DNA of 64,000 nt from Thermoanaerobaculia bacterium (lineage in GTDB: Bacteria; Acidobacteriota; Thermoanaerobaculia; Gp7-AA8), in contig DASUSL010000242.1 of assembly GCA_036375135.1 (NCBI GenBank), positions 6,388 through 70,387 on the forward strand. Reading direction: 5' to 3'. The notes below the pieces were generated by a model. The model was given only the letters and a program-made list of their open reading frames with translations, was not told the DNA's origin and searched no databases. Numbering within the stretch: position 1 is the first letter of the stretch; each line of letters opens with the position of its first letter. Made by a program: the position numbers and the translations under genes. Below are positions 1 through 64,000 of this stretch, piece by piece.

Positions 1-1
1 C

Positions 2-541
2 GCGGTGCCGGGCGACGTGAGCGACCTGGCCGACGTGGAGCGCCTCTTCTCGCTGACCGAGTCGCACTTCGGCAAATGCGACGTGCTGGTCAACAACGCG
101 GGCATGATCGATCCCGCGCCACTGGTCGACATCACGCACGACCAGTGGCGGCGCATGTTCGAGGTCAACGTCGACTCGATCTTCCTGACCTGCCGCCGCG
201 CGCTGCCGTCCATGCTCGAGCGCGGCATGGGGACGATCGTGAACGTGGCCTCGATCTCGGGAGTCCCGGGGCCGGAGAAGTTTCCAGGGTGGGTCTCGTA
301 CTGCGCGAGCAAGGGCGCCGTCATCTCGCTGACCGAGGCGCTGGCGGTGGAGGTGAAGTCGCGCGGCGTGCGGGTCAACTGCATCAGCCCCGGCTCGGTC
401 GATACGCCGATGTGGAAGGAAGCGAGCGGCGGTGCGCCGGCGTCGATGACGGCGGAGGAAGTAGCGGAAGCGATCCTGTTTCTTGCATCCGATCGCTCGC
501 GGCCGATGAATGGACAGAACCTGAATGCCTTCTCCAGCTGA
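2..541 (+). CDS. short-chain dehydrogenase/reductase (SDR), N-terminus cut by window edge
   Basis: The ORF runs to the window start. It has NNAG, the Ser...YCASK catalytic motif and PGSVDTPM of classical SDRs. The Rossmann TGxxxGxG part lies upstream of the window. Confidence 0.85.
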   Translation, partial: AVPGDVSDLADVERLFSLTESHFGKCDVLVNNAGMIDPAPLVDITHDQWRRMFEVNVDSIFLTCRRALPSMLERGMGTIVNVASISGVPGPEKFPGWVSYCASKGAVISLTEALAVEVKSRGVRVNCISPGSVDTPMWKEASGGAPASMTAEEVAEAILFLASDRSRPMNGQNLNAFSS

Positions 542-1670
542 CGACATCCGTCCCACGTGGGCGGAAATCGATCTCGCCGCGTTCGACCGCAACCTCGCCG
601 CCATCGCGGCGCCGCTTCCGGAAGGCACGCGCGTGATCGCGCTGCTCAAGGCGAACGCGTACGGCCACGGCGCGGTGGAGCTCGCGCGCCGCTGCACGCC
701 GGACAAGGCGGCCATGATCGGCGTGGCGCTGCTCGAGGAGGCGTTGCAGCTCCGCAACGCCGGCATCACCGCGCCCATCCTCGTCCTCGGCGCGCTCAGC
801 GCGACGCAGGTGCGCCTGGCCCTCGAGCACGACGTGACCATGGGCGTGCCCGGCCCCGAGCCGCTGGAGCTCATCGCGAAGGTCGCCCAGGAGCGCGACG
901 TGCACATCCATCTGAAGCTCGACTCGGGCATGGGACGGATGGGTGTGATCGAGACGGAGCTGCCTCAGGTCGTGGAGCTGCTCCGCTCTGCGCCGCGGCT
1001 CCACGTCGACGCGCTCTACACGCATTTCGCGAACGCCAGCGATCCGAGCGATCCGTTCACGGAGTACCAGCTCGCGCGCTTCAACGTGCTGGTGGAGACT
1101 CTGCGCGAGGTCGGGATCACCGCGCCGAAACATCACGCCTCGAACAGCGCCGCCACCGTGCGCGGCATCACGCCGGGCGACTACGTGCGCACCGGCATCG
1201 CGCTCTACGGCGCCGAGCCGCTCGACGATGTGGCGCGGGCTTCAGCCCGCGAGGACGGGCGGGCTGAAGCCCGCCCTGCATTGAGCCCCGTCATGCGCTG
1301 GCGCACCGCCATCGCGCGCTTGAAAGAGCTGCCGCCCGGTCACGCCATCGGCTACGGCACGACCTTCGTCACGAAACGCCCGTCGCTCATCGCCACGCTG
1401 CCGGTCGGATACGCCGACGGCTACAACCGCCGCCTCTCCAATCGCGGCGAGGTGCTCGTGCGCGGAAAGCGTGCACCGGTCGTCGGCCGCGTCTCGATGG
1501 ACCTCACCACCATCGACGTCACCGACGTCGATGGCGTGACGCTCGGCGACGAAGTGGTCCTCCTCGGCGACGGGATCACCGCCGAAGAGCTGGCGGCGAA
1601 ACTTGATACGATCTCGTACGAAGTATTCTGCAACGTCGGCGCGCGCGTACCGCGCGTCTACCGCACATGA
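525..1670 (+). CDS. alr: alanine racemase
   Basis: 381 aa with the PLP-lysine motif LKANAYGHG, HFANA, and PVGYADGY...RVSMD. The stop overlaps the mlaE start (ATGA). Confidence 0.93.
   Translation: MPSPADDIRPTWAEIDLAAFDRNLAAIAAPLPEGTRVIALLKANAYGHGAVELARRCTPDKAAMIGVALLEEALQLRNAGITAPILVLGALSATQVRLALEHDVTMGVPGPEPLELIAKVAQERDVHIHLKLDSGMGRMGVIETELPQVVELLRSAPRLHVDALYTHFANASDPSDPFTEYQLARFNVLVETLREVGITAPKHHASNSAATVRGITPGDYVRTGIALYGAEPLDDVARASAREDGRAEARPALSPVMRWRTAIARLKELPPGHAIGYGTTFVTKRPSLIATLPVGYADGYNRRLSNRGEVLVRGKRAPVVGRVSMDLTTIDVTDVDGVTLGDEVVLLGDGITAEELAAKLDTISYEVFCNVGARVPRVYRT
1235..1276. repeat. family-A hairpin repeat (two GGGC-TTCA/TGAA-GCCC hairpins) inside alr
   Basis: GCGGGCTTCAGCCCGC at 1235-1250 and GGGCGGGCTGAAGCCCGCCC at 1257-1276. 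The same core recurs at 3201, 26341, 32581, 50271, 50909, 53901, 58419, 59123 and 62696. Confidence 0.8.
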
Positions 1671-2437
1671 ACACCATCCTCGATCGCATCGGCCGCCGCT
1701 TCATCTCGTTCTTCGAGCAGACCGGCATCTGGTTCGATGCGCTGTGGCGGACGATCACCTGGATGTTCCGTCCGCCGTACGACGTCAAGGAGTGGTTCCG
1801 CCAGATGGTGCGCGTCGGCGTCGACTCCATCCCCGTCGTCTTCCTCACCACCATGTTCACCGGCATGGTGCTCGCGCTGCAGACCTTCACCGGCTTCCAG
1901 CGCGTCAACGCCGAGCAGTTCGTGGCCAGCGTCGTCTCGCTGGCCATGCTGCGCGAGCTCGCGCCGGTGCTGGTCGGGCTCATGGTGGCGGGGCGCATCG
2001 GCTCGTCGATGGCCGCGGAGATCGGCACGATGCGCGTCACCGAACAGATCGACGCGCTCAAAGCGCTGGCCACGGAGCCGATCCAGTACCTCTTCGTCCC
2101 GCGCGTCATCGCCGGCGTGGTGATGCTCCCCTTTCTCTGCATCCTCGGCGACGCCCTCGGCATCTACGGCGGCTATCTCGTCGCCGTGAAGCTGCTGAAG
2201 ACGAACCCCGTGGCCTACAAGCAGAACACCTTTCAGTTCCTGGCCATGAACGATGTCTACAGCGGCTTGATCAAGGCGGGCGCGTTCGGGCTGATCCTCA
2301 CGCTGACCGGCTGCGTGCGCGGCTACCACACCACCGGCGGCGCGGAAGGGGTCGGCCGCTCGACGACGAACGCCGTCGTGTCGGCGTCGCTGATCATCCT
2401 CCTCACCGACTTCTTCCTGACCAAGATCCTCTTCTGA
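1667..2437 (+). CDS. mlaE: MlaE/YrbE-family ABC transporter permease
   Basis: 256 aa multi-TM protein with an MlaE-like sequence (VGVDSIPVVFLTTMFTGMVLALQ). It is coupled to the downstream ATPase by a TGATG overlap. Confidence 0.85.
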   Translation: MNTILDRIGRRFISFFEQTGIWFDALWRTITWMFRPPYDVKEWFRQMVRVGVDSIPVVFLTTMFTGMVLALQTFTGFQRVNAEQFVASVVSLAMLRELAPVLVGLMVAGRIGSSMAAEIGTMRVTEQIDALKALATEPIQYLFVPRVIAGVVMLPFLCILGDALGIYGGYLVAVKLLKTNPVAYKQNTFQFLAMNDVYSGLIKAGAFGLILTLTGCVRGYHTTGGAEGVGRSTTNAVVSASLIILLTDFFLTKILF

Positions 2438-3189
2438 TGCCCGTCATCTCGCTGCAGCACCTGTACAAATCGTTTGGCGGCAAGCCGGTGTTGCGCGACA
2501 TGTCCATCGATGTCGACCAGGGGGAGTCGCTGGTGATCGTCGGCGGCTCGGGCACCGGCAAGAGCGTCACTCTGAAGCACATCATCGGACTGCTGAAGCC
2601 CGACAAGGGCCGCGTGGTCATCGTCGACGAAGACGTCACGGCAATGAACGACGTGGAGCTGAACAAGTTCCGCCGCCATTTCGGGATGTCGTTTCAGGAA
2701 GGGGCGCTTTTCGACTCGATGTCGGTCTACGAGAACATCGCCTTTCCGCTGCGGCGCCACACGAAGATGTCCGAGGCGGAGATCCGCGCGCGCGTGGAGG
2801 AATGCCTCGAGGACGTGCATCTGCAGAACGTCGAGAAAAAACGTCCGTCGGAGCTCTCGGGAGGCATGCGGCGGCGCGTCGGATTCGCCCGTGCCATCTC
2901 GCTCAAGCCGGACATCCTCCTCTTCGACGAGCCGACCACGGGACTCGATCCGGTGATCAGCGACGTCATCGCCGACCTGATCGTGGAAATGGATCAGAAG
3001 CTCGGCACGACCACGGTCACGATCACGCACGACATGAAGGTCGCGTTCAAAATTGCCGATCGCGTGGCCATGCTGCACGACGGACACATCATCGCGCAGG
3101 GGACGCCGGAGCAGTTCCAGGCGTCGAAGAACCCGATCGTCGAGCAGTTCATCGAGGGGCGCGCGCAGGGCCCGCTCACCGACGACTGA
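2437..3189 (+). CDS. mlaF: MlaF-like ABC transporter ATP-binding protein
   Basis: Internal ATG of ORF 1603..3189. It has Walker A GGSGTGKS, the signature LSGGMRRRV and Walker B ILLFDEPT. Confidence 0.87.
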   Translation: MPVISLQHLYKSFGGKPVLRDMSIDVDQGESLVIVGGSGTGKSVTLKHIIGLLKPDKGRVVIVDEDVTAMNDVELNKFRRHFGMSFQEGALFDSMSVYENIAFPLRRHTKMSEAEIRARVEECLEDVHLQNVEKKRPSELSGGMRRRVGFARAISLKPDILLFDEPTTGLDPVISDVIADLIVEMDQKLGTTTVTITHDMKVAFKIADRVAMLHDGHIIAQGTPEQFQASKNPIVEQFIEGRAQGPLTDD

Positions 3190-3195
3190 GCGCAA

Positions 3196-3317
3196 ACGTA
3201 GGATGGGCTTCAGCCCGTCCCCAGCGTGCAACGCAGCGACGAACCTACGGCTACGAAAGGGCGGGCTGAATCCGCGCCCTACGCGTTAAACACGAAGGGC
3301 GGGCTCGAGGCCCGCCC
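3196..3317. repeat. cluster of three family-A hairpins between convergent genes
   Basis: ACGTAGGATGGGCTTCAGCCCGTCC, GGGCGGGCTGAATCCGCGCCCTACGCG and GGGCGGGCTCGAGGCCCGCCC. The cluster sits between the mlaF stop and the lipoprotein stop and is plausibly a bidirectional terminator. Confidence 0.75.
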
Positions 3318-3343
3318 TGTCCAACATCGTTGGATCCGGAACG

Positions 3344-3898
3344 TTAGTCCTTGCGCATACGAGTACGCGTCGGCGCGGGCTCGTCGTCGGTGTCGGTCGT
3401 GGTGGTGCGGGACGACTCCTGGACCGAGGACGTCATCGGGACCGTGGTGGTCTCGGTGCGCGTGACGGTGGTGTCGGTGGTGATGACCGGGGTCTCGACC
3501 GTCTCGGTGGAGATGTCGGCAGTCGTGTCGACGTTGGTGTTCGTCGTGACCGTCGTGTCGGTGAGCGTCGTGCTGCTGGTCATCGTGTTGTCGCGAACGG
3601 CGACGGTGCTGCGCTGCGGGATGACGTTGACGTTGGTGTTGGTGCCGACGCCGGAGGCGTTGCCGCTGCCCGGGGCGGCGCTGGACGCGTAGACGTTACC
3701 GTCGCTGTCGACCTTCGCAGGTCCCGGGGCCGGGTACACCGAAGCTTCCTGGCCGGTCTGCTCGGGACGGATCTCCGCGACCTGATCGCTCGGGTCGGTC
3801 TGGTCGCCGAGCCCCTGGTTCGAAGCACAGGCACCGCTGAGAAGAAGCGCCGCGAATCCGGCCGCGGCCATGGTATTGCGCATCAGTTTTTTCATCAT
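3344..3898 (-). CDS. Thr-rich lipoprotein, unknown function
   Basis: Start chosen at MMKKLMR, with AAGGAG 10 nt upstream. It has the lipobox LLSGAC and a long low-complexity T/V/D-rich region. Confidence 0.6.
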   Translation of the reverse strand: MMKKLMRNTMAAAGFAALLLSGACASNQGLGDQTDPSDQVAEIRPEQTGQEASVYPAPGPAKVDSDGNVYASSAAPGSGNASGVGTNTNVNVIPQRSTVAVRDNTMTSSTTLTDTTVTTNTNVDTTADISTETVETPVITTDTTVTRTETTTVPMTSSVQESSRTTTTDTDDEPAPTRTRMRKD

Positions 3899-4026
3899 GA
3901 TGATCAAACTCCTTTTGAGTTCGTGTTCCGGCCCGGTGGGGCCGACACCGAACTGTAAAGGCAAAGGGAATGCCTAGTTATTAGGCCTGTGCCGGGCTGG
4001 ACCGCATGTCATGATTCCCGCCGCCC

Positions 4027-5328
4027 ATGGCTGACGCGAAGACGTACTCGGTCTCCGAGTTGATCAAACAGATCAACCTCGATCTCTATCGCTACCACGA
4101 CGTCTCCGTGGAAGGAGAGGTGACGAACTTCGTCCGCTCCGCCGCGGGACACATGTACTTCACGCTGAAGGACGCGCGCGCGCAGATCCGCGTCGTCTTC
4201 TTCGTCGGCCACGCGCGCCTGCTCCGCTTCCGCATCGAGAACGGGCTGCAGCTCATCGTCCGCGGACGCCTGACGATCTACGAGCAGAAAGGAGAGTTCC
4301 AGCTCAACGCCGTGACCGCGGAGCCCGCGGGCCTGGGCGCGCTGCAGCTCGCCTTCGAACAGCTCAAGAAACAGCTCGCGGAGGAAGGACTCTTCGACCC
4401 GGCGCGCAAGAAGCCGATCCCGATGCTGCCGCAGCGCATCGCCATCGTCACCAGTCCGACTGGCGCCGCGATCCGCGACATCCTGCACGTCCTCGGGCGC
4501 CGCTTCGAGAATCTCTCGCTGCAGATCTATCCGGTGCGCGTGCAGGGCGCCACCGCGGCGCGCGAGATCGCCACGGCGGTGAAGCATCTCTCGCGCTGGA
4601 AGCTGCACGACGTGGTGCTGATCTGCCGCGGCGGAGGCTCGCTCGAGGACCTCTGGGCGTTCAATGAAGAAGTGGTCGCGCGCGCGGTAGCGGCGTGCGA
4701 GATCCCGACGATTTCCGGCGTCGGACACGAGACGGACTTTACGATCTGCGACTTCGTGGCCGACCTGCGCGCGCCGACGCCGTCCGCCGCCGCGGAGATC
4801 GTGATCCGCGCGAAGAGCGAGATCTGCACGCAGGTCGACCACATGGTCCGCCGCGTGCGCCACGTGCTCGAAGGACGGGTGCGCAACTACCGCCACGAGC
4901 TGCGGCATCTCTCGTCATCGGACCGCCTCGGCATCGCCGTGCGCCGCGTGCGCCTCATGCGCGAGCGACTGGAGCGCCGGCGCCTGTCGCTGTATCGCCT
5001 CCTCGACGCGCGCGCGAAATCGCTCCGCCGCCGCCTCGTGCGCTGCGACGAGCCACTGGCCCGCTACCCCGCCCGCATCGAGCGCGAGCGCGCCCGCCTC
5101 CGCTCCACGATGACCACGCTGCAGGCCGTGTCGCCGCTCTCGGTCCTCTCCCGCGGCTACGCCATCGCCTTCTCCCGCACCAAACGCGGCCGCAAGCCGA
5201 TCCTCGACTCGTCACAGGTGAACGTGGGCGACCACATCGAAGTGCAGCTCAAGAAGGGACGCCTCAACGCGACGGTGGACTCGCACACGCTGGGGGTGGA
5301 GAGCCTCTGGCCGGAAGTGGAAACGTAG
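4027..5328 (+). CDS. xseA: exodeoxyribonuclease VII large subunit
   Basis: 433 aa with an N-terminal OB-fold (YSVSELIKQIN...GEVTNF) and the catalytic region RGGGSLEDLWAFNEE. Confidence 0.93.
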   Translation: MADAKTYSVSELIKQINLDLYRYHDVSVEGEVTNFVRSAAGHMYFTLKDARAQIRVVFFVGHARLLRFRIENGLQLIVRGRLTIYEQKGEFQLNAVTAEPAGLGALQLAFEQLKKQLAEEGLFDPARKKPIPMLPQRIAIVTSPTGAAIRDILHVLGRRFENLSLQIYPVRVQGATAAREIATAVKHLSRWKLHDVVLICRGGGSLEDLWAFNEEVVARAVAACEIPTISGVGHETDFTICDFVADLRAPTPSAAAEIVIRAKSEICTQVDHMVRRVRHVLEGRVRNYRHELRHLSSSDRLGIAVRRVRLMRERLERRRLSLYRLLDARAKSLRRRLVRCDEPLARYPARIERERARLRSTMTTLQAVSPLSVLSRGYAIAFSRTKRGRKPILDSSQVNVGDHIEVQLKKGRLNATVDSHTLGVESLWPEVET

Positions 5329-5346
5329 ACAAATTTCCCGCTTTCC

Positions 5347-6567
5347 GTGCCGCCGACACGGATGCATGTTGAAGGGATGCGCACCCTCACGGCTCTCCTC
5401 GCACTTGCGGCGGTTCCGCTCTTTGGCCAGGGTCGTCCCACCACCCCGGGACCTCCGGGCGCAGCCCCGCCGGCAACGGCGACGGTGAACGTTGACTGTG
5501 CCGCGGGCGGGACGCTCTCCGACGCACTGACTACGCCCGCGGGGCAATTGACCGTCGTCTTCACCGGCACGTGCGTGGAGGACGTCGCCATCCGCCGCGG
5601 CGACGTCACGCTTCGCGGCGGCGCCCCGGGTGCGACGATCGACGGCAGCACCCCGGCGGCCAACCACGCGCTCCTCGTCGAAGGAGGCCTGCGGGTGACT
5701 CTCTCCGACTTCGCGGTGCGCAACAGCCAGGGTCACGGCCTGACGATCAGTTTCTCCACCGTCGACGCCGCGAACCTCACCATCAGCGACAACGTGTTGG
5801 CCGGTGTGCTGGTCGACGGCTGCACGCTCCGGTTCACGAACGGGACGGTCAGCCGCAATCTGAGCGGCATCGTCGCCTCGGGCGGGAACGCGTTCGTCAG
5901 GCTCGGCGGCACGGTGGTGATCGCCGACAACACGCAGGATGGACTCTACTCCGGCGAAGGTGCGTACGTTTTTCAGTCGTCCGCCGTGGGCTCGAACCTG
6001 ACCGTCAGCGGGAGCGAGTACGGGATTACCGTAGAGAGCAACGGACAGTTTCACGTGTTCCGCGACGGGCTGACGGTGCGGCAGAACGACTTCGGCATCG
6101 TCGGCAACCGCGGCGCAATCATCGACGTCGCCATGCTGACTCTCACCGCGAACGGCCACGGCGTGCTGCTGATCGACTCATCGCTGCGCGCCGGCGGCTC
6201 GCTCACGAACAACACGGTTGCCGCCATCGAGGCACAGCGCGGCTCGCAGGTCGAGCTCCATCGCGGCCGCGTCACCACCACCACCGTCACTGGCAATCGT
6301 GTCGGCATCTCCGCGGACGCGCACTCGCAGATCATGCTCAGCGACACCACGGTCACCGGCAACGTCGAGCGCGATGTCCGCCTGGCCTTCGGCGCAACTC
6401 TGAGCCGCTACCAGAACGCGACCGTGGGCACGCTCGCCTGTGACGGTACGGAGCTGATCCGCCCTCCGGCAACGTGCGCCGCCACTTTTGCAATGACGCC
6501 GGCGCCGGACATGGCGTTGCGGCGTGCCGCTCGCGAGGAACGCTCCCGCGTTCGGGAGCGGGAATGA
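5347..6567 (+). CDS. secreted right-handed beta-helix repeat protein
   Basis: Signal peptide MRTLTALLALAAVPLFGQG (alternative start ATG 5377). Periodic repeats of about 22 aa (G..V..S.L.....) are typical of parallel beta-helix proteins. The product is uncertain. Confidence 0.55.
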   Translation: MPPTRMHVEGMRTLTALLALAAVPLFGQGRPTTPGPPGAAPPATATVNVDCAAGGTLSDALTTPAGQLTVVFTGTCVEDVAIRRGDVTLRGGAPGATIDGSTPAANHALLVEGGLRVTLSDFAVRNSQGHGLTISFSTVDAANLTISDNVLAGVLVDGCTLRFTNGTVSRNLSGIVASGGNAFVRLGGTVVIADNTQDGLYSGEGAYVFQSSAVGSNLTVSGSEYGITVESNGQFHVFRDGLTVRQNDFGIVGNRGAIIDVAMLTLTANGHGVLLIDSSLRAGGSLTNNTVAAIEAQRGSQVELHRGRVTTTTVTGNRVGISADAHSQIMLSDTTVTGNVERDVRLAFGATLSRYQNATVGTLACDGTELIRPPATCAATFAMTPAPDMALRRAAREERSRVRERE

Positions 6568-6586
6568 TGCTATAACCCGCGCCGAA

Positions 6587-6850
6587 ATGGCCGCCCGCCG
6601 CCCCAACGAGTTCGAGAAAGCCTTCCAGAACCTCGAGAAGATCGTGCAGCGTCTCGAGGGGGAAGAGCTGCCGCTCGACGAGTCGCTGCAGCTCTTCGAG
6701 GAAGGCATCCGCCTCTCCCGCTTCTGCCATCAGCGGCTCGAGGAAGTGGAGAAGAAGATCGAGCTGATCCTCGCCGACGCGAAGGGGCAGCCGGTGACCG
6801 AGCCGTTCGAGGAAGAGGAGCTGCACGACGACGAGGACATCGTCGAGTGA
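6587..6850 (+). CDS. xseB: exodeoxyribonuclease VII small subunit
   Basis: Internal ATG of ORF 6524..6850. FEKAFQNLEKIVQRLEGEELPLDESLQLFEEGIRL is the XseB signature. A GTGA overlap links it to ispA. Confidence 0.9.
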   Translation: MAARRPNEFEKAFQNLEKIVQRLEGEELPLDESLQLFEEGIRLSRFCHQRLEEVEKKIELILADAKGQPVTEPFEEEELHDDEDIVE

Positions 6851-7752
6851 ACCTCCGTCAGTACCTCGATGAAAAACGCGCGCTCGTCGACCGCACGCTC
6901 GACGCGCAGCTCCCGCCGGCCGGCACGAATCCTCCCGTCATTCACGAAGCGATGCGCTACGCGGTCCTCGGCGGCGGCAAACGCCTTCGCCCGATCCTGG
7001 CCATCGCCGCGGCCGAAGCCGTCGGCGCCGACGTGGAGCCGCTGCTCGTCCCCATCTGCACGCTGGAGCTGATCCACACCTACTCGCTCGTCCACGACGA
7101 CCTGCCGGCGCTCGACAACGACGATCTGCGCCGCGGACGGAAGACCACACACATCGTCTTCGGCGAGGCCATGGCCATCCTGGCCGGCGACGCGCTGCTC
7201 ACCGAGGCGTTCTCGTGGCTGGCGAAGCCGATCGCGGGAGTGGAGGCGTCGCGGCAGCTGCGGGCCATCGCGGAAGTGGCCACCGCCATCGACTCCACGG
7301 GGATGATCGGCGGACAGGTCGCGGACCTCCTTGCCGAGCGATCCCATCACGAGAGCGACGACCAGGACGCGCTGTTGCGGGAACTTCAATTCATCCATCG
7401 CAACAAGACCGGCAAGCTCTTCACGGCCTCGGTCGTGCTCGGCGGTCTCCTCGGCAATGCATCCGACGCGCAGCTCGACGCGCTCCGCCGTTATGCGGGC
7501 GCGCTCGGGCTCGCCTTCCAGATCGTCGATGATCTCCTTGACATCGAAGAGTCCTCTGCCATTCTGGGGAAGACCGCGGGGAAGGATGTTGCTCAGGGAA
7601 AGCTGACGTGGCCCGCGCTTCTGGGCGTCGATGCTGCACGTACGGAGGTGGACCGGCTGCTCCAGGAGGCCTTGGACAACGCTGATATCATCGCCGGTCC
7701 TGTGAATACCCTTGGGGCAATCGCACGTTACATTTGCGAGCGCCGCTCTTAG
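6847..7752 (+). CDS. ispA: (2E,6E)-farnesyl diphosphate synthase / polyprenyl synthetase
   Basis: It has both Asp-rich motifs (LVHDDLPALDNDDLRRG and QIVDDLLD) and sits in the conserved xseB-ispA-dxs order. Confidence 0.88.
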   Translation: MNLRQYLDEKRALVDRTLDAQLPPAGTNPPVIHEAMRYAVLGGGKRLRPILAIAAAEAVGADVEPLLVPICTLELIHTYSLVHDDLPALDNDDLRRGRKTTHIVFGEAMAILAGDALLTEAFSWLAKPIAGVEASRQLRAIAEVATAIDSTGMIGGQVADLLAERSHHESDDQDALLRELQFIHRNKTGKLFTASVVLGGLLGNASDAQLDALRRYAGALGLAFQIVDDLLDIEESSAILGKTAGKDVAQGKLTWPALLGVDAARTEVDRLLQEALDNADIIAGPVNTLGAIARYICERRS

Positions 7753-7776
7753 GCGCGTGACCGGAAAACTCAAAAG

Positions 7777-9798
7777 ATGCCAAGACTTCTCGATTCGATC
7801 GACACGCCGCGCGATCTGCGCAAGCTCGATCGCCGCCAGCTTCCGCAGGTTGCGCAGGAGATCCGCGACCAGATCATCGACGTCGTCTCCCGCGTCGGCG
7901 GCCACTTCGGCGGCAACCTCGGCATCGTCGAGCTGACGCTCGCGCTGCATTACGCCTTCGACACGCCGCGCGACCAGATCGTCTTCGACACCGGCCACCA
8001 GAGCTATCCGCACAAGCTCATCACCGGCCGGCGCGACACGTTCCACACCATCCGCCAGCACAACGGCATTTCCGGCTTCTGTAAGCGGGAGGAGTCGGAG
8101 TACGACGTCTTCAACGCCGGCCATGCCTCGACCTCCATCTCCGCGGCCCTCGGCATCGCCGTGGCGCGCGACTTCCGCAAGGAGGACTACCGCGTCGTGG
8201 CCATCATCGGCGACGGTGCGCTCTCCGGCGGCATCGCGCTGGAAGGACTGAATCAGGCCGGACACCTGAAGCGCCGCCTGATGATCGTCCTGAACGACAA
8301 CGACATGTCGATCTCGACCAACGTCGGCGCCATGTCGGGCTATCTCAACCAGATCATCAAGGGACAGCGCTACAACCAGGCCAAAGACCTGGCCAAGGGC
8401 GTGATGGACCGCGTCCCGCTCATCGGCGGCAAGCTGCACGGCCTCGCGCACGACATGGAGCAGGTGCTCAAGAACATGGTCGTGCCGGGCACGCTGTTCG
8501 AGGAGCTCGGCTTCAAGTACCTCGGGCCGTACGACGGTCACGATCTCGAGCTGCTGCTGAACCTCTTCAACGAGCACAAGGACTACGACGGCCCGATCCT
8601 CATCCACGTGATGACGAAGAAGGGGAAGGGCTACACGCCGGCGGAGAACAAGCCGATCTGGTCGCACGGCGTGACGGCGTTCGACGTCCCGACGGGCGAG
8701 GTCAAGAAGTCCGACAAGTCGCAGCCGCCGACGTACACCGCCGTCTTCGCCGACGCGCTGGTGGAACTGGCGAAGCACGACCCCAAGATCATCGGCGTGA
8801 CCGCGGCGATGCCGGAGGGGACGGGGCTGGACAAGTTCGGCAAGGCCTTCCCGGAGCGGATGTTCGACGTCGGGATCGCCGAGGAGCACGCGGTGACGTT
8901 CTGCGGCGGCATGGCCACGCAGGGGATGAAGCCGGTCGCGGCGATCTACTCGACGTTCCTGCAGCGCGCCTTCGATCAGGTCTTCCACGACGTGGCCATC
9001 ATGGATCTGCCGGTGGTCTTCGCCCTCGACCGCGGCGGCATCGCCGGCGCCGACGGCCCGACGCACCACGGCATCTACGACATGGCCTACCTGCGGATCT
9101 TCCCGAACATGGTGTGCATGGCCCCGAAGGACGAGAACGAGCTGCGGCACATGGTGAAGACCGCCTTCGAGTGCGGCCACCCCGCCTCGCTGCGCTACCC
9201 GCGCGGCAACGGCCTCGGCGTCCCGCTCGAGGAGATGCGCGCGCTTCCCGTCGGCAAGGGCGAAGTGCTCCGCGAAGGCGATCCCGCCATCGCCATCTTC
9301 GCCATCGGCAACGAAGTGCACGCCGCCATGCAGGCCGCCGAGATCCTGGCCAGGGAAGAAATTAACGTCACAGTAATCAATGCACGATTCATCAAGCCTT
9401 TGGATGATGAATTGATTACGAAATACTGTCAGCCTCATTCACGAGTCATTACCGTGGAAGAAGGTTCCCTGGCCGGCGGCTTCGGCAGCGCGGTCATGGA
9501 GCGCTGCGAGCAGCTGGGCATCCACAACGTGCAGTTCCACTGCATCGGCATCCCCGACGAGTACGTCCACCACGGTTCCCAGGACGTGCTGCGCGCGCAG
9601 TACGACCTGCATCCCGAGGGGATCGCGAAGCGGGTGCGGAAGTTCGTGGGGGAACAGAAGCTCGGCACCGTCGGCGACGTGGCGCGCATGATGGATGAGC
9701 TCACGAAAGACGTACCGGACGAAGAGTTCGAGAAACTGCCGACCTCCGACCGGATCGACGAAGTGGTGTACGGCTTGCGCCGTCGCGTAGCGAAGTAA
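7777..9798 (+). CDS. dxs: 1-deoxy-D-xylulose-5-phosphate synthase with a C-terminal extension of about 45 aa
   Basis: It has the TPP motif GDGALSGG...NDN, GHASTSISA and GPTHHG. The conserved Dxs end is near ...GIAKRVRKFV (about 9647), but the frame continues to 9798. Confidence 0.95.
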   Translation: MPRLLDSIDTPRDLRKLDRRQLPQVAQEIRDQIIDVVSRVGGHFGGNLGIVELTLALHYAFDTPRDQIVFDTGHQSYPHKLITGRRDTFHTIRQHNGISGFCKREESEYDVFNAGHASTSISAALGIAVARDFRKEDYRVVAIIGDGALSGGIALEGLNQAGHLKRRLMIVLNDNDMSISTNVGAMSGYLNQIIKGQRYNQAKDLAKGVMDRVPLIGGKLHGLAHDMEQVLKNMVVPGTLFEELGFKYLGPYDGHDLELLLNLFNEHKDYDGPILIHVMTKKGKGYTPAENKPIWSHGVTAFDVPTGEVKKSDKSQPPTYTAVFADALVELAKHDPKIIGVTAAMPEGTGLDKFGKAFPERMFDVGIAEEHAVTFCGGMATQGMKPVAAIYSTFLQRAFDQVFHDVAIMDLPVVFALDRGGIAGADGPTHHGIYDMAYLRIFPNMVCMAPKDENELRHMVKTAFECGHPASLRYPRGNGLGVPLEEMRALPVGKGEVLREGDPAIAIFAIGNEVHAAMQAAEILAREEINVTVINARFIKPLDDELITKYCQPHSRVITVEEGSLAGGFGSAVMERCEQLGIHNVQFHCIGIPDEYVHHGSQDVLRAQYDLHPEGIAKRVRKFVGEQKLGTVGDVARMMDELTKDVPDEEFEKLPTSDRIDEVVYGLRRRVAK

Positions 9799-10205
9799 TG
9801 CCACTGGTTCTCGTCGACACGTGGTTCTTCGTGGCGCACTTCAACCGCCGCGATCCGGACCACGACAGCGCCGCGCGGATGTGGCGCAGGATGGACCAGG
9901 CGCAGATGGTCACGCACGACGGGGTGCTTGCGGAGTTCCTCACGTTCTTCGCGGAGTTCGGTCCCACGATCCGGGAGAAGGCCGCGCGCACGGTTCGCAA
10001 CCTGCCGGTGTTGCGCGTCGAGGTCGTGGCCCAGGACCGCAGCCTTTTTCTGAAAGCGCTTGCCCTCTACGAGGAGCGCCCTGACAAGGGCTACTCGTTC
10101 GCAGACTGCATGTCCATGGTCGTGATGCGCGAGCGCGACATCACCCACGTCCTCACCAACGACCACCACTTCCGCCAGGAAGGCTTCACCGTCCTGAACC
10201 AATGA
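9798..10205 (+). CDS. vapC: PIN-domain ribonuclease toxin (VapC-like)
   Basis: 135 aa with the four PIN acidic positions (LVDTWF, LAEFL, FADCMS, TNDHHF). The start overlaps the dxs stop (TAATG) and the stop overlaps the tlyA start (ATGA). Confidence 0.8.
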   Translation: MPLVLVDTWFFVAHFNRRDPDHDSAARMWRRMDQAQMVTHDGVLAEFLTFFAEFGPTIREKAARTVRNLPVLRVEVVAQDRSLFLKALALYEERPDKGYSFADCMSMVVMRERDITHVLTNDHHFRQEGFTVLNQ

Positions 10206-10963
10206 AAAAGCAGCGCCTCGACGTGGTGCTGGTCGAGCGCGGACTCGTCGAGACGCGCTCGAAGGCGCAGTCGCTGATCATGGCCCGGCGGGTCCTCGTG
10301 AACGGGCAGTTCGTCGACAAGGCAGGGGCCACGGTCGCGGATGACGACGAGGTGCACGTCGCGGAGCTGGAGCATCCGTGGGTGGGGCGGGGCGGGATGA
10401 AGCTCGCGCACGCCTTCAAAACGTTTGCGATAAATGTTGACGGTAAGGTGTGCGCAGATATTGGCGCATCAACGGGTGGCTTCACCGACGTGATGCTCAA
10501 GCACGGGGCGGCGAAGGTGTACGCGATCGACGTCGGCTACGGGCAGCTCGACGTCTCGCTGCGCAACGATCCGCGCGTGGTCAACCGGGAGAAGGTGAAC
10601 GCGCGGTTTCTGGGACCGGAGAGCTTCGACGAGCCGATCGGGTTCGCCTCCATCGACGTCTCGTTCATCCCGCTGAAGCTGATCCTCCCCGCGGTGGTGA
10701 GCTTCCTCGACGGCGAGCTGGTGGCGCTGATCAAGCCGCAGTTCGAGGTGGGGAAGCACGAAGTCGGCAAAGGCGGCATCGTGCGCGACGAGGCCAAACG
10801 TCAGGCGGCGGTGAGTGGTGTCATCGACGTGGCGCGGGAGCTGGGGCTCGAGATGAAAGGCGTGATCGAGAGTCCGGTCAAGGGCGCCGAGGGGAACGTC
10901 GAGTTCCTCATGTACGCCGCGACAGGTAGTCGCGCAGACCGTCCCGCCACGACTCCGGAGTGA
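10202..10963 (+). CDS. tlyA: TlyA-family rRNA 2'-O-methyltransferase
   Basis: It has an S4-like N-terminus (RLDVVLVERGLVETRSKAQSLI) and the SAM motif DIGASTGGFTD. Confidence 0.88.
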   Translation: MKKQRLDVVLVERGLVETRSKAQSLIMARRVLVNGQFVDKAGATVADDDEVHVAELEHPWVGRGGMKLAHAFKTFAINVDGKVCADIGASTGGFTDVMLKHGAAKVYAIDVGYGQLDVSLRNDPRVVNREKVNARFLGPESFDEPIGFASIDVSFIPLKLILPAVVSFLDGELVALIKPQFEVGKHEVGKGGIVRDEAKRQAAVSGVIDVARELGLEMKGVIESPVKGAEGNVEFLMYAATGSRADRPATTPE

Positions 10964-11780
10964 CGCCGGTCAGGCGCTCGTAGCGCTCCGTCGACAGCAC
11001 CGAGTACGCCGGGCGTTTCGCCGGACGAGGGAACTCCTCCGTCGACACCGGCACGACCTCCGTCGCCGATCCTTCCGCGATCGCGCGCGCAAAGTCGTAC
11101 CACGAGCATTCCTCCGCATCCGCGTAATGCACGACGCCCTGGGCATCCTGCAGCGCGAGCCGCACGACCGCGCGTGCGAGGTGCGGCGTGTACGTCGGAC
11201 GTCCGCGCTGGTCGCTGACCACGCGCAGCGGGTTCGTCCCCTTGCGGATCTGGTTGCGGATGGCCTCCACGAAGTTCGGGCCGTGCACGCCGAAGAGCCA
11301 CGACGTGCGCACGATGCAGTGCTTCTCCGCGTGCGAGGCCGCGATCTCGCCGAGGAGTTTCGAGCGGCCGTAGGCGGACAGCGGGTTCGTCTGGTCGTTG
11401 ACTTCGTAGGGAGACGTCTTAGAGCCGTCGAAGACGAAGTCGGTGGAGAGCTGGATCAGTCGCGCGCCGGCCTCGTTCGCCGCGGCGGCGAGGAGCTCGA
11501 CCGCCGAGCCGTTGATGGCATTCGCGGCCGCCTCTTCCTGCTCGGCGAGGTCGACTTTCGTGTACGCGGCGCAGTTGATGATGACGGTGGGAGCGTGCTC
11601 GCGCACGGCGGCATTCACGAGACGCGAGTCAGTGACGTCGAGCTCGCTCCGGCTCAGCGCGACGACTTGCTCATCGCGCGCGGCGAGCTCGTCCTGCAGG
11701 TCGGCGCCCAGCATCCCCCCGGCACCGGTGATCATCCAGCGGGCACGGCCCGCGGCGCTGGTTGCCCAAGGCTTCGGCAC
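10908..11780 (-). CDS. rfbD: dTDP-4-dehydrorhamnose reductase
   Basis: It has the Rossmann motif ITGAGGMLG, YGRSK and STDFVFDG. An alternative start is at 11735. Confidence 0.85.
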   Translation of the reverse strand: MPKPWATSAAGRARWMITGAGGMLGADLQDELAARDEQVVALSRSELDVTDSRLVNAAVREHAPTVIINCAAYTKVDLAEQEEAAANAINGSAVELLAAAANEAGARLIQLSTDFVFDGSKTSPYEVNDQTNPLSAYGRSKLLGEIAASHAEKHCIVRTSWLFGVHGPNFVEAIRNQIRKGTNPLRVVSDQRGRPTYTPHLARAVVRLALQDAQGVVHYADAEECSWYDFARAIAEGSATEVVPVSTEEFPRPAKRPAYSVLSTERYERLTGVTPESWRDGLRDYLSRRT

Positions 11781-11795
11781 GCTAGCCGTGTTGCC

Positions 11796-11984
11796 TCAGG
11801 CCTTGTCGTCGGACTTCGGCAGAGCGGGCTTCTCGTCCTTGCCCTTGAGGCCGTCACGGAAGTTCGAAATGCCTTCGCCGAGGCCTTTGCCGAGCTGCGG
11901 CAGTTTGCTCGCGCCGAAGATCACGACCACGATCGCGAGGATGAGGACCAACTCCATGGGACCAAAACCGAACATGAGCATCAT
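11796..11984 (-). CDS. tatA: twin-arginine translocase subunit TatA/E
   Basis: [29 protein letters not shown]. By GGAGG spacing the start is probably the fourth codon (11975). Confidence 0.9.
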
Positions 11985-12083
11985 GCCTCCAGGGGCTGTA
12001 CTACGGACCGAAGCGGTGTGAGTTTACCAGAGCGGAAACAGCCGGACGGCGCGATCCGTTCCACTGATAGCATCCGCACCTCC

Positions 12084-14390
12084 ATGCTCGATCTCTCCGG
12101 ACTCAATCCTCAGCAGCGCGCGGCCGTCACCCATGGCGAAGGACCGCTCCTCGTCCTGGCCGGCGCCGGCTCGGGGAAAACCCGCGTCATCACCTATCGC
12201 ATCGCCCATCTCATCGGCGAAATGCGCGTCCCGCCGCAGCACATCCTGGCCGTCACGTTCACCAATAAAGCGGCCGCCGAGATGCTCCACCGCGTCGACC
12301 AGCTCGTCCCCGCCGGCGGCTACCGCCCGTGGGTGGGCACGTTCCACTCGACCTCCCTCCGGATGCTGCGCCGCTACGCCGACCGCCTCGGCTTCACGAA
12401 ATCGTTCGCCGTCTACGACACGGCCGACCAGCTCACCCTCATCCGCCGCTGCATGCGCGAGCTGAACGTCAACGACGACGCCTTCCCGCCGCGCTCGGTG
12501 CTCACGCGCATCAGCCACGCCAAGAACGAGCTGATCAACCCCGTCGAGTACGAGAAGCACAACCACGACTTCTTCGGCGCGCGCGTCGCGGAGATCTACC
12601 GCCTCTACCAGAAGCGGCTCCGCGAGTTCGACGCCATGGACTTCGACGACCTGATCGGCAACTACGTGCAGCTCCTCGAGCAGCACGAGGACGTGCGCAA
12701 CGAGCTCCACGAGCGCTTCCAGCACCTCCTCATCGACGAGTACCAGGACACGAACAAAGCGCAGTACGTGCTGGTCAAGCTCCTGGCCGGCAAGGCGGGC
12801 AACATCGTGGCCGTCGGCGACGAAGATCAGAGCATTTATCGTTTCCGTGGTGCAGACATCAAAAACATCCTCAATTTCGAGCATGATTTTCCAGGAGCGA
12901 AAATCATCAAGCTCGAACAGAACTACCGCTCCACCGGCAACATCCTCGACGCGGCCACGGGCGTCGTCTCCAACAACATCGCCCGCAAGGGGAAGACGCT
13001 CTTCACGCAGGGAGGGAAGGGCGATCCGGTGCGCATCGTCACCTGCAGCAACGACCGCGAGGAGGCGCAGTTCGTCCTCGAGAAGATCTCGTCGAATCGG
13101 AGCAGGTACAAGCTCACCGACTTCGCGATTCTCTTCCGCACGAACGCGCAGTCGCGGCCCTTCGAAGAAGAGCTGCTGCGCGCGAACCTGCCGTACTCGG
13201 TCGTCGGCGGCGTGAAGTTCTACGAGCGCGCCGAGATCAAAGACATCCTCTCCTTCATCCGCCTGACGCTGCGGCCGCACGACACGCCGTCGATCGAGCG
13301 GGTGATCAACGTCCCCTCGCGCGGCATCGGCGACACCACCGTGCAGACGCTCTCCGAGCAGGCCGCGGCGCAGAACGTGTCGCTCTGGACGGTCATCGAG
13401 GGCGACCTCGCCTTCCTCCCGGCGCGCGCGGCGAAGGCGGTGCGCGAGTTCCGCGAGATCGTGCACGACCTGCAGCGCGCCGCCACGCAGCCGATCCCCG
13501 AGCTGGTCGACTACGTCCTGCTGCGCACCGGCTACCGGCGCATGCTGCAGGAGTCGCGCGACCTGCAGGACGAGTCGCGCCTGGAGAACCTCGAGGAGCT
13601 GATGAACTCCGCGCGTGAGTACATGGAGCAGAACCCGCAGGCCGTGCTGGCGGACTGGCTCGACTCGCTCACGCTGATGTCGGACCTCGACAAGTACGAG
13701 TCGCAGAAAGGCGTCACGCTGATGACGCTGCACGCGGCCAAGGGTCTCGAGTTCAAGGTGGTCTTCCTCGTCGGGATGGAGGAAGGGATCCTCCCGCACG
13801 CGCAGTCGCTCGAGCGCACCGACGATCTCGAGGAGGAGCGCCGCCTCTGCTACGTCGGGATGACCCGTGCGCGGGAGATCCTCTACTGCATGCACGCGTA
13901 CGAGCGCCGCGTGCACGGCCGCTTCCGCGAGCAGAGCCCTTCCCCCTTCCTGGCCGAGATCCCGGAGGATGCGAAGGAGTTCGTCCGCCTCGGCCGCGCC
14001 GCGTATTCGTCGTCACAGACGTGGCGCGAGGCGCCGATGCAGCAGCGCCGCCCTTCCTACAACGCGCCGCCGCAACCGGCGCGCCGCCCGGCGAGCCCGC
14101 CGCCCGCGAAGCCGAAGAACACGAACGTGAACGGCGTGATGTCGTTCTTCGGGAACCAGAGCGCTCCGGTGCAGTTCGATCCGAACGCGATCCGCGCGGC
14201 GAAGCAGGCCGAGGCGCCGGGCGCGGCCGCGGAGCTGACGCGGGGACAGCGCGTGCGCCACGAGATGTTCGGCGTGGGGACGATCCTGACGATGGAAGGA
14301 TCGGGGCCGGACGCGAAGCTGTCGGTGTACTTCGAGCGTCACGGGACGAAGAAGTTCATCGCCAAGTTCGCGAAGCTGACTCGGGCGTAA
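12084..14390 (+). CDS. uvrD: ATP-dependent DNA helicase UvrD/PcrA
   Basis: Internal ATG of ORF 11127..14390. It has Walker A AGAGSGKT, DEYQDTN, VGDEDQSIYRFRGA, and TLHAAKGLEF...YVGMTRA. Confidence 0.93.
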   Translation: MLDLSGLNPQQRAAVTHGEGPLLVLAGAGSGKTRVITYRIAHLIGEMRVPPQHILAVTFTNKAAAEMLHRVDQLVPAGGYRPWVGTFHSTSLRMLRRYADRLGFTKSFAVYDTADQLTLIRRCMRELNVNDDAFPPRSVLTRISHAKNELINPVEYEKHNHDFFGARVAEIYRLYQKRLREFDAMDFDDLIGNYVQLLEQHEDVRNELHERFQHLLIDEYQDTNKAQYVLVKLLAGKAGNIVAVGDEDQSIYRFRGADIKNILNFEHDFPGAKIIKLEQNYRSTGNILDAATGVVSNNIARKGKTLFTQGGKGDPVRIVTCSNDREEAQFVLEKISSNRSRYKLTDFAILFRTNAQSRPFEEELLRANLPYSVVGGVKFYERAEIKDILSFIRLTLRPHDTPSIERVINVPSRGIGDTTVQTLSEQAAAQNVSLWTVIEGDLAFLPARAAKAVREFREIVHDLQRAATQPIPELVDYVLLRTGYRRMLQESRDLQDESRLENLEELMNSAREYMEQNPQAVLADWLDSLTLMSDLDKYESQKGVTLMTLHAAKGLEFKVVFLVGMEEGILPHAQSLERTDDLEEERRLCYVGMTRAREILYCMHAYERRVHGRFREQSPSPFLAEIPEDAKEFVRLGRAAYSSSQTWREAPMQQRRPSYNAPPQPARRPASPPPAKPKNTNVNGVMSFFGNQSAPVQFDPNAIRAAKQAEAPGAAAELTRGQRVRHEMFGVGTILTMEGSGPDAKLSVYFERHGTKKFIAKFAKLTRA

Positions 14391-14459
14391 GCCGCGGCTG
14401 GCATTCGCATCGCATGCCGCATCGCGAGAACGCCACGTAGTTTCAGGAAGGGTCCCTCC

Positions 14460-17351
14460 ATGTTCCGTCGTGCAGCAGTGGTGCTGTGCCTCGTCCTTGC
14501 CGCCGCATTCGCGGAAGCGCAGACGCTCTTCGTCTCCGACACGTTCACCGGCCCCAACAACGCGTCGCTCGAGAGCCACGCGCCCGACATCGGCGGCACG
14601 TGGACGCGCCTCCGCGGCAGGGGCATCATCCTCTCCTCGAACGCGGCCACGCCCGACAAGACCGGCGGCCTGGACGTCTACCGCAACGCCGCGGCGGCGC
14701 CGTCGGCCGAGTACGTGGTCGGGATCACCGCCACGTTCGGCAGCGGCAACAGCGACATCTACGTCGAGCTCTACGCGCGCATGGTGGGGACCAGCGGCTA
14801 CGCCACGTACATCGACTCCTCTGGAGCTTGGGCCATCATCCGCTACACGAGCGGCACGGGGACGATCCTGGCGAGCGGCACCACCACCGCGCTGAATCCC
14901 GTCGGACAGCCCAACGAGATCCTCTTCCACGTCACGAACGCCAGCAAGCGGCTGATCGTCAACGGCGTCGTGGTCGGCACGACGGCCGACAACACACACA
15001 CCGCCGCCGGCAACGTCGGCTTCGGCCTCTCCACGAACATCAAAGGCGACGCCGTCGCCGACAACTTCTACGCCTCGACCCTCGGCCCGACGGCCGTGCG
15101 CATGGATTCGATGCGCGCCACGCGCGACCGCGGCCAGGTGCTCGTCTCCTGGACCACCGGCGCCGAGTCGGACAACCTCGGCTACCGCATCTGGCGCGAG
15201 ACCGGGAACAGGCGCGTGCTCCTCACGCCGTCGCCGATCGCCGGCTCGGCGTTTTTCGTCGACGCCCCGCGCCTCGGCAACGGCAACGCCTATCGCTGGG
15301 TCGACCGCCACGCGCGACGCGACGCGACGTACTGGATCGAAGAGCTGGACGTGAACGGTGCCCGCGAGTGGCACGGCCCGATCGAGCCCGCCGCCGGGAC
15401 GATCGATCCCCGCACGCTCCCCGCGCCGACGCTGGCCACGCTCCCGCAGCGCACCAGCGTGGCCAGGGCGATGGACACGCTGCACGAAATGCGCGGCGAT
15501 GTGCGTGCGTCGCACTTCGACGTCGCCACGCGTGACGCGCTGAAGATCTCCGTCACCACGCCCGGCATCCACGAGGTGCCGCTCCCCGCCGGCGCCGACG
15601 CGAAGCGCGTGCAGCTCTGGCAGGACGGCCGCGAGCTGCCGATCGTCGTGACGAACGACGCCATCCGCTTCTACGGCACTCCGCTCGACTCGCAATGGAG
15701 CGAGGTGCGCGTCTACTGGCTGACGTGGGACCGCGGCGCCGGCGCGCGCATGGCGATCGCGCCGAAGTCGACCGCGCCGCTGCACACCGCGAGCGGTTTC
15801 CTCTCCACGGTGGAGCTGCGCGACAAAGTGCTCTTTTCCGCGTCGACCGAGAGCGAAGAGGGCGACGCCTTCTTCGGCCCGCTCGTGACCTCCACTCCCG
15901 CGCGCCAGACGCTGCGCCTCGAGTCGATCGACGCGAATGCGCCGAGCGCGGAGCTCGGCGTGACGCTGGTCGGATCGTGGACCGGACCGCACCGCGTCAG
16001 CGTGACGCTGAACGGCAACGCCGCGGGCGTCGTCGAGTTCAGCGACCGCGCGCGGCACCGCGCGAAGTTCAACGTGCCGGCGTCGTGGCTGCGCGAGGGG
16101 AACAACGAGATCGTCTTCACCGCGCAGAACGGCTTCGACGACGTGAGCGTCGTCGAGGCGGTGCGCGTGACCTACTGGCGCGCCTATCGCGCGGCGGGCG
16201 ACTCGCTCGTCTTCACCGCGCCGGGCGGTACGCGGGTGCCGGTCAGCGGCTTCACCGGCGCCATCACGGCGCTCGACATCACCAACCCCGCCGCGCCGCT
16301 GCTGCTCGTCAGCGACGGCAACGTGATCTCCGTGCCGGGCACCGGCACGCGCACGATCGTCGCCGCGGACCGGTTCCTGCGCGCGTCGCGCATCGAAGCC
16401 AACGAGCCGTCGAATTTGACGAAACTCAAGGCGGACCGTGTGCTGATCGCGCCGCGCGCGTTCCTCGCGGCGCTGGCCGGCCGCGACGGCGCGCGCGCCG
16501 CGGTCGAAGACATCTACGACGAGTTCAGCTACGGCGCGAAGGATCCGGCCGCGATCCGCGCGTTCCTCGAGACCGTGCGACCGCGCAGCGTGCTGCTGGC
16601 CGGCGACGGCTCGTTCGATCCGCGCGGCTACGTCGGCGGCGCGGCGATGGACGTCATCCCGGTGAAGCTGCTGCGCAACCGGCTGCAGCGCTCCCCCTCC
16701 GACGCGTGGTTCACCGACTTCGACAACGACGGCGCGTCCGACATCGCCATCGGACGCCTGCCGGCGCGGTCGTTCGAGGAACTGCAGTCGATGGTGGCGA
16801 AGATCGTCGCTTACGAATCCGCGTCGGTGCTGCCGGGCGACGTCGTCTACGTGAACGGCGCCGGCTTCGGCGAGCGCTCCGCGCATGCGACGGCGTACGT
16901 CGACGTCGATGCGGAAGGGGTCGTGGCCGCGCGGCAGCAGCTCCTGCAGCGCTGGAGCGACGGCGCCGCGCTCATCGACTTCACCGGCCACGGCTCGGTG
17001 ACGATGTGGCAGAGCGGCGGCTTCTTCTCCACGGAGGACGCGGCGTCACTCCAGCAGTCGACGCTGGTCGTGGCCATGACCTGCCTCAACGGCTGGTTCC
17101 ACGACATCTATCAGGAGAGCCTCGCCGAATCGCTGCTGCGCAACCCGAATGGCGGCGCGGTGGGCGTCTGGGCTTTGACGACGCTCACGGAGCCGGGCGG
17201 TCAGTCGCTCGCCAACGCCGCCCTCGTCGACGCTCTCAAACGCGGCGCGACCCTCGGCGAAGCGACGATGGCCGCGCAACGAGCCACGACGGACGGCGAC
17301 GTGCGCCGCTCGCTCATGCTCTTCGGCGACCCGGCCTTGCGCATGCGCTAG
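14460..17351 (+). CDS. secreted peptidase C25 (gingipain)-like protein
   Basis: It has a signal peptide. The C-terminal domain carries FTGHGS and, 31 residues later, VAMTCLNGWF, which is His/Cys dyad spacing like gingipains. The N-terminal lectin-like and propeptide-like regions are uncertain. Confidence 0.6.
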   Translation: MFRRAAVVLCLVLAAAFAEAQTLFVSDTFTGPNNASLESHAPDIGGTWTRLRGRGIILSSNAATPDKTGGLDVYRNAAAAPSAEYVVGITATFGSGNSDIYVELYARMVGTSGYATYIDSSGAWAIIRYTSGTGTILASGTTTALNPVGQPNEILFHVTNASKRLIVNGVVVGTTADNTHTAAGNVGFGLSTNIKGDAVADNFYASTLGPTAVRMDSMRATRDRGQVLVSWTTGAESDNLGYRIWRETGNRRVLLTPSPIAGSAFFVDAPRLGNGNAYRWVDRHARRDATYWIEELDVNGAREWHGPIEPAAGTIDPRTLPAPTLATLPQRTSVARAMDTLHEMRGDVRASHFDVATRDALKISVTTPGIHEVPLPAGADAKRVQLWQDGRELPIVVTNDAIRFYGTPLDSQWSEVRVYWLTWDRGAGARMAIAPKSTAPLHTASGFLSTVELRDKVLFSASTESEEGDAFFGPLVTSTPARQTLRLESIDANAPSAELGVTLVGSWTGPHRVSVTLNGNAAGVVEFSDRARHRAKFNVPASWLREGNNEIVFTAQNGFDDVSVVEAVRVTYWRAYRAAGDSLVFTAPGGTRVPVSGFTGAITALDITNPAAPLLLVSDGNVISVPGTGTRTIVAADRFLRASRIEANEPSNLTKLKADRVLIAPRAFLAALAGRDGARAAVEDIYDEFSYGAKDPAAIRAFLETVRPRSVLLAGDGSFDPRGYVGGAAMDVIPVKLLRNRLQRSPSDAWFTDFDNDGASDIAIGRLPARSFEELQSMVAKIVAYESASVLPGDVVYVNGAGFGERSAHATAYVDVDAEGVVAARQQLLQRWSDGAALIDFTGHGSVTMWQSGGFFSTEDAASLQQSTLVVAMTCLNGWFHDIYQESLAESLLRNPNGGAVGVWALTTLTEPGGQSLANAALVDALKRGATLGEATMAAQRATTDGDVRRSLMLFGDPALRMR

Positions 17352-17371
17352 ACGCACGAGGAAACGACCGG

Positions 17372-17509
17372 GAGGCCTCCGGCGGGCCGACGCGGTCGGC
17401 AGCGCTGATTGAGGCACGTGCGGCCGCGAGAGCCGCGCGCAAGGCGACGGGCGTGCGGCCCGGCCAGGCCAACCAGCGCTGCCGGCCGTGCCGGCCCGCC
17501 GGAGGCCTC
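17372..17509. repeat. long inverted repeat between convergent genes
   Basis: GAGGCCTCCGGCGGGCCG (17372-17389) is perfectly complementary to CGGCCCGCCGGAGGCCTC (17492-17509), with a spacer of about 100 nt. Confidence 0.7.
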
Positions 17510-17525
17510 ATCGTCATCCTGGGAG

Positions 17526-19760
17526 TCAGCGCACCGCGCGGCGGCGGGGCCAGGGGAACAACCGCAGGAAGGCGCGCTCGGTCATGTGTGCGCTGGCGTC
17601 CGGGCGGACGTAGACGGCGGAGGGTGCCTTGCCCGTTGCCACGAGCGAGAGCTGGAACGGTACTTCCGCGAAGTAGCGATGTGCGGCCAGCGGGGTGCCT
17701 TCCGCGGACAGCTCGTGCACGTCCGTCGCGTGTGCGATCCACCAGCGTCCGTTGTCCCAGGTTGCGAAGTACTGCGACTGTACGGGGAGTCGTCCGTCCG
17801 TGCATGCGACCGTCACCGCCGGCGCGAGCGCCACGCCGGCGAACGAGAACCGCTGCGCGTCGGTGCAGACGCGCTGCTGCTCCGTGTGCACGGTCGCGAT
17901 CAGCACCTCGCCGTCGCGGGCGGCGGCAGAGTATCGGGCGCCGCGGGTCAGGACCACGCTGCCGGGGCGCGCCTGCGTGCCGTTCGTGTAACGGCGTCCG
18001 TGGATCTCCTCCACCTCGCGCCACAGCAGCAGCGTCTCCGCTCCGTGCGCGATCACCATCGGATCGTAGGCGCGGATGTACGGCGGCACCAGCTCCTCCG
18101 GTTTGCCGATCGTCGCGCCGACATGCGTCGTGTAGATCGTTTGCGTCGGACGCACATTGGTGGAGAGTGGCACGGTCGAGCGGCCGTGCCACGCCACGCG
18201 GAAGCCGTCCGCGTCCGCGCCGATGGCCACGCGATACGTATCCGGCTGCGACGTGCTCGAGTCGACGATCAGCGGCTCCGCGTCGATGGCGTTGCCCTGC
18301 GGGTCGAAGCGCTGCATGACGATGCGTTGCACGATCGCGTCGTGGTCCTGGTCGTAGAGCACTTCCACCCAGGCCGCGGCGAACGTGTCGCCGTTGCGCG
18401 CGAGAACGGGGCTCTGCGCGTCGTACGGCAGCGACGACAGCCGCCGCGGCGCACCGTTGCCCACGCGCAGCATCGCCGCGCCGCGCTGGTCACCCTCGCG
18501 CCACACCGCGAAGTTCGACAACACGCTCGGCGTCGCCTGCGGCGGCACGCTCGTGGCGAAGAGCCGCGGCTCCTGCGACGGAGAGGGCGTCGTGTCGCGC
18601 TCCCACGTGCGCACGTAGTAGTCGTAGTCGAACGGCGAATCGGCGCGGCCTCTGCGCGAGAGGAGCAGATTGTGCGTCGTGCCCGACCTGAGCTGCGGCC
18701 CGTACACGCCCATGTCGCGCGGGTGAAAGTACGGATCGAGCTTCGTGTCCGACGGCTGACCGTCGGCGATGCGCCACAGCCGGAGCTGCTGCAGCGTGGT
18801 CGAGTCCCACCACGAATGCGCGACCAGCCACGCGTCGCCGTCCCTCGCCAGCGAGGCCGTGCCGGCACGAGGCGAGCGCGCGGTGATGAGCGACTCCTTC
18901 TCGAGGAGCGCGTAGCGCGCGGTCGAGCCGTCGGCGCGGATGACGCGCAGCGCCAGCGTGCGCTCGTACCGGGACGACTGCAGCGGCGCGATCTCCTCGG
19001 TGAGCACCGCGTACTCACCGTTCGCGCAGGCGACCGTGCGCAGCGAATCCGTGATGGGGGCGCCGGAGATGCCGCGGTCGACGGTCATCGACTGCGGCGT
19101 GTCCCGTTTCGCCTCGCTGATGCGGTACCAGACCGTGCCGCGCTGGACGTTGCCGAGGATCAGCCACTCGTCGTCGCCGTACGGGACGACCGACTCGATC
19201 GCGCCGCCCGCGGGGAGCGGCGTCGGCTTGCGGCGCACGCCGTCCGCGCCGACGAACCAGACGATCGGACCTGTGCCGCCGTAGGTGATGTTCAGCGTTT
19301 CGCCGCGCGCGTTGCGCGTCGGCGTCACCACCGGCCAGTCGGGAAAGATGATGGTTTCCAGGCCGGTGACGCGCGCGCGGTCGAGGTCGAGCGTGCGCCG
19401 CTCCATGCGCCAGTCGAGCTTCGTCCAGTCGTTCGCCATCTCGGGGAAGCCGGTGGTCGTGATCCACACGGCCTGTCCGTCCTCGACGTGCAACTCCTCC
19501 CAGCGATACGACTCGTACGGCATCGACAGCAGCAGCACGCCGCCCGGGTCGAGCACCTCGCCCGCGGCGGTGATGCGCGTGCCGAAGTAGTGGTAGATGC
19601 CGCCGCTGAACATCTTGCTGAGCGTGAAGAAGCCGTCGCGGTGCGGCACGGTGACGACGAGCGTCCGCGCCGACGGCGCGGCATCGGACGGCGCGAGCGG
19701 AACATCCGCGGCAAACGCCGCGCACGACAGCGCCAGCGCGACGAGCAGGCGCCGGATCAT
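17526..19760 (-). CDS. secreted repeat protein (blades of about 50 aa), unknown function, paralog A
   Basis: Start chosen at MIRRLLVALALSCAAFA (ATGA overlap with the upstream gene). It has recurrent [AS]xxG-x3-hhhW motifs (ARNGDTFAAAW, ADADGFRVAW, AHGAETLLLW, ARDGDAWLVAH). Confidence 0.6.
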   Translation of the reverse strand: MIRRLLVALALSCAAFAADVPLAPSDAAPSARTLVVTVPHRDGFFTLSKMFSGGIYHYFGTRITAAGEVLDPGGVLLLSMPYESYRWEELHVEDGQAVWITTTGFPEMANDWTKLDWRMERRTLDLDRARVTGLETIIFPDWPVVTPTRNARGETLNITYGGTGPIVWFVGADGVRRKPTPLPAGGAIESVVPYGDDEWLILGNVQRGTVWYRISEAKRDTPQSMTVDRGISGAPITDSLRTVACANGEYAVLTEEIAPLQSSRYERTLALRVIRADGSTARYALLEKESLITARSPRAGTASLARDGDAWLVAHSWWDSTTLQQLRLWRIADGQPSDTKLDPYFHPRDMGVYGPQLRSGTTHNLLLSRRGRADSPFDYDYYVRTWERDTTPSPSQEPRLFATSVPPQATPSVLSNFAVWREGDQRGAAMLRVGNGAPRRLSSLPYDAQSPVLARNGDTFAAAWVEVLYDQDHDAIVQRIVMQRFDPQGNAIDAEPLIVDSSTSQPDTYRVAIGADADGFRVAWHGRSTVPLSTNVRPTQTIYTTHVGATIGKPEELVPPYIRAYDPMVIAHGAETLLLWREVEEIHGRRYTNGTQARPGSVVLTRGARYSAAARDGEVLIATVHTEQQRVCTDAQRFSFAGVALAPAVTVACTDGRLPVQSQYFATWDNGRWWIAHATDVHELSAEGTPLAAHRYFAEVPFQLSLVATGKAPSAVYVRPDASAHMTERAFLRLFPWPRRRAVR

Positions 19761-21847
19761 GGCAAGCCTCCATGACGGACCGCGCGCGGTTTGCGTGGCC
19801 CGGGATCGAGCGTGATGGGACGCAGGAAAACGCGGCGCACGCCGTTGTACGGCTCCTCGGCGACGACGCGGTCGTAGAAAACGAAGAGGCGGCCGCGCAA
19901 CGTCGCGGCGCCGGCGAGCAGCGGCTCCGTGCCTTGCGGCGCGACATCGAACGCGTTGCCGATGAGGGTGCCGTTCGCGGAGACGCGCACGGCGCGCGCG
20001 CCGTCGGCGAACCGCACGTGCCAGAGCAGCGTGTACGCGCCGTCGCTCCAGGTCGCGCTCAGTCCCGTGAACCAGCGGTTGATGCCTGAGTCGCAGACGA
20101 TCGTGCGCGGCGCACCGTTCGGGAACGGCATGCCGCGGACACACGTCCCTTCGATCCAGAACAGCAGCGTGCCCGGACCGTCGCCCGCGACCGAGAGTGC
20201 CTCGGACGCGTCAGCGGTGCGGTGGGTGAGGAGAGTCCATCCGCCAATCGGCTCGCCCGTGCGCGAGACGGCCGCGACGCGATACTCGAACGGAATGCCT
20301 TCCGACCAGGCGATGACGTACGCATTGCCGGTCCAGGCCACGGTTTTCTCGCCGAGGCTCGTGATCTGCGCGAAGTCGACCGCCGCGCCGATGCGACCTT
20401 CGGCGGAGACCGTCGCGCCGCGGATCTTTCCGCCGCCCGTCCAGATGACGAAAAAGTCCGTGCCGTCCGTGGCCACCTGCGGCACACCGGCGAATTCGTT
20501 GGCGATGACGAGCGGCTCGCGGTCGAGGAGCTCGCCGTTGGCGCGCACGCGCCGGCCGAATAAACGCGCCGGCAGACCCGCGGTCCAGACGACCAGAAAC
20601 AGGTCGCCGGCCGCGGCGGCCGCACTTCCGTAGCGATCGCGCTCGGGGCCGGAAAGCTCGAGCTGCGTGAGCGAGCCGTCCGGATGATGCAGCGCGCCGC
20701 GCAGGCGCTGCTCTTCCAGCCACACCGCAAGCACCGCATCGTTCGTCGCGGCGATCGCCTGCGCCGACTGTCCCGTGCCGCCGCGCGTGAGCAGCGTGCC
20801 GTCACGCAACGTGTACGTGGCGAAGGCTCCCGCCGCGCGCGCGGTGATGACGCGGTCGAAGCCATTCCGTCGCTCGTCGGCGATCAACACCGCCTCGCGG
20901 CCGTTGAACGCCGAGACGAATCCGTTCCCGTATCCGGCCACGACGAACGGCGCCTGCGTCTGCGCGAGTCCCGAAGTGTCGATGCGGATGCCGACCATCT
21001 TCGCGCCGTCGAAACCATCGTTGTCCTTCGTCCAGCTCAGGAGAAACTCGCGGCCGTCCCAGGCGAGATCGGGCGGGCGGAGGTCGCCGACGGACTGGGT
21101 GTGCTTCGCGGGCTCGCGGACGAGTTGTCCCTCCGCGTTGACGACCGCGTACATCGGACGATTGCGCTCGAGCCAGGCCAGCAGCAGATGTTGCTGTCCG
21201 GCGATGACGGAGACGTATTGAGGGATTCCCGAGTAGATCGTCAGCGGCGCACCGAGTCCGTCCGGCGTGAGCGGGATCAGCTCGATCTCGAGCTCCATCG
21301 TCACGACCCAGTACCGCCCGTCGATGGCGATCACGCGCTGCGCGCTTTCGGGCAGTTGCACCTCCGCCAGCCGCTCGCCGCTGCGATCGAGAAAGAGCGC
21401 CGAGTCTTCGAGTAGCGCGCAGTACGTCGTGCCGTTCGAGGCGAGGTCGCGGATGCGTCCTTCGCCGGGCGACGTGCGGTGCGTGACGCGTCCCTCCGCG
21501 ATGCGCGCCGTCTGCAGCGTGGGCGGGCTGTCGCTGTAGACGGCCAGGTAGGCTTCGCCGTCGGAGGCGAGCGCCATGCCGTACGCTGCGCCATCGGCGA
21601 CGACGAAGCCGTGCGGATCGATCGGCACCTCGCCGCGCAGGCGCATGGCGCGCAGCGGGACCGTCGGCCAGCCGCGCAGATCGGCCCACATCGCCAGCGT
21701 GTCGCGCCCGTTCGAGGCGACGAGTGGTCCCGCGCCCGCGACGGGAACCTCGCGTGTCACCGGATCGAGCGCGATCTCGGAATGCAGCGTCGCCGCCGCG
21801 AGTGGCCAGGCGGCGACGACCAAAAGCGCGGCGATCAGCCCGCGCAT
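19757..21847 (-). CDS. secreted repeat protein (blades of about 50 aa), unknown function, paralog B
   Basis: It has a signal peptide and about 13 repeats (ASNGRDTLAMW, ASDGEAYLAVY, ATNDAVLAVW, ATDGTDFFVIW, AWTGNAYVIAW, TWSDGAYTLLW). Confidence 0.6.
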   Translation of the reverse strand: MRGLIAALLVVAAWPLAAATLHSEIALDPVTREVPVAGAGPLVASNGRDTLAMWADLRGWPTVPLRAMRLRGEVPIDPHGFVVADGAAYGMALASDGEAYLAVYSDSPPTLQTARIAEGRVTHRTSPGEGRIRDLASNGTTYCALLEDSALFLDRSGERLAEVQLPESAQRVIAIDGRYWVVTMELEIELIPLTPDGLGAPLTIYSGIPQYVSVIAGQQHLLLAWLERNRPMYAVVNAEGQLVREPAKHTQSVGDLRPPDLAWDGREFLLSWTKDNDGFDGAKMVGIRIDTSGLAQTQAPFVVAGYGNGFVSAFNGREAVLIADERRNGFDRVITARAAGAFATYTLRDGTLLTRGGTGQSAQAIAATNDAVLAVWLEEQRLRGALHHPDGSLTQLELSGPERDRYGSAAAAAGDLFLVVWTAGLPARLFGRRVRANGELLDREPLVIANEFAGVPQVATDGTDFFVIWTGGGKIRGATVSAEGRIGAAVDFAQITSLGEKTVAWTGNAYVIAWSEGIPFEYRVAAVSRTGEPIGGWTLLTHRTADASEALSVAGDGPGTLLFWIEGTCVRGMPFPNGAPRTIVCDSGINRWFTGLSATWSDGAYTLLWHVRFADGARAVRVSANGTLIGNAFDVAPQGTEPLLAGAATLRGRLFVFYDRVVAEEPYNGVRRVFLRPITLDPGPRKPRAVRHGGLP

Positions 21848-21850
21848 GCG

Positions 21851-23704
21851 CTACGTCTTCGCGACTTTGCGCCGCTTGGCGTGCAGGCGGTCGATCAGCT
21901 TCGTGGCGGAGCGCACCTGCTCGAGGATCTTCTCCTCCAGGCCCGCGCCCTTGGTCTTGAAGCTCTTCGCGCGGCGGAACACCTGGCGCGCGCGATCCTT
22001 CTCGCCGTTCTCCAGGAGCGCCATGCCGAGGTGCATGAGGTTCGTCGCGGTCGGACCGATGTCCGCCGACTTGGTCAGGAAATCGACGGCGCTCTTGAAG
22101 TCGCGGCGCTTGAAGTAGACCCACCCCAATGCGGCCAGCGGGAACTGCTTCAGCTCCTTCGGCGAGTAGCGGAGCGCCAGCTGCGCGCTCTCCAGCGCCT
22201 CGTCGAGGTTCTCCTCCATCTCCGCGAGGTTGTACGCCTTCTCGTAGTAGGCGATCGACTTCGCGTAGTTCGAGGTGTAGTCGCGGAGCATGTCTTCGAG
22301 GACGCCGTTCGCTTCCTTAAAGTTCCCCTCCGCGCGCAGTGCCTCCGACAGCGTGGTGTACGCGGCCGCGGCCACGACCTCGGCCGGCCGGTGCTTGAGG
22401 ATCCGCCGCGCCACCGCGATGGCCTCGGAGTTCATGTCGAGGTGCGAGCAGAGCAGCGCGTACGGCAGCAGCACGTTCACGTTGTCCGGCTCTTCCTGCG
22501 CGGCCTTGCGGTAATGGTCGAGCGCCTCGACGTACTTGCCGTCGGTGGCCAGCGTCTCCGCCTCGGTCATGGCCTGCGCGGCCGGACCTTCGACGGGGAT
22601 GTGACCGGAGACGCCCTCGTAGATCTTGACCGCCTGCTGGTACTCCATCTTGTTCGGATTGAGCTCCAGCGCTTCCTGGAAGCACTCGATGGCCTTGCGG
22701 TTCCAGTTGCGGTCGAGATAGCAGAGTCCGAGGTGGTAGATCGCCTCTTCGTAATCGGGATCGAGCTTCAGCGCGGCCTGGAACGAGCGGATGGAGCGCT
22801 CGAGCTGACCCTTCTCGTAGAAGATCGTGCCGAGGAGGTAGTAGGCCTGCGGGATGGCCTCGAGCTGGATGGCCTTCTCGAGGAACTTCTGCGCGCGCAG
22901 CAGCTTTCCTTTGCGCGCGTAGATCGCGCCGAGGGAAAAGTACGGGAGGAACGACTCCTGCGAGATCTGGATGGCGCGGCGCAGCCAGCGCTCCGCGCCC
23001 TTGAGGTCCTGCCGCTCGTGCAGCAGCACGCCGTAGAAGACCGCGGCGTCGAAGTGATCGGGCTGCACTTCGAGCGTGCGCTCGAGGTAGGCCTTGGCGC
23101 GGTCGATGTTGCCGTCGTTGAAGAGCATCTCGCCGAGGAAGAACGAGAGCTCGTAGTTGTCGCGGTCGAGGCGGAAGGCCTCTTCGAGATGCTTCATGCC
23201 GCGCTCGGGATCGAACCCGTCGAACGCGGCCTCGGCGTCGGCGACCAGCAGCAGGAAGCGCTCGCGTTTCTCACCGCGGAAGAGCGAGACCATGCGGTCC
23301 TTGCGCTCCGTGAAGCGCTGCTTCTTCTCCAGCGCGAGCATCTGCTCGCCCATCTTCGATTCCCACAGCTCGACGACTTCGTCGGACGTGAGGACGTTCT
23401 TCTTCTCGAGGATCTCCTTGACCGAGAGCAGGCCGGTCTGGTTGATGAAGATCGCGCGCTCGTGCTTCTGCACGGCGTCGACGAGGGAGCGGATCGTCTC
23501 GGCGGAGCGCTTCACGATCTCTTCGATCGCGGAGACGCGCTCGAGCAGATGCTCGTCGAGCGAGAGGTCTTCCTCTTCTTCGTATTCCTCGAGGTCGTCC
23601 TCTTCGAACGAGCTCACCCCGGAAAGTACGAGCAGTTTGTTCTGGCAGCGATAGCAGAACTCACGCTCGTCGTCGTTGTACGCGCTGCAGGTCTGACAAA
23701 GCAT
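21851..23704 (-). CDS. zinc-ribbon + TPR-repeat protein
   Basis: The N-terminus is CQTC...CYRC, followed by more than 10 TPR-like repeats (AxxxYxxAL). Its stop is 3 nt from the start of the downstream repeat-protein gene. Confidence 0.8.
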   Translation of the reverse strand: MLCQTCSAYNDDEREFCYRCQNKLLVLSGVSSFEEDDLEEYEEEEDLSLDEHLLERVSAIEEIVKRSAETIRSLVDAVQKHERAIFINQTGLLSVKEILEKKNVLTSDEVVELWESKMGEQMLALEKKQRFTERKDRMVSLFRGEKRERFLLLVADAEAAFDGFDPERGMKHLEEAFRLDRDNYELSFFLGEMLFNDGNIDRAKAYLERTLEVQPDHFDAAVFYGVLLHERQDLKGAERWLRRAIQISQESFLPYFSLGAIYARKGKLLRAQKFLEKAIQLEAIPQAYYLLGTIFYEKGQLERSIRSFQAALKLDPDYEEAIYHLGLCYLDRNWNRKAIECFQEALELNPNKMEYQQAVKIYEGVSGHIPVEGPAAQAMTEAETLATDGKYVEALDHYRKAAQEEPDNVNVLLPYALLCSHLDMNSEAIAVARRILKHRPAEVVAAAAYTTLSEALRAEGNFKEANGVLEDMLRDYTSNYAKSIAYYEKAYNLAEMEENLDEALESAQLALRYSPKELKQFPLAALGWVYFKRRDFKSAVDFLTKSADIGPTATNLMHLGMALLENGEKDRARQVFRRAKSFKTKGAGLEEKILEQVRSATKLIDRLHAKRRKVAKT

Positions 23705-23741
23705 GGTGGTGTCGGCGGATTAGAACACGTTTCTTATTTGC

Positions 23742-24593
<852 letters not shown>

Positions 24594-24638
24594 AGCCGGC
24601 GGACTGTATCGTAAGATCGTCGACCCCGGAGCGTCGGA

Positions 24639-25856
24639 ATGGCCAGGAAATGCTTCATGTGCGGTCGCGAAGTCGGAGAGGGCATCCTCTGCGAGAAGTG
24701 CGACAAGCCGCGAAAGAAGAGTGGAGGACAGGCAATCCTGCCTGTCCAGCCGGAGGCCTCCGGACAGGCGGGACAGGCAGGGCAGCCAGGCCAGGCAGGA
24801 TTGCCTGTCGTCCACCAGGGCGCCACCGCGCCTGAGCTCGATCCGTTTCCCAAAGCCCCGATCCTCCCGTTCCCCGTCGAATCCGCATCGCCCGCCGTCA
24901 CCAGCGTCGTCAATCTGCTCGTCGCCAGTGGCGTCGCTTCGGTGCTCCTCGGTCCCGACCGTACGGTGAAGTTCGTCTCCGATGACGCGAAGAAGCTCTT
25001 CGACGCCACGGCCGCCGAGCTCTCGCAACTCTCCACGATCGAGACGAAGGCGGGCATCCGCGTCAGCGATCTCTCCGTGCCGGCCACGGCCGGCGTGCAC
25101 ATCGGCGGACGCAACTTCATCTACACGCTCGTGCCGATGTCGGGCGGCGCCACCGGCGCCGTGCTCGTCTTCCGCCACGCCGATCCGATGAACGAGGCGC
25201 ACGCCTCCTTCGTCACGTACGTGCGCGAGACGGTGTTCGGACCGCTGCGCGCGCTGCGCGACTCGCTGCACGCCGCCTCGCATCAGCACAACGACGCCAT
25301 GCTCATCGACGCCGCGGCGACGCTCGAACAGGTGCTGTCGTCGCTGGAGCTCGCGCCGGAAGTGGAAGAGGCGTCGTACGTCGCGCGGCCGGTGCCGACG
25401 GTGACGGAAGTGGTCCGCCGCGTGGCCGAGCGCTTCCGCGCGCACGCCGACCTGAAAGGCATCCGCCTCGACGTCGACGTGCAGGAGCTCGGCGAGCGCT
25501 TCAGCGATCACGAGCAGCTCGCCGAGGCGCTGACCATTCTCATGGAGAACGCGCTGCACTACGTGCCGCCGAGCGGACAGGTCGTCATCGGCGTGCGCTG
25601 GATGGAGCACAAGGGGAAGCCGCTGCTGCTGTTCTTCGTCATGGACAACGGCGCGGTGGTGCCGGAAGAGCTGCGCCAGAAGATCTTCGAGCCGTCGTTC
25701 GTCTGGAACCCCGCGTCGCCGGAACGGACCGGCCGCGGACTGTTCAAATGCCGCGAATTCGCGGTCGCACACGCCGGTTCCGTCTGGGCGGAATCGAAGA
25801 CCGGCAAGGCCTGTACGTTCTTCCTGCGCGTGCGGCCGGACGGCGTCCTCCCATGA
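24639..25856 (+). CDS. zinc-ribbon + histidine-kinase-like ATPase protein (H-box His not evident)
   Basis: It has CFMC...CEKC, then N-box ENALHY, G1 DNG, F-box IFEPSF and G2 GRGL. The H-box position reads [10 protein letters not shown], with Arg where His is expected. Confidence 0.7.
24721..24826. repeat. family-B MITE-like element inside a CDS
   Basis: The terminal inverted repeats are GTGGAGGACAGGCAATCCTGCCTGTCC ... GGCAGGATTGCCTGTCGTCCAC. A second copy is at 47760-47826. Confidence 0.8.
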
Positions 25857-26329
25857 AACGCCTGCTCCTGATCCTCCTCTTCAGCACTCGTGCGCTCGCC
25901 GGCGACAACGAGATCAACGCCGCGAACGTGACGGCGCTGATGAACGAGTGGCGCGCCGAAGCCGGCCTCGGCCCGTTGCGCCTCGACGCGAAGCTCACCA
26001 AAGCCGCCGAGTCGCGCATGCAGGACATGATCGACGGCGCGTGGTGGAGCCACGCGTCGCCGGACGGCACGCCGCCGTTCGTCTGGATCACCGCCGCGGA
26101 CTACAACTACGTCGCCGCCGCGGAGAACCTCGCCGCCGGATTCGAGACGGCGCGCCTGCTGGTCGAGTCGTGGATGGAGTCCAACGGTCACCGCGCGAAC
26201 ATCATGAATCCGATGTACGCCGACTGCGGCATCGCCGTGATCGAAGGACGCACCGACCGCCGCGGCGAAGGAAAGTCGATCGTGGTGCTGTTCGGGCGCC
26301 CTGCGGTCCAGCAAGTCACGAAAAAGTGA
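25853..26329 (+). CDS. secreted CAP/SCP (PR-1-like, YkwD-type) domain protein
   Basis: Internal ATG of ORF 25748..26329, with an ATGA overlap with the upstream gene. It has a signal peptide and the motif [23 protein letters not shown]. Confidence 0.8.
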
Positions 26330-26334
26330 CCCGA

Positions 26335-26385
26335 ACGTAGGGCAGGCTTCAGCCTGCCCAGGACAGGCTGAAGCCTGTCCTACGT
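26335..26385. repeat. family-A composite element (outer stem ACGTAGG/CCTACGT enclosing two hairpins)
   Basis: ACGTAGGGCAGGCTTCAGCCTGCCCAGGACAGGCTGAAGCCTGTCCTACGT. It differs by one base (an indel) from 32576-32625 and sits between convergent genes. Confidence 0.85.
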
Positions 26386-27476
26386 CAAGCGACCCGGATC
26401 GAGGGATCGACCTCCCGCGCCCAGCGCTGCATCCCGCCTACGAGATTCTTCACCTTCGTGTAGCCCTGCGCGCCGAGGAGGTGCTGCTGCACGTGGCCGC
26501 TGCGGCCGCCGGAGCGGCAGATCATCACCACCTCTTTGTCCTTGGGGATCTCGGCCAGGCGCTGCGGCACCTGGTTCATCGGGATGTGCACCGCCCCTTT
26601 GATGTGGCCGGCGCTCCATTCGTACGGCTCGCGCACGTCGATGAGGACGACGTCCTCGCCGCCGGCGAGCTTCTGCTGCAGTTCAGTGGGAGTGATGTCG
26701 GTCTGGTTCACGGGATTGCAGAACTCCTCGTAGTCGATCAGTTTCGTGATGGCCGCGTGCTCTTCGCAGCGGCGTTTCAGTTTCATGGTGCGGAACGTCA
26801 TGCTCAGCGCGTCGAAGAGCAGCAGCCGCCCCGCCAGCGTCTCGCCGATGCCGGTCAGCAGCTTGATGGCCTCCGTCGCCTGCAGCGTGCCAACGACGCC
26901 CGGCAGCACGCCGAGAACGCCCCCTTCCGCGCATGAGGGCACGGTGCCGGGCGGCGGCGGCTCGGGGTAGACGCAGCGGTAGCACGGGCCGGTTTCCGTG
27001 GCGAAGACGGAGACCTGTCCGTCGAAGCGGAACACGGAGCCGTAGACGTTCGGCCTGCCGGTGAGCTTGCACGCGTCGTTCACGAGATAGCGCGTGGCGA
27101 AGTTGTCCGTGCCGTCGAGGACGACGTCGTATTTTGCGAACAACTCCAGCGCGTTCTCCGACGACAGGCGCATCGGATGCAGCTCGATCGCGACCTCGGG
27201 ATTGAGATCGCGCAGACGCGCGCCGGCAGCGTCGAGCTTCTCGCGGCCGACGTCCGAGGTGGCGTAGAGGATCTGGCGGTGCAGGTTCGTCTCGTCGACG
27301 CGGTCGAAGTCGACGAGGCCGATGCGTCCCACGCCCGCGGCCGCGAGATACGTCGCGGCGGGAGAGCCGAGGCCGCCCGCGCCGATGACCAGCACCGAGC
27401 CGCGGGCGAGCTTCTCCTGGCCGGCGGTGCCGAGCTCGGGGAGCGTGGTCTGGCGTTGGTAGCGACGGAGGCTCAT
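26385..27476 (-). CDS. moeB: MoeB/ThiF-family adenylyltransferase with C-terminal rhodanese domain
   Basis: Internal ATG of ORF 26385..27602. It has GAGGLGSP, the CxxC pairs CYRC...SCAEGG, and the rhodanese motif CRSGGRS. Confidence 0.88.
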   Translation of the reverse strand: MSLRRYQRQTTLPELGTAGQEKLARGSVLVIGAGGLGSPAATYLAAAGVGRIGLVDFDRVDETNLHRQILYATSDVGREKLDAAGARLRDLNPEVAIELHPMRLSSENALELFAKYDVVLDGTDNFATRYLVNDACKLTGRPNVYGSVFRFDGQVSVFATETGPCYRCVYPEPPPPGTVPSCAEGGVLGVLPGVVGTLQATEAIKLLTGIGETLAGRLLLFDALSMTFRTMKLKRRCEEHAAITKLIDYEEFCNPVNQTDITPTELQQKLAGGEDVVLIDVREPYEWSAGHIKGAVHIPMNQVPQRLAEIPKDKEVVMICRSGGRSGHVQQHLLGAQGYTKVKNLVGGMQRWAREVDPSIRVA

Positions 27477-27478
27477 CA

Positions 27479-27550
27479 GCTCAAAGGACCAAAGGCTCAA
27501 AGTCTCAAAGGCGCTCGGTTCTTCTTTGAGCCTCTGCGCCTTTGAGCCTT
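27479..27550. repeat. hairpin built from tandem octamers (CTCAAAGG / CCTTTGAG)
   Basis: GCTCAAAGG ACCAAAGG CTCAAAGT CTCAAAGG ... TTTGAGCC TCTGCGCC TTTGAGCC. It fills the whole gap between the yqeY stop and the moeB start. Confidence 0.7.
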
Positions 27551-27552
27551 CC

Positions 27553-27999
27553 TCACGGCAGGAGCCGCGACACGATCTCCTGAATCTTCTTCCCGTCCGC
27601 ACGCCCCTTGTAGCGCGCCGTCGCTTCCTTCATCACTTTGCCGAGGTCCTTCTTCGACGCGGCGCCGGTGGAGGCGATGATCTCGCGGAGGCCGCTCTCC
27701 AGCTCTTCCTCGCTCAGCTCGGCGGGAAGGTAGGTCTTGAGGATCTCCATCTCGCTGCGCTCTTTGTCGGCGAGCTCGGTGCGGCCGGCGTTCGAATACT
27801 GTTCGATCGAGTCCTGGCGCTGCTTGACCGCCTTGCGGATCACGCTCATCGCCTCTTCGTCGGAGAGCTCGTGGCCGGCGTTGATCTGCTCGTTCTTGAT
27901 CGCCGACTGGAGCATGCGGATGACGGAGAGGCGCTCCTTCTCCTGCGCCTTCATGGCCGCGGTCAGGTCGGCGCGGATTTTCTCGGTGAGATTGCCCAT
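27553..27999 (-). CDS. yqeY: GatB/YqeY domain protein
   Basis: Internal ATG of ORF 27553..28377. The sequence is MGNLTEKIRADLTAAMKAQEKERLSVIRMLQSAIKN... Confidence 0.85.
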   Translation of the reverse strand: MGNLTEKIRADLTAAMKAQEKERLSVIRMLQSAIKNEQINAGHELSDEEAMSVIRKAVKQRQDSIEQYSNAGRTELADKERSEMEILKTYLPAELSEEELESGLREIIASTGAASKKDLGKVMKEATARYKGRADGKKIQEIVSRLLP

Positions 28000-28060
28000 C
28001 GTGCGTTCCCCTCGCCTGAATCGTATCCCACGGTCCGGCCGAAGGTCGCATACTGAGCAC

Positions 28061-29125
28061 ATGCGGCTCCGGGTATTCGTCGGATCGTCCGAGAAAGACA
28101 GAAAGTACGCCGCCGCCATTGCGCGCATCCTGGCCAGGGAAACCGAGGTCGATGTGCTGGAATGGTGGGACCACTCCGTTTTTCCGCACGGCATGACTCT
28201 GATCGAGAGTCTGGAGCTGGCCGTGGCCAAGGCGAATGCCGCGATCATCGTCGCGGGGCCGGGCGATGCGGTGCAGAAGGGTGCCGGAGAGCTGGTGTGG
28301 CAGCCGCGCGACAACGTGATTTTCGAGTACGGCATGTTCGTCGCCGCGCACGGCCGCAAGCGCGTGGCGCTGGCCACCTTTCACGGGAAGGCCGAGCTGC
28401 CGTCCGACATCGGCGGAGTGCTGCACATCCAGCTCACCGATCCCGGCGACTGCGCCGACTTCGACAAACGATGCGAGGAGCTGAACGGCAACGAGATCCG
28501 GACGTGGCTTGCGCCGTTGCGCGCGAGCAGCGCCAGCGTCGTGACGCTCGAGCACATCCGGACGATGGTCGGTGACATCGACACCCTGCTCAACACCGAA
28601 GTGGTCCCGGAGATCGCCAGGGCGACGCAGGTCGACATGATGAGCTCCTATCGACCCGTGTCGAACGTCCACAAGCGCCTGTCCACGTCGGAGTTCCATG
28701 CGCGGGCGGGGAATCGTCTGCGCGTCTGCTTCGGAAATCCCTGGGACCTCGAGCTGGCCAGGGTCTATCAACGGAAGACGAACCGCGACCCCGAAAGGAT
28801 GCAGCAGGCGGTCGTCGAGAGCATCGGCCGCTATCTCGGCGTGGACGTCAAGGTCGACGCGACGGACCCGGACCGGATCCGCGTGACCGCGGCCGCGCAA
28901 TGTAAAGCCGACTACCGCATCTACCTCACCCGTCAGAGGATCACCTACAACTACTGCCGCGTGGGCGACGTGGCGATGATCGCGCCGCTGGACGTGAAGC
29001 TGGCCCAGGACCCGACGCCGGTCGGATGGCTCCTCCGCCGCGACCGGGCGCCGGAGGCGTTCGCATACTATGAAAAGGACTTCGAGCTGATGCTGTCGGA
29101 GAGTCAGTGCGTGTATGGCAAATGA
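28061..29125 (+). CDS. TIR-like (CAP12/Pycsar-effector type) domain protein with uncharacterised C-terminal module
   Basis: Internal ATG of ORF 27737..29125. The N-terminal ~125 aa read RVFVGSS..., AIIVAGPGD, QPRDNVIFEYGMF, GRKRV and LPSDIGGVLHI. This pattern matches the predicted nucleotide-binding TIR-like family. The C-terminal ~225 aa have no motif I can name firmly. Confidence 0.7.
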   Translation: MRLRVFVGSSEKDRKYAAAIARILARETEVDVLEWWDHSVFPHGMTLIESLELAVAKANAAIIVAGPGDAVQKGAGELVWQPRDNVIFEYGMFVAAHGRKRVALATFHGKAELPSDIGGVLHIQLTDPGDCADFDKRCEELNGNEIRTWLAPLRASSASVVTLEHIRTMVGDIDTLLNTEVVPEIARATQVDMMSSYRPVSNVHKRLSTSEFHARAGNRLRVCFGNPWDLELARVYQRKTNRDPERMQQAVVESIGRYLGVDVKVDATDPDRIRVTAAAQCKADYRIYLTRQRITYNYCRVGDVAMIAPLDVKLAQDPTPVGWLLRRDRAPEAFAYYEKDFELMLSESQCVYGK

Positions 29126-29690
29126 ACCGAAGATCGACCTGAGGACCAGCGACCTCTGTTTCATCGACCTGGAAGCGACCGGCCACGTTTTCGGTCACCA
29201 CGAGGTCATCGAGCTCGCGCTGATCCGCACCACGCCCGACGCGGAGCGGGAGCTCGGCCGCTGGTATCGCAAGCTGCGGCCGCGCCACCCCCAGCGGGCG
29301 ACGCCGAAAGCGCTGGAGGTCTCGGGTTACCGCGAGGAGAGCTGGCTCGACGCGGCCGAACCGTCCGCCGAGGTCTGGACGAGCTTCGCGGAGTTCGCAC
29401 GTGGTGCGGTACCGGTCTGCCACAACCCGACGTTCGACCGCGCGCACATCACGCTCGCCGCCGCGGCGGAGAACGTGACGGACCTCGGCGTCGACTACCA
29501 CTGGATCGGCACGGAATCGCTGAGCTGGCCGCTCTACAAAGAGGGCGCGATTCCGAAGATGTCGCTCGAGCAGCTTTGCCGGTACTTCGGGATCGAGCCC
29601 GAGCCGATGCCGCATAGCGCGATGAATGGGGCCGAGGTGTGCCGTGCCGTCTACCTCGCCATCATGCGTGCGTGGCAGTCGGCGCATTGA
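29115..29690 (+). CDS. DnaQ-like DEDDh 3'-5' exonuclease
   Basis: It has Exo I FIDLEATG, Exo II CHNPTFDRAHI and Exo III HSAMNGAE. The ATG overlaps the upstream gene by 11 nt. Confidence 0.75.
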   Translation: MANEPKIDLRTSDLCFIDLEATGHVFGHHEVIELALIRTTPDAERELGRWYRKLRPRHPQRATPKALEVSGYREESWLDAAEPSAEVWTSFAEFARGAVPVCHNPTFDRAHITLAAAAENVTDLGVDYHWIGTESLSWPLYKEGAIPKMSLEQLCRYFGIEPEPMPHSAMNGAEVCRAVYLAIMRAWQSAH

Positions 29691-29725
29691 CCGTCGCCGC
29701 GTCGACGCATATTCTCGCCCGCCCT

Positions 29726-30292
29726 ATGTCTCTCGACGTCCGCGCGTTGCTCGAGGAAACAGGCGCACTCCTCACCGGCCACTTCCGCCTCTCCTCGGGG
29801 CTGCACAGCCCGAACTACATCCAGTGCGCGCGTCTGCTCGAACATCCGCGCTACGCACGCGCCCTCGGCCAGACGCTGGCGGCGCGGCTCAAGCAGGTCG
29901 ACCGGATCGTGTCGCCCGCGATGGGCGGCGTGATCATCGGCTACACCGTCGCGCAGGCGCTCGACGTGCCGTTCATCTTCACCGAGCGGAAAGACGGCGC
30001 GATGACGCTGCGCCGCGGCTTCGGCCTGCGCGCGGGGGAGCGCGTCGTCATCGTCGAGGACGTCGTCACCACCGGCAAGTCGACGCGCGAGACGGTCGAC
30101 ATCGTCACCCGGGAAGGGGGCAACGTCACCGGCTTCGCCTCGATCCTCAATCGCAGCGGCAAGGCCAATCCGTTCGACCAGCCGTACGAGGCGCTGCTCG
30201 ACCTCGAGCTGGCGACGTATCCCGAGGACGCGTGTCCGCAGTGCAGCCAGGAAGTACCCATCGACGCGCCGGGGTCGCGCTTCAGCCGATGA
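29726..30292 (+). CDS. pyrE: orotate phosphoribosyltransferase
   Basis: Internal ATG of ORF 29639..30292. It has GHFRLSSGLHS and the PRPP motif VVIVEDVVTTGKS. Confidence 0.93.
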   Translation: MSLDVRALLEETGALLTGHFRLSSGLHSPNYIQCARLLEHPRYARALGQTLAARLKQVDRIVSPAMGGVIIGYTVAQALDVPFIFTERKDGAMTLRRGFGLRAGERVVIVEDVVTTGKSTRETVDIVTREGGNVTGFASILNRSGKANPFDQPYEALLDLELATYPEDACPQCSQEVPIDAPGSRFSR

Positions 30293-30678
30293 ACGTCGAG
30301 CTCCTGTCGACCGACGGCGAAGAAGCGCAGTTGCGCGTCGACGGCCGCGTCCATGCCGTTCCCTACGCCATCCAGGGGACGACGGTGAGTTTCCACTTCG
30401 ACGGCGAGATCTACTTCGTCGAGGTCGAAGACAAGTCCGGCCGCGGACGCGCGCGACGCCAGCGCGACCATTCGATGGAAGCGCCGATGCCCGGCCTGGT
30501 GCTGCGAATTCTCGTCAGGCAGGGCGACGTTGTTGCAAAAGGAGCCCCGCTGCTGATCCTCGAGGCCATGAAGATGGAGCATCAGCTCACCGCGCCGCGC
30601 GACGGCACGGTCGCCTCCGTCAACTGCAAAGAGGGAGAGCTGGTGCAGCCGGGCGTGGAGCTGATCACACTCAAATGA
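30289..30678 (+). CDS. small biotinyl/lipoyl-carrier domain protein
   Basis: Internal ATG of ORF 29626..30678, with an ATGA overlap with pyrE. It has the biotinylation motif LEAMKMEH. Confidence 0.8.
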   Translation: MNVELLSTDGEEAQLRVDGRVHAVPYAIQGTTVSFHFDGEIYFVEVEDKSGRGRARRQRDHSMEAPMPGLVLRILVRQGDVVAKGAPLLILEAMKMEHQLTAPRDGTVASVNCKEGELVQPGVELITLK

Positions 30679-31610
30679 AAATCACCGTCGACACCGTCAA
30701 GCTCGTCGAGGTCGGCCCGCGCGACGGGCTGCAGAACGAGAAAGTCACCATCCCCACGCAGGCGAAGATCGACTACATCACCGCGCTCTCCGACGCCGGC
30801 CTGCGCGTCATCGAGGCGGGTGCGTTCGTCAGTCCGAAATGGGTGCCGCAGATGGCCGACACGGCCGCGGTCTACCGCGAGATCCCGAAGGATCCGGGCG
30901 TCGAGTACCCGGTGCTCGTCCCGAACATGAAGGGCCTGGAGCGCGCCATCGAGGCCGACGTGAAGTCGATCGCCATCTTCACCGCCGCCTCGGAGACGTT
31001 CAACAAGCGCAACATCAACATGTCGATCGACGAGTCGTTCGAGAACTACGCGCCGGTGGCGATGCGCGCGCGCGAGGAAGGGATCCGCGTGCGCGGCTAC
31101 GTCTCGACCGCGTTCGGTTGCCCGTACGAGGGCGACGTCGCGCCGGAGAAAGTGCTCGAAGTCTGCGCGCGTCTCCTCGACCTCGGCTGCTACGAGGTCT
31201 CGGTCGGCGACACGATCGGCGTCGGCACGCCGATGCAGGTGCAGGGAGTGATCGGCGTGCTGCTGCAGGTCATCCCCGCCACGAAGCTGGCCATGCACTT
31301 TCACGACACGCGCGGTACGGCACTGGCGAACACGCTCGGCGCGCTGGAGATGGGCATCGCCACGTTCGACGCCTCGGCCGGTGGCCTCGGCGGCTGCCCG
31401 TATGCGCCGGGCGCGTCGGGCAACATGGCCACGGAGGACATCGTCTACATGCTCGATCGCATGGGGATCGACACGGGTGTCGATCTGAACCGCCTGGTGC
31501 AGGCCTCGTCCATCATCGCGCCGTACCTCGATCATCCGCTGCCGGGCCGCTATCTGCAGGCGTGCACGAAGAAGGCGATGCCGGTGGCCACGAGCGCCGC
31601 GGTGCAATGA
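30675..31610 (+). CDS. hydroxymethylglutaryl-CoA lyase
   Basis: It has VEVGPRDGLQNE, HFHDTRG and GGLGGCPYAPGASGN. Confidence 0.92.
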   Translation: MKITVDTVKLVEVGPRDGLQNEKVTIPTQAKIDYITALSDAGLRVIEAGAFVSPKWVPQMADTAAVYREIPKDPGVEYPVLVPNMKGLERAIEADVKSIAIFTAASETFNKRNINMSIDESFENYAPVAMRAREEGIRVRGYVSTAFGCPYEGDVAPEKVLEVCARLLDLGCYEVSVGDTIGVGTPMQVQGVIGVLLQVIPATKLAMHFHDTRGTALANTLGALEMGIATFDASAGGLGGCPYAPGASGNMATEDIVYMLDRMGIDTGVDLNRLVQASSIIAPYLDHPLPGRYLQACTKKAMPVATSAAVQ

Positions 31611-32101
31611 GCAGCGTTCCGGAACGGTTCCGCGGCACGTGGCGCGACGGCTGGTACGTGCTGCCGTACCAGGTGATGTTCCGCGACGTCGACGCGTACG
31701 GCCACGTGAACAACGCGGTCTTCTTCACGTTCTTCGAGTGGGTGCGCACGCTGCTCTGGTTCGAGCTGACGGCGTTCGGCAAGGCGACCGACATCGGCTT
31801 CATCGTGGCGCACGCGGAATGCGACTACCGCCGTCCCGTGCATCTCGAGGCGATCGAGCTGTGCGTGCGCGTGGGCGAGGTGCGCACCAGCTCGTTCGAG
31901 ACGCTGTACGAGGTGCGCAAGTCGGACGGCACCGTCGCGGCGACGGGAAACGTGGTGGTCGTGCTCTACGATTGGGAACGCGATGCGAAGCGGCCGATCG
32001 ATGATGAGCTGCGGAGGAAGTTAGCGGAATGCGGCGCTGGCAGCAGTACGCGTGCATCGCACTCATCGCCCTCCTCAGCGCCGCGCGATTCGTCCGTCTG
32101 A
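31607..32101 (+). CDS. 4HBT/YbgC-like acyl-CoA thioesterase
   Basis: Internal ATG of ORF 30839..32101 (ATGA overlap). It has the hot-dog motif VMFRDVDAYGHVNNAVFFTFFE. Confidence 0.75.
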   Translation: MSSVPERFRGTWRDGWYVLPYQVMFRDVDAYGHVNNAVFFTFFEWVRTLLWFELTAFGKATDIGFIVAHAECDYRRPVHLEAIELCVRVGEVRTSSFETLYEVRKSDGTVAATGNVVVVLYDWERDAKRPIDDELRRKLAECGAGSSTRASHSSPSSAPRDSSV

Positions 32102-33336
32102 ACGACACGCCGGCCGGCTTCTATCTCGACGAGGCCGCGGGCGCGGCGACGATTCTCTGCATCGACCAGCCGCGACTCTTCTTCGAAGAGCTCCCCGGCA
32201 CGGGGACGTTCTTCACGCCGGCGTATGTCTACTCCGGCTTCGTCTGGACGAAGCTCTTCGGCTCGTCGATCGCCGCGATCCGCGCGCACGTGGCGTTCTA
32301 TTCGGTGCTGACGATCGTGGCGGTGTTTCTCGTCGCGCGCTTTTTTCTCGGCCTCGATGGAGGGTTGCTCGCCGCGCTGGCCGCGGCGATCTCTCCGTGG
32401 GGCTTTCCGTTCGCGCGCATCGCCTGGGACCCGCCGCTGGCACCGTGTTTTGCGATGTGGGGCGTGTGGTTCTTCCTGACGAAGCGGCCGATCGTGGCCG
32501 GTCTTCTCTTCGCGGCGGCGATGTACACGTATCCGCCGGCGCGACTGCACGTGCCGTTGATCGCGCTGGTGCTGTACGTAGGGCAGGCTTCAGCCTGCCC
32601 GGACAGGCTGAAGCCTGTCCTACGTTCTGCCGCCGCGCTGGTGATTGCGTGCGTGCCGCTCGTGGTGCTCACGCTGAACGGCACGCTCAGCGCTCGCGCG
32701 AATGCGCTCGCCGTCTGGAGCGTCGACCGGCCCGTCGCGCGCTTCTTCGCCAATCTCGGCGCGCACCTCTCGCCGGACTTTCTGCTCTTCCGCGGCGATC
32801 TCAATCCGCGGCACGGGACGCAGCTCTTCGGCATCCTCTCGTGGCTCGACGTGGCCGCGATCGTCGCCGGTGTGTGGCTGCTGCGAACTGCGAACAGGAA
32901 GCTGCTCGTGATCGGGGTGACCGGCTGGCACGGCGCATTGATCGTCGCCTCGCTGTCGTGGGAAGGCGTGCCGCACGCGCTGCGATCCATCACCGGCTGG
33001 CCGTTCGTTGCGCTGCTCACCGGGACGCTCCTGGCGGCGGCGTGCGCGCGGTGGCGCGTTGCGCCGTACGTCGTGCTGGTTTGTGCGCTCGCGTTTTCGG
33101 GCGCGTTCCTGAAGACCTATTTCACGACGTACCGCACCGCCTCCGCGCCATTCTTCGATGCGGTGCTGCGCGAGGAAGCGGAGGAAGGGGACTGGGAGGC
33201 GTTGCGCGGCTACTGGGCGTTCTATCCAAAGCCCGCGCTGCGCTACTACTTTCTCCATTACGGCCGAGTGCCGTGCGCGTCACTGCGAGGTGACGAGCTC
33301 CCGCCGCTTCCCGCTGGTGGTCATCATCGTCCATAG
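32029..33336 (+). CDS. GT-C fold (ArnT/PMT-like) membrane glycosyltransferase
   Basis: It is polytopic, with an N-terminal FYLDEAAG acidic loop after TM1. The function is inferred only from topology and motif. Confidence 0.55.
   Translation: MRRWQQYACIALIALLSAARFVRLNDTPAGFYLDEAAGAATILCIDQPRLFFEELPGTGTFFTPAYVYSGFVWTKLFGSSIAAIRAHVAFYSVLTIVAVFLVARFFLGLDGGLLAALAAAISPWGFPFARIAWDPPLAPCFAMWGVWFFLTKRPIVAGLLFAAAMYTYPPARLHVPLIALVLYVGQASACPDRLKPVLRSAAALVIACVPLVVLTLNGTLSARANALAVWSVDRPVARFFANLGAHLSPDFLLFRGDLNPRHGTQLFGILSWLDVAAIVAGVWLLRTANRKLLVIGVTGWHGALIVASLSWEGVPHALRSITGWPFVALLTGTLLAAACARWRVAPYVVLVCALAFSGAFLKTYFTTYRTASAPFFDAVLREEAEEGDWEALRGYWAFYPKPALRYYFLHYGRVPCASLRGDELPPLPAGGHHRP
32576..32625. repeat. 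family-A composite element inside the GT-C CDS
   Basis: ACGTAGGGCAGGCTTCAGCCTGCCCGGACAGGCTGAAGCCTGTCCTACGT, translated as VGQASACPDRLKPVLR. Confidence 0.85.
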
Positions 33337-35484
33337 CGGCTGATGCTGATACGCCACCACCACGATCTCGCCGTCGCCGAGCTCGGGGAAGATGCGTGCG
33401 ACGTCGAACTCGGCCCATGCCGGCAGTCCGCGGTCGTTGTTCAGCACCGCAAAGTGCGACCACGTGCGCTCCCCCTGCCGCGCGGTGATGTTCACGGCCA
33501 CGGTGTCGGAGTGGAGTGAGTAGACGCGCAGCGTGCGCGCGCAGCCGTCGCAGGAACCGGTCGCGCGCACCGCGGCGTACGAGCGGAAGCGCGACTCGTG
33601 CGGCGCCGGCGCGACGGACGGCGCCTCGATGAGCCGTCCCTCTTTCGACGCGCTCACCTCGAGCTGGCCCGTCACCGGCGCGCCGCGGCGGACGTAGACG
33701 AACCACGCCGAGCGGTCCGGCGTCGCGTCCCAGACGAGCGAGCCTCCGGGCGGAAGCTCGCGACGCTCGCCGTGGCGGTCGAGCACGACCTCCGGCACGG
33801 ACCCTTCGTTGCGCAGGCGCAACTCCGACTTCCACACACGCCCGTCCGGACCGCCGGTCGTCCCGAGCGGCAGCGGCACGACGATGCGCTCCATCGCCGC
33901 CAGCACCTCCGCGCTCGGAGTGCCGCCGGCTGGCAGTGCGCCGGGAACGCGGTACAGCCGGATCGATTTGCCGACGCGTTCATAGTTCGGAAAGCGCGCG
34001 AGCCACGGAAACGTCGCCCCATGCTCGCGCGATGCGAGATGCGCCTCGCTGACCGCGAACCAGCCGGGCAGCGGGCGGTCGTGCACGACGGGCAGCAGCG
34101 GCGGCAGCGGGTGGCGTTCCAGATCCGCCGTTCCAAAGTAGGAGAGGCGCAGCGCGTCGATCTTCAGCTCGCGCGCGCGGCGCTCCAGCCGCAGCAGGTC
34201 CTGTCCCCAGTCGAGATTGCTGTCGAGGAGGACCTTCCGCGGCTCGCTGCCCGCGAAGGCGTTGAAGTACGGGAGGTAGTCGGGATGCGCGCGCAGCGAG
34301 ACGAACAGCTCGACGGCGACGAGTGCGAGGACCAGCGCCTTCCTGCGCGTCGCCAGCACGCAGCCGATCGCCACGGCCAGCAGCGGATAGATCGGCAGCA
34401 CGTGCCGGATGCCGATGTTGATGTTGACCGGAAAGCAGGCCACGACGATGGCCGCCGCGGCCGCGAGCGGCGCGAGCGTCGCGCGCTTGCGAAGAAAGAA
34501 GGGAGCGGAGAGAGCGAGCAGCAGAAAGACGATGGTCGTCTTCACCGCGATGGCGACCGGAAAGTAATACCACCAGCCTTCGCTGCTGTATTCGCCGAGA
34601 AGGTACGCCTCGTGTCCTCCCGCGTTGTGCAGCAGCGTCTGGGCGATGCCGGAGAAGAGCGCCGGCGCCGGCAGCGGGATGGCATCGATGACGAGCCGCT
34701 CGCCCACGAACGCGCGGACGAGGTGATAGTGCGCGTCGCGGAGCCGGTCGAAATCGAAGCGATAGACCGCCCACACCGCAATCACGCACACGAACAACGC
34801 AAGCGCGACGTGCCGCAAGATCGGGCGCCGCCAGTTCATGGCGATCATCACCACGCCGGCAACCAGGAGAAAGAGTAGCGACGAGAACTTCGACGTCAGC
34901 GCCACGGCCGTCGCCAGTCCGAGCAAAGCCGCAACACGCGGTGACGGCGCGAGGAGCCAGCGCTGCAGCAGCATCAGCGCCGCGGCGATCCCGCAGGTCA
35001 CGGCCATGTCGGTCGTGGCCACTCCCGCGTGCGCGAGCACCGGCGGCAGATTCGAGTAGAGCAGCGCCGCGATCGCCGCCGCCCACTCGCCGGCCAGCAT
35101 GCGCGCGTGCGCCCACACCACCACGATCGACAGCAGGAAGAACGGCAGGATGCCGGCGCGCGCGAGCGACAGCATGCGCACGTACGGCCCGCCGTGCAGG
35201 ATCTCGTTGCCCTGCTCGGTCAGCCCGAGGTTGTTCGGCGAGCGCCGCGCACCGGCGAGATACGGCCCGATCGCCGCGGCCACGCGCGCCAGCGGCGGAT
35301 GCTGCGGCTCGCCGAGGTATGTCCCTTGCTCCAGCCACTCCAGACCCGCCGCGATGTGCGTGCTTTCGTCGAAGGTCTGGCTGAAGACGGACCAGGTCGA
35401 GATCACGCGCAGAGCGGCAACGAAAAGGATGACGATCAGTGCCACTCTGGACGCGCGCTCGGACACGGAGGGAAAATAGCGCAT
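33280..35484 (-). CDS. GT-C fold (ArnT/PMT-like) glycosyltransferase with soluble C-terminal domain of about 230 aa
   Basis: Internal ATG of ORF 33280..35724. It reads FSQTFDESTHIAAGLEWL after TM1, has more than 10 TM segments, and has a non-membrane C-terminus. Confidence 0.6.
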   Translation of the reverse strand: MRYFPSVSERASRVALIVILFVAALRVISTWSVFSQTFDESTHIAAGLEWLEQGTYLGEPQHPPLARVAAAIGPYLAGARRSPNNLGLTEQGNEILHGGPYVRMLSLARAGILPFFLLSIVVVWAHARMLAGEWAAAIAALLYSNLPPVLAHAGVATTDMAVTCGIAAALMLLQRWLLAPSPRVAALLGLATAVALTSKFSSLLFLLVAGVVMIAMNWRRPILRHVALALFVCVIAVWAVYRFDFDRLRDAHYHLVRAFVGERLVIDAIPLPAPALFSGIAQTLLHNAGGHEAYLLGEYSSEGWWYYFPVAIAVKTTIVFLLLALSAPFFLRKRATLAPLAAAAAIVVACFPVNINIGIRHVLPIYPLLAVAIGCVLATRRKALVLALVAVELFVSLRAHPDYLPYFNAFAGSEPRKVLLDSNLDWGQDLLRLERRARELKIDALRLSYFGTADLERHPLPPLLPVVHDRPLPGWFAVSEAHLASREHGATFPWLARFPNYERVGKSIRLYRVPGALPAGGTPSAEVLAAMERIVVPLPLGTTGGPDGRVWKSELRLRNEGSVPEVVLDRHGERRELPPGGSLVWDATPDRSAWFVYVRRGAPVTGQLEVSASKEGRLIEAPSVAPAPHESRFRSYAAVRATGSCDGCARTLRVYSLHSDTVAVNITARQGERTWSHFAVLNNDRGLPAWAEFDVARIFPELGDGEIVVVAYQHQPLWTMMTTSGKRRELVTSQ

Positions 35485-36337
35485 GCAGGCAGCACGCGTC
35501 CTGACGCATCCCGCTCTTGCCCGCCGCCGGTTCGAGGAAATGGCCGGCCGTCCCGAGGCGCTGCTCGACCTCGTCGAGGCCTCGCTGATGATCGATCTCG
35601 AGGAGAATCCGCGCCTCGACGTCGATCGCCACCTCGGCAATGTCCAGGCGTGGAGCGACGCCGTGCGCCAGCGCCTCGAAGGCTCACGCGCCGTCGAGCG
35701 CATCGTCGAGACCATCAACCGCATCCTCTTCGACGAGGAAGGCTTCCACGGCGAGAACGAGGATTACTACGACCCGCGCAGCGCGCTGCTGAGCGAGGCG
35801 CTCGATCGTCACTCCGGGCTGCCGATCACGCTGTCGATCCTCTACCTCGAGCTGTCGCGCCGCATCGGCATCGACGCCGCCGGCGTCTCGCTGCCGGGGC
35901 GTTTCCTGGTCAAGTTCACGGGGCCGTTCGGCGTCATCGTCGTCGATCCGTTCGACGGCGGCCGCGTGCTGTCGACCGCCGAGCTGCAGAAGATCCTCGA
36001 CGGCATGTACGGCGGCGGCGTGCGTCTGCGCGAGCATCACCTCCGCTCCTTCTCGCCGCGGGAGATCCTCGCGCGCGAGCTGGCGCAGCTCAAGGCCGCA
36101 TACCTCGCGCAGCACGACCTCGCCCGCGCGGCGGCGTCGATCGACCGGCTGCTGATCCTCGACGGCCGCGACGCGTACGAAGTCCGCGACCGCGCCGCGC
36201 TGGCCGTGCAACTGCACGCCTACGTGCAGGCCATCGAGCTGTTCGAGCGCTACCTGACGCTCATGCCGTCGGCGGACGACCGCTCGCGGGTGCGGGAGCA
36301 GATCGGGTATCTGAGGGCGTGGCTGGAGCAGAACTAA
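35483..36337 (+). CDS. SirB1/YchA-like transglutaminase-fold + TPR protein
   Basis: It has EGFHGENEDYYDPRSALLSEALDRHSGLPITLSILYLELSRRIG and a C-terminal TPR. Confidence 0.75.
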   Translation: MQAARVLTHPALARRRFEEMAGRPEALLDLVEASLMIDLEENPRLDVDRHLGNVQAWSDAVRQRLEGSRAVERIVETINRILFDEEGFHGENEDYYDPRSALLSEALDRHSGLPITLSILYLELSRRIGIDAAGVSLPGRFLVKFTGPFGVIVVDPFDGGRVLSTAELQKILDGMYGGGVRLREHHLRSFSPREILARELAQLKAAYLAQHDLARAAASIDRLLILDGRDAYEVRDRAALAVQLHAYVQAIELFERYLTLMPSADDRSRVREQIGYLRAWLEQN

Positions 36338-36340
36338 ACA

Positions 36341-36424
36341 GTGCTGAGTGCTGAGTGCTGGGTGCTGAGTTCCGGCGGCTCTCAGCACTCAGCACTCAGC
36401 ACTCAGCACCCGGTACTCAGCACC
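36341..36424. repeat. hairpin made of tandem heptamers (GTGCTGA / TCAGCAC)
   Basis: (GTGCTGA)x2 GTGCTGG GTGCTGA - loop - (TCAGCAC)x4 ... TCAGCAC, directly after the stop of the SirB1-like gene. Confidence 0.8.
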
Positions 36425-36442
36425 TGCTAACATCCGCCTTCC

Positions 36443-37147
36443 GTGATCACCGGCTTCAACACCGACATCAAGCACAACGAGAAGGTCTACCATGTCCAGA
36501 CCGAGGACAAGGGTGTCGGGAACCCGTACATCGAGTCGCTGGTGTACGTCGGCGGCGAGATCCTGGCGTCGAAGAAGACCTCGTACGCCGAGCAGCTCAA
36601 GACCGGGGTCGACGACAAGTGGATCGGCGGGCTGATGGAGCAGCAGCACCGCACGATGATCGCGGCCATCAAGCGCGGGCGCTTCGACGCACCGGCGGAC
36701 GTGACCAAGTCCGGCGCTCCGCCCCTGAGCGGCACGCTCTCGAAGGAGCCGGTGCCTCCTCCTCCGCCGCATACGCCGATCGACGACGAGAAGACGCTCG
36801 ATCAGGTGATCATCGACTATCTCGTGTCCGAGGCCGAGAGCGAGCATCTCGAGCTGGCGCTGATCGACCAGGTCGAGTTCTTCGCCGGCTCGCCGATCGA
36901 GCTGCGCGTCGCGGCGCGGAAGAGCCTCTCGCAGGCGCCGATCGCGGCCGCCGCCATCGAGGTGAAGGTCATCTCGACGGTCGAGCCGCCGCGGGTGATC
37001 TTCCGCGGCAAGACCGCGGCGGATGGGAGCGCCATGGTTCGCTGCACGATTCCGTCGTTCCGCGAAGGGACCGCGGCCGTGATCATCTCGGCGCAGAGTC
37101 CCATCGGGAACGACGAGGTGAAGCAGCTCGTGAAGCGGAGGAAATAG
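36443..37147 (+). CDS. conserved hypothetical protein
   Basis: 234-aa ORF with a GTG start and a coding-like composition (ITGFNTDIKHNEKVYHVQTEDKG...). I see no recognisable domain. Confidence 0.55.
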   Translation: MITGFNTDIKHNEKVYHVQTEDKGVGNPYIESLVYVGGEILASKKTSYAEQLKTGVDDKWIGGLMEQQHRTMIAAIKRGRFDAPADVTKSGAPPLSGTLSKEPVPPPPPHTPIDDEKTLDQVIIDYLVSEAESEHLELALIDQVEFFAGSPIELRVAARKSLSQAPIAAAAIEVKVISTVEPPRVIFRGKTAADGSAMVRCTIPSFREGTAAVIISAQSPIGNDEVKQLVKRRK

Positions 37148-37225
37148 TGCGCAGTGTCGGGTGCGGAGTGTCGGGAGCGACGCACTCGGCATGCAGCACT
37201 CGGCACCCAGCAGTCGCCTTCGGCA
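37148..37225. repeat. imperfect palindrome with heptad periodicity (GTGYSSR ... GCAYYCR)
   Basis: GTGCGCA GTGTCGG GTGCGGA GTGTCGG GAGCGAC GCACTCG GCATGCA GCACTCG GCACCCA. It starts at the stop of 36443..37147. Confidence 0.6.
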
Positions 37226-37248
37226 CTTTTCTTTCATAGGTCCGGCCT

Positions 37249-39657
37249 GTGTTTCGCTCGAAGTCTGTCCGCGCATTCGCAATCCTCGCCGGGCTCGTGG
37301 GGACGATCTACTTCGTCGTCAGCCTTTTCCTGCCGTCGTCGCGGCGCCTGATCTTCGGCGTCGACAAGAGCACCGGCCGCGTGCGGCTGGTGCAGAACAA
37401 AGTCACCTTCCTCCCGCCGCACCAGTTCTATCGCCTCGAGTTCGAGAAGCGGAACGGCGCGGCGCAGCGCGATGACCTGGTGCGCATCCTCTCGAAGGAT
37501 CGCGTGCCGGTCACGCTCTCGTACCGCATCCGCTTCACGTTGCCGGGCGACCGGCTCGAAGACGCGCGCGGCCTCGTGCGCGACGGCTGGAGCGCCTGGA
37601 TCCGCACGCGCGTGGGGGAGGCCGTCTCCGCGGTCACGCAGCAGGTGCCGGTCGAGGAGCTGCTCTCGCCGACGTCGCAGTTCGCCAGGCAGCGCAACGT
37701 GCTGCGCCAGGTCGTGCAGAACCATCTCGCCCGCAGCGGCCTGAAAGTGGAGGCGTTCGAGATCGCCTCCATGGAGCCGGACCGCCGCGCGCTGCTCGAC
37801 TACAAGCGCGCGGAGCTGCGCCGCAACGCGCGCGGCATCGCCGGTCGCGTGGCCATCTTCGCCATCGACGGCGCGGACTGGGAGCTGATCTCCGAGCTCT
37901 CCGCCGACGGCCGCATCCCGAACATCCGCGCCCTCGCGCTGGGCGGCACCACCGCCTCGCTGCAGACGATCCAGCCCACGGTGTCGCCGCTGGTGTGGGC
38001 CACCGCCGCGACCGGCCTCTCGCCCGACCGCCACGGCGTGCTCGACTTCACCGATCAGAAGCGTCCCGCCGACGCCGGCACGCGCCGCGCGCCGGCGCTC
38101 TGGGACATCGCCCAGGCGTTCGGACGCCCGGCCATGGTCGTGAACTGGTGGACGTCATGGCCGCCGCGCATGGACGGCCCGGTGACCTTCGACGCGCCGG
38201 TGACGATGCTCCCCGGTGCGGTCGAACCGGCCGGGCTGCGCCCGCGCATCGCGCCGCAGGTCGTCGACCCGCGGACGGTCGGCTTCGGACAGGTCGGCCG
38301 CTTTCTCAACATCACGGCGAACGAGTTCGATGAAGCCGTCGCGCGCGGCGGTCCCGCCGATCCGGTGAACGTCTTCCGCGACGTGCTCGCCAAGACGTGG
38401 ACCGATCACCGCGTCGGCATCAGCCTCTACCAGCAGCACGACCCGCTGGTGCTGATGATGTCGTACGAGGGCACCGACGCCGTCAATCACCTCTTCGCGC
38501 CGTATCACCCGCCGTACCGCGAGGGGATGCCGCAGACGGAGTACCGCAAGTACTGGCCGACGGTCGCGAATTACTACTCCGAGGTCGATCGCCTGATCGG
38601 CGAGTGGATGAAGGTGCTGAGCGACGACACCACGGTGATCATCATGTCGGCGCACGGTTTCCGTTGGGGGCAGAAGCGGCCGCGCACGTCGCCGGTGGGA
38701 CGCAGCGCGCTCTCCGACCATCGCAATCCCGGCGTCTTCATCGCGTACGGGAACCACGTCGCGCCGAACCGCGGCAATCACTCGATCTCCATCTACGACG
38801 TCGTCCCGACCGTGCTCTCGCTCCTCGGCCTGCCGAAGAGCGTGGAGATGCCGGGCAAGCACGCGGACTGGGTGTTCCGCGACATCGCGCCGGTGACGTC
38901 GGTGCGCGTCATCAGCTACGACGAGTTCTTCGCCGGACGTCCCGCCGGCGGCGGCAGCGCCGTCGATCCGCAGCAGTACACGCAGCGGCTGCAGGCCATC
39001 GGACACCTCGTCGATCCGTCGCGCATGCAGCCGGTCTTCGAGGACGAGGACGACCAGCCGGTCCAGAGCGCGGCCATCAATCCCGCGCAATGGGGCGTGT
39101 ACGCGCACTTCAACAATCAGGGCATCGAGCTGCGCAAGCAGAAAAAGTACAAGGAGTCGATCGAGGCCTTCCAGGCGGCGATCGACGCCAATCCGACGCG
39201 CTTCACGCCGTACCTGAACATGGCCATGGTGCTGTTCGACCGGCAGCAGTTCACCGCCGCGGAGAACGTGTTCATGATGGCCGTGCAGCGCGGGCTGCCG
39301 AATCCGGAGCAGTGGTTCCTCGACTTCGCCGCGCTGTACCGCGCGCAGAACATGACCTCGCGCGCGATCACGCTGCTCTACAAGGCCAAGCAGGTCTTCC
39401 CGCAGTCGTACCTGATCGCGGCCAATCTCGGCTCCGCGCTCGCGCAGTCGAAGCGCTACACCGAGGGCTTACCCGAGCTCGAGCGCGCCCTCGGACTGCA
39501 GCCGTCGTCGACGCTGGTGCTCAACAACCTGGCCGTGTTCTACGCAAGGCAGGAGGAGTACGCACGCGCCCTCGACTTCTGGAACCGCTCCCTGGCGATC
39601 GATCCCAGACAGCCCAAGGTACGCGTCGCAGTGGAGGCCGCCAGGACGCGACTTTAG
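37249..39657 (+). CDS. SPFH/Band-7-like + alkaline-phosphatase/type-I phosphodiesterase-like + TPR multidomain membrane protein
   Basis: It has an N-terminal TM and an SPFH-like segment. The middle reads FAIDGADWE...TIQPTVSPLVWATAATG...MSAHGF. The C-terminus has TPR repeats. Confidence 0.6.
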   Translation: MFRSKSVRAFAILAGLVGTIYFVVSLFLPSSRRLIFGVDKSTGRVRLVQNKVTFLPPHQFYRLEFEKRNGAAQRDDLVRILSKDRVPVTLSYRIRFTLPGDRLEDARGLVRDGWSAWIRTRVGEAVSAVTQQVPVEELLSPTSQFARQRNVLRQVVQNHLARSGLKVEAFEIASMEPDRRALLDYKRAELRRNARGIAGRVAIFAIDGADWELISELSADGRIPNIRALALGGTTASLQTIQPTVSPLVWATAATGLSPDRHGVLDFTDQKRPADAGTRRAPALWDIAQAFGRPAMVVNWWTSWPPRMDGPVTFDAPVTMLPGAVEPAGLRPRIAPQVVDPRTVGFGQVGRFLNITANEFDEAVARGGPADPVNVFRDVLAKTWTDHRVGISLYQQHDPLVLMMSYEGTDAVNHLFAPYHPPYREGMPQTEYRKYWPTVANYYSEVDRLIGEWMKVLSDDTTVIIMSAHGFRWGQKRPRTSPVGRSALSDHRNPGVFIAYGNHVAPNRGNHSISIYDVVPTVLSLLGLPKSVEMPGKHADWVFRDIAPVTSVRVISYDEFFAGRPAGGGSAVDPQQYTQRLQAIGHLVDPSRMQPVFEDEDDQPVQSAAINPAQWGVYAHFNNQGIELRKQKKYKESIEAFQAAIDANPTRFTPYLNMAMVLFDRQQFTAAENVFMMAVQRGLPNPEQWFLDFAALYRAQNMTSRAITLLYKAKQVFPQSYLIAANLGSALAQSKRYTEGLPELERALGLQPSSTLVLNNLAVFYARQEEYARALDFWNRSLAIDPRQPKVRVAVEAARTRL

Positions 39658-39747
39658 GAGTGCGGCGGCGACGAGCCGCCGCTTTCCTACCCGCCGTGCG
39701 ACGCATGCACGCTCACCAAAGCGGTGGCTCGTCGCCACCGCACTCCT
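39656..39747. repeat. family-C inverted-repeat element (AGGAGTGCGG...CCGCACTCCT)
   Basis: The left arm is AGGAGTGCGGCGGCGACGAGCCGCCGCTTTCC and the right arm is CCAAAGCGGTGGCTCGTCGCCACCGCACTCCT. A related copy is at 44971-45078. Confidence 0.8.
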
Positions 39748-39799
39748 AAAGGGTGAACGTCGTCCCGGCCGATGTGCCCGGCGGGTTGCGGTACGTCTT
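39746..39799 (-). pseudogene. relic 3' end (last ~17 codons) of a third copy of the 39837/40684 paralog family
   Basis: The reverse strand reads KTYRNPPGTSAGTTFTL*. The intact genes end KTYRNPPGTVGGAVDRTTFTF* and KTYRNPPGVVGGGVDRTTFTTAN*. Confidence 0.55.
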
Positions 39800-39800
39800 A

Positions 39801-39838
39801 CGCTCACCAAAGCGGTGGCTCGTCGCCACCGCACTCCT
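39801..39838. repeat. duplicate of the family-C right arm
   Basis: CGCTCACCAAAGCGGTGGCTCGTCGCCACCGCACTCCT is identical to 39710-39747. Confidence 0.85.
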
Positions 39839-40658
39839 AAAAGGTGAATGTCGTCCGGTCGACCGCGCCGCCGACTGTGCCCGGCGGGTTGCGGTACGTC
39901 TTCGTCACGCCGCTCTGCGTGTCCGTCACCGTCACCGTGTACTCGAGGTCCGTCAGCCCGCCGTAGTACACATCGAAGCGATTCAAGCCGAATGGGCGCG
40001 CGTCCTGGATGCGTACCACCACCTCGATCGCCTCCGGCGCGCTGATGCCGAAGATGGCCACGTCGGGATTCTGCGATCCCTCGCGCAGCTTCTTCGCCAG
40101 GAAGTTGCCCGGCTGCGGTGGATTGGCGAACTGATTCACGAAAGCGATCGAGACGCGGAAGCGTCCGTCGTTCAGGCAGGCTACCGTCGCCGCCGGCGTG
40201 CAGGTCGGCTGCGCGTTGCTGCACGTCAGCGTCAGCGTGTAGGCGCCGGTCTGCGCCGGCGCGTTCGGGCCGACGTAGAACTCGTATTGCCCCGTCACGT
40301 CGGCCGTGAAGCTCACCGTGATCGAGCCGCGGGGCGCCGTGCCCATCCCCTGCACGATGTAGTCATCGAGTTCCGGACGCGAGACGCCGATCTCCGGGAT
40401 GAAGTCGTCCACTGCCGTGAGCGTGGCCTGGTAGAACTGGCCCGCGGTCAGAAAGATGCGGTGGACGTTGTAGTAGTAGCCCTCGTCCGTGCAGCCGAGC
40501 GTGTCCACCAGGTCGGTGACCGTCATGCCGCAGCCGCCGGTGTCGTGGTACGTGCACTCGTGGTCCTGCGAGACGGGCTTGCGACCACGCTCCGCTGCGT
40601 CGGCGGCGATGGTGAGAGCGAACAGCAGCACGGCGATCGATGTGCGCATGGAGCGCAC
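39837..40658 (-). CDS. secreted Cys-containing protein, unknown function (tandem paralog 1)
   Basis: It has a signal peptide, and long stretches match 40684..41484 (e.g. RFRVS[IV]AFVNQFANPPQPG[ND]FLA.KLR). Confidence 0.65.
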   Translation of the reverse strand: MRSMRTSIAVLLFALTIAADAAERGRKPVSQDHECTYHDTGGCGMTVTDLVDTLGCTDEGYYYNVHRIFLTAGQFYQATLTAVDDFIPEIGVSRPELDDYIVQGMGTAPRGSITVSFTADVTGQYEFYVGPNAPAQTGAYTLTLTCSNAQPTCTPAATVACLNDGRFRVSIAFVNQFANPPQPGNFLAKKLREGSQNPDVAIFGISAPEAIEVVVRIQDARPFGLNRFDVYYGGLTDLEYTVTVTDTQSGVTKTYRNPPGTVGGAVDRTTFTF

Positions 40659-40683
40659 ATCGATGCCATGCCCGTGCCGCGGA

Positions 40684-41484
40684 CTAGTTCGCCGTGGTGA
40701 AAGTCGTGCGGTCGACTCCGCCTCCGACCACTCCCGGCGGGTTTCGATACGTCTTCGTCACATTGCGAATCGTGTCGGTGACCGTGACCGTGTACTCGAG
40801 GTCGGTCAGCCCGCCGTAATAGACGTCGAAGCGATTGAAGCCGAACGGCCGCGTGTCCTGGATGCGCACCACCACTTCGATCAGCGCGAAGTTCGTGATG
40901 CCGAAGAGCGCGAGGTCGGGGTTGTCCGGGATGTCGCGCAGCTTGCCGGCCAGGAAGTCGCCCGGCTGCGGCGGGTTGGCGAACTGGTTCACGAACGCGA
41001 CCGACACACGGAAGCGTCCGTTCAGCAGACAGGCTTCCGTCGCGGTGGCCGTGCAGGTCGGCGGCGTGACGTCGCAGAGCAGCGAGAACTGATATCCGCC
41101 GAGGGTGTTCCGCGAGTTCGCTCCGACGTGGAACTCGTGGTAGCCGCTCACTTCCGCGGTGAACGTCGCCACCGCCACGCCTCCCGCGGGACCGACGGCC
41201 TGCACGAGGAACGTGTCGAGGTCGGGGCGGGTGATGCCGATCTCCGGCACGAAGTCGCCGCGCAGCCGCGCCTGGTAGGTGCGGCCCGCGTCGAGGAAGA
41301 TGCGATGGATGTTGTAGTAGTAGCCGTCGGTGACGCAGCCGGTGACGGTCACGGCGTCGCTGACGGTGAGGTCGCAGCCGCCGGTGTCGCGGTACCCGCA
41401 CTCATGCGCCTGGACAGCGGGCTTGCGCACGGGCTCGGCGGCGAGGGAGAGAGTGAAGAGGCAAACGGCGATGAGTGTGCGCAT
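40684..41484 (-). CDS. secreted Cys-containing protein, unknown function (tandem paralog 2)
   Basis: It has a signal peptide and is a paralog of 39837..40658. It lies divergent from fur. Confidence 0.65.
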   Translation of the reverse strand: MRTLIAVCLFTLSLAAEPVRKPAVQAHECGYRDTGGCDLTVSDAVTVTGCVTDGYYYNIHRIFLDAGRTYQARLRGDFVPEIGITRPDLDTFLVQAVGPAGGVAVATFTAEVSGYHEFHVGANSRNTLGGYQFSLLCDVTPPTCTATATEACLLNGRFRVSVAFVNQFANPPQPGDFLAGKLRDIPDNPDLALFGITNFALIEVVVRIQDTRPFGFNRFDVYYGGLTDLEYTVTVTDTIRNVTKTYRNPPGVVGGGVDRTTFTTAN

Positions 41485-41540
41485 GCCGGGAAGTCATTGC
41501 GACGGCAATGCCCGTCACGCCGTGGCGTGATGACGAACAC

Positions 41541-41569
41541 TTGACCCTGTTTGTCGAGACCACTAGACT
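41541..41569 (+). promoter_or_regulatory. candidate sigma70-type promoter of the fur operon
   Basis: TTGACC, then 17 nt, then TAGACT, about 40 nt upstream of the fur ATG. This is a sequence pattern only. Confidence 0.35.
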
Positions 41570-41582
41570 CTCCCGCAGCAAT

Positions 41583-41597
41583 TGAGACTCAGTCTCA
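41583..41597. promoter_or_regulatory. perfect 7-1-7 palindrome, candidate operator
   Basis: TGAGACT-C-AGTCTCA lies between the putative -10 and the fur ATG (41611). Confidence 0.4.
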
Positions 41598-41610
41598 GCA
41601 TCGGGAGAGC

Positions 41611-42114
41611 ATGGCCCACAACGTCGACCGCGAAGTGCAGCGCTTCCAGGACTTCCTGCAGGGACAGGGACAGAAGCTCACCGCCGAGCGCACCGCGCTC
41701 GTGCGCGAGATCTTCTCCACCCACTACCACTTCGAGGCCGACGAGCTGCTCTTCAAGATGAAAGAGAAGAACGTCAAGATCTCCCGGGCCACGGTCTACC
41801 GCACTCTCGAGCTGCTGGTGAAGTCGGGTCTCGTGCGCCGCGTGCACCTCGGCGAGGACCACTATCACTACGAGCACGTCAGCGGGAACTCGCACCACGA
41901 CCATCTCATCTGCACCGCCTGCGGCGGCGTGATCGAGTTCCACGACGAGGAGCTCGAGCGGCTGCAGATGGCCATCTGCGAGAAGAAGAAGTTCACTCCC
42001 ACGTTCCACAACCTCCAGATCCTCGGCGTCTGCGACTCCTGCAAGCGCAAAGGGCAGCACCCCGAATCGCCGGATCGCGTGCGCATGATCCAGCAGACCA
42101 AGCTCAGAAAGTGA
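41611..42114 (+). CDS. fur: Fur-family transcriptional regulator
   Basis: ATG inside ORF 41551..42114. It has a winged helix (ISRATVYRTLELL), HHDHLICTACGGVIEF and the C-terminal CDSC. Confidence 0.88.
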   Translation: MAHNVDREVQRFQDFLQGQGQKLTAERTALVREIFSTHYHFEADELLFKMKEKNVKISRATVYRTLELLVKSGLVRRVHLGEDHYHYEHVSGNSHHDHLICTACGGVIEFHDEELERLQMAICEKKKFTPTFHNLQILGVCDSCKRKGQHPESPDRVRMIQQTKLRK

Positions 42115-42118
42115 ACCC

Positions 42119-42871
42119 ATGATCCAGGCCCTGATCATCGTCTTCCGCGAAGGCTTCGAGGCGTTCCTCACCGTCGCCATCATCACCGCGTACCTGAAGA
42201 AGACCGGACGCAACGCCCTCCGCCCCGCGGTCTGGGCGGGCATCGGCGCGTCGATCCTCGCCAGCGCGGCCCTCGGCTACTGGCTGACGACGATCAGCAA
42301 CCAGCCGCTGTGGGAGGGGATCCTGGCCCTCGTCGCGGCCGTGCTCGTGGCCAGCTTCGTCATTCACATCTGGCGCGTCGCGCCGACGATGAAGAAGGAG
42401 ATGGAAGCGCAGCTCGAGCAGCGCGCCAGCAGCAGGTGGGCGTGGCTCGGCGTCTTCGGCTTCACGCTGCTGATGATCACGCGCGAGGGGATGGAGACCG
42501 CGCTGATGCTGATCCAGGTCGGCAACATGCCGCGCTTCTGGCTCGGCTGCGCGCTCGGCCTCGCCGCCGCGGCGTTCATGTCGTGGCTCTGGGCGCAGTA
42601 CGGACACCGCGTCAACGTGAAGCGCTTCTTCCAGGTCACGGGCCTCTTCCTGCTGCTGTTCACCGTGCAGATCCTCTTCTACGCCATCCATGAGTTCTCG
42701 GAGGCGGAGATCCTGCCGAACAGCGAGGCCATTCACCACGCCACCGAGCCCTACTCGGCGGACGGCCGCTGGAGCATGCACATCATGTTCGGCATGGTGG
42801 CCATCTGCGCGATCTGGCTGGCCGTGATGACGCTCAAAGACAAGATGAGTCAGCGCGCGGTCGAGGCATGA
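42119..42871 (+). CDS. FTR1/EfeU-family iron permease
   Basis: It has two REXXE motifs (REGFE, REGME) in TM helices. Confidence 0.88.
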   Translation: MIQALIIVFREGFEAFLTVAIITAYLKKTGRNALRPAVWAGIGASILASAALGYWLTTISNQPLWEGILALVAAVLVASFVIHIWRVAPTMKKEMEAQLEQRASSRWAWLGVFGFTLLMITREGMETALMLIQVGNMPRFWLGCALGLAAAAFMSWLWAQYGHRVNVKRFFQVTGLFLLLFTVQILFYAIHEFSEAEILPNSEAIHHATEPYSADGRWSMHIMFGMVAICAIWLAVMTLKDKMSQRAVEA

Positions 42872-43626
42872 CCGCGGCCGCGCTCCTCCTCGCCGCAGTC
42901 GTCCGCATGCAGTACCTGATGGGAACGACGTGCGAGATCTCCGCGCAATCGGAGACGCAGATCGAAGCCGCATTCGCCGAGGCGAAAAGGATCGAAGGAA
43001 TGCTCTCGACGTGGATCGCCGACAGTGAGCTGATCCGGGTGAACCGCGGCGCGGAGCCCGGTCCCGAGCTGCGCACGCTCCTCGATCGCGCCGGCGAATG
43101 GTCGAAAAAGACCGGCGGCGCCTTCGATCCGCGCTGGCGCGAGAAGGTGCACGGCGAAAAAGGATACGAGGCGGGCGCGTTCGGCAAGGGCTACGCGCTC
43201 GACCGCATGCTCGCGCTGACGAAGGGCGAAGCCACGATCGACTTCGGCGGCCAGCTCATCGTGCGCGGCTCGCGCGGCGTGGCCATCGCCGCCCCGGACG
43301 ACCGCGCCAGGCCGGTGCTGGAGCTGATCCTCACCGACGCCTCGCTCTCCACGAGCGGCAACTCCGAACAACCGGGACACATCCACGATCCGCGCACCGG
43401 CAAGTCGCATCCGGGACGCGGCTCCGTTTCCGTCATCGCCCGCGACGCGATGACGGCGGACATCCTCTCCACCGCACTTTTCGTCATGGGCGACGAAGAA
43501 GGCCTCCGCTGGGCGGACGCGCACGGCGTGGCGGCCGTCTTCATCACCGAGGCGAAAACGGTCCGGCGCTCGGCGCGCGCACCGCGCGTGATCCTGCTGG
43601 ACCCTGAATACACGATTAAGGATTGA
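42868..43626 (+). CDS. apbE: ApbE-family FAD:protein FMN transferase
   Basis: It has FGKGYALDRM, STSGNSE and HIHDPRTGKS. There are ATGA overlaps on both sides. Confidence 0.82.
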   Translation: MTAAALLLAAVVRMQYLMGTTCEISAQSETQIEAAFAEAKRIEGMLSTWIADSELIRVNRGAEPGPELRTLLDRAGEWSKKTGGAFDPRWREKVHGEKGYEAGAFGKGYALDRMLALTKGEATIDFGGQLIVRGSRGVAIAAPDDRARPVLELILTDASLSTSGNSEQPGHIHDPRTGKSHPGRGSVSVIARDAMTADILSTALFVMGDEEGLRWADAHGVAAVFITEAKTVRRSARAPRVILLDPEYTIKD

Positions 43627-44972
43627 ACATGTCGAAGCGAATTATCGTCATCCTTTTGACACTCACATTGACGGCCAGTATTTTTGCACAGGAAGCCTCC
43701 GACCTCGAGCGCCGCCTGCGCGCGCTCGAAGACGCCATCGCCAGAATGCAGCCGTCGGCCGAAGTGACCGAGCTGCGCCGCCAGATCGAAGTGCTCTCGC
43801 AGGAAGTGGAGGCGCTCAAGACGCGCCAGGCCGAGCCGACCGTCGAAACCGCCGCGAACACGGAACAGTACGGACTCGGCGCCGCCGCCTCGAAGGTCTA
43901 CCGCGTCGATCACGGCATCTCCTTCGGCGGCTACGGCGAGATGCTCTACGAGAACTTCTCCGGCTCGAACGACGCCGGCACGCGCACGACCACCAAGGAC
44001 CGCTTCGACATGCTGCGCGGCGTCCTCTACACCGGCTACAAGTACAACGACCGCGTGCTTTTCAACTCCGAGCTCGAGTTCGAGCACGGCAACACGGCCC
44101 TCGGCGGCGAGGCTTCGGTGGAGTTCGCGTACCTCGACTTCATGGCCACGAAGAACGTCGGCATCCGCACCGGCCTGCTGCTCATCCCGATGGGTCTCGT
44201 GAACGAGATGCACGAGCCGACGACGTATCTCACCGCGCGCCGCTCGACCGTCGAGAACGCGATCATCCCCACCACGTGGCGCGAGATGGGCGCGGGCGTG
44301 TTCGGCGAGCACGGCCCGCTCTCCTGGCGCGCGTACGCGGTGAACAGCATCCGCGGCGACCGCTTCACCGCCGGCGGCGTGCGCGGCGGACGGCAGAAGG
44401 GGGCGAACTCGCAGATCGAGGACATCGCCCTGACCGGCCGTCTCGACTACGAGCCGTTCGAGGGGACGTTCGTCGGCGCGTCGTTCTTCTCCGGCAATAC
44501 GGGCCAGGGGAACGTCGTCGCCGGCGAGACGGTGGAAGGCAACCTCACGATTTTCGACCTGCACGGCGAGGCGAAGTTCCGCGGCGCGACGATCCGCGCG
44601 CTGTACGCGCAGGCGACGCTCGACGACGTCGAGCAGCTCAACGTGCTGGCCGGCGGTCTGACCGGCAACCGTTCCATCGGCGAGGAGCTGGGCGGCTGGT
44701 ACGTGGAGGCGGGCTACGACGTGTCGTCGCTGCTGCCGCGCTTCGGCGAGAGCTCGCTCACGCCGTACTTCCGCTACGAGCAGCTCGACACGCAGCGCAG
44801 CGTACCGACCGGCTTCGCGCGCAACCCGGCGTCGGAGCAGAACATCTTCACCATCGGCCTGCAGTTCCGCCCCGTCCCGCAGACGGTGATCAAGGCCGAC
44901 TGGCAGAACGCCGACAACGAGGCAGGCACGGGACTGAACCAGTGGAACATCGGCATCGGCTACATCTTCTAG
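43623..44972 (+). CDS. outer-membrane beta-barrel porin-like protein with N-terminal coiled coil
   Basis: It has a signal peptide, alternating beta-strand patterns and the terminal ...IGIGYIF. Confidence 0.6.
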   Translation: MNMSKRIIVILLTLTLTASIFAQEASDLERRLRALEDAIARMQPSAEVTELRRQIEVLSQEVEALKTRQAEPTVETAANTEQYGLGAAASKVYRVDHGISFGGYGEMLYENFSGSNDAGTRTTTKDRFDMLRGVLYTGYKYNDRVLFNSELEFEHGNTALGGEASVEFAYLDFMATKNVGIRTGLLLIPMGLVNEMHEPTTYLTARRSTVENAIIPTTWREMGAGVFGEHGPLSWRAYAVNSIRGDRFTAGGVRGGRQKGANSQIEDIALTGRLDYEPFEGTFVGASFFSGNTGQGNVVAGETVEGNLTIFDLHGEAKFRGATIRALYAQATLDDVEQLNVLAGGLTGNRSIGEELGGWYVEAGYDVSSLLPRFGESSLTPYFRYEQLDTQRSVPTGFARNPASEQNIFTIGLQFRPVPQTVIKADWQNADNEAGTGLNQWNIGIGYIF

Positions 44973-45078
44973 GAGTGCGGTGGCGCAAGCCATCGCTTTG
45001 GAAGGGCGCGGCAACGCCGCGCCCAGCCGCGGCTTTGCCGCGGCTGACCAAAGCGGCAGCGATCGCTGTCGCACTCCT
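44971..45078. repeat. family-C element copy (diverged arms plus two inner hairpins)
   Basis: AGGAGTGCGGTGGCG...GCTTTGG / GGGCGCGGCAACGCCGCGCCC / GCCGCGGCTTTGCCGCGGC / CCAAAGCGG...CGCACTCCT. Confidence 0.75.
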
Positions 45079-45550
45079 ATGCGCCCTCTCCGCCCACGCC
45101 CGCGTCTTCATGACCCAGCAGCAGGCCCTGGCGAGCGCCTTCCCGAAAGGCGCCACGCGCCAGGTCCACTTCCTCACGCCCGAGCAACTGAAAGCCGCGC
45201 GGAAGGAAAGCGGCGTGGAGTTCAACGACCGCATGATCGTGCGCTACGCGGCGCCCAACGGCTATGCGTACTTTGATACGCACCGCGTGCGCACGCTGCC
45301 GGAGACGGTGATGATCGTCGTCACGCCGGAGGGGAAGATCGACCGCATCGAGATCCTCTCGTTCGACGAGCCGCCGGAGTACCTGCCGAAAGAGCGCTGG
45401 ATCGAGCAGTTCGACGATCGCAAGCTCGACGAAGACCTCTCGCTCAAGCGCAAGATCCGCCCCCTCTCCGGCGCGAGCCTCTCCGCGCGCGCCATCACCA
45501 ACGCCTCGCGCAAAGTACTCGCGCTGCACAAGGTGCTCGGAGCGAAGTGA
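45035..45550 (+). CDS. FMN-binding (FMN_bind) domain protein, predicted ApbE substrate
   Basis: It lies in the frame of ORF 44276..45550. TTG 45035 gives the signal peptide MPRLTKAAAIAVALLCALSAHA (GTG 44975 is an alternative start). It has the flavinylation-type motif LSGASLS. Confidence 0.62.
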   Translation: MPRLTKAAAIAVALLCALSAHARVFMTQQQALASAFPKGATRQVHFLTPEQLKAARKESGVEFNDRMIVRYAAPNGYAYFDTHRVRTLPETVMIVVTPEGKIDRIEILSFDEPPEYLPKERWIEQFDDRKLDEDLSLKRKIRPLSGASLSARAITNASRKVLALHKVLGAK

Positions 45551-45978
45551 GCAGGCTGCAGCTCATCTGGCTGCATCTCACGGTCGCACTGACGGCGATC
45601 ACGGGAGTCGTGTTCGCCGTCATGAAGTACCTGCTGCAGAGCGACGACGAGTTCTCGGTCGTCAATCATCCGCTGCAGCCGCACATGCTGGCCATCCACG
45701 TGGTGGTCGCGCCGGCGGTGCTCTTCATCCTCGGCTGGGCGTTCTCGAATCACATGCTGCCGAAGTGGCGCTTCGGCGACGGCCGCAACAAACGCACGGG
45801 CCTCGCCGCGATGTGGCTGATCGCGCCGATGGCGTTATCGGGCTACCTGCTGCAGGTGTCGGTGAACGAGACGCTGCGCGAGGCGATGGCGTGGGCGCAC
45901 GGGATCACCTCGGCGATCTTCGTCATCGCCTACGTCATGCACCTGGTAATCGGGAGATCAATCGCTTCAGGCGAGTGA
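45547..45978 (+). CDS. 4-TM membrane protein with intramembrane His residues (possible b-type cytochrome)
   Basis: 143 aa with a GTGA overlap with the upstream gene. His residues occur in predicted TM1, TM2 and TM4 (WLHLTV, AIHVVV, WAHGI...YVMHLV). Confidence 0.55.
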   Translation: MSRLQLIWLHLTVALTAITGVVFAVMKYLLQSDDEFSVVNHPLQPHMLAIHVVVAPAVLFILGWAFSNHMLPKWRFGDGRNKRTGLAAMWLIAPMALSGYLLQVSVNETLREAMAWAHGITSAIFVIAYVMHLVIGRSIASGE

Positions 45979-47338
45979 GCGTGCGGTCCTTTCCGAGGAC
46001 CACCATTACGTCGAAGATCCCAGGTGACGCGCCGCGCCCGGTGAGCGCGAGCCGCAGCGGGTGAATGAGCTTCGCCGCGCTGACCCCCTTCGACTCCGCG
46101 AGCGCGCGCAGCGCCGCCTCCGTGGTCGCGACGTCGAACGGCTCCGTCTTCTCCAGCACGTCGTGCAGCTCGCTCATGCGCGACGCGAGATCGTCGCCCT
46201 TGAGATGCTTCTTCGCCGCTTCCTCTTCGTACTCCAGCGCGCCGTCGTCGATGAGATACGGCTCGAGCTGCGCGGCGATCTCCTTCAGCGTCCGTCCGCG
46301 TGCTTTGTTCAACTCGATGGCCGCGCGCAGCTCGGCGAGGTTCGTGTCGCCGGGGAGGAACGGCGCGAGGTGCGGATAGATCTCGTCCGCCGACATGCGC
46401 ATCAGGTACTGGCCGTTCATCCAGAGCAGCTTCTCCGGGTCGAACACCGCCGGCGCCTTGTTGACGTCGGAGAGATCGAAGACCTGCGCCGCCTCGTCCG
46501 CGGTGATCAGCTCGCGGTCGCCGCCGGGATTCCAGCCGAGGAGCGTGAGGAAGTTGAAGAGCGCCTGCGGGACGATGCCGAGGTCGCGATACTCCTCGGC
46601 CGACGTGGCGCCGGTGCGCTTGGAGAGGCGCTTGCGGTCGCTGCCGAGGATGAGCGGCAGGTGCGCGAAGACCGGCTCCTTCGCGCCGAACGCGCGGAAG
46701 AGGACGATGTGCTTCGGCGTGTTGGAGAGGTGGTCGTCGCCGCGCGCGACGTGCGTGATCTCCATGTCCACGTCGTCGACGACGACGCTGAGGTGATAGG
46801 TCGGGTTGCCGTCGGAGCGGATGAGGACGAAGTCGTCGATCAGCTCTCCCTCGAACTGCACGTCGCCGCGAATGAGATCGTGGAACTCGATCGGGCCGGG
46901 GTTCACCTTGCAGCGGATCACGTGCGGTGCGTCGTCGTGCTGGGGATCGCCCGACTCCGCGCGGCGGCGGCAGCGGCCCGAGTAACGGTACGCATCGCCC
47001 TTCGCCTCCACGGCGCTGCGCTCCGCCTCCAGCTCCTCCACGGTGCAGTAGCAGCGGTAGGCCTTGCCGTTCGCCACCAGCTCCTCGGCGCGCTCGCGAT
47101 AGCGGTCGAGCCGATCGCTCTGGTAGATCGGACCCTCGTCCCACGCGACGCCGAGCCACTGCAGCGACTGCAGGATCTGTTCGGCGTGATGCTGGCGCGA
47201 GCGCTCGACGTCGGTGTCCTCGATGCGCAGGAGCATCGTGCCGCCGTGACGCCGCGCGTGGAGCAGGTTGAAGATGGCCGTCCGCGCGCCGCCGACGTGG
47301 AGAAAGCCCGTGGGGGAAGGGGCGAATCGGAGCTTCAT
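45935..47338 (-). CDS. gltX: glutamate--tRNA ligase
   Basis: It has the HIGH-type motif PSPTGFLHVGGART and the KMSKS-type motif RLSKR. Confidence 0.95.
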   Translation of the reverse strand: MKLRFAPSPTGFLHVGGARTAIFNLLHARRHGGTMLLRIEDTDVERSRQHHAEQILQSLQWLGVAWDEGPIYQSDRLDRYRERAEELVANGKAYRCYCTVEELEAERSAVEAKGDAYRYSGRCRRRAESGDPQHDDAPHVIRCKVNPGPIEFHDLIRGDVQFEGELIDDFVLIRSDGNPTYHLSVVVDDVDMEITHVARGDDHLSNTPKHIVLFRAFGAKEPVFAHLPLILGSDRKRLSKRTGATSAEEYRDLGIVPQALFNFLTLLGWNPGGDRELITADEAAQVFDLSDVNKAPAVFDPEKLLWMNGQYLMRMSADEIYPHLAPFLPGDTNLAELRAAIELNKARGRTLKEIAAQLEPYLIDDGALEYEEEAAKKHLKGDDLASRMSELHDVLEKTEPFDVATTEAALRALAESKGVSAAKLIHPLRLALTGRGASPGIFDVMVVLGKDRTLTRLKRLISRLPGA

Positions 47339-47366
47339 CGGGCGCGGAGTCTATACAATCGCTCGC

Positions 47367-47756
47367 ATGCGCGACCAGCGCGGCTTTTCGCTCATCGAGA
47401 TCCTCGTCGCCATCCTGATCCTGACTCTGGTGATCACGTTCTCGCTGGCGGCGTTCGTCGAGCGCACCAGCCGCCTGCAGCAGGCGAGCGAGATCGTGCT
47501 GGCCTATCAGGCGCTGGCCAACGAGGCGGAGTACCGGCGGCGGATCTCGTTCTCCGCGCTGGAAGGGGCGTCGCCGGAGTTCCTCAGCGACACCGCGATT
47601 CTCGAGCCGCTGCAACCGTTCTCGACGATCGTCGCCGTGACGCAGGGCAAGCCCGGCGTGAAGAACGTGCTGATGACCATCCGCTGGCGCAACGGCGAGC
47701 GGCAGGCAAAGCTGGAGCTCGTGCGCGGCGACACCGGAGGGACCAATCTGTGGTGA
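47367..47756 (+). CDS. prepilin-type N-terminal cleavage/methylation domain protein (pseudopilin)
   Basis: Internal ATG of ORF 47268..47756, reading MRDQRGFSLIEILVAILIL. Confidence 0.75.
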   Translation: MRDQRGFSLIEILVAILILTLVITFSLAAFVERTSRLQQASEIVLAYQALANEAEYRRRISFSALEGASPEFLSDTAILEPLQPFSTIVAVTQGKPGVKNVLMTIRWRNGERQAKLELVRGDTGGTNLW

Positions 47757-48331
47757 GCAGTGGAGGACAGGCAATCCTGCCTGTCCAACGGCGGCGCCGA
47801 CAGGCAGGATTGCCTGCCTTCCACCAGCGTGGCTACACGCTGCTGGAGATCGTCGTGGCCATGGCCGTTTTCGGCGTGTTCCTGATGATCCTCGCGCAGC
47901 TCACCACGGAGATGCGCTCCCACGAGAAGCGGCTGCCGGTGAACATGCACAAGCATCCGATGGTGATCTCAGTGCTGACGCGGCTGCGGCGCGACGTGCT
48001 CGATGGGTACGGCGTCAGGCCGTACAAGAACGAGCACGATGGATACGTGTCGTCGCCGAAGGTGCTGATCATCGAGACCGTCAACAACAGCGGCGGCTCG
48101 GAGACCGTCGTGTGGGACTTTCGCACGCCGGGCGAAGTGCGGAGACGCGCGTATAACGTCGGCAACGCGAACGAGTGGGTGGCGCGCGGACTGCCGCTCG
48201 ACTTCTCGCAGCTCGAGATCGACGCGGTGAAGACCGGCTCGGGTGCCGCGTGGGCCACGCGCATCATCGCCAAAGACAAGAAGGGACAGCTTGCGATCGA
48301 CACGATCCTCCAACCGCGCGCGACGGAGTAG
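47753..48331 (+). CDS. pseudopilin with an unusually long leader
   Basis: A GTG overlaps the upstream stop. The leader ...HQRG is followed by YTLLEIVVAMAVFGV. It lies in the frame of ORF 46061..48331. Confidence 0.65.
   Translation: MSSGGQAILPVQRRRRQAGLPAFHQRGYTLLEIVVAMAVFGVFLMILAQLTTEMRSHEKRLPVNMHKHPMVISVLTRLRRDVLDGYGVRPYKNEHDGYVSSPKVLIIETVNNSGGSETVVWDFRTPGEVRRRAYNVGNANEWVARGLPLDFSQLEIDAVKTGSGAAWATRIIAKDKKGQLAIDTILQPRATE
47760..47826. repeat. family-B MITE-like element inside the pseudopilin leader
   Basis: GTGGAGGACAGGCAATCCTGCCTGTCC...GACAGGCAGGATTGCCTGCCTTCCAC. Confidence 0.8.
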
Positions 48332-48713
48332 CGAGCGCGGGTACGCGCTCATCTCCGCGCTGGTCCTGGCGATCCTCTACTTCGCCATGGTCGAGCTGCT
48401 GCTCATCGACTCGGCGCGCGAGCTGGAGGCGGCGCGGCGCTTTCGCGCGCGCATCACCGCGGAGACGCTGGCCGAGAACGGCGTCGAGCTCGCCGCCGTG
48501 CGCCTCGTGCAGAACGAGCGCGCCGAGGGAACGGTCGAGGACTGGCAGGGCACGGTCACCGCGAGGATGGCCAAGAAACCATCGGGTGAGTTCGATATCG
48601 TCTCCGAGGCGCAGACCACGGGCGTCACGGAATCGCGGGCGAAAGTGCTCGTGCGGGGAAGGGTGGTCGGGACGAGCGAGGTGAAGATTCAATACACGGT
48701 GCACACGTACTAG
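48243..48713 (+). CDS. pseudopilin-like protein (no Glu5), start uncertain
   Basis: RG/YALISALVLAILYFAMVELLL resembles a GspK/minor-pilin-type N-terminus. The only ATG gives an 89-nt overlap with the upstream gene. Confidence 0.45.
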   Translation: MPRGPRASSPKTRRDSLRSTRSSNRARRSSERGYALISALVLAILYFAMVELLLIDSARELEAARRFRARITAETLAENGVELAAVRLVQNERAEGTVEDWQGTVTARMAKKPSGEFDIVSEAQTTGVTESRAKVLVRGRVVGTSEVKIQYTVHTY

Positions 48714-48743
48714 CCGTGTGCACCGTGCGCTTGTTGGGTTGTG

Positions 48744-49043
48744 TTATCGCATGCTGCGTTTGCGCATCAGCCCCGCGCCGATGGCCAGGGCCGCGAGGCC
48801 GCCGAGCACCATGCCGGGGTTCTTCTGCGCCATACCGCGAACATTGTTCAGACCGCCGCGCAGGTTCGTGCCGTTCAGGCTCGAGCCGAGCGCACCGATC
48901 TTGCTCTGATCGATACCGAGTTTGCTCAGGATGCCACCCAGGCCGCCCGAGTTGCCGAGACTGCCGGTGTTTCCGGTCTGCGGCACCGCATCCTGCGGCT
49001 GATACGGGTGGAACTGGCTGTTAGGATTCGTCATGTCGACCAT
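48744..49043 (-). CDS. small Gly/Asn-rich protein with C-terminal TM anchor
   Basis: GGAGG lies 6 nt upstream of the ATG. The C-terminus is PGMVLGGLAALAIGAGLMRKRSMR. Confidence 0.55.
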   Translation of the reverse strand: MVDMTNPNSQFHPYQPQDAVPQTGNTGSLGNSGGLGGILSKLGIDQSKIGALGSSLNGTNLRGGLNNVRGMAQKNPGMVLGGLAALAIGAGLMRKRSMR

Positions 49044-49128
49044 GTAAGTCCTCCATACGTTATTTGTATATTGCTAACGAAGTGCCAAGTATTTGTGTAA
49101 TCAGGCACTTACACATGAGGTGAATCGA

Positions 49129-49323
49129 ATGGCAGGAAACCCCAGGGAGCATGTGAAGAACAAGGGATTCTGGGACGGCGGCTCCCCCGGTCACTCCAGC
49201 GACGGCCAGCACGCGGGGCGCAGCAGCGGTTTTCCGGGGACGCGCAAGCCGGGGCGCCTCGGCATCCGCACGGACATCGAGTTTCCGCCGGACGATCCGG
49301 CGAAGACGAAGACGAAGACGTAG
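49129..49323 (+). CDS. possible small basic low-complexity protein
   Basis: GAGG lies 8 nt upstream of the ATG and the gene is divergent from 48744..49043. The composition is weakly coding-like. Confidence 0.3.
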   Translation: MAGNPREHVKNKGFWDGGSPGHSSDGQHAGRSSGFPGTRKPGRLGIRTDIEFPPDDPAKTKTKT

Positions 49324-49355
49324 GGCCCAGTTGGGATTGGTTGGTCTGCGAGTTT

Positions 49356-49450
49356 ATCCCCGCGAAGACGCGGGATCTCCGGTGCACGCAACGACGTCTG
49401 TGGCTTGGGCAGCGCGCGTGCACCCGAGATCCCGCGTCTACGCGCGGGAT
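49356..49450. repeat. large composite hairpin (arms of about 33 nt)
   Basis: ATCCCCGCGAAGACGCGGGATCTCCGGTGCACGC pairs with GCGTGCACCCGAGATCCCGCGTCTACGCGCGGGAT. It lies downstream of the fabI stop (49470). Confidence 0.7.
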
Positions 49451-49469
49451 CAACTGAGGAGAGCCCGAA

Positions 49470-50246
49470 CTACAGCCCGACGATGTTGTAGCCGCAGTCG
49501 ACGTACATGATCTCGCCGGTGATGGCCGACGACATCTGCGACAGGAGGAACAGCCCCGCCTGGCCGATCTCCTCGAGCTCCACGTTGCGGCGGAGCGGTG
49601 CGCGTTCGGCGTGGTGCTTGAGCATCGTGGTGAAGCCCTTGATGCCGCGCGCGGCGAGGGTGTTCACGGGGCCGGCGGAGATGGCGTTCACGCGCACGTT
49701 GCGCGGTCCGAGGTTCGCGGCGAGGTAGCGGACGCTCGCCTCGAGTGACGCCTTGGCCACGCCCATCAGGTTGTAGCCTTCCACCGCTTTCTGCGCGCCG
49801 TGGTACGAGAGCGCCACCACCGAGCCGCCGCCTGACTTTTCGAACAGCGGCAGCGCCGCTTTCGTCAGCGCCACGAGCGAGTAGGCGGAGATGTCGTGTG
49901 CGAGCTTGAAGCCTTCGCGCGAGGTGTTGACGAAGTCGTTCTCGAGGTCTTCCTTCGGCGCGTAGGCGACGGAGTGCAGCAGCGCGTCGAGGCGGCCGTA
50001 CTCCTGTTCGACGCGCGCGAAGACGCTCGCGATCTCGGCATCGTTCGTCACGTCGCACGGCAGGACCAGCGCGCCCGGCATGCCCGTGGAAGTCAGCGCT
50101 TCGACGCTTTCCTTCAGGCGCTCGCCCTGGTAGGTGAAGGCGAGGCGCATCCCCTCGCGCGCGAGCGACTGTGCGATGGCCCACGCGATCGAGCGCTTGT
50201 TGGCGACACCGAAAACGATCCCGGTCTTCCCATCCAGCATCGGCAT
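49470..50246 (-). CDS. fabI: enoyl-[acyl-carrier-protein] reductase (NADH)
   Basis: It has GKTGIVFGVANKRSIAW, and Y...K in SYHGAQKAV/MGVAKASLE. Confidence 0.93.
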   Translation of the reverse strand: MPMLDGKTGIVFGVANKRSIAWAIAQSLAREGMRLAFTYQGERLKESVEALTSTGMPGALVLPCDVTNDAEIASVFARVEQEYGRLDALLHSVAYAPKEDLENDFVNTSREGFKLAHDISAYSLVALTKAALPLFEKSGGGSVVALSYHGAQKAVEGYNLMGVAKASLEASVRYLAANLGPRNVRVNAISAGPVNTLAARGIKGFTTMLKHHAERAPLRRNVELEEIGQAGLFLLSQMSSAITGEIMYVDCGYNIVGL

Positions 50247-50262
50247 GCGCCGGATGATATCA

Positions 50263-50305
50263 ATGTGGGGCGGGCTTCAGCCCGCCGCTCGGCTTCAGCC
50301 CGCCG
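50263..50305. repeat. family-A element (ATGTGGGGCGGGCTTCAGCCCGCC subtype, two hairpins)
   Basis: ATGTGGGGCGGGCTTCAGCCCGCCGCTCGGCTTCAGCCCGCCG. It overlaps the 3' end of the DUF962-like gene. Confidence 0.8.
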
Positions 50306-50615
50306 TATGCCGGGCCACTTCTTCGTTCATGCGCCCCGTGAGGATCTTCCACAGCATCACGTAGTCGGCGGCCAGTGAGTAGAAGGGGTGGCCGAACGTG
50401 GCGGGCTTGTTGTGCTCGACGAAGAAGTGCGCGTACCAGGCGAAGGAGTAGCCGATGATCGGCGCCGCGACGAAGATCCAGCGGCTGACGGCGATCCCCA
50501 GGACGATGCAGACCAGCGCCAGAATCGAGCCGATGGCGTGCAGCACGCGGGTGCGCGGACGGGAGTGCGCGCGGACGTAATAGGGCCAGAAGTCGGCGAA
50601 GTTCCTGATCTCCAT
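50295..50615 (-). CDS. DUF962/Mpo1-like membrane protein
   Basis: Internal ATG of ORF 50295..51335, reading FWPYYVRAHSRPRTRVLH...AWYAHFFVEHNKPATFGHP. Confidence 0.75.
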   Translation of the reverse strand: MEIRNFADFWPYYVRAHSRPRTRVLHAIGSILALVCIVLGIAVSRWIFVAAPIIGYSFAWYAHFFVEHNKPATFGHPFYSLAADYVMLWKILTGRMNEEVARHTAG

Positions 50616-50652
50616 GGCGGTGCGGGCCTGATTTTCGCACGGCATCCCGGCC

Positions 50653-50895
50653 ATGGCGCAGGATTTCGAAACGCTTCTCAAGGATGTATTCGGCGAGCCG
50701 CTGAGCCGCCTCACGCAGTTCCAGTCCGACCAGCTCGGCAAGCTCACCGCGCGGCTGCAGGAGATCGCCCGCGAAGCGGTGAAGGAAGACTTCACGAAGA
50801 TGCAGCAGGAGATCACCGATCTCCGCTCGCGCCTCGCGCGCATCGAGCAGGAGCGCGCGCAGGCCGCCGCCGACTCCATCGAAACGTCGTTCTGA
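50653..50895 (+). CDS. small coiled-coil protein
   Basis: 80 aa with a heptad-like charged sequence. I see no recognisable domain. Confidence 0.45.
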   Translation: MAQDFETLLKDVFGEPLSRLTQFQSDQLGKLTARLQEIAREAVKEDFTKMQQEITDLRSRLARIEQERAQAAADSIETSF

Positions 50896-50993
50896 TGTGG
50901 GGGGGGGGCTTCAGCCCGCCGGCTCTCGCGACACGCGGGCTGAAGCCCGCGCCACAGCTGAAGCCCGCGCCACAGCTGAAGCCCGCGCCACAT
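50895..50993. repeat. composite family-A element with a G10 run and 3 x 18-bp tandem repeat
   Basis: It runs ATGTGGGGGGGGGGCTTCAGCCCGCC ... then GCTGAAGCCCGCGCCACA three times (50939-50992). Its ends touch the stops of both convergent genes. Confidence 0.85.
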
Positions 50994-53900
50994 TAGAACG
51001 CGTAGCCGAGGCTCACGAAGTACTGCCAGCTGTCGTCGTACCAGCGGCGGCTGAACGGGCGCGCGACGTCGATGCGCACCGGCCCCACCGGCGACAGATA
51101 GCGGAAGCCGAAGCCGGCGCCGTACTTCAGGTTGTCGAAGTCGATGTGGTGCGTGCGGTAGACGTTGCCCACGTCGACGAACACCGCGCCGCCGAGGCTG
51201 GAGACGATCGGGAAGCGGTACTCCGCGTTGAAGAGCAGCAGCCCGCTGCCGCCGCGCGGCAGGATCGGCCCGTAGCTGAGGATCTTGCCCGTCACCTCGT
51301 CGCGGGTCACCGGCTGGTAGAGCGTCGGCTCGCACCCGTCGGTCATCTCCAGATCGACGTAGCCGTCATCGGGCGACGTGCGGCATAGCTCGCCGAGGCG
51401 ATCGAGTCCGAAGCCGCGGTGCGTCGTCTCGCCGCCGGCGGTGAAGCGCTCCGAGAGCGGGATGTCGGAGGCGTTGTCTCCGCCGTGCGGCTGAATCAGG
51501 CCGAGGCGGCCCGACAGCGCCACCACCGTGCGCGACGACACGGGGATGTACCACGCCCCCTGCACGTACTCCTTGAAGAACTTCGCCTTGGCGGAGAAGA
51601 GCTCGAACGCGTACTCGAGCGACGCGCTGGCGAAGAAGCCGCGGTGCGGGTCGATGATGTCGTCGCGCGTGTCCCAGAAGAACGTCGGCGAGATCGACGA
51701 GATCTGGATGTCGAGCAGCGCGCGGTCGAAGTCCTCGACCGGCAATCCCTTCCTGATGTCGTCGCAGAGCAGTCCCTTTTCGAGGCACTCGGAGATCTTG
51801 TACTCGTAACGCAGCGACCAGCGCGTGCGCTGTCGCGCGACTTTGCTGGCCTCGATCGAGAGACCGCGCTGGCGGATCGGCGTGCCGCGCCGCGTGGCGT
51901 CGTCGCTCTGGAAGATCTGCACCTGCAGCGGCACGTCCCAGCGGCTGAGGAACGGCTCGCGGTAGGTGAGGAACGCCTCCTGTTCCTCCGAGCTCCCGAC
52001 CAGCTCGAGACCGAGGTAGCGCCCCGTGCCGAAGAGATTGCGATGCGCCACCGCGGCGGTGACGCGCTCGTGCACCTCCATGCCGGCCCCCGCCTTCTGT
52101 CCCCGCTCGGCGCGCAGACCGACCGACCCCGCCAGCGTGAGGTTCTTTCCTTCCTCCACCTGGATGACCACGTCGCGATCCGACACCGACGTCCCCGCCT
52201 GCTCCGGCTGGATCTCCACGCGCTGGAAGATGCCGAGGCGGTACAGCTCGCGCTGCGCTTCGAGCATGCGCGTGTAGCTGAACGGATCGCCGGGGTCGAG
52301 GTCGGAGCGGCGGAGGATGACGTCGCGATCGGTGTACGTGTTGCCGCGCACGATCACTTCATCGACGTCGACGTGCGGTCCCTCGGCGATCGCATACGTG
52401 AGCGTGGCCGAGGTCTTGTCGGCGCTCGTGTCGACGCGCGGCGTGACCTGCACTTCGGTGTGGCCGGCGTTCGCGTAGTACGACTGCAGCGCGACGACGT
52501 CCTCGTGCACGAGCTGCGGGTTCAGCGGCTGGCCGGCCTCGAGCTGCGGCCGCGGCGCGTCAGGATGATGCGCGGCATCCATCCCCTCGATGCTCACCTT
52601 CGCGACCAGCGTCTGCGGCCCCTCGGTGATCGGGAACTCCACGGACATCGTCCCCACCGCGTCGTTCAGCTTCACCACCGGCTCGCCGACCGTCGCCTCG
52701 GAGAAGCCCTGCAGGCGATAGAACGACTCCAGCGCGTCGCGGTCGTCGTCGACCTGCTCGCGCGTGACGCCGGTGGGGCGGCGGAAGATCGTCGACACGA
52801 GGCTGCGGATGCCGCCGCTCGGCGACGTGGCCACGACCGGCTGCAGCTCCTTGTCGCGCATCTTCGCGTTGCCGGTGAACGCGACGTCCGTGAGCTTGTA
52901 GCGCGGCCCGGCGGTGACGTGGAACGTCGTCGTCCAGACGTTGTTCTCCAGCGAGCTCTCCGTGTCGACCGCGGCGGAGTAGTGCCCCCGCTGCTGCAGT
53001 CCCTGCACGATGTTGTTCGCCGCCTGCTCGACCGCGTCTTCGCTGTACTCCTGGTTGCGCGCGAACGGCAGCCAGCGCCGCACCGCGCGGCGGTCGATTC
53101 CTTCGACCTTCACCTCCACGGTCGGGCCGACGGCCACGCGGTAGCGCAGCAGCACGGCCTTCGACGCCGGGTCGTAGGTGTGGCCGAGGAAGTCGACGTC
53201 GGCGCGGCGGTACTGGCGGCGCACGAGGAAATTGCGGATGCGGTTCGCGTCTTCGCGCGCCTCGCCGAGCTGGAACACCGCGCCGGGCTTGTCGCGCATC
53301 CGCTCGATCAGCTCCGCCGGTTTGAACGGCGCCGTGTTCCCTTCGAGGATCACGTCCGCGACTTTCGCCTGCACTCCCGGGGTCACGTGCAGCGTCACGT
53401 CGGCCATGCTGCGCAGGCGGTCGAAGGTCGTCTCCGGATCGACGGTGGCCTCGAGGTAGCCGTAGCGGCGCAGCAGCTCCTGCACCGCTGCAGCGCTGTC
53501 GTCGACGGCGTCGAGGGAGAGGACCTCGCCGTTGCGCACGGTCAGCTCGCGGAGCGCGCGGCCGCGGTCGCGGCGCGGGATGCCGGCCAGCTCGATCTCG
53601 TCGACGCGGTAGTTGAGGAAGAGCGCGAAGGTGAGCACCACGCCGCCTTCGCCGTTCGTCGCGTCGACGCGCACGTCGCGGAAGTTGCCCGTGGCGAAGA
53701 GGTTCTTGATCGACGACTGCAGCTCGCGGATCGACACCGGCTGGCCGGGGCGCAGCGTGACTTCGTTCGCCATCGCGGTGGTGTCGAAGCGCGCGTCGGC
53801 GCGGAAGTCGATGCGCGCGATGGGCGTGCCGTCCGCGGCGCGCGTGTTGACGGTGGTGACGGCGGGCAGTGGGGCGCGGACTTCAGCCTGCGTGTCGTCC

Positions 53901-56900
53901 TGGCGGGCTGAAGCCCGCCCCACATCGGTCATCGTCGCCGATGTTGCGAACTCCTCGGCGGCCTCGCGGGAGGTGAACCGCCAGTGTGCGTCGTAGCGCC
54001 GGCGGAAGCGCGCGTCGAGCCGGTACTCGTCCGCCTCGTCGCGCGTGAGCTGCAGCGTCCAGTCGCGGTTGACGAGCCACTCCAGCACCTGGCGGCTCTG
54101 CTGGTTGTCGAGGTTGTACACGAGCAGGAAGCGGATGTCGTTCGATAGCCGCTTCTCGAACGAGACCTTCGTCCCCGCGCCGCCGCTGGCGTCGAGCGTG
54201 CCGGGATCGACGGAGAACGAGTCGACGAACGGGAAGACGCGCGAGCCGAGGAGCGAGCCGAGGCTCTGGTAGAGCAGCGACGTGCCCATCATGCCGAGGC
54301 CGCCCGCCTGCGCGGTGCCGGGCGTGCTGGTGCCGCCGCCGAAGCCTCCGAAGCCGAGGATGGAGAAGAGCGTGATGTCCGACGCCGGCGGATCGCTGGT
54401 GATCGTCGGCGAGATGCGGTCCAGCGTCCCGGTGACGTTCACCGTCACCTCGTACGGTCCCGCCTCGGTCTCGCTGCCGAAGCCCGACACGGTCCCTTCG
54501 ATGGTCACGTCGAAGAACGGGTCGATACGGAACGGGTTCTGGAACGCGATCGTGCCGCGCGCGACGCGGTAGTCGACGTTCTGGATGCGGACCGTGCCTC
54601 CTTCGTCGAGCACGACCTCGCCGAGGATCACCGGGTTGGCCACGGTGCCGGTCACGTCGAGATCCGCGGTGCCGGTGACGTCGGCGATGTTGTTGCGGAT
54701 GGCCAGCGTGCCGGGCGCGTTCAGATGGATGCGCAGGCTGACGCGGTCCTGCCACGTCGCCGCAGCCGCGGGAAGCACGCGCGTGCGCGACAGCAGCGCG
54801 TTGAGCAGTGCCTGCTGGATGTCGAAGTCGCGGAAGTAGAGCGCACGCGTGACGTCGACGTCGCCCGTCAGTTGCGCGCTCTCCATGTCGCCGGTGAGGA
54901 GCAGCGTGAAGTTCCCCTCGACGGTCACGCCCTCGTACGCGCGCAGCGAGACCTGTGTTCCCTGCAGCGTGATGCGCGCGCGCTGCGGCTTCATCCCGTC
55001 CAGCGTGATGAAGCCGCCGGCGACGACCTGGCCGCCGCCGACCGTCGCGCGCAGCGACTCGATGTCGATGCGGTCCGTGCCGAAGCGCAGCCGCCCGTTG
55101 ATGTCGTCGATGAGCTGCGGGAAGCCGGCGAAGCGCACTTCCGCGTCGACGAGATCCGCCGTCCCGAGCAGCGCCGGCGCGGTCAGCGTGCCGCCGACGT
55201 CGAGCGCTACGTCCATCTGTCCTTCCGCGCGCACGTCCGGCACGAAGAGCTGCAGCAGCGCCGCCTCGATGCGGCCGCGCACGTCGACGTCCAGCCGCTT
55301 CGCACCGGCGATCTCCGCGAAGCCGGCCACGGTGAACGACGAATTCGCGCCCTGCAGCGCGAAGGAGTCGAAGGTCAGACGCCCGTCGCGCAGCGTGAGG
55401 CGCAGCGGCGCAGGCGTGGTGAAGGCCTGTTCCGCGAACTTCAGATTGAACGTGGGGAACGTCGCCTCGACGACCAGCGCCTCCATCGGCGTGAGTCGTC
55501 CGCCGAGCTTCAGGTCGACGACCAGGTTGCCCGCCACCGGCAGCGACGCCGTCGTTGGCGAGATGGCCGCGGCGCGGGCGAGGTCGTTCACGACGATGCG
55601 CACCGTGCCGTCGACGGCCATGTTCTCGCCGACCGCACCTTCCCCTTCAATGGTGACGATGTCCGCCACCGAGCCGCGCACGATCAGCCGTCCGTTGCGG
55701 ATGGCCACGTAGAGCGACGGCGGCGCGCTGCCGGCCGGCAGATTGAGTCCGCGCAGCGTGGCGTTCTCCAGTGTCGCCTCGAGCACGAGCTCCGGCTGCT
55801 CGAACGTCCCCGCGCCGGTGGAGCGCAGCACGACGTTGCCGCCGAGGAGGTCGGCGATCCCTTTCGCGATCTGCAGCTTCGACGGATCGATGCGGCTCGA
55901 CTCGATCGTGTAGCTGAAGCGCTTGGCGTTGAGATCGACTTCCGCTTCGCCGCGGATCTCTCCCGCCTCCGCCTGCACGAGCACGTTCGTCGCGCGCATG
56001 CGTCCCTCGGTGAAGACGATGTCGGCCGACGCGAGCTGCACCGGCTCGCCCATGATCGCCCCTTCGCGCACGGTGACGCGGCCGCTCCCTTCGAGCGCTT
56101 CCTTGCGGCCGGCGAGCTTCAGCGTGCCGGTGAGCTTGCCGGTGACGGGGATGTCGGCGAAGTCGAGGAACGCGGCGATGTCGGTGACGGGAAAGTTCGT
56201 CGCGGCGATGTCGAGATCGAAGGCGACGTTCCCCTCGCCCGGCAGCCAGTTCAGCGTGCCGTTCAGTGCGAGCGTCGCATCGGCACGGCGGATGGTCGTG
56301 TTGACGAACGTCGCGCGGCCGTTCTCCGGCGTGCCGGCGATGATCATCTTCCCGGTGGCCAGTCCCTCGCCGATCTTCAGGTCGAGGCCGACCGCGTCGA
56401 TGGCGCGTTGCGCGGGATAGCCGTTCGCCTCGACGGCGATGTCGAATTGCGGGCCGCCGCTTTCCGGGAAGCCGATGGTGCCGTTCAGCGCAAGGCGGCC
56501 GTTGCCGTCGACGAACGTGGCGCGCTCGAAGACGAGCGCGGATCGGTCGCCGTCGTAGCGCAGGTCGATGTTCGCGTCGCCGAGGAGCACCTCGTTGTAG
56601 CGCGCGGCGGTGGCGACGATGTTCGCCGCGACCTGCGGCTTCTCGATCGGGCCGCGCACCGTGCCGCTGATCGTGCCCGCGCCGCCGAGTCCGAGCAGCT
56701 CGTAGTCGGTCTTGTCCGCGGCGTGCGCGAAGTTGTAGCCGATGCGATCGAGCTCGCCGAGGTCCTGCGTGCGGATGTTCATGCGCAGGTCGGTGACCAC
56801 GCCTTCGATCTTCAGCGTGCCGGTGAGGCTGACGTGCGACTGGTCGGTGTCGAGCTCCGCGCGGCGGAAGCGCACCACGCCGCGGTCGAGCGCGAAGTCG

Positions 56901-58270
56901 GTGCTGCCGGCGAGGCCGACCGGATAGCGCGCGTCGGAGAATGCGATGGTGCTTTTCGCCAGACGCGCCGTTCCCTCGCCCGCGCCGTCGAGCACTTTGT
57001 CCTTGTTCCAGCGGTAGGTGAGGTTGCCGGTGGCGGCGCCGCGCAGTCCGGTGTTCTCGATCCCCCAGTCGGCGAACAGCGGCTCGATGCCGATGTTGTA
57101 GTAGCGGAGGTCGACCTTCATCGGATACGGGTCGGCGTACTTCGCGAGCGCGTAGTCCGCGCCGATGGTGCCGCCGCCGTAAGTGGCGCGGTCGACGCGC
57201 ACGGTGAGGTTCTGGCCGGTGATGGCGAGCTGGCCGCGCGCCTCGCCGAGCTCGTACGCGTCGGCGACGAGCTTCGGCGAGCTCCAGCCGCCGGCCATCT
57301 CGAAGTCGCCCGCCTTGCCGCGCAGGCGCGTGTCGAGTGCGAGCGTTCCTTCCAGCGTCTGCTGCACGCGGAAGATTTCCTTGATGCGCGCGAGCGTGAG
57401 ATTCGAGCGCACGCGCAGGTCGTACTGCGCCTCGGTCAGCGGATCGAGCTTGCCCGAGATGTAGGCCTCGATGCCGCGCCCCTGCAGCGCCACCGAGTCG
57501 AGCGCCAGCACGCCCGGCGTGTAGCGGAAGCCGCCGCGCATGGTCACGTCGAACGGCACGTAGTCCTGGATGCGCATGCGCACGAGCGGGCTGGTCATGG
57601 TCCCCTCGTACTTGCCTTCGGCGCGCGTGACCTGGAGCGTGGAGTCGATCTTCTGCGCCAGCGCCGCGATGTCGTGCTTGCGGTCGTTGAAGCCGAACGC
57701 GCCGCCGGTGATGTACATCTTGTCGAAGTCGAAGTGGACGATCTGGAACTTCCAGCGCCGCGGCGGCGAGGCCTTCCACTTCGGGAAGTTGTGCCGCCCG
57801 TCGGGGAAGATCTCGAACCAGAGGAAGGGATCGCGGATGTCGATGCGATCGACCTTCACCCGGCGGCCCCAGAACGACTGCACACCGCCGATGATCTCGA
57901 TCTGCCGCACCACCGCGAACTGCGGCGCCACGGCGCCCGGCGCGTTCGCGATGCGCACGTCGTTGAGGATGATTTTCTGCGGGCGCGTGCGGACGAATTG
58001 GAAGCTGCCGATCGTCACCTCGCGGCCGAGACGGTCTTCGAGCGTCGTCTCGATCGACTTCGCGACGTAGCCTTCGAAGGTCGAAGTGCCGAGGGACCAC
58101 CAGCCGACGCCGAGGACCAGGAAGAGCAGCGCGAAGCCGATGACGAAGACCCACAGGAGCACCTTGAGACAGCCCCACATCGGCCCCTTGCGCTGCCGCT
58201 CGCGCGCGGAGCGGTGGTGGCCCCGCGCGGGCGGAGGCAGGAGCGGATCTGCCGGGTCGTTGACGTTCAT
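50993..58270 (-). CDS. TamB-like (AsmA/DUF490-type) protein fused in frame to an Omp85 (BamA/TamA-like) POTRA + beta-barrel protein
   Basis: 2425 aa. It has an N-terminal TM and a long beta-rich TamB-like region ending in a DUF490-like segment (VSFEKRLSNDIRFLLVYN...DWTLQLTR...YRLDARFRRRY). Then come about 5 POTRA repeats and a surface-antigen barrel ending ...FVSLGYAF. Confidence 0.8.
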   Translation of the reverse strand: MNVNDPADPLLPPPARGHHRSARERQRKGPMWGCLKVLLWVFVIGFALLFLVLGVGWWSLGTSTFEGYVAKSIETTLEDRLGREVTIGSFQFVRTRPQKIILNDVRIANAPGAVAPQFAVVRQIEIIGGVQSFWGRRVKVDRIDIRDPFLWFEIFPDGRHNFPKWKASPPRRWKFQIVHFDFDKMYITGGAFGFNDRKHDIAALAQKIDSTLQVTRAEGKYEGTMTSPLVRMRIQDYVPFDVTMRGGFRYTPGVLALDSVALQGRGIEAYISGKLDPLTEAQYDLRVRSNLTLARIKEIFRVQQTLEGTLALDTRLRGKAGDFEMAGGWSSPKLVADAYELGEARGQLAITGQNLTVRVDRATYGGGTIGADYALAKYADPYPMKVDLRYYNIGIEPLFADWGIENTGLRGAATGNLTYRWNKDKVLDGAGEGTARLAKSTIAFSDARYPVGLAGSTDFALDRGVVRFRRAELDTDQSHVSLTGTLKIEGVVTDLRMNIRTQDLGELDRIGYNFAHAADKTDYELLGLGGAGTISGTVRGPIEKPQVAANIVATAARYNEVLLGDANIDLRYDGDRSALVFERATFVDGNGRLALNGTIGFPESGGPQFDIAVEANGYPAQRAIDAVGLDLKIGEGLATGKMIIAGTPENGRATFVNTTIRRADATLALNGTLNWLPGEGNVAFDLDIAATNFPVTDIAAFLDFADIPVTGKLTGTLKLAGRKEALEGSGRVTVREGAIMGEPVQLASADIVFTEGRMRATNVLVQAEAGEIRGEAEVDLNAKRFSYTIESSRIDPSKLQIAKGIADLLGGNVVLRSTGAGTFEQPELVLEATLENATLRGLNLPAGSAPPSLYVAIRNGRLIVRGSVADIVTIEGEGAVGENMAVDGTVRIVVNDLARAAAISPTTASLPVAGNLVVDLKLGGRLTPMEALVVEATFPTFNLKFAEQAFTTPAPLRLTLRDGRLTFDSFALQGANSSFTVAGFAEIAGAKRLDVDVRGRIEAALLQLFVPDVRAEGQMDVALDVGGTLTAPALLGTADLVDAEVRFAGFPQLIDDINGRLRFGTDRIDIESLRATVGGGQVVAGGFITLDGMKPQRARITLQGTQVSLRAYEGVTVEGNFTLLLTGDMESAQLTGDVDVTRALYFRDFDIQQALLNALLSRTRVLPAAAATWQDRVSLRIHLNAPGTLAIRNNIADVTGTADLDVTGTVANPVILGEVVLDEGGTVRIQNVDYRVARGTIAFQNPFRIDPFFDVTIEGTVSGFGSETEAGPYEVTVNVTGTLDRISPTITSDPPASDITLFSILGFGGFGGGTSTPGTAQAGGLGMMGTSLLYQSLGSLLGSRVFPFVDSFSVDPGTLDASGGAGTKVSFEKRLSNDIRFLLVYNLDNQQSRQVLEWLVNRDWTLQLTRDEADEYRLDARFRRRYDAHWRFTSREAAEEFATSATMTDVGRASARQDDTQAEVRAPLPAVTTVNTRAADGTPIARIDFRADARFDTTAMANEVTLRPGQPVSIRELQSSIKNLFATGNFRDVRVDATNGEGGVVLTFALFLNYRVDEIELAGIPRRDRGRALRELTVRNGEVLSLDAVDDSAAAVQELLRRYGYLEATVDPETTFDRLRSMADVTLHVTPGVQAKVADVILEGNTAPFKPAELIERMRDKPGAVFQLGEAREDANRIRNFLVRRQYRRADVDFLGHTYDPASKAVLLRYRVAVGPTVEVKVEGIDRRAVRRWLPFARNQEYSEDAVEQAANNIVQGLQQRGHYSAAVDTESSLENNVWTTTFHVTAGPRYKLTDVAFTGNAKMRDKELQPVVATSPSGGIRSLVSTIFRRPTGVTREQVDDDRDALESFYRLQGFSEATVGEPVVKLNDAVGTMSVEFPITEGPQTLVAKVSIEGMDAAHHPDAPRPQLEAGQPLNPQLVHEDVVALQSYYANAGHTEVQVTPRVDTSADKTSATLTYAIAEGPHVDVDEVIVRGNTYTDRDVILRRSDLDPGDPFSYTRMLEAQRELYRLGIFQRVEIQPEQAGTSVSDRDVVIQVEEGKNLTLAGSVGLRAERGQKAGAGMEVHERVTAAVAHRNLFGTGRYLGLELVGSSEEQEAFLTYREPFLSRWDVPLQVQIFQSDDATRRGTPIRQRGLSIEASKVARQRTRWSLRYEYKISECLEKGLLCDDIRKGLPVEDFDRALLDIQISSISPTFFWDTRDDIIDPHRGFFASASLEYAFELFSAKAKFFKEYVQGAWYIPVSSRTVVALSGRLGLIQPHGGDNASDIPLSERFTAGGETTHRGFGLDRLGELCRTSPDDGYVDLEMTDGCEPTLYQPVTRDEVTGKILSYGPILPRGGSGLLLFNAEYRFPIVSSLGGAVFVDVGNVYRTHHIDFDNLKYGAGFGFRYLSPVGPVRIDVARPFSRRWYDDSWQYFVSLGYAF
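53876..53925. repeat. family-A element at the TamB/Omp85 junction
   Basis: The reverse strand reads ATGTGGGGCGGGCTTCAGCCCGCCAGGACGACACGCAGGCTGAAGTCCGC, translated as VGRASARQDDTQAEVR. Confidence 0.8.
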
Positions 58271-58304
58271 CGGGTCGAGGAGCGGTTACCGTGGCGCCTG
58301 CTTG

Positions 58305-59372
58305 CTAAACACAAGCCACGAAGAAGAGGTCCCGAAGGTTGTTCCCCGTCGGCGCAATCATAATCGGCTCACCGATTTGCGCCGCAACCGGGAACGAGTT
58401 CGATTCTTCATGTGGAGCGGGCTTCAGCCCGCCCCTCAAATGAATCCCCGCGGCCCCGCTGTTCCCATCCACGCCGTCGGAGGATCCGAACAGCGCCTCG
58501 CACGGCGAAAGCGCGGCAAAGCGCACCGCCAGCTCGCTGCAGCGTCCTCCGCGTCCGTTCCCGCGCACGACCACCGTCGGCTCTCCTCCCGCCACCAGCA
58601 CCTGACCTTTCCGCAGCTCGCGCGCCCGCGCCGCGAGCATCGCCGCAGCGTCCAACTCATCGCACTCGACCTGCTCTTCGAGCACGACCGCGTTGTCACC
58701 GATGATTGACGCCGCGGTGCGCACGAGAGTGCGGTTGTCGGCGATGAGCACGCTTTCGGAGCCGGGGATGGTGGGCCCGCTCGCCACGTCGTGCAGCGCG
58801 CCCGTCGACACGTCGGAGTAAACCAGCGTGACCGCGCGGCCCTGGACTCGCCGGGCGAGCTTGCCCCCCTTGATCGCGGAGATGCTGCGCCGGACCGCGT
58901 TGATCTCCCCGATCGGTTTCCCCGATGCGATCAGCTCCGCATTGATGCGAATCGCTTCGCCCTCATCGACGAGCGGCACCTCCACACAAGCCGACCCGCC
59001 ACCGGAGATCAGGAAAAGAATGTCCTCATGCGCATCGACGTATCGCAGCAGCTCGCGCCCGGCAATGAAACTCTCCCGCGTGTAATGCGGATGCCCCCCA
59101 ACAAACGTGTGGAACGCAGGTTGGGCTTCAGCCCGACCCCCCGGGTATCCGCGCGGCACGACCACAAACGCACTCTCCACGGGATGCACGGCCACGACAC
59201 CATCCAGCAATGAGCCCGCACACTTCCCGATCGCCACCACGTGCCGCGGCAGGTCCGGCGTGACGTGCTGCCGGACCAGAAGCTCCGGCGCACAAAGCTC
59301 CAGCGTTGTGAGGTACGTCGCTTTGAGGTCCACCTTCCCGCGATTATCCTCGTCCCCGTGCGCCGCACGCAT
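58305..59372 (-). CDS. glycerate 2-kinase / hydroxypyruvate reductase-like (DUF4147 + MOFRL) protein
   Basis: It has VVAIGKCAGSL, GGHPH, LISGGGSA and GGEPTVVVRGNGRGGRCSE...SDGVDG...APTGNNLRDL. Confidence 0.72.
   Translation of the reverse strand: MRAAHGDEDNRGKVDLKATYLTTLELCAPELLVRQHVTPDLPRHVVAIGKCAGSLLDGVVAVHPVESAFVVVPRGYPGGRAEAQPAFHTFVGGHPHYTRESFIAGRELLRYVDAHEDILFLISGGGSACVEVPLVDEGEAIRINAELIASGKPIGEINAVRRSISAIKGGKLARRVQGRAVTLVYSDVSTGALHDVASGPTIPGSESVLIADNRTLVRTAASIIGDNAVVLEEQVECDELDAAAMLAARARELRKGQVLVAGGEPTVVVRGNGRGGRCSELAVRFAALSPCEALFGSSDGVDGNSGAAGIHLRGGLKPAPHEESNSFPVAAQIGEPIMIAPTGNNLRDLFFVACV
58410..58435. repeat. family-A hairpin inside the glycerate-kinase-like CDS
   Basis: ATGTGGAGCGGGCTTCAGCCCGCCCC, read on the minus strand as RGGLKPAPH. 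Confidence 0.75.
59119..59138. repeat. family-A hairpin inside the glycerate-kinase-like CDS
   Basis: GGTTGGGCTTCAGCCCGACC, read on the minus strand as GRAEAQP. Confidence 0.7.
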
Positions 59373-60611
59373 CTCCGCTCGCGCGTCCTGCTCCTCACCG
59401 GCGCATTCACGCTCGCGCTCTTCGCCATCGCCTTCGGCCTGAGCTGGCGCGCGCGCCTGGCGCAGCAGCGCTGGACGCGCCTCATCGACACGGAGACGCG
59501 CGCCGTGGCCACGCTCGAAGAACTGATCCGCGCGCAGAACGGCTTCCGCACGCGCTACCTGGCCGGCATCGATACGCCCGACCGCTACCGCCTCGTCACG
59601 CAGCTCCTCACCGACGAGTCGCTGACCCGCATCGACCTCGGCGTCCTCCGCGGACGCGTCAACGCGTTCCGCACCATCGTCGAAGAGCCGGCGCCTCCCG
59701 TCGAAGACGTGCAGTCGACGTCGTCCGCCATCATCGCCGAGGCGCAGCAGATCATCGCCGCGCGCAAGCGCGAGATCGCCCGCCAGCTTCCCGAGCTCGA
59801 GCGCGAGACGTCGTCGATGATGTCCACCGGCCTGGCCATTGCCTGGATCGTCGCGCTCCTCGGCTTCGCCGCGGTGCAGACGTCATTGCGCAAAGTGGTC
59901 CGCCCGATCGAAGAGCTTTCCGCCGCCGCGGACCGCGTGGCCGCGGGCGACCTCACCGCGCGCGCCCCCGTCGCCGGCGACCACGAGATCGCCACGCTCG
60001 GCGTTGCGTTCAACCGCATGGCCGACGAGCTGAAGGCCCGCGCGCGCACGGACGACCTCACCGCGCTGCCGAACTTCCGCGCCTTCCGCGAGCGCATCGA
60101 CGCGGAGCTCGAGCGCGCCGACCGCTACCCGGAACGCTTCGGCGTGCTGGTCCTCGATCTCGACCGCTTCAAGAAATACAACGACACGTACGGCCACCTC
60201 GCCGGCAACGAGGCGCTGCGCCGCGTCTCGCAGTCGATCCGCGAGACGGTGCGCGCGGTCGACTTTCCCGCGCGCTACGGCGGCGAGGAGTTCGCCGTGA
60301 TCGTGCCGCAAGTCGACGCCGCGGCGCTGACCATCATCGCGGAGCGCATCCGCGCGAACATCGAGAAGCTCCCCGCGCCGCCCGACGGCTCGCCGGTGAC
60401 GGTGAGCATCGGCGGCGCGCTCTATCCCGACGACGGCGCGGACCGCGAGGCGCTCTTCCGCACCGCCGACGAGCGTCTCTACGCGGCCAAGGAAGCGGGA
60501 CGCAACCGCGTCGTCATTGCTGGCACTGCGCCGTCGCCATCCGCCGTCCCGCCGGATCCAGCGCTCCGTCGATCTGGTAGCGCCGCACGCCGCTCCGCGG
60601 CGCGGCCATGA
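59358..60611 (+). CDS. membrane HAMP + GGDEF diguanylate cyclase
   Basis: It lies in the frame of ORF 59241..60611, with GTG 59358 preferred (ATG 59241 is possible). It has two TM segments, a HAMP domain and the active-site RYGGEEFAV. Confidence 0.82.
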   Translation: MRRTHLRSRVLLLTGAFTLALFAIAFGLSWRARLAQQRWTRLIDTETRAVATLEELIRAQNGFRTRYLAGIDTPDRYRLVTQLLTDESLTRIDLGVLRGRVNAFRTIVEEPAPPVEDVQSTSSAIIAEAQQIIAARKREIARQLPELERETSSMMSTGLAIAWIVALLGFAAVQTSLRKVVRPIEELSAAADRVAAGDLTARAPVAGDHEIATLGVAFNRMADELKARARTDDLTALPNFRAFRERIDAELERADRYPERFGVLVLDLDRFKKYNDTYGHLAGNEALRRVSQSIRETVRAVDFPARYGGEEFAVIVPQVDAAALTIIAERIRANIEKLPAPPDGSPVTVSIGGALYPDDGADREALFRTADERLYAAKEAGRNRVVIAGTAPSPSAVPPDPALRRSGSAARRSAARP

Positions 60612-62124
60612 ATTCCTCCAGCCATTGCCGCATCGTGAATGACGTGGCGCTCGTTGTGATCGTCGCGCCGTAGAACGGGTTGTCGCTGTACGCGCCGTCG
60701 TGCTGTCCGCACGCGGGCATCCAGACGAACATCGTCGTCTGCACCGCGCCGCTCCGATCGACGCCGCGCGCGATCTCCGAGCGCGTCCACGCGGCAGTCA
60801 GCAGCGTCTGGATCTGCTTCTCCAGGCGCGTGCGGAACTCGGCCGCGTTGAAGCGCGGCTCGCAAGGCTGCGCGTCGGGACAGTAGCTGTAGTTCGCTGC
60901 GTTCCCCCAGCGCACCCAGTGGCCGTTCGGCGCGTCGAGATGCTCGCGATTCGGATCGGTGAAGTCCTGCCGCACCATGAAGGGCGTGCTGATGTGATTG
61001 AGGAGCACGTGCTGCCGGTCCTGGCACTTCCACGCCGTGTTGTCGGACGCGTGCGCGTCGACGCAGGAGAGATCGTGCGCGGCGCCGTGCGCGGCGTAGC
61101 TGAGGTCGACGTCGTTCGTGGCGTGATGCACCGTGCCGTCGTACGAGAACGCCTCGCCGCGCGCGGAGCTCGTCCCCGACCACACGCCGTCGTACGCGTC
61201 CTTGCCTGCCGCCTCGTTCTCGATGCCCGGCAGGAAGTTCTCGTCGAAGAGGGCGCGCACGTCCGCGTTCGGCAGCTCGGCCGCGAGATGGTCGATGTTG
61301 TGGAACAAGCCGTGGCTCGCGTTCGAATGCCCCACGAACAGCACCACCTCCGCATCCGCGAGCGCCGGCAAACGTTCATCCACGGAGCTCCATTGATCGC
61401 CGCCTCGCGCCCCGCAGCAGGCGCGCCGCTTCACTTTCTGGCTGGCGGCGTTGCGCCGCCAGGTCGGGTAGCGCAGCCCGTGCTCGAGCTTCCTGAACGT
61501 CTCCTGGAGAATGAAGAAGCCGTGGTGATACGCGTTGAAGGAGATCGTCTGCCCGTTCGGCAACGTCGCCCGAATCCCCTTCTCCTGCGAGCGTCCCATG
61601 TACCGGTCGAAGCTGCACTTTTCGACGCGCACGCGGTTGTACGACGCGAACAGCGGATTGCGCAGCGGATCGGGATCGAGAATGCCCTCGAAGTCGCGCA
61701 CGGGACCTTTCGTCGAGGTGCCCATGAACGCGCGCTCGTCCGGCTGCGCGTAGAAAAACGCGCATCGTTCCCCGAAACAGGAGTCGCCCCCTGTCATCGT
61801 GAAGATCCACCGGTTCGACTCGATCGGCTCGCCGCGCCGCGCGCTTCCGCAGCTTGCCTCCGTGCACACCGCCTTGTCGACGTAGATCAGCGGCATCGTC
61901 CCATCCGTGCACCGCACGTCCGGGTCGTCGTCGAGAAACACCCGCGTATACGCCGGCACCTGCTGCCCCCGCGGAATCTCATCCACATTCGGCTGCGGGA
62001 TGTCGTTCGGAAAGAGCGCGCAACGCAGCGTGTCCTTCCAGTGAGGATCGGCGCAGCTGTTCGCCGGTGCCGCACTCACGGACCACGCCGCGAAAGTCAG
62101 GATCGCTAACGCAACACGAGCCAT
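60514..62124 (-). CDS. secreted Cys-rich hydrolase, pectin-acetylesterase/Notum-like pattern
   Basis: It has a signal peptide. MTGGDSCFG, NPLFASYNRVRVEKCSFDRYMG, LFVGHSNASHG and ALFDENFLPG resemble PAE-family blocks. This assignment is weak. Confidence 0.45.
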   Translation of the reverse strand: MARVALAILTFAAWSVSAAPANSCADPHWKDTLRCALFPNDIPQPNVDEIPRGQQVPAYTRVFLDDDPDVRCTDGTMPLIYVDKAVCTEASCGSARRGEPIESNRWIFTMTGGDSCFGERCAFFYAQPDERAFMGTSTKGPVRDFEGILDPDPLRNPLFASYNRVRVEKCSFDRYMGRSQEKGIRATLPNGQTISFNAYHHGFFILQETFRKLEHGLRYPTWRRNAASQKVKRRACCGARGGDQWSSVDERLPALADAEVVLFVGHSNASHGLFHNIDHLAAELPNADVRALFDENFLPGIENEAAGKDAYDGVWSGTSSARGEAFSYDGTVHHATNDVDLSYAAHGAAHDLSCVDAHASDNTAWKCQDRQHVLLNHISTPFMVRQDFTDPNREHLDAPNGHWVRWGNAANYSYCPDAQPCEPRFNAAEFRTRLEKQIQTLLTAAWTRSEIARGVDRSGAVQTTMFVWMPACGQHDGAYSDNPFYGATITTSATSFTMRQWLEEFMAAPRSGVRRYQIDGALDPAGRRMATAQCQQ

Positions 62125-62225
62125 CGCCGAAGTCTACCAGCGGAGCGCCGCCGTCCCGGCGCCGCTCCGGTGCGCGGGCGGGACGCTCGCGCGGCAGCCG
62201 GCGTGGACGCCAGCGGTCCGCTTTT

Positions 62226-62651
62226 CTACTCGAGCGCCTGGATCAGCCGCTCCACGTTGCGCGTCAGCGTCTGCAGCTCGCGCTCGGAGAGCGAGCCGGC
62301 GCCGAGGGATCCCAGCCATTCCTCGTACGCGGGGCGCACTTTTTCCACCGTGCCGCGGCCGCGGCGGGTCAGCGCGACGCGGGAGGAGCGGAGGTCGGAG
62401 GGGTCGTCGTTGCGTTCGGCGAGGCCGAGCTGTTCGAGCCGGGCGATCATCCCGGTCATGTTCTGCTTGGTCACGCCGAGGCGGCGGGAGAGGGCGACCA
62501 GGGTGACGGGGGCGTCTTCCGACGCCAGCGCGGAAAGCACGGACCACTGCTGCGGCGTGATCTTCGAGCGCTCGAAGACAGGCCCCAGGCGGCGGGTGAG
62601 GAGGTTGGCGAGCTGAATGACGCTCCCGACCAGATCGCGTTCGCCTGCCAT
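62226..62651 (-). CDS. MarR-family transcriptional regulator
   Basis: It has a winged HTH (LVALSRRLGVTKQNMTGMIARLEQLGLAER...DLRSSRVALT). Confidence 0.85.
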   Translation of the reverse strand: MAGERDLVGSVIQLANLLTRRLGPVFERSKITPQQWSVLSALASEDAPVTLVALSRRLGVTKQNMTGMIARLEQLGLAERNDDPSDLRSSRVALTRRGRGTVEKVRPAYEEWLGSLGAGSLSERELQTLTRNVERLIQALE

Positions 62652-62655
62652 GATT

Positions 62656-62671
62656 GGTCAATATCTTGACC
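62656..62671. promoter_or_regulatory. perfect inverted repeat GGTCAA-TATC-TTGACC, candidate MarR operator
   Basis: It lies 4 nt upstream of the marR-family ATG (62651, minus strand). A TTGACA hexamer sits further upstream on that strand. Confidence 0.4.
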
Positions 62672-62693
62672 GCACGGCAGGCGGCCTGTCAAT

Positions 62694-62716
62694 GACGGGC
62701 TGAAGCCCGTCGTACG

Positions 62717-62717
<1 letters not shown>
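62694..62717. repeat. family-A hairpin downstream of eno
   Basis: GACGGGCTGAAGCCCGTCGTACGT abuts the eno stop codon and is a likely terminator. Confidence 0.75.

Positions 62718-64000
<1,283 letters not shown>

What the first reader, a model, noticed from the sequence alone, without database searches (positions are those of the whole stretch)
9648..10205. PIN toxin wedged between dxs and tlyA, with the only antitoxin-like sequence fused in frame to the C-terminus of Dxs
The xseA-xseB-ispA-dxs-tlyA order is a conserved arrangement. Here a 135-aa PIN-domain gene with all four acidic catalytic positions sits between dxs and tlyA. It has codon overlaps on both sides (TAATG at 9796-9800, ATGA at 10202-10205).

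No separate antitoxin ORF exists on either side. Instead Dxs runs about 45-50 aa past its conserved end (...GIAKRVRKFV). The tail reads GEQKLGTVGDVARMMDELTKDVPDEEFEKLPTSDRIDEVVYGLRRRVAK. It is short and acidic and ends exactly where a VapB-type antitoxin would end relative to its toxin. An internal ATG-ATG at 9688 could also yield a free 36-aa peptide.

Either an essential isoprenoid enzyme carries the antitoxin, or the antitoxin is translated from within dxs.
Basis: partly seen in the sequence, partly recalled or inferred. Interest (0 to 1): 0.7.

Follow-up and report, generated by a model that had tools for sequence, protein, structure and literature searches.

The report
Antitoxin module fused to Dxs enzyme
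In a whole group of soil Acidobacteria, the essential isoprenoid enzyme Dxs carries, as its last ~45 amino acids, the toxin-binding piece of a toxin-antitoxin system. The matching RNA-cutting toxin gene sits directly behind it, an arrangement I could not find described in the literature.

Summary
Dxs (7777-9798) runs 49 residues past the end of the Dxs family model. Its stop overlaps the start of a 135-aa PIN gene (TAATG), and the PIN stop overlaps tlyA (ATGA).

Two independent assemblies of near-identical strains show the same fusion, as do about 55 other Thermoanaerobaculia genomes. The extension is always in frame despite 17 different lengths (45-112 aa).

The tail is homologous to the C-terminal module of a large, unannotated family of small free-standing antitoxins (hhalign E=4e-8; free-only HMM E=1.6e-8). 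These antitoxins sit directly upstream of PINs of the same subfamily in many phyla. There the N-terminus is a ribbon-helix-helix (RHH) fold, an AF2212-like domain, or nothing. Here it is Dxs.

- No internal start codon is conserved.
- Every genome with an intact PIN has the tail. Five genomes kept the tail after PIN was deleted or truncated. No credible case of the reverse was found.
- Tail and PIN co-vary. Together they form a hypervariable cassette inside 92-100% identical flanks.
- The PIN is closest in structure to M. tuberculosis VapC20 and VapC26, which cut the sarcin-ricin loop.

Best reading: a VapBC-type system whose antitoxin is tethered to an essential enzyme. Binding and toxicity are untested.

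The parts
6524..7752 (+). xseB (6524-6850) and ispA (6847-7752), the upstream genes of the same operon. Their codons overlap each other.
   Evidence: Pfam Exonuc_VII_S and polyprenyl_synt. The same order is found in all related loci.
7777..9648 (+). Dxs catalytic core, residues 1-624 (1-deoxy-D-xylulose-5-phosphate synthase).
   Evidence: TIGR00204 matches residues 7-624 at 839 bits. Pfam DXP_synthase_N, Transket_pyr and Transketolase_C all match.
9649..9666 (+). Short variable linker (GEQKLG) between the Dxs core and the antitoxin-type module.
   Evidence: Its length and sequence vary among 56 loci, giving total extensions of 45-112 aa, and it is always in frame.
9667..9795 (+). Antitoxin-type C-terminal module, residues 631-673. 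It consists of a predicted helix TVGDVARMMDELTKDV (9667-9714), PDEEFEKLP (9715-9741), TSDRIDEVVYG (9742-9774) and a basic end LRRRVAK (9775-9795).
   Evidence: hhalign of tails against free antitoxin modules gives probability 95%, E=4e-8. A free-only HMM gives E=1.6e-8. D31 is invariant; P17, S27, E32, V34 and G36 are at least 90% conserved. Median dN/dS is 0.40.
9688..9693 (+). In-frame ATG-ATG inside the module. It is not conserved.
   Evidence: The codon-marked alignment of 56 tails shows no start codon conserved at this or any other column.
9796..9800 (+). TAATG, where the dxs stop overlaps the PIN start (translational coupling).
   Evidence: Seen in the sequence. A 1-nt overlap occurs in 44 of 54 orthologous loci, and the codons are directly adjacent in 9 more.
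9798..10205 (+). VapC-type PIN-domain gene (135 aa), the presumed toxin.
   Evidence: PF01850 E=5e-13. AF2 model pLDDT 94.7. Foldseek top hits are VapC20 (TM 0.83-0.86) and VapBC26 (TM 0.81). The catalytic acidic residues are conserved.
10202..10205 (+). ATGA, where the PIN stop overlaps the tlyA start.
   Evidence: Seen in the sequence. It is conserved in nearly all orthologous loci, and it is retained in the mini-ORF remnants of deleted PINs.
10202..10963 (+). tlyA (rRNA cytidine-2'-O-methyltransferase), the downstream flank. It is translationally coupled to PIN.
   Evidence: TIGR00478 at 243 bits, plus Pfam FtsJ and S4.

Best explanation
This is a VapBC-type type II toxin-antitoxin system in which the antitoxin has lost its own gene and its DNA-binding head. 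It survives only as its toxin-neutralising C-terminal module, and that module is translated as the last ~43 residues of the essential enzyme Dxs.

**Shown**
- The module is homologous to that of free antitoxins.
- The fusion is conserved.
- Tail and PIN co-vary.
- The junctions overlap.

**Inferred**
- The ribosome finishes Dxs plus tail and re-initiates at the overlapping TAATG to make the PIN. It then re-initiates at ATGA to make TlyA. Toxin would therefore be made only after an antitoxin-bearing Dxs has been completed, and probably in smaller amounts.
- The tail's helix and its extended, basic ...IDEVVYG-x-RRR end would bind the PIN and plug its acidic active site, as VapB C-termini do in solved VapBC complexes.
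- The PIN would therefore sit inactive on Dxs.
- If the tail is clipped, or Dxs supply stops, free PIN would cut an RNA of the translation machinery. The best guess for the target is the 23S rRNA sarcin-ricin loop, by resemblance to VapC20 and VapC26.

**Population level**
- Tail plus PIN behave as one hypervariable cassette. It is exchanged between lineages by recombination within the conserved dxs and tlyA/PIN-3' flanks.
For: 1. **Homology of the tail.** Free-standing antitoxins (47-137 aa) lie upstream of PIN homologues (40-50% identical) in Entotheonella, Solibacteraceae, Ignavibacteriota, Deinococcales, Planctomycetota, Cyanobacteria and archaea. They end in the same module: helix, (I/V)PxEEL, LP, then D-x-x-(L/I/V)YG and basic residues. 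Their stop overlaps the PIN start. Scores are hhalign probability 94.9%, E=4e-8, and a free-only HMM against the window at E=1.6e-8, with the next ORF at E=3.5. Their N-termini are interchangeable: AF2212-like, RHH, or none.
2. **Conservation of the fusion.** All 56 unique loci with an intact PIN have the tail in frame with Dxs. There are 17 different extension lengths and never a stop. Median tail dN/dS is 0.40.
3. **No conserved internal start**.
4. **Asymmetric decay.** Five genomes keep the tail with PIN deleted or cut down to 23-52-aa in-frame remnants. In two of them the tail is itself degenerating. There are 24 genomes with neither element, and no credible genome with PIN but no tail.
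5. **Co-evolution.** Distance-matrix correlation between tail and PIN is r=0.51, against 0.19 between the tail and its own Dxs core. The partial r is 0.48, Mantel p<=5e-4.
6. **Hypervariable cassette.** Identity falls from 92-100% to 20-60% exactly at the end of the Dxs core. It recovers in the last ~100 nt of PIN. Nearest neighbours by cassette and by flank differ in 44 of 50 loci.
7. **Coupling junctions are conserved**. No promoter or terminator was predicted inside the unit.
8. **PIN fold.** The PIN has a VapC fold with conserved catalytic acidic residues. Published VapBC structures show a helix plus an Arg-bearing extended C-terminus inserted into the active site (PMC5389673).
Against: - There is no experimental evidence of any kind. 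All genomes are metagenome-assembled, and neither PIN toxicity nor tail-PIN binding has been tested.
- Classical antitoxins are protease-labile, whereas an essential enzyme should be stable. How the toxin would ever be released is therefore unclear.
- A second antitoxin encoded elsewhere in the genome cannot be excluded from a 64-kb window.
- The loss asymmetry rests on only five events (roughly p=0.03).
- The elevated dS of the cassette could partly inflate the co-variation signal, because tail and PIN are inherited together.
Confidence: 0.75

Rival explanations
1. The module is made as part of Dxs but is then cut off by a protease. The working antitoxin would be a free ~45-aa peptide, like the minimal 47-53-aa free antitoxins, and Dxs would merely be its carrier for synthesis.
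For: Free-standing members consisting of little more than the module exist (P0229, 47 aa; P0121, 53 aa). The linker between core and module is variable and looks unstructured.
Against: No conserved cleavage motif is visible in the linker, which ranges from about 6 to about 70 residues with no common sequence. This rival is a variant of the best explanation rather than an opposite one.
Confidence: 0.1
2. A free antitoxin peptide is translated from an internal start inside dxs, for example ATG 9688.
For: ATG-ATG is in frame at 9688. About half of the orthologues have a Met codon in the helix, and about 60% have GTG at the last core valine.
Against: - No start codon is conserved. L018, L036, L028 and L010 have none at a usable position upstream of the module.
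- There is no Shine-Dalgarno-like sequence before 9688.
- A peptide from 9688 would lack the conserved start of the module.
- If the peptide were made independently, nothing would keep 17 different linker lengths in frame with Dxs.
Confidence: 0.04
3. The PIN is not a toxin here. It would be a domesticated housekeeping RNase, for example acting on rRNA together with TlyA. The Dxs tail would be a tether or regulator rather than a neutraliser.
For: The gene sits in a housekeeping operon and is translationally coupled to an rRNA methyltransferase. It is present in about two thirds of the related genomes sampled. The nearest characterised relatives act on 23S rRNA.
Against: - Tail and PIN evolve about three times faster than the flanks.
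- They form a recombining hypervariable island.
- They have been lost repeatedly.
- The same module and PIN pair occurs as a mobile two-gene cassette in unrelated contexts and phyla.
- All of this is typical of toxin-antitoxin or conflict genes, not of housekeeping genes.
Confidence: 0.07
4. The extension is a functionless relic, either a lost stop codon or an assembly artefact.
For: None beyond the fact that every sequence comes from a metagenome.
Against: - The fusion is reproduced in independent runs and studies, including complete long-read chromosomes.
- The motif columns are at least 90% conserved and dN/dS is 0.40.
- The frame is kept across 17 lengths.
- The tail decays only where PIN is gone.
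Confidence: 0.02

Closest known systems
VapBC type II toxin-antitoxin systems, especially M. tuberculosis VapBC20 and VapBC26 (PDB 5WZ4/5WZF, 5X3T)
   Same: - PIN toxin of about 135 aa with four conserved acidic residues.
- The closest fold matches are VapC20 (TM 0.83-0.86) and VapC26 (TM 0.81).
- The antitoxin coding sequence lies immediately upstream, with overlapping stop and start.
- The antitoxin's working part is a C-terminal helix plus an extended basic segment (PMC5389673).
   Different: - There is no separate antitoxin gene.
- There is no DNA-binding domain, so no autoregulation by the complex is expected.
- The neutralising module is the C-terminus of a 624-residue essential enzyme.
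- The toxin is embedded between two housekeeping genes and relays translation to the downstream one.
An unnamed family of small free-standing antitoxins ending in ...(I/V)PxEELxxLPxDxxxxHDHY(L/I)YGxPKR or ...SDRIDEVVYG. It has 1696 hits at E<=0.01 and no Pfam or NCBIfam model covers the module.
   Same: - The C-terminal module is the same.
- The downstream PIN belongs to the same subfamily, with the LTNDHHFRQEGF C-terminus.
- The junction overlaps in the same way.
- Some members carry tandem modules (P0248, L160), as the Dxs tails of L020, L014 and L116 do.
   Different: - The free members are 47-137 aa, with RHH, AF2212-like or no N-terminal domain.
- They lie in varied, apparently mobile contexts.
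- In two truncated samples (120 loci with the free-type motif, 119 with the Dxs-type motif), none of those followed by a PIN was fused to a large enzyme.
Tripartite toxin-antitoxin-chaperone (TAC) systems (PMC5105189)
   Same: The antitoxin's fate is tied to a second, larger cellular protein through a C-terminal extension. This makes toxin control depend on that protein.
   Different: - In TAC the antitoxin is a separate protein with an extension that binds a SecB-like chaperone.
- Here the antitoxin module is covalently part of a metabolic enzyme, and no chaperone is involved.
- I took this comparison from the title and abstract only and did not test it.
Single-polypeptide fused toxin-antitoxins (for example CapRel-SJ46 and EzeT)
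   Same: The antitoxin element is not a free-standing protein.
   Different: - In those systems toxin and antitoxin are on one chain.
- Here a stop codon separates them, and the antitoxin is fused to an unrelated enzyme.
- CapRel is known to me from PMC9712102 (listed). EzeT I recall from general knowledge only.

Membership tests
VapBC type II toxin-antitoxin system | The toxin is a PIN-domain protein with the conserved acidic catalytic residues. | tested here: met
   PF01850 E=5e-13. D7, E46, D103 and D122 are invariant in 66 homologues. AF2 pLDDT is 94.7 and the Foldseek top hits are VapC toxins.
VapBC type II toxin-antitoxin system | The antitoxin is encoded immediately upstream in the same operon, usually with overlapping stop and start. 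| tested here: met
   The module ends at 9795 and TAATG overlaps the PIN start. This holds in 53 of 54 orthologous loci. The antitoxin is, however, not a separate gene.
VapBC type II toxin-antitoxin system | [quoted passage not shown] | tested here: not met
   The sequence N-terminal to the module is the complete Dxs enzyme, and no DNA-binding domain was found. Minimal free members of the family also lack one.
VapBC type II toxin-antitoxin system | The C-terminal region of the antitoxin binds the toxin and blocks its active site. | not testable with these tools
   This is inferred from homology to free antitoxins and from tail-PIN co-variation.
VapBC type II toxin-antitoxin system | The toxin inhibits growth and the antitoxin rescues it. 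| not testable with these tools
   The support is indirect only. Loss is asymmetric: the tail was kept without PIN five times, and PIN was never kept without the tail.
Dxs (1-deoxy-D-xylulose-5-phosphate synthase, TIGR00204) | A full-length match to the equivalog model above its cut-off. | tested here: met
   839 bits against a cut-off of 466. Residues 7-624 cover model positions 3-615 of 616.
Free-standing C-module antitoxin family (unnamed) | The C-terminal module motif is present and a PIN of the LTNDHHFRQEGF subfamily lies immediately downstream. | tested here: met
   hhalign E=4e-8, free-only HMM E=1.6e-8. The window PIN is 40-50% identical to the PINs downstream of free members.
Free-standing C-module antitoxin family (unnamed) | A small stand-alone protein (47-137 aa). 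| tested here: not met
   Here the module is residues 631-673 of a 673-aa enzyme.
Sarcin-ricin-loop-cleaving VapCs (VapC20/VapC26 group) | Site-specific cleavage of the 23S rRNA sarcin-ricin loop. | not testable with these tools
   There is only structural and sequence proximity. VapC20 is the best PDB hit by sequence (E=1e-8) and by fold. VapC26 is the next-closest characterised VapC by fold (rank 5, after AF1683). Both cleave the loop (PMC5175351). Identity is only 19-27%.
Single-chain fused toxin-antitoxins | Toxin and antitoxin lie in one polypeptide. | tested here: not met
   The TAA stop at 9796-9798 separates them, and the two frames differ.

The most novel reading that the evidence does not exclude
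Tethering the antitoxin to Dxs may be a working switch rather than an accident of gene fusion. The amount or integrity of the first enzyme of isoprenoid synthesis would then set the activity of a ribosome-cutting RNase, linking membrane and cell-wall precursor supply to translation.

The hypervariable tail-PIN alleles, swapped by recombination at one fixed chromosomal site, could act as specificity types. They might serve as an incompatibility, kin-discrimination or anti-phage polymorphism.

A milder version of the same idea is that a selfish cassette has made itself hard to delete. It hides its antitoxin inside an essential gene and turns its toxin ORF into the translational relay for tlyA.
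Probability: 0.2. Interest if true: 0.9.

Novelty: new variant of a known kind. Interest (0 to 1): 0.78.

Why it matters
Type II antitoxins are described as small, labile, self-regulating DNA-binding proteins. This one is reduced to its toxin-binding peptide and grafted onto an essential metabolic enzyme, and the arrangement is kept in more than 50 species-level genomes.

- **If the tail neutralises the PIN.** Antitoxin modules would then be portable peptides that can be hosted by unrelated proteins, and gene-pair searches would miss such systems. Toxin control could be wired to the level of a housekeeping enzyme instead of to antitoxin proteolysis and autoregulation.
- **A natural experiment on specificity.** Dozens of divergent tail-PIN allele pairs sit in nearly identical flanks. 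This is well suited to testing how cognate specificity evolves.
- **An unannotated family.** The analysis also defines a large antitoxin module family (at least 1696 database hits) that has no Pfam or NCBIfam model.

Tried and rejected
1. **Word-indexed search with the 49-aa tail alone.** It found no candidates. It worked only once a profile of tails plus free modules was used.
No complex model exists.
3. **Profile search of the module against PDB.** Only chance matches came back (best E=0.066), so no solved relative is available.
4. **phmmer of the tail against 1.84 billion representatives.** There were only 9 hits: Dxs fragments, a few free antitoxins and one four-module protein. No other enzyme fusion appeared.
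5. **Two degenerate-pattern scans of genome contigs for the free-type and Dxs-type motifs.** Among motif-bearing ORFs followed by a PIN, only small proteins and Dxs were hosts. The longer "ORFs" were over-extended starts in GC-rich DNA or chance motif matches without a PIN.
6. **Promoter and terminator scan.** Nothing was found inside dxs-PIN-tlyA, and overall the counts did not exceed shuffled controls.
7. **Literature searches.** I searched for a Dxs-antitoxin link, for antitoxins fused to housekeeping or metabolic enzymes, and for related terms. Nothing relevant turned up.
8. **L070, the one locus scored as "PIN without tail".** I rejected it as evidence. It is a long-read MAG with frameshifts in the tail, PIN and tlyA alike.
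9. **The long antisense ORFs over this region.** I considered and dismissed them (for example 9435-10202 on the minus strand, 255 aa). They are the usual open frames of GC-rich DNA, and the region is fully accounted for by conserved plus-strand genes.
Full report
**1.

The plus-strand ORF 7777-9798 encodes 673 aa. The Dxs equivalog model TIGR00204 covers residues 7-624 (839 bits), and the last Pfam domain ends at residue 616. This leaves 49 residues, GEQKLGTVGDVARMMDELTKDVPDEEFEKLPTSDRIDEVVYGLRRRVAK, with no Pfam or NCBIfam match.

The dxs stop overlaps the start of a 135-aa ORF (TAATG, 9796-9800). That ORF is a PIN domain (PF01850, E=5e-13). The PIN stop overlaps the start of tlyA (ATGA, 10202-10205; TIGR00478). 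Upstream lie ispA, xseB and xseA.

The PIN has D7, E46, D103 and D122. All four are invariant in 66 homologues.

An AlphaFold model built on those homologues has pLDDT 94.7. Its best PDB matches are M. tuberculosis VapC20 (TM 0.83-0.86, rmsd about 2 A), then AF1683, then VapBC26 (TM 0.81), followed by other VapC toxins. VapC20 is also the best match by sequence (E=1e-8).

No promoter-like or terminator-like site lies inside dxs-PIN-tlyA. The window holds no other PIN of this subfamily and no other copy of the antitoxin module.

**2. It is not an assembly error, and it is widespread**

The exact PIN protein is found on two short contigs assembled from other sequencing runs. They are 99.9% and 99.5% identical to the window and have the same uninterrupted Dxs-tail frame.

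I scanned one genome per species with the PIN and with Dxs residues 425-624. This returned 126 loci, which reduce to 87 distinct loci, nearly all from Thermoanaerobaculia (Acidobacteriota).

- In 56 loci, ispA-dxs-PIN-tlyA is present with an intact PIN. In every one of these, Dxs continues in frame into a tail of 45-112 residues that ends ...SD(H/R)IDE(V/F)VYG-x-(K/R)R-x-x-K.
- There are 17 different extension lengths and never a stop or a frame change. Unselected indels could not produce this.
- The stop overlaps the PIN ATG by one base in 44 of 54 loci and abuts it in 9 more. The PIN stop overlaps the tlyA start almost everywhere.
- The loci come from many independent studies and include two complete long-read chromosomes (OY970380.1, OY970284.1).

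**3. What the tail is**

PIN homologues of 40-50% identity outside this clade are not next to dxs. Examples are Entotheonella, Solibacteraceae, Ignavibacteriota, Deinococcales and Bryobacteraceae.

Each has a small ORF (56-137 aa) immediately upstream whose stop overlaps the PIN start. This is the classic antitoxin position. Their N-termini differ: AF2212-like (PF01954), ribbon-helix-helix, or nothing recognisable. Their C-termini share one module: an amphipathic helix, (I/V)P-x-EE(L/W), LP, then D-x-x-(L/I)YG-x-PKR.

The Dxs tails have the same layout.

- Profile-profile comparison of 47 tails with 8 free modules gives probability 94.9%, E=4e-8 over 41 columns.
- A profile of both finds 1696 database proteins at E<=0.01. 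The best 120 are all 47-84 aa "hypothetical proteins" with no Pfam domain over the module.
- Some of these are hardly more than the module itself, for example the 47-aa LQRPRRPIWEEILELTKDIPPEELDKLPVDGAAQIDHYLYGAPKRPE.
- An HMM built only from those 120 free proteins hits the window's Dxs tail at E=1.6e-8. The next window ORF scores E=3.5.
- Four free members that I looked up (P0246, P0123, P0189, P0225) are each followed by an overlapping PIN of the same subfamily. In one case the PIN has decayed.
- In 120 further loci carrying the free-type motif, the ORFs have a median length of 88 aa, and at least 78 of 123 have such a PIN downstream.
- Free antitoxins ending in the Dxs-type ...IDEVVYG also exist, with PINs downstream. 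They occur in Acidimicrobiales, in uncultured Actinomycetes and other MAGs, and in methanogens. Similar free proteins in Pirellulales and elsewhere were found, but no PIN was detected behind them.

The tail is therefore the toxin-binding module of this antitoxin family, with Dxs in the place of the usual DNA-binding head. No solved structure contains the module.

In solved VapBC complexes the antitoxin's C-terminal part is a helix followed by an extended segment whose arginines enter the PIN active site (PMC5389673). The tail's helix and basic end fit that description. This is inference only.

**4. The tail is read as part of Dxs, not from an internal start**

A codon-marked alignment of the 56 tails shows no ATG, GTG or TTG conserved at any column. 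Several loci (L018, L036, L028, L010) have no start codon at a usable position between the end of the core and the module. The window's ATG-ATG at 9688 is not conserved, has no Shine-Dalgarno sequence in front of it, and would remove the conserved start of the module. Cleavage of the tail after translation cannot be excluded.

**5. Tail and PIN belong together**

*Loss is asymmetric.*
- 24 genomes have neither element. Their Dxs ends 11-19 residues after the core with unrelated sequence.
- Five genomes keep the tail without a working PIN. In L058, L077 and L120 the PIN is cut down by in-frame internal deletions to mini-ORFs of 42, 52 and 23 codons. These remnants keep both overlapping junctions.
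- In L075 and L081 the PIN is gone and the tail itself is truncated or degenerate.
- No credible genome has PIN without the tail. The single apparent case, L070, is riddled with frameshifts in all three genes.
- Five events against none is only modest statistics (about p=0.03). The direction is the one expected if the PIN is harmful without the tail.

*They co-vary.*
- Mean pairwise protein distances are 0.55 (tail) and 0.46 (PIN), against 0.16-0.17 for the adjacent Dxs core and TlyA.
- Tail and PIN distance matrices correlate at r=0.51. The tail and its own enzyme core correlate at r=0.19.
- The partial correlation controlling for both flanks is 0.48 (Mantel p<=5e-4).
- Both are under purifying selection, with median dN/dS of 0.40 and 0.29.

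*They form a sharply bounded hypervariable island.*
- In genome pairs whose flanks are 92-100% identical, identity drops to 20-60% exactly at the end of the Dxs core. It stays low through the tail and about three quarters of the PIN, and recovers in the PIN's last ~100 nt.
- Synonymous divergence is also much higher there. For L020 versus L027, dS is 1.5 in the PIN against 0.2 in the flanks.
- The nearest relative by cassette differs from the nearest by flanks in 44 of 50 loci. The window itself is an example: nearest by flanks is L004 and nearest by cassette is L003.
- This points to exchange of whole tail-PIN alleles by recombination in the conserved flanks, not just fast drift.

**6. How it most likely works**

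*Shown:* an antitoxin-type module is translated as the C-terminus of Dxs. A VapC-type PIN gene follows with overlapping signals. The two evolve as a unit.

*Inferred:*
- PIN synthesis depends on ribosomes terminating at the end of the tail, so toxin is not made without antitoxin.
- The tail binds and blocks the PIN, so the PIN is held on Dxs.
- There is no DNA-binding head, so the usual autoregulation is replaced by the operon's own expression and by coupling.
- The retained mini-ORFs suggest that the PIN frame also relays translation to tlyA.
[quoted passage not shown] At 19-27% identity this is a weak lead.

*Open:* what would release the toxin, whether by clipping of the exposed tail, loss of Dxs, or phage interference.

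**7. Comparison with what is known, and novelty**

The system works like a VapBC module. It meets the toxin, position and coupling criteria. It fails two defining features of the classical family: a separate antitoxin protein and a DNA-binding domain.

I found no paper describing an antitoxin module carried by Dxs or by any metabolic enzyme. In my sequence samples, no host other than small proteins and Dxs carried the module in front of a PIN. Those scans were capped, so other hosts may exist.

I rate it a new variant of a known kind. It comes with a previously unmodelled antitoxin module family and an unusual population structure.

**8. Caveats**

- All sequences are from metagenomes and nothing is experimentally tested.
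- A complex prediction could not be run.
- The Dxs tree used to place losses rests on 200 residues and is rough.
- The free-protein profile was retrieved with a query that included tails, although the profile itself contains none.

Noticed in passing
L020 (OY970380.1) Dxs extension of 112 aa; also L014 (94 aa), L116 (86 aa), L160, and protein P0248: Some tails contain a second, partial or complete copy of the module in tandem. L020 has ...DVPDDEIKRLPGSDHVNEG... followed by a full module. A free protein, P0248 (189 aa), has four modules in a row, and L160 has two. Multi-module antitoxins might bind both active sites of a PIN dimer or several toxins.
   Followed up: partly
L129 (665-bp ENA contig), protein P0242: A fragment of a PSCyt2/DUF1549-type protein runs in frame, at ...AEVKAFV|GERRE..., into a Dxs-type tail that is followed by an overlapping PIN. 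It is either a second fusion partner created at a short FVGE microhomology or a chimeric assembly. The contig is too short to tell.
   Followed up: partly
L067, L088, L091, L113, L119, L123 (between dxs and tlyA): In one PIN-less clade, a different ~150-aa ORF occupies the same dxs-tlyA slot. It has a hydrophobic N-terminus, a conserved IPDPPSSC motif and no Pfam match, and it overlaps the dxs stop. The junction therefore seems to be a recurrent insertion site.
   Followed up: partly
L133, L134 (free antitoxin P0189 loci): A free RHH-type antitoxin of the family is intact and widespread (listed in 48 blocks of the contig index). The PIN behind it is frameshifted or truncated. This is the same "toxin decays first" pattern as in the Dxs loci.
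   Followed up: partly
window 5347-6567 (+): A 406-aa ORF with a signal-peptide-like start and a weak NosD/beta-helix match (E=5e-4, below the Pfam cut-off) lies between xseA and xseB. Its end overlaps the first possible xseB start by 44 nt.
   Followed up: partly
L109 (JBBRNB010000001.1), Dxs C-terminus: The 19-aa extension SGGELGATNVFGIRRTATN looks like an internally deleted tail (compare ...GATLGEVAE...VVYGLRRTATK in its neighbour L033). Neither PIN nor tlyA follows within 2.5 kb, which suggests a larger rearrangement at this site.
   Followed up: no
window 10908-11984 (-): Downstream of tlyA on the opposite strand lie an RmlD-type dTDP-4-dehydrorhamnose reductase gene and a tatA gene. Their sequence context is ordinary. 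I note them only to mark the end of the operon.
   Followed up: partly
window 6730-9438 (-) and 9435-10202 (-): Very long antisense open frames (902 and 255 aa) lie over ispA-dxs and over the tail and PIN. They are typical of GC-rich DNA and I treated them as non-coding, without testing this.
   Followed up: no
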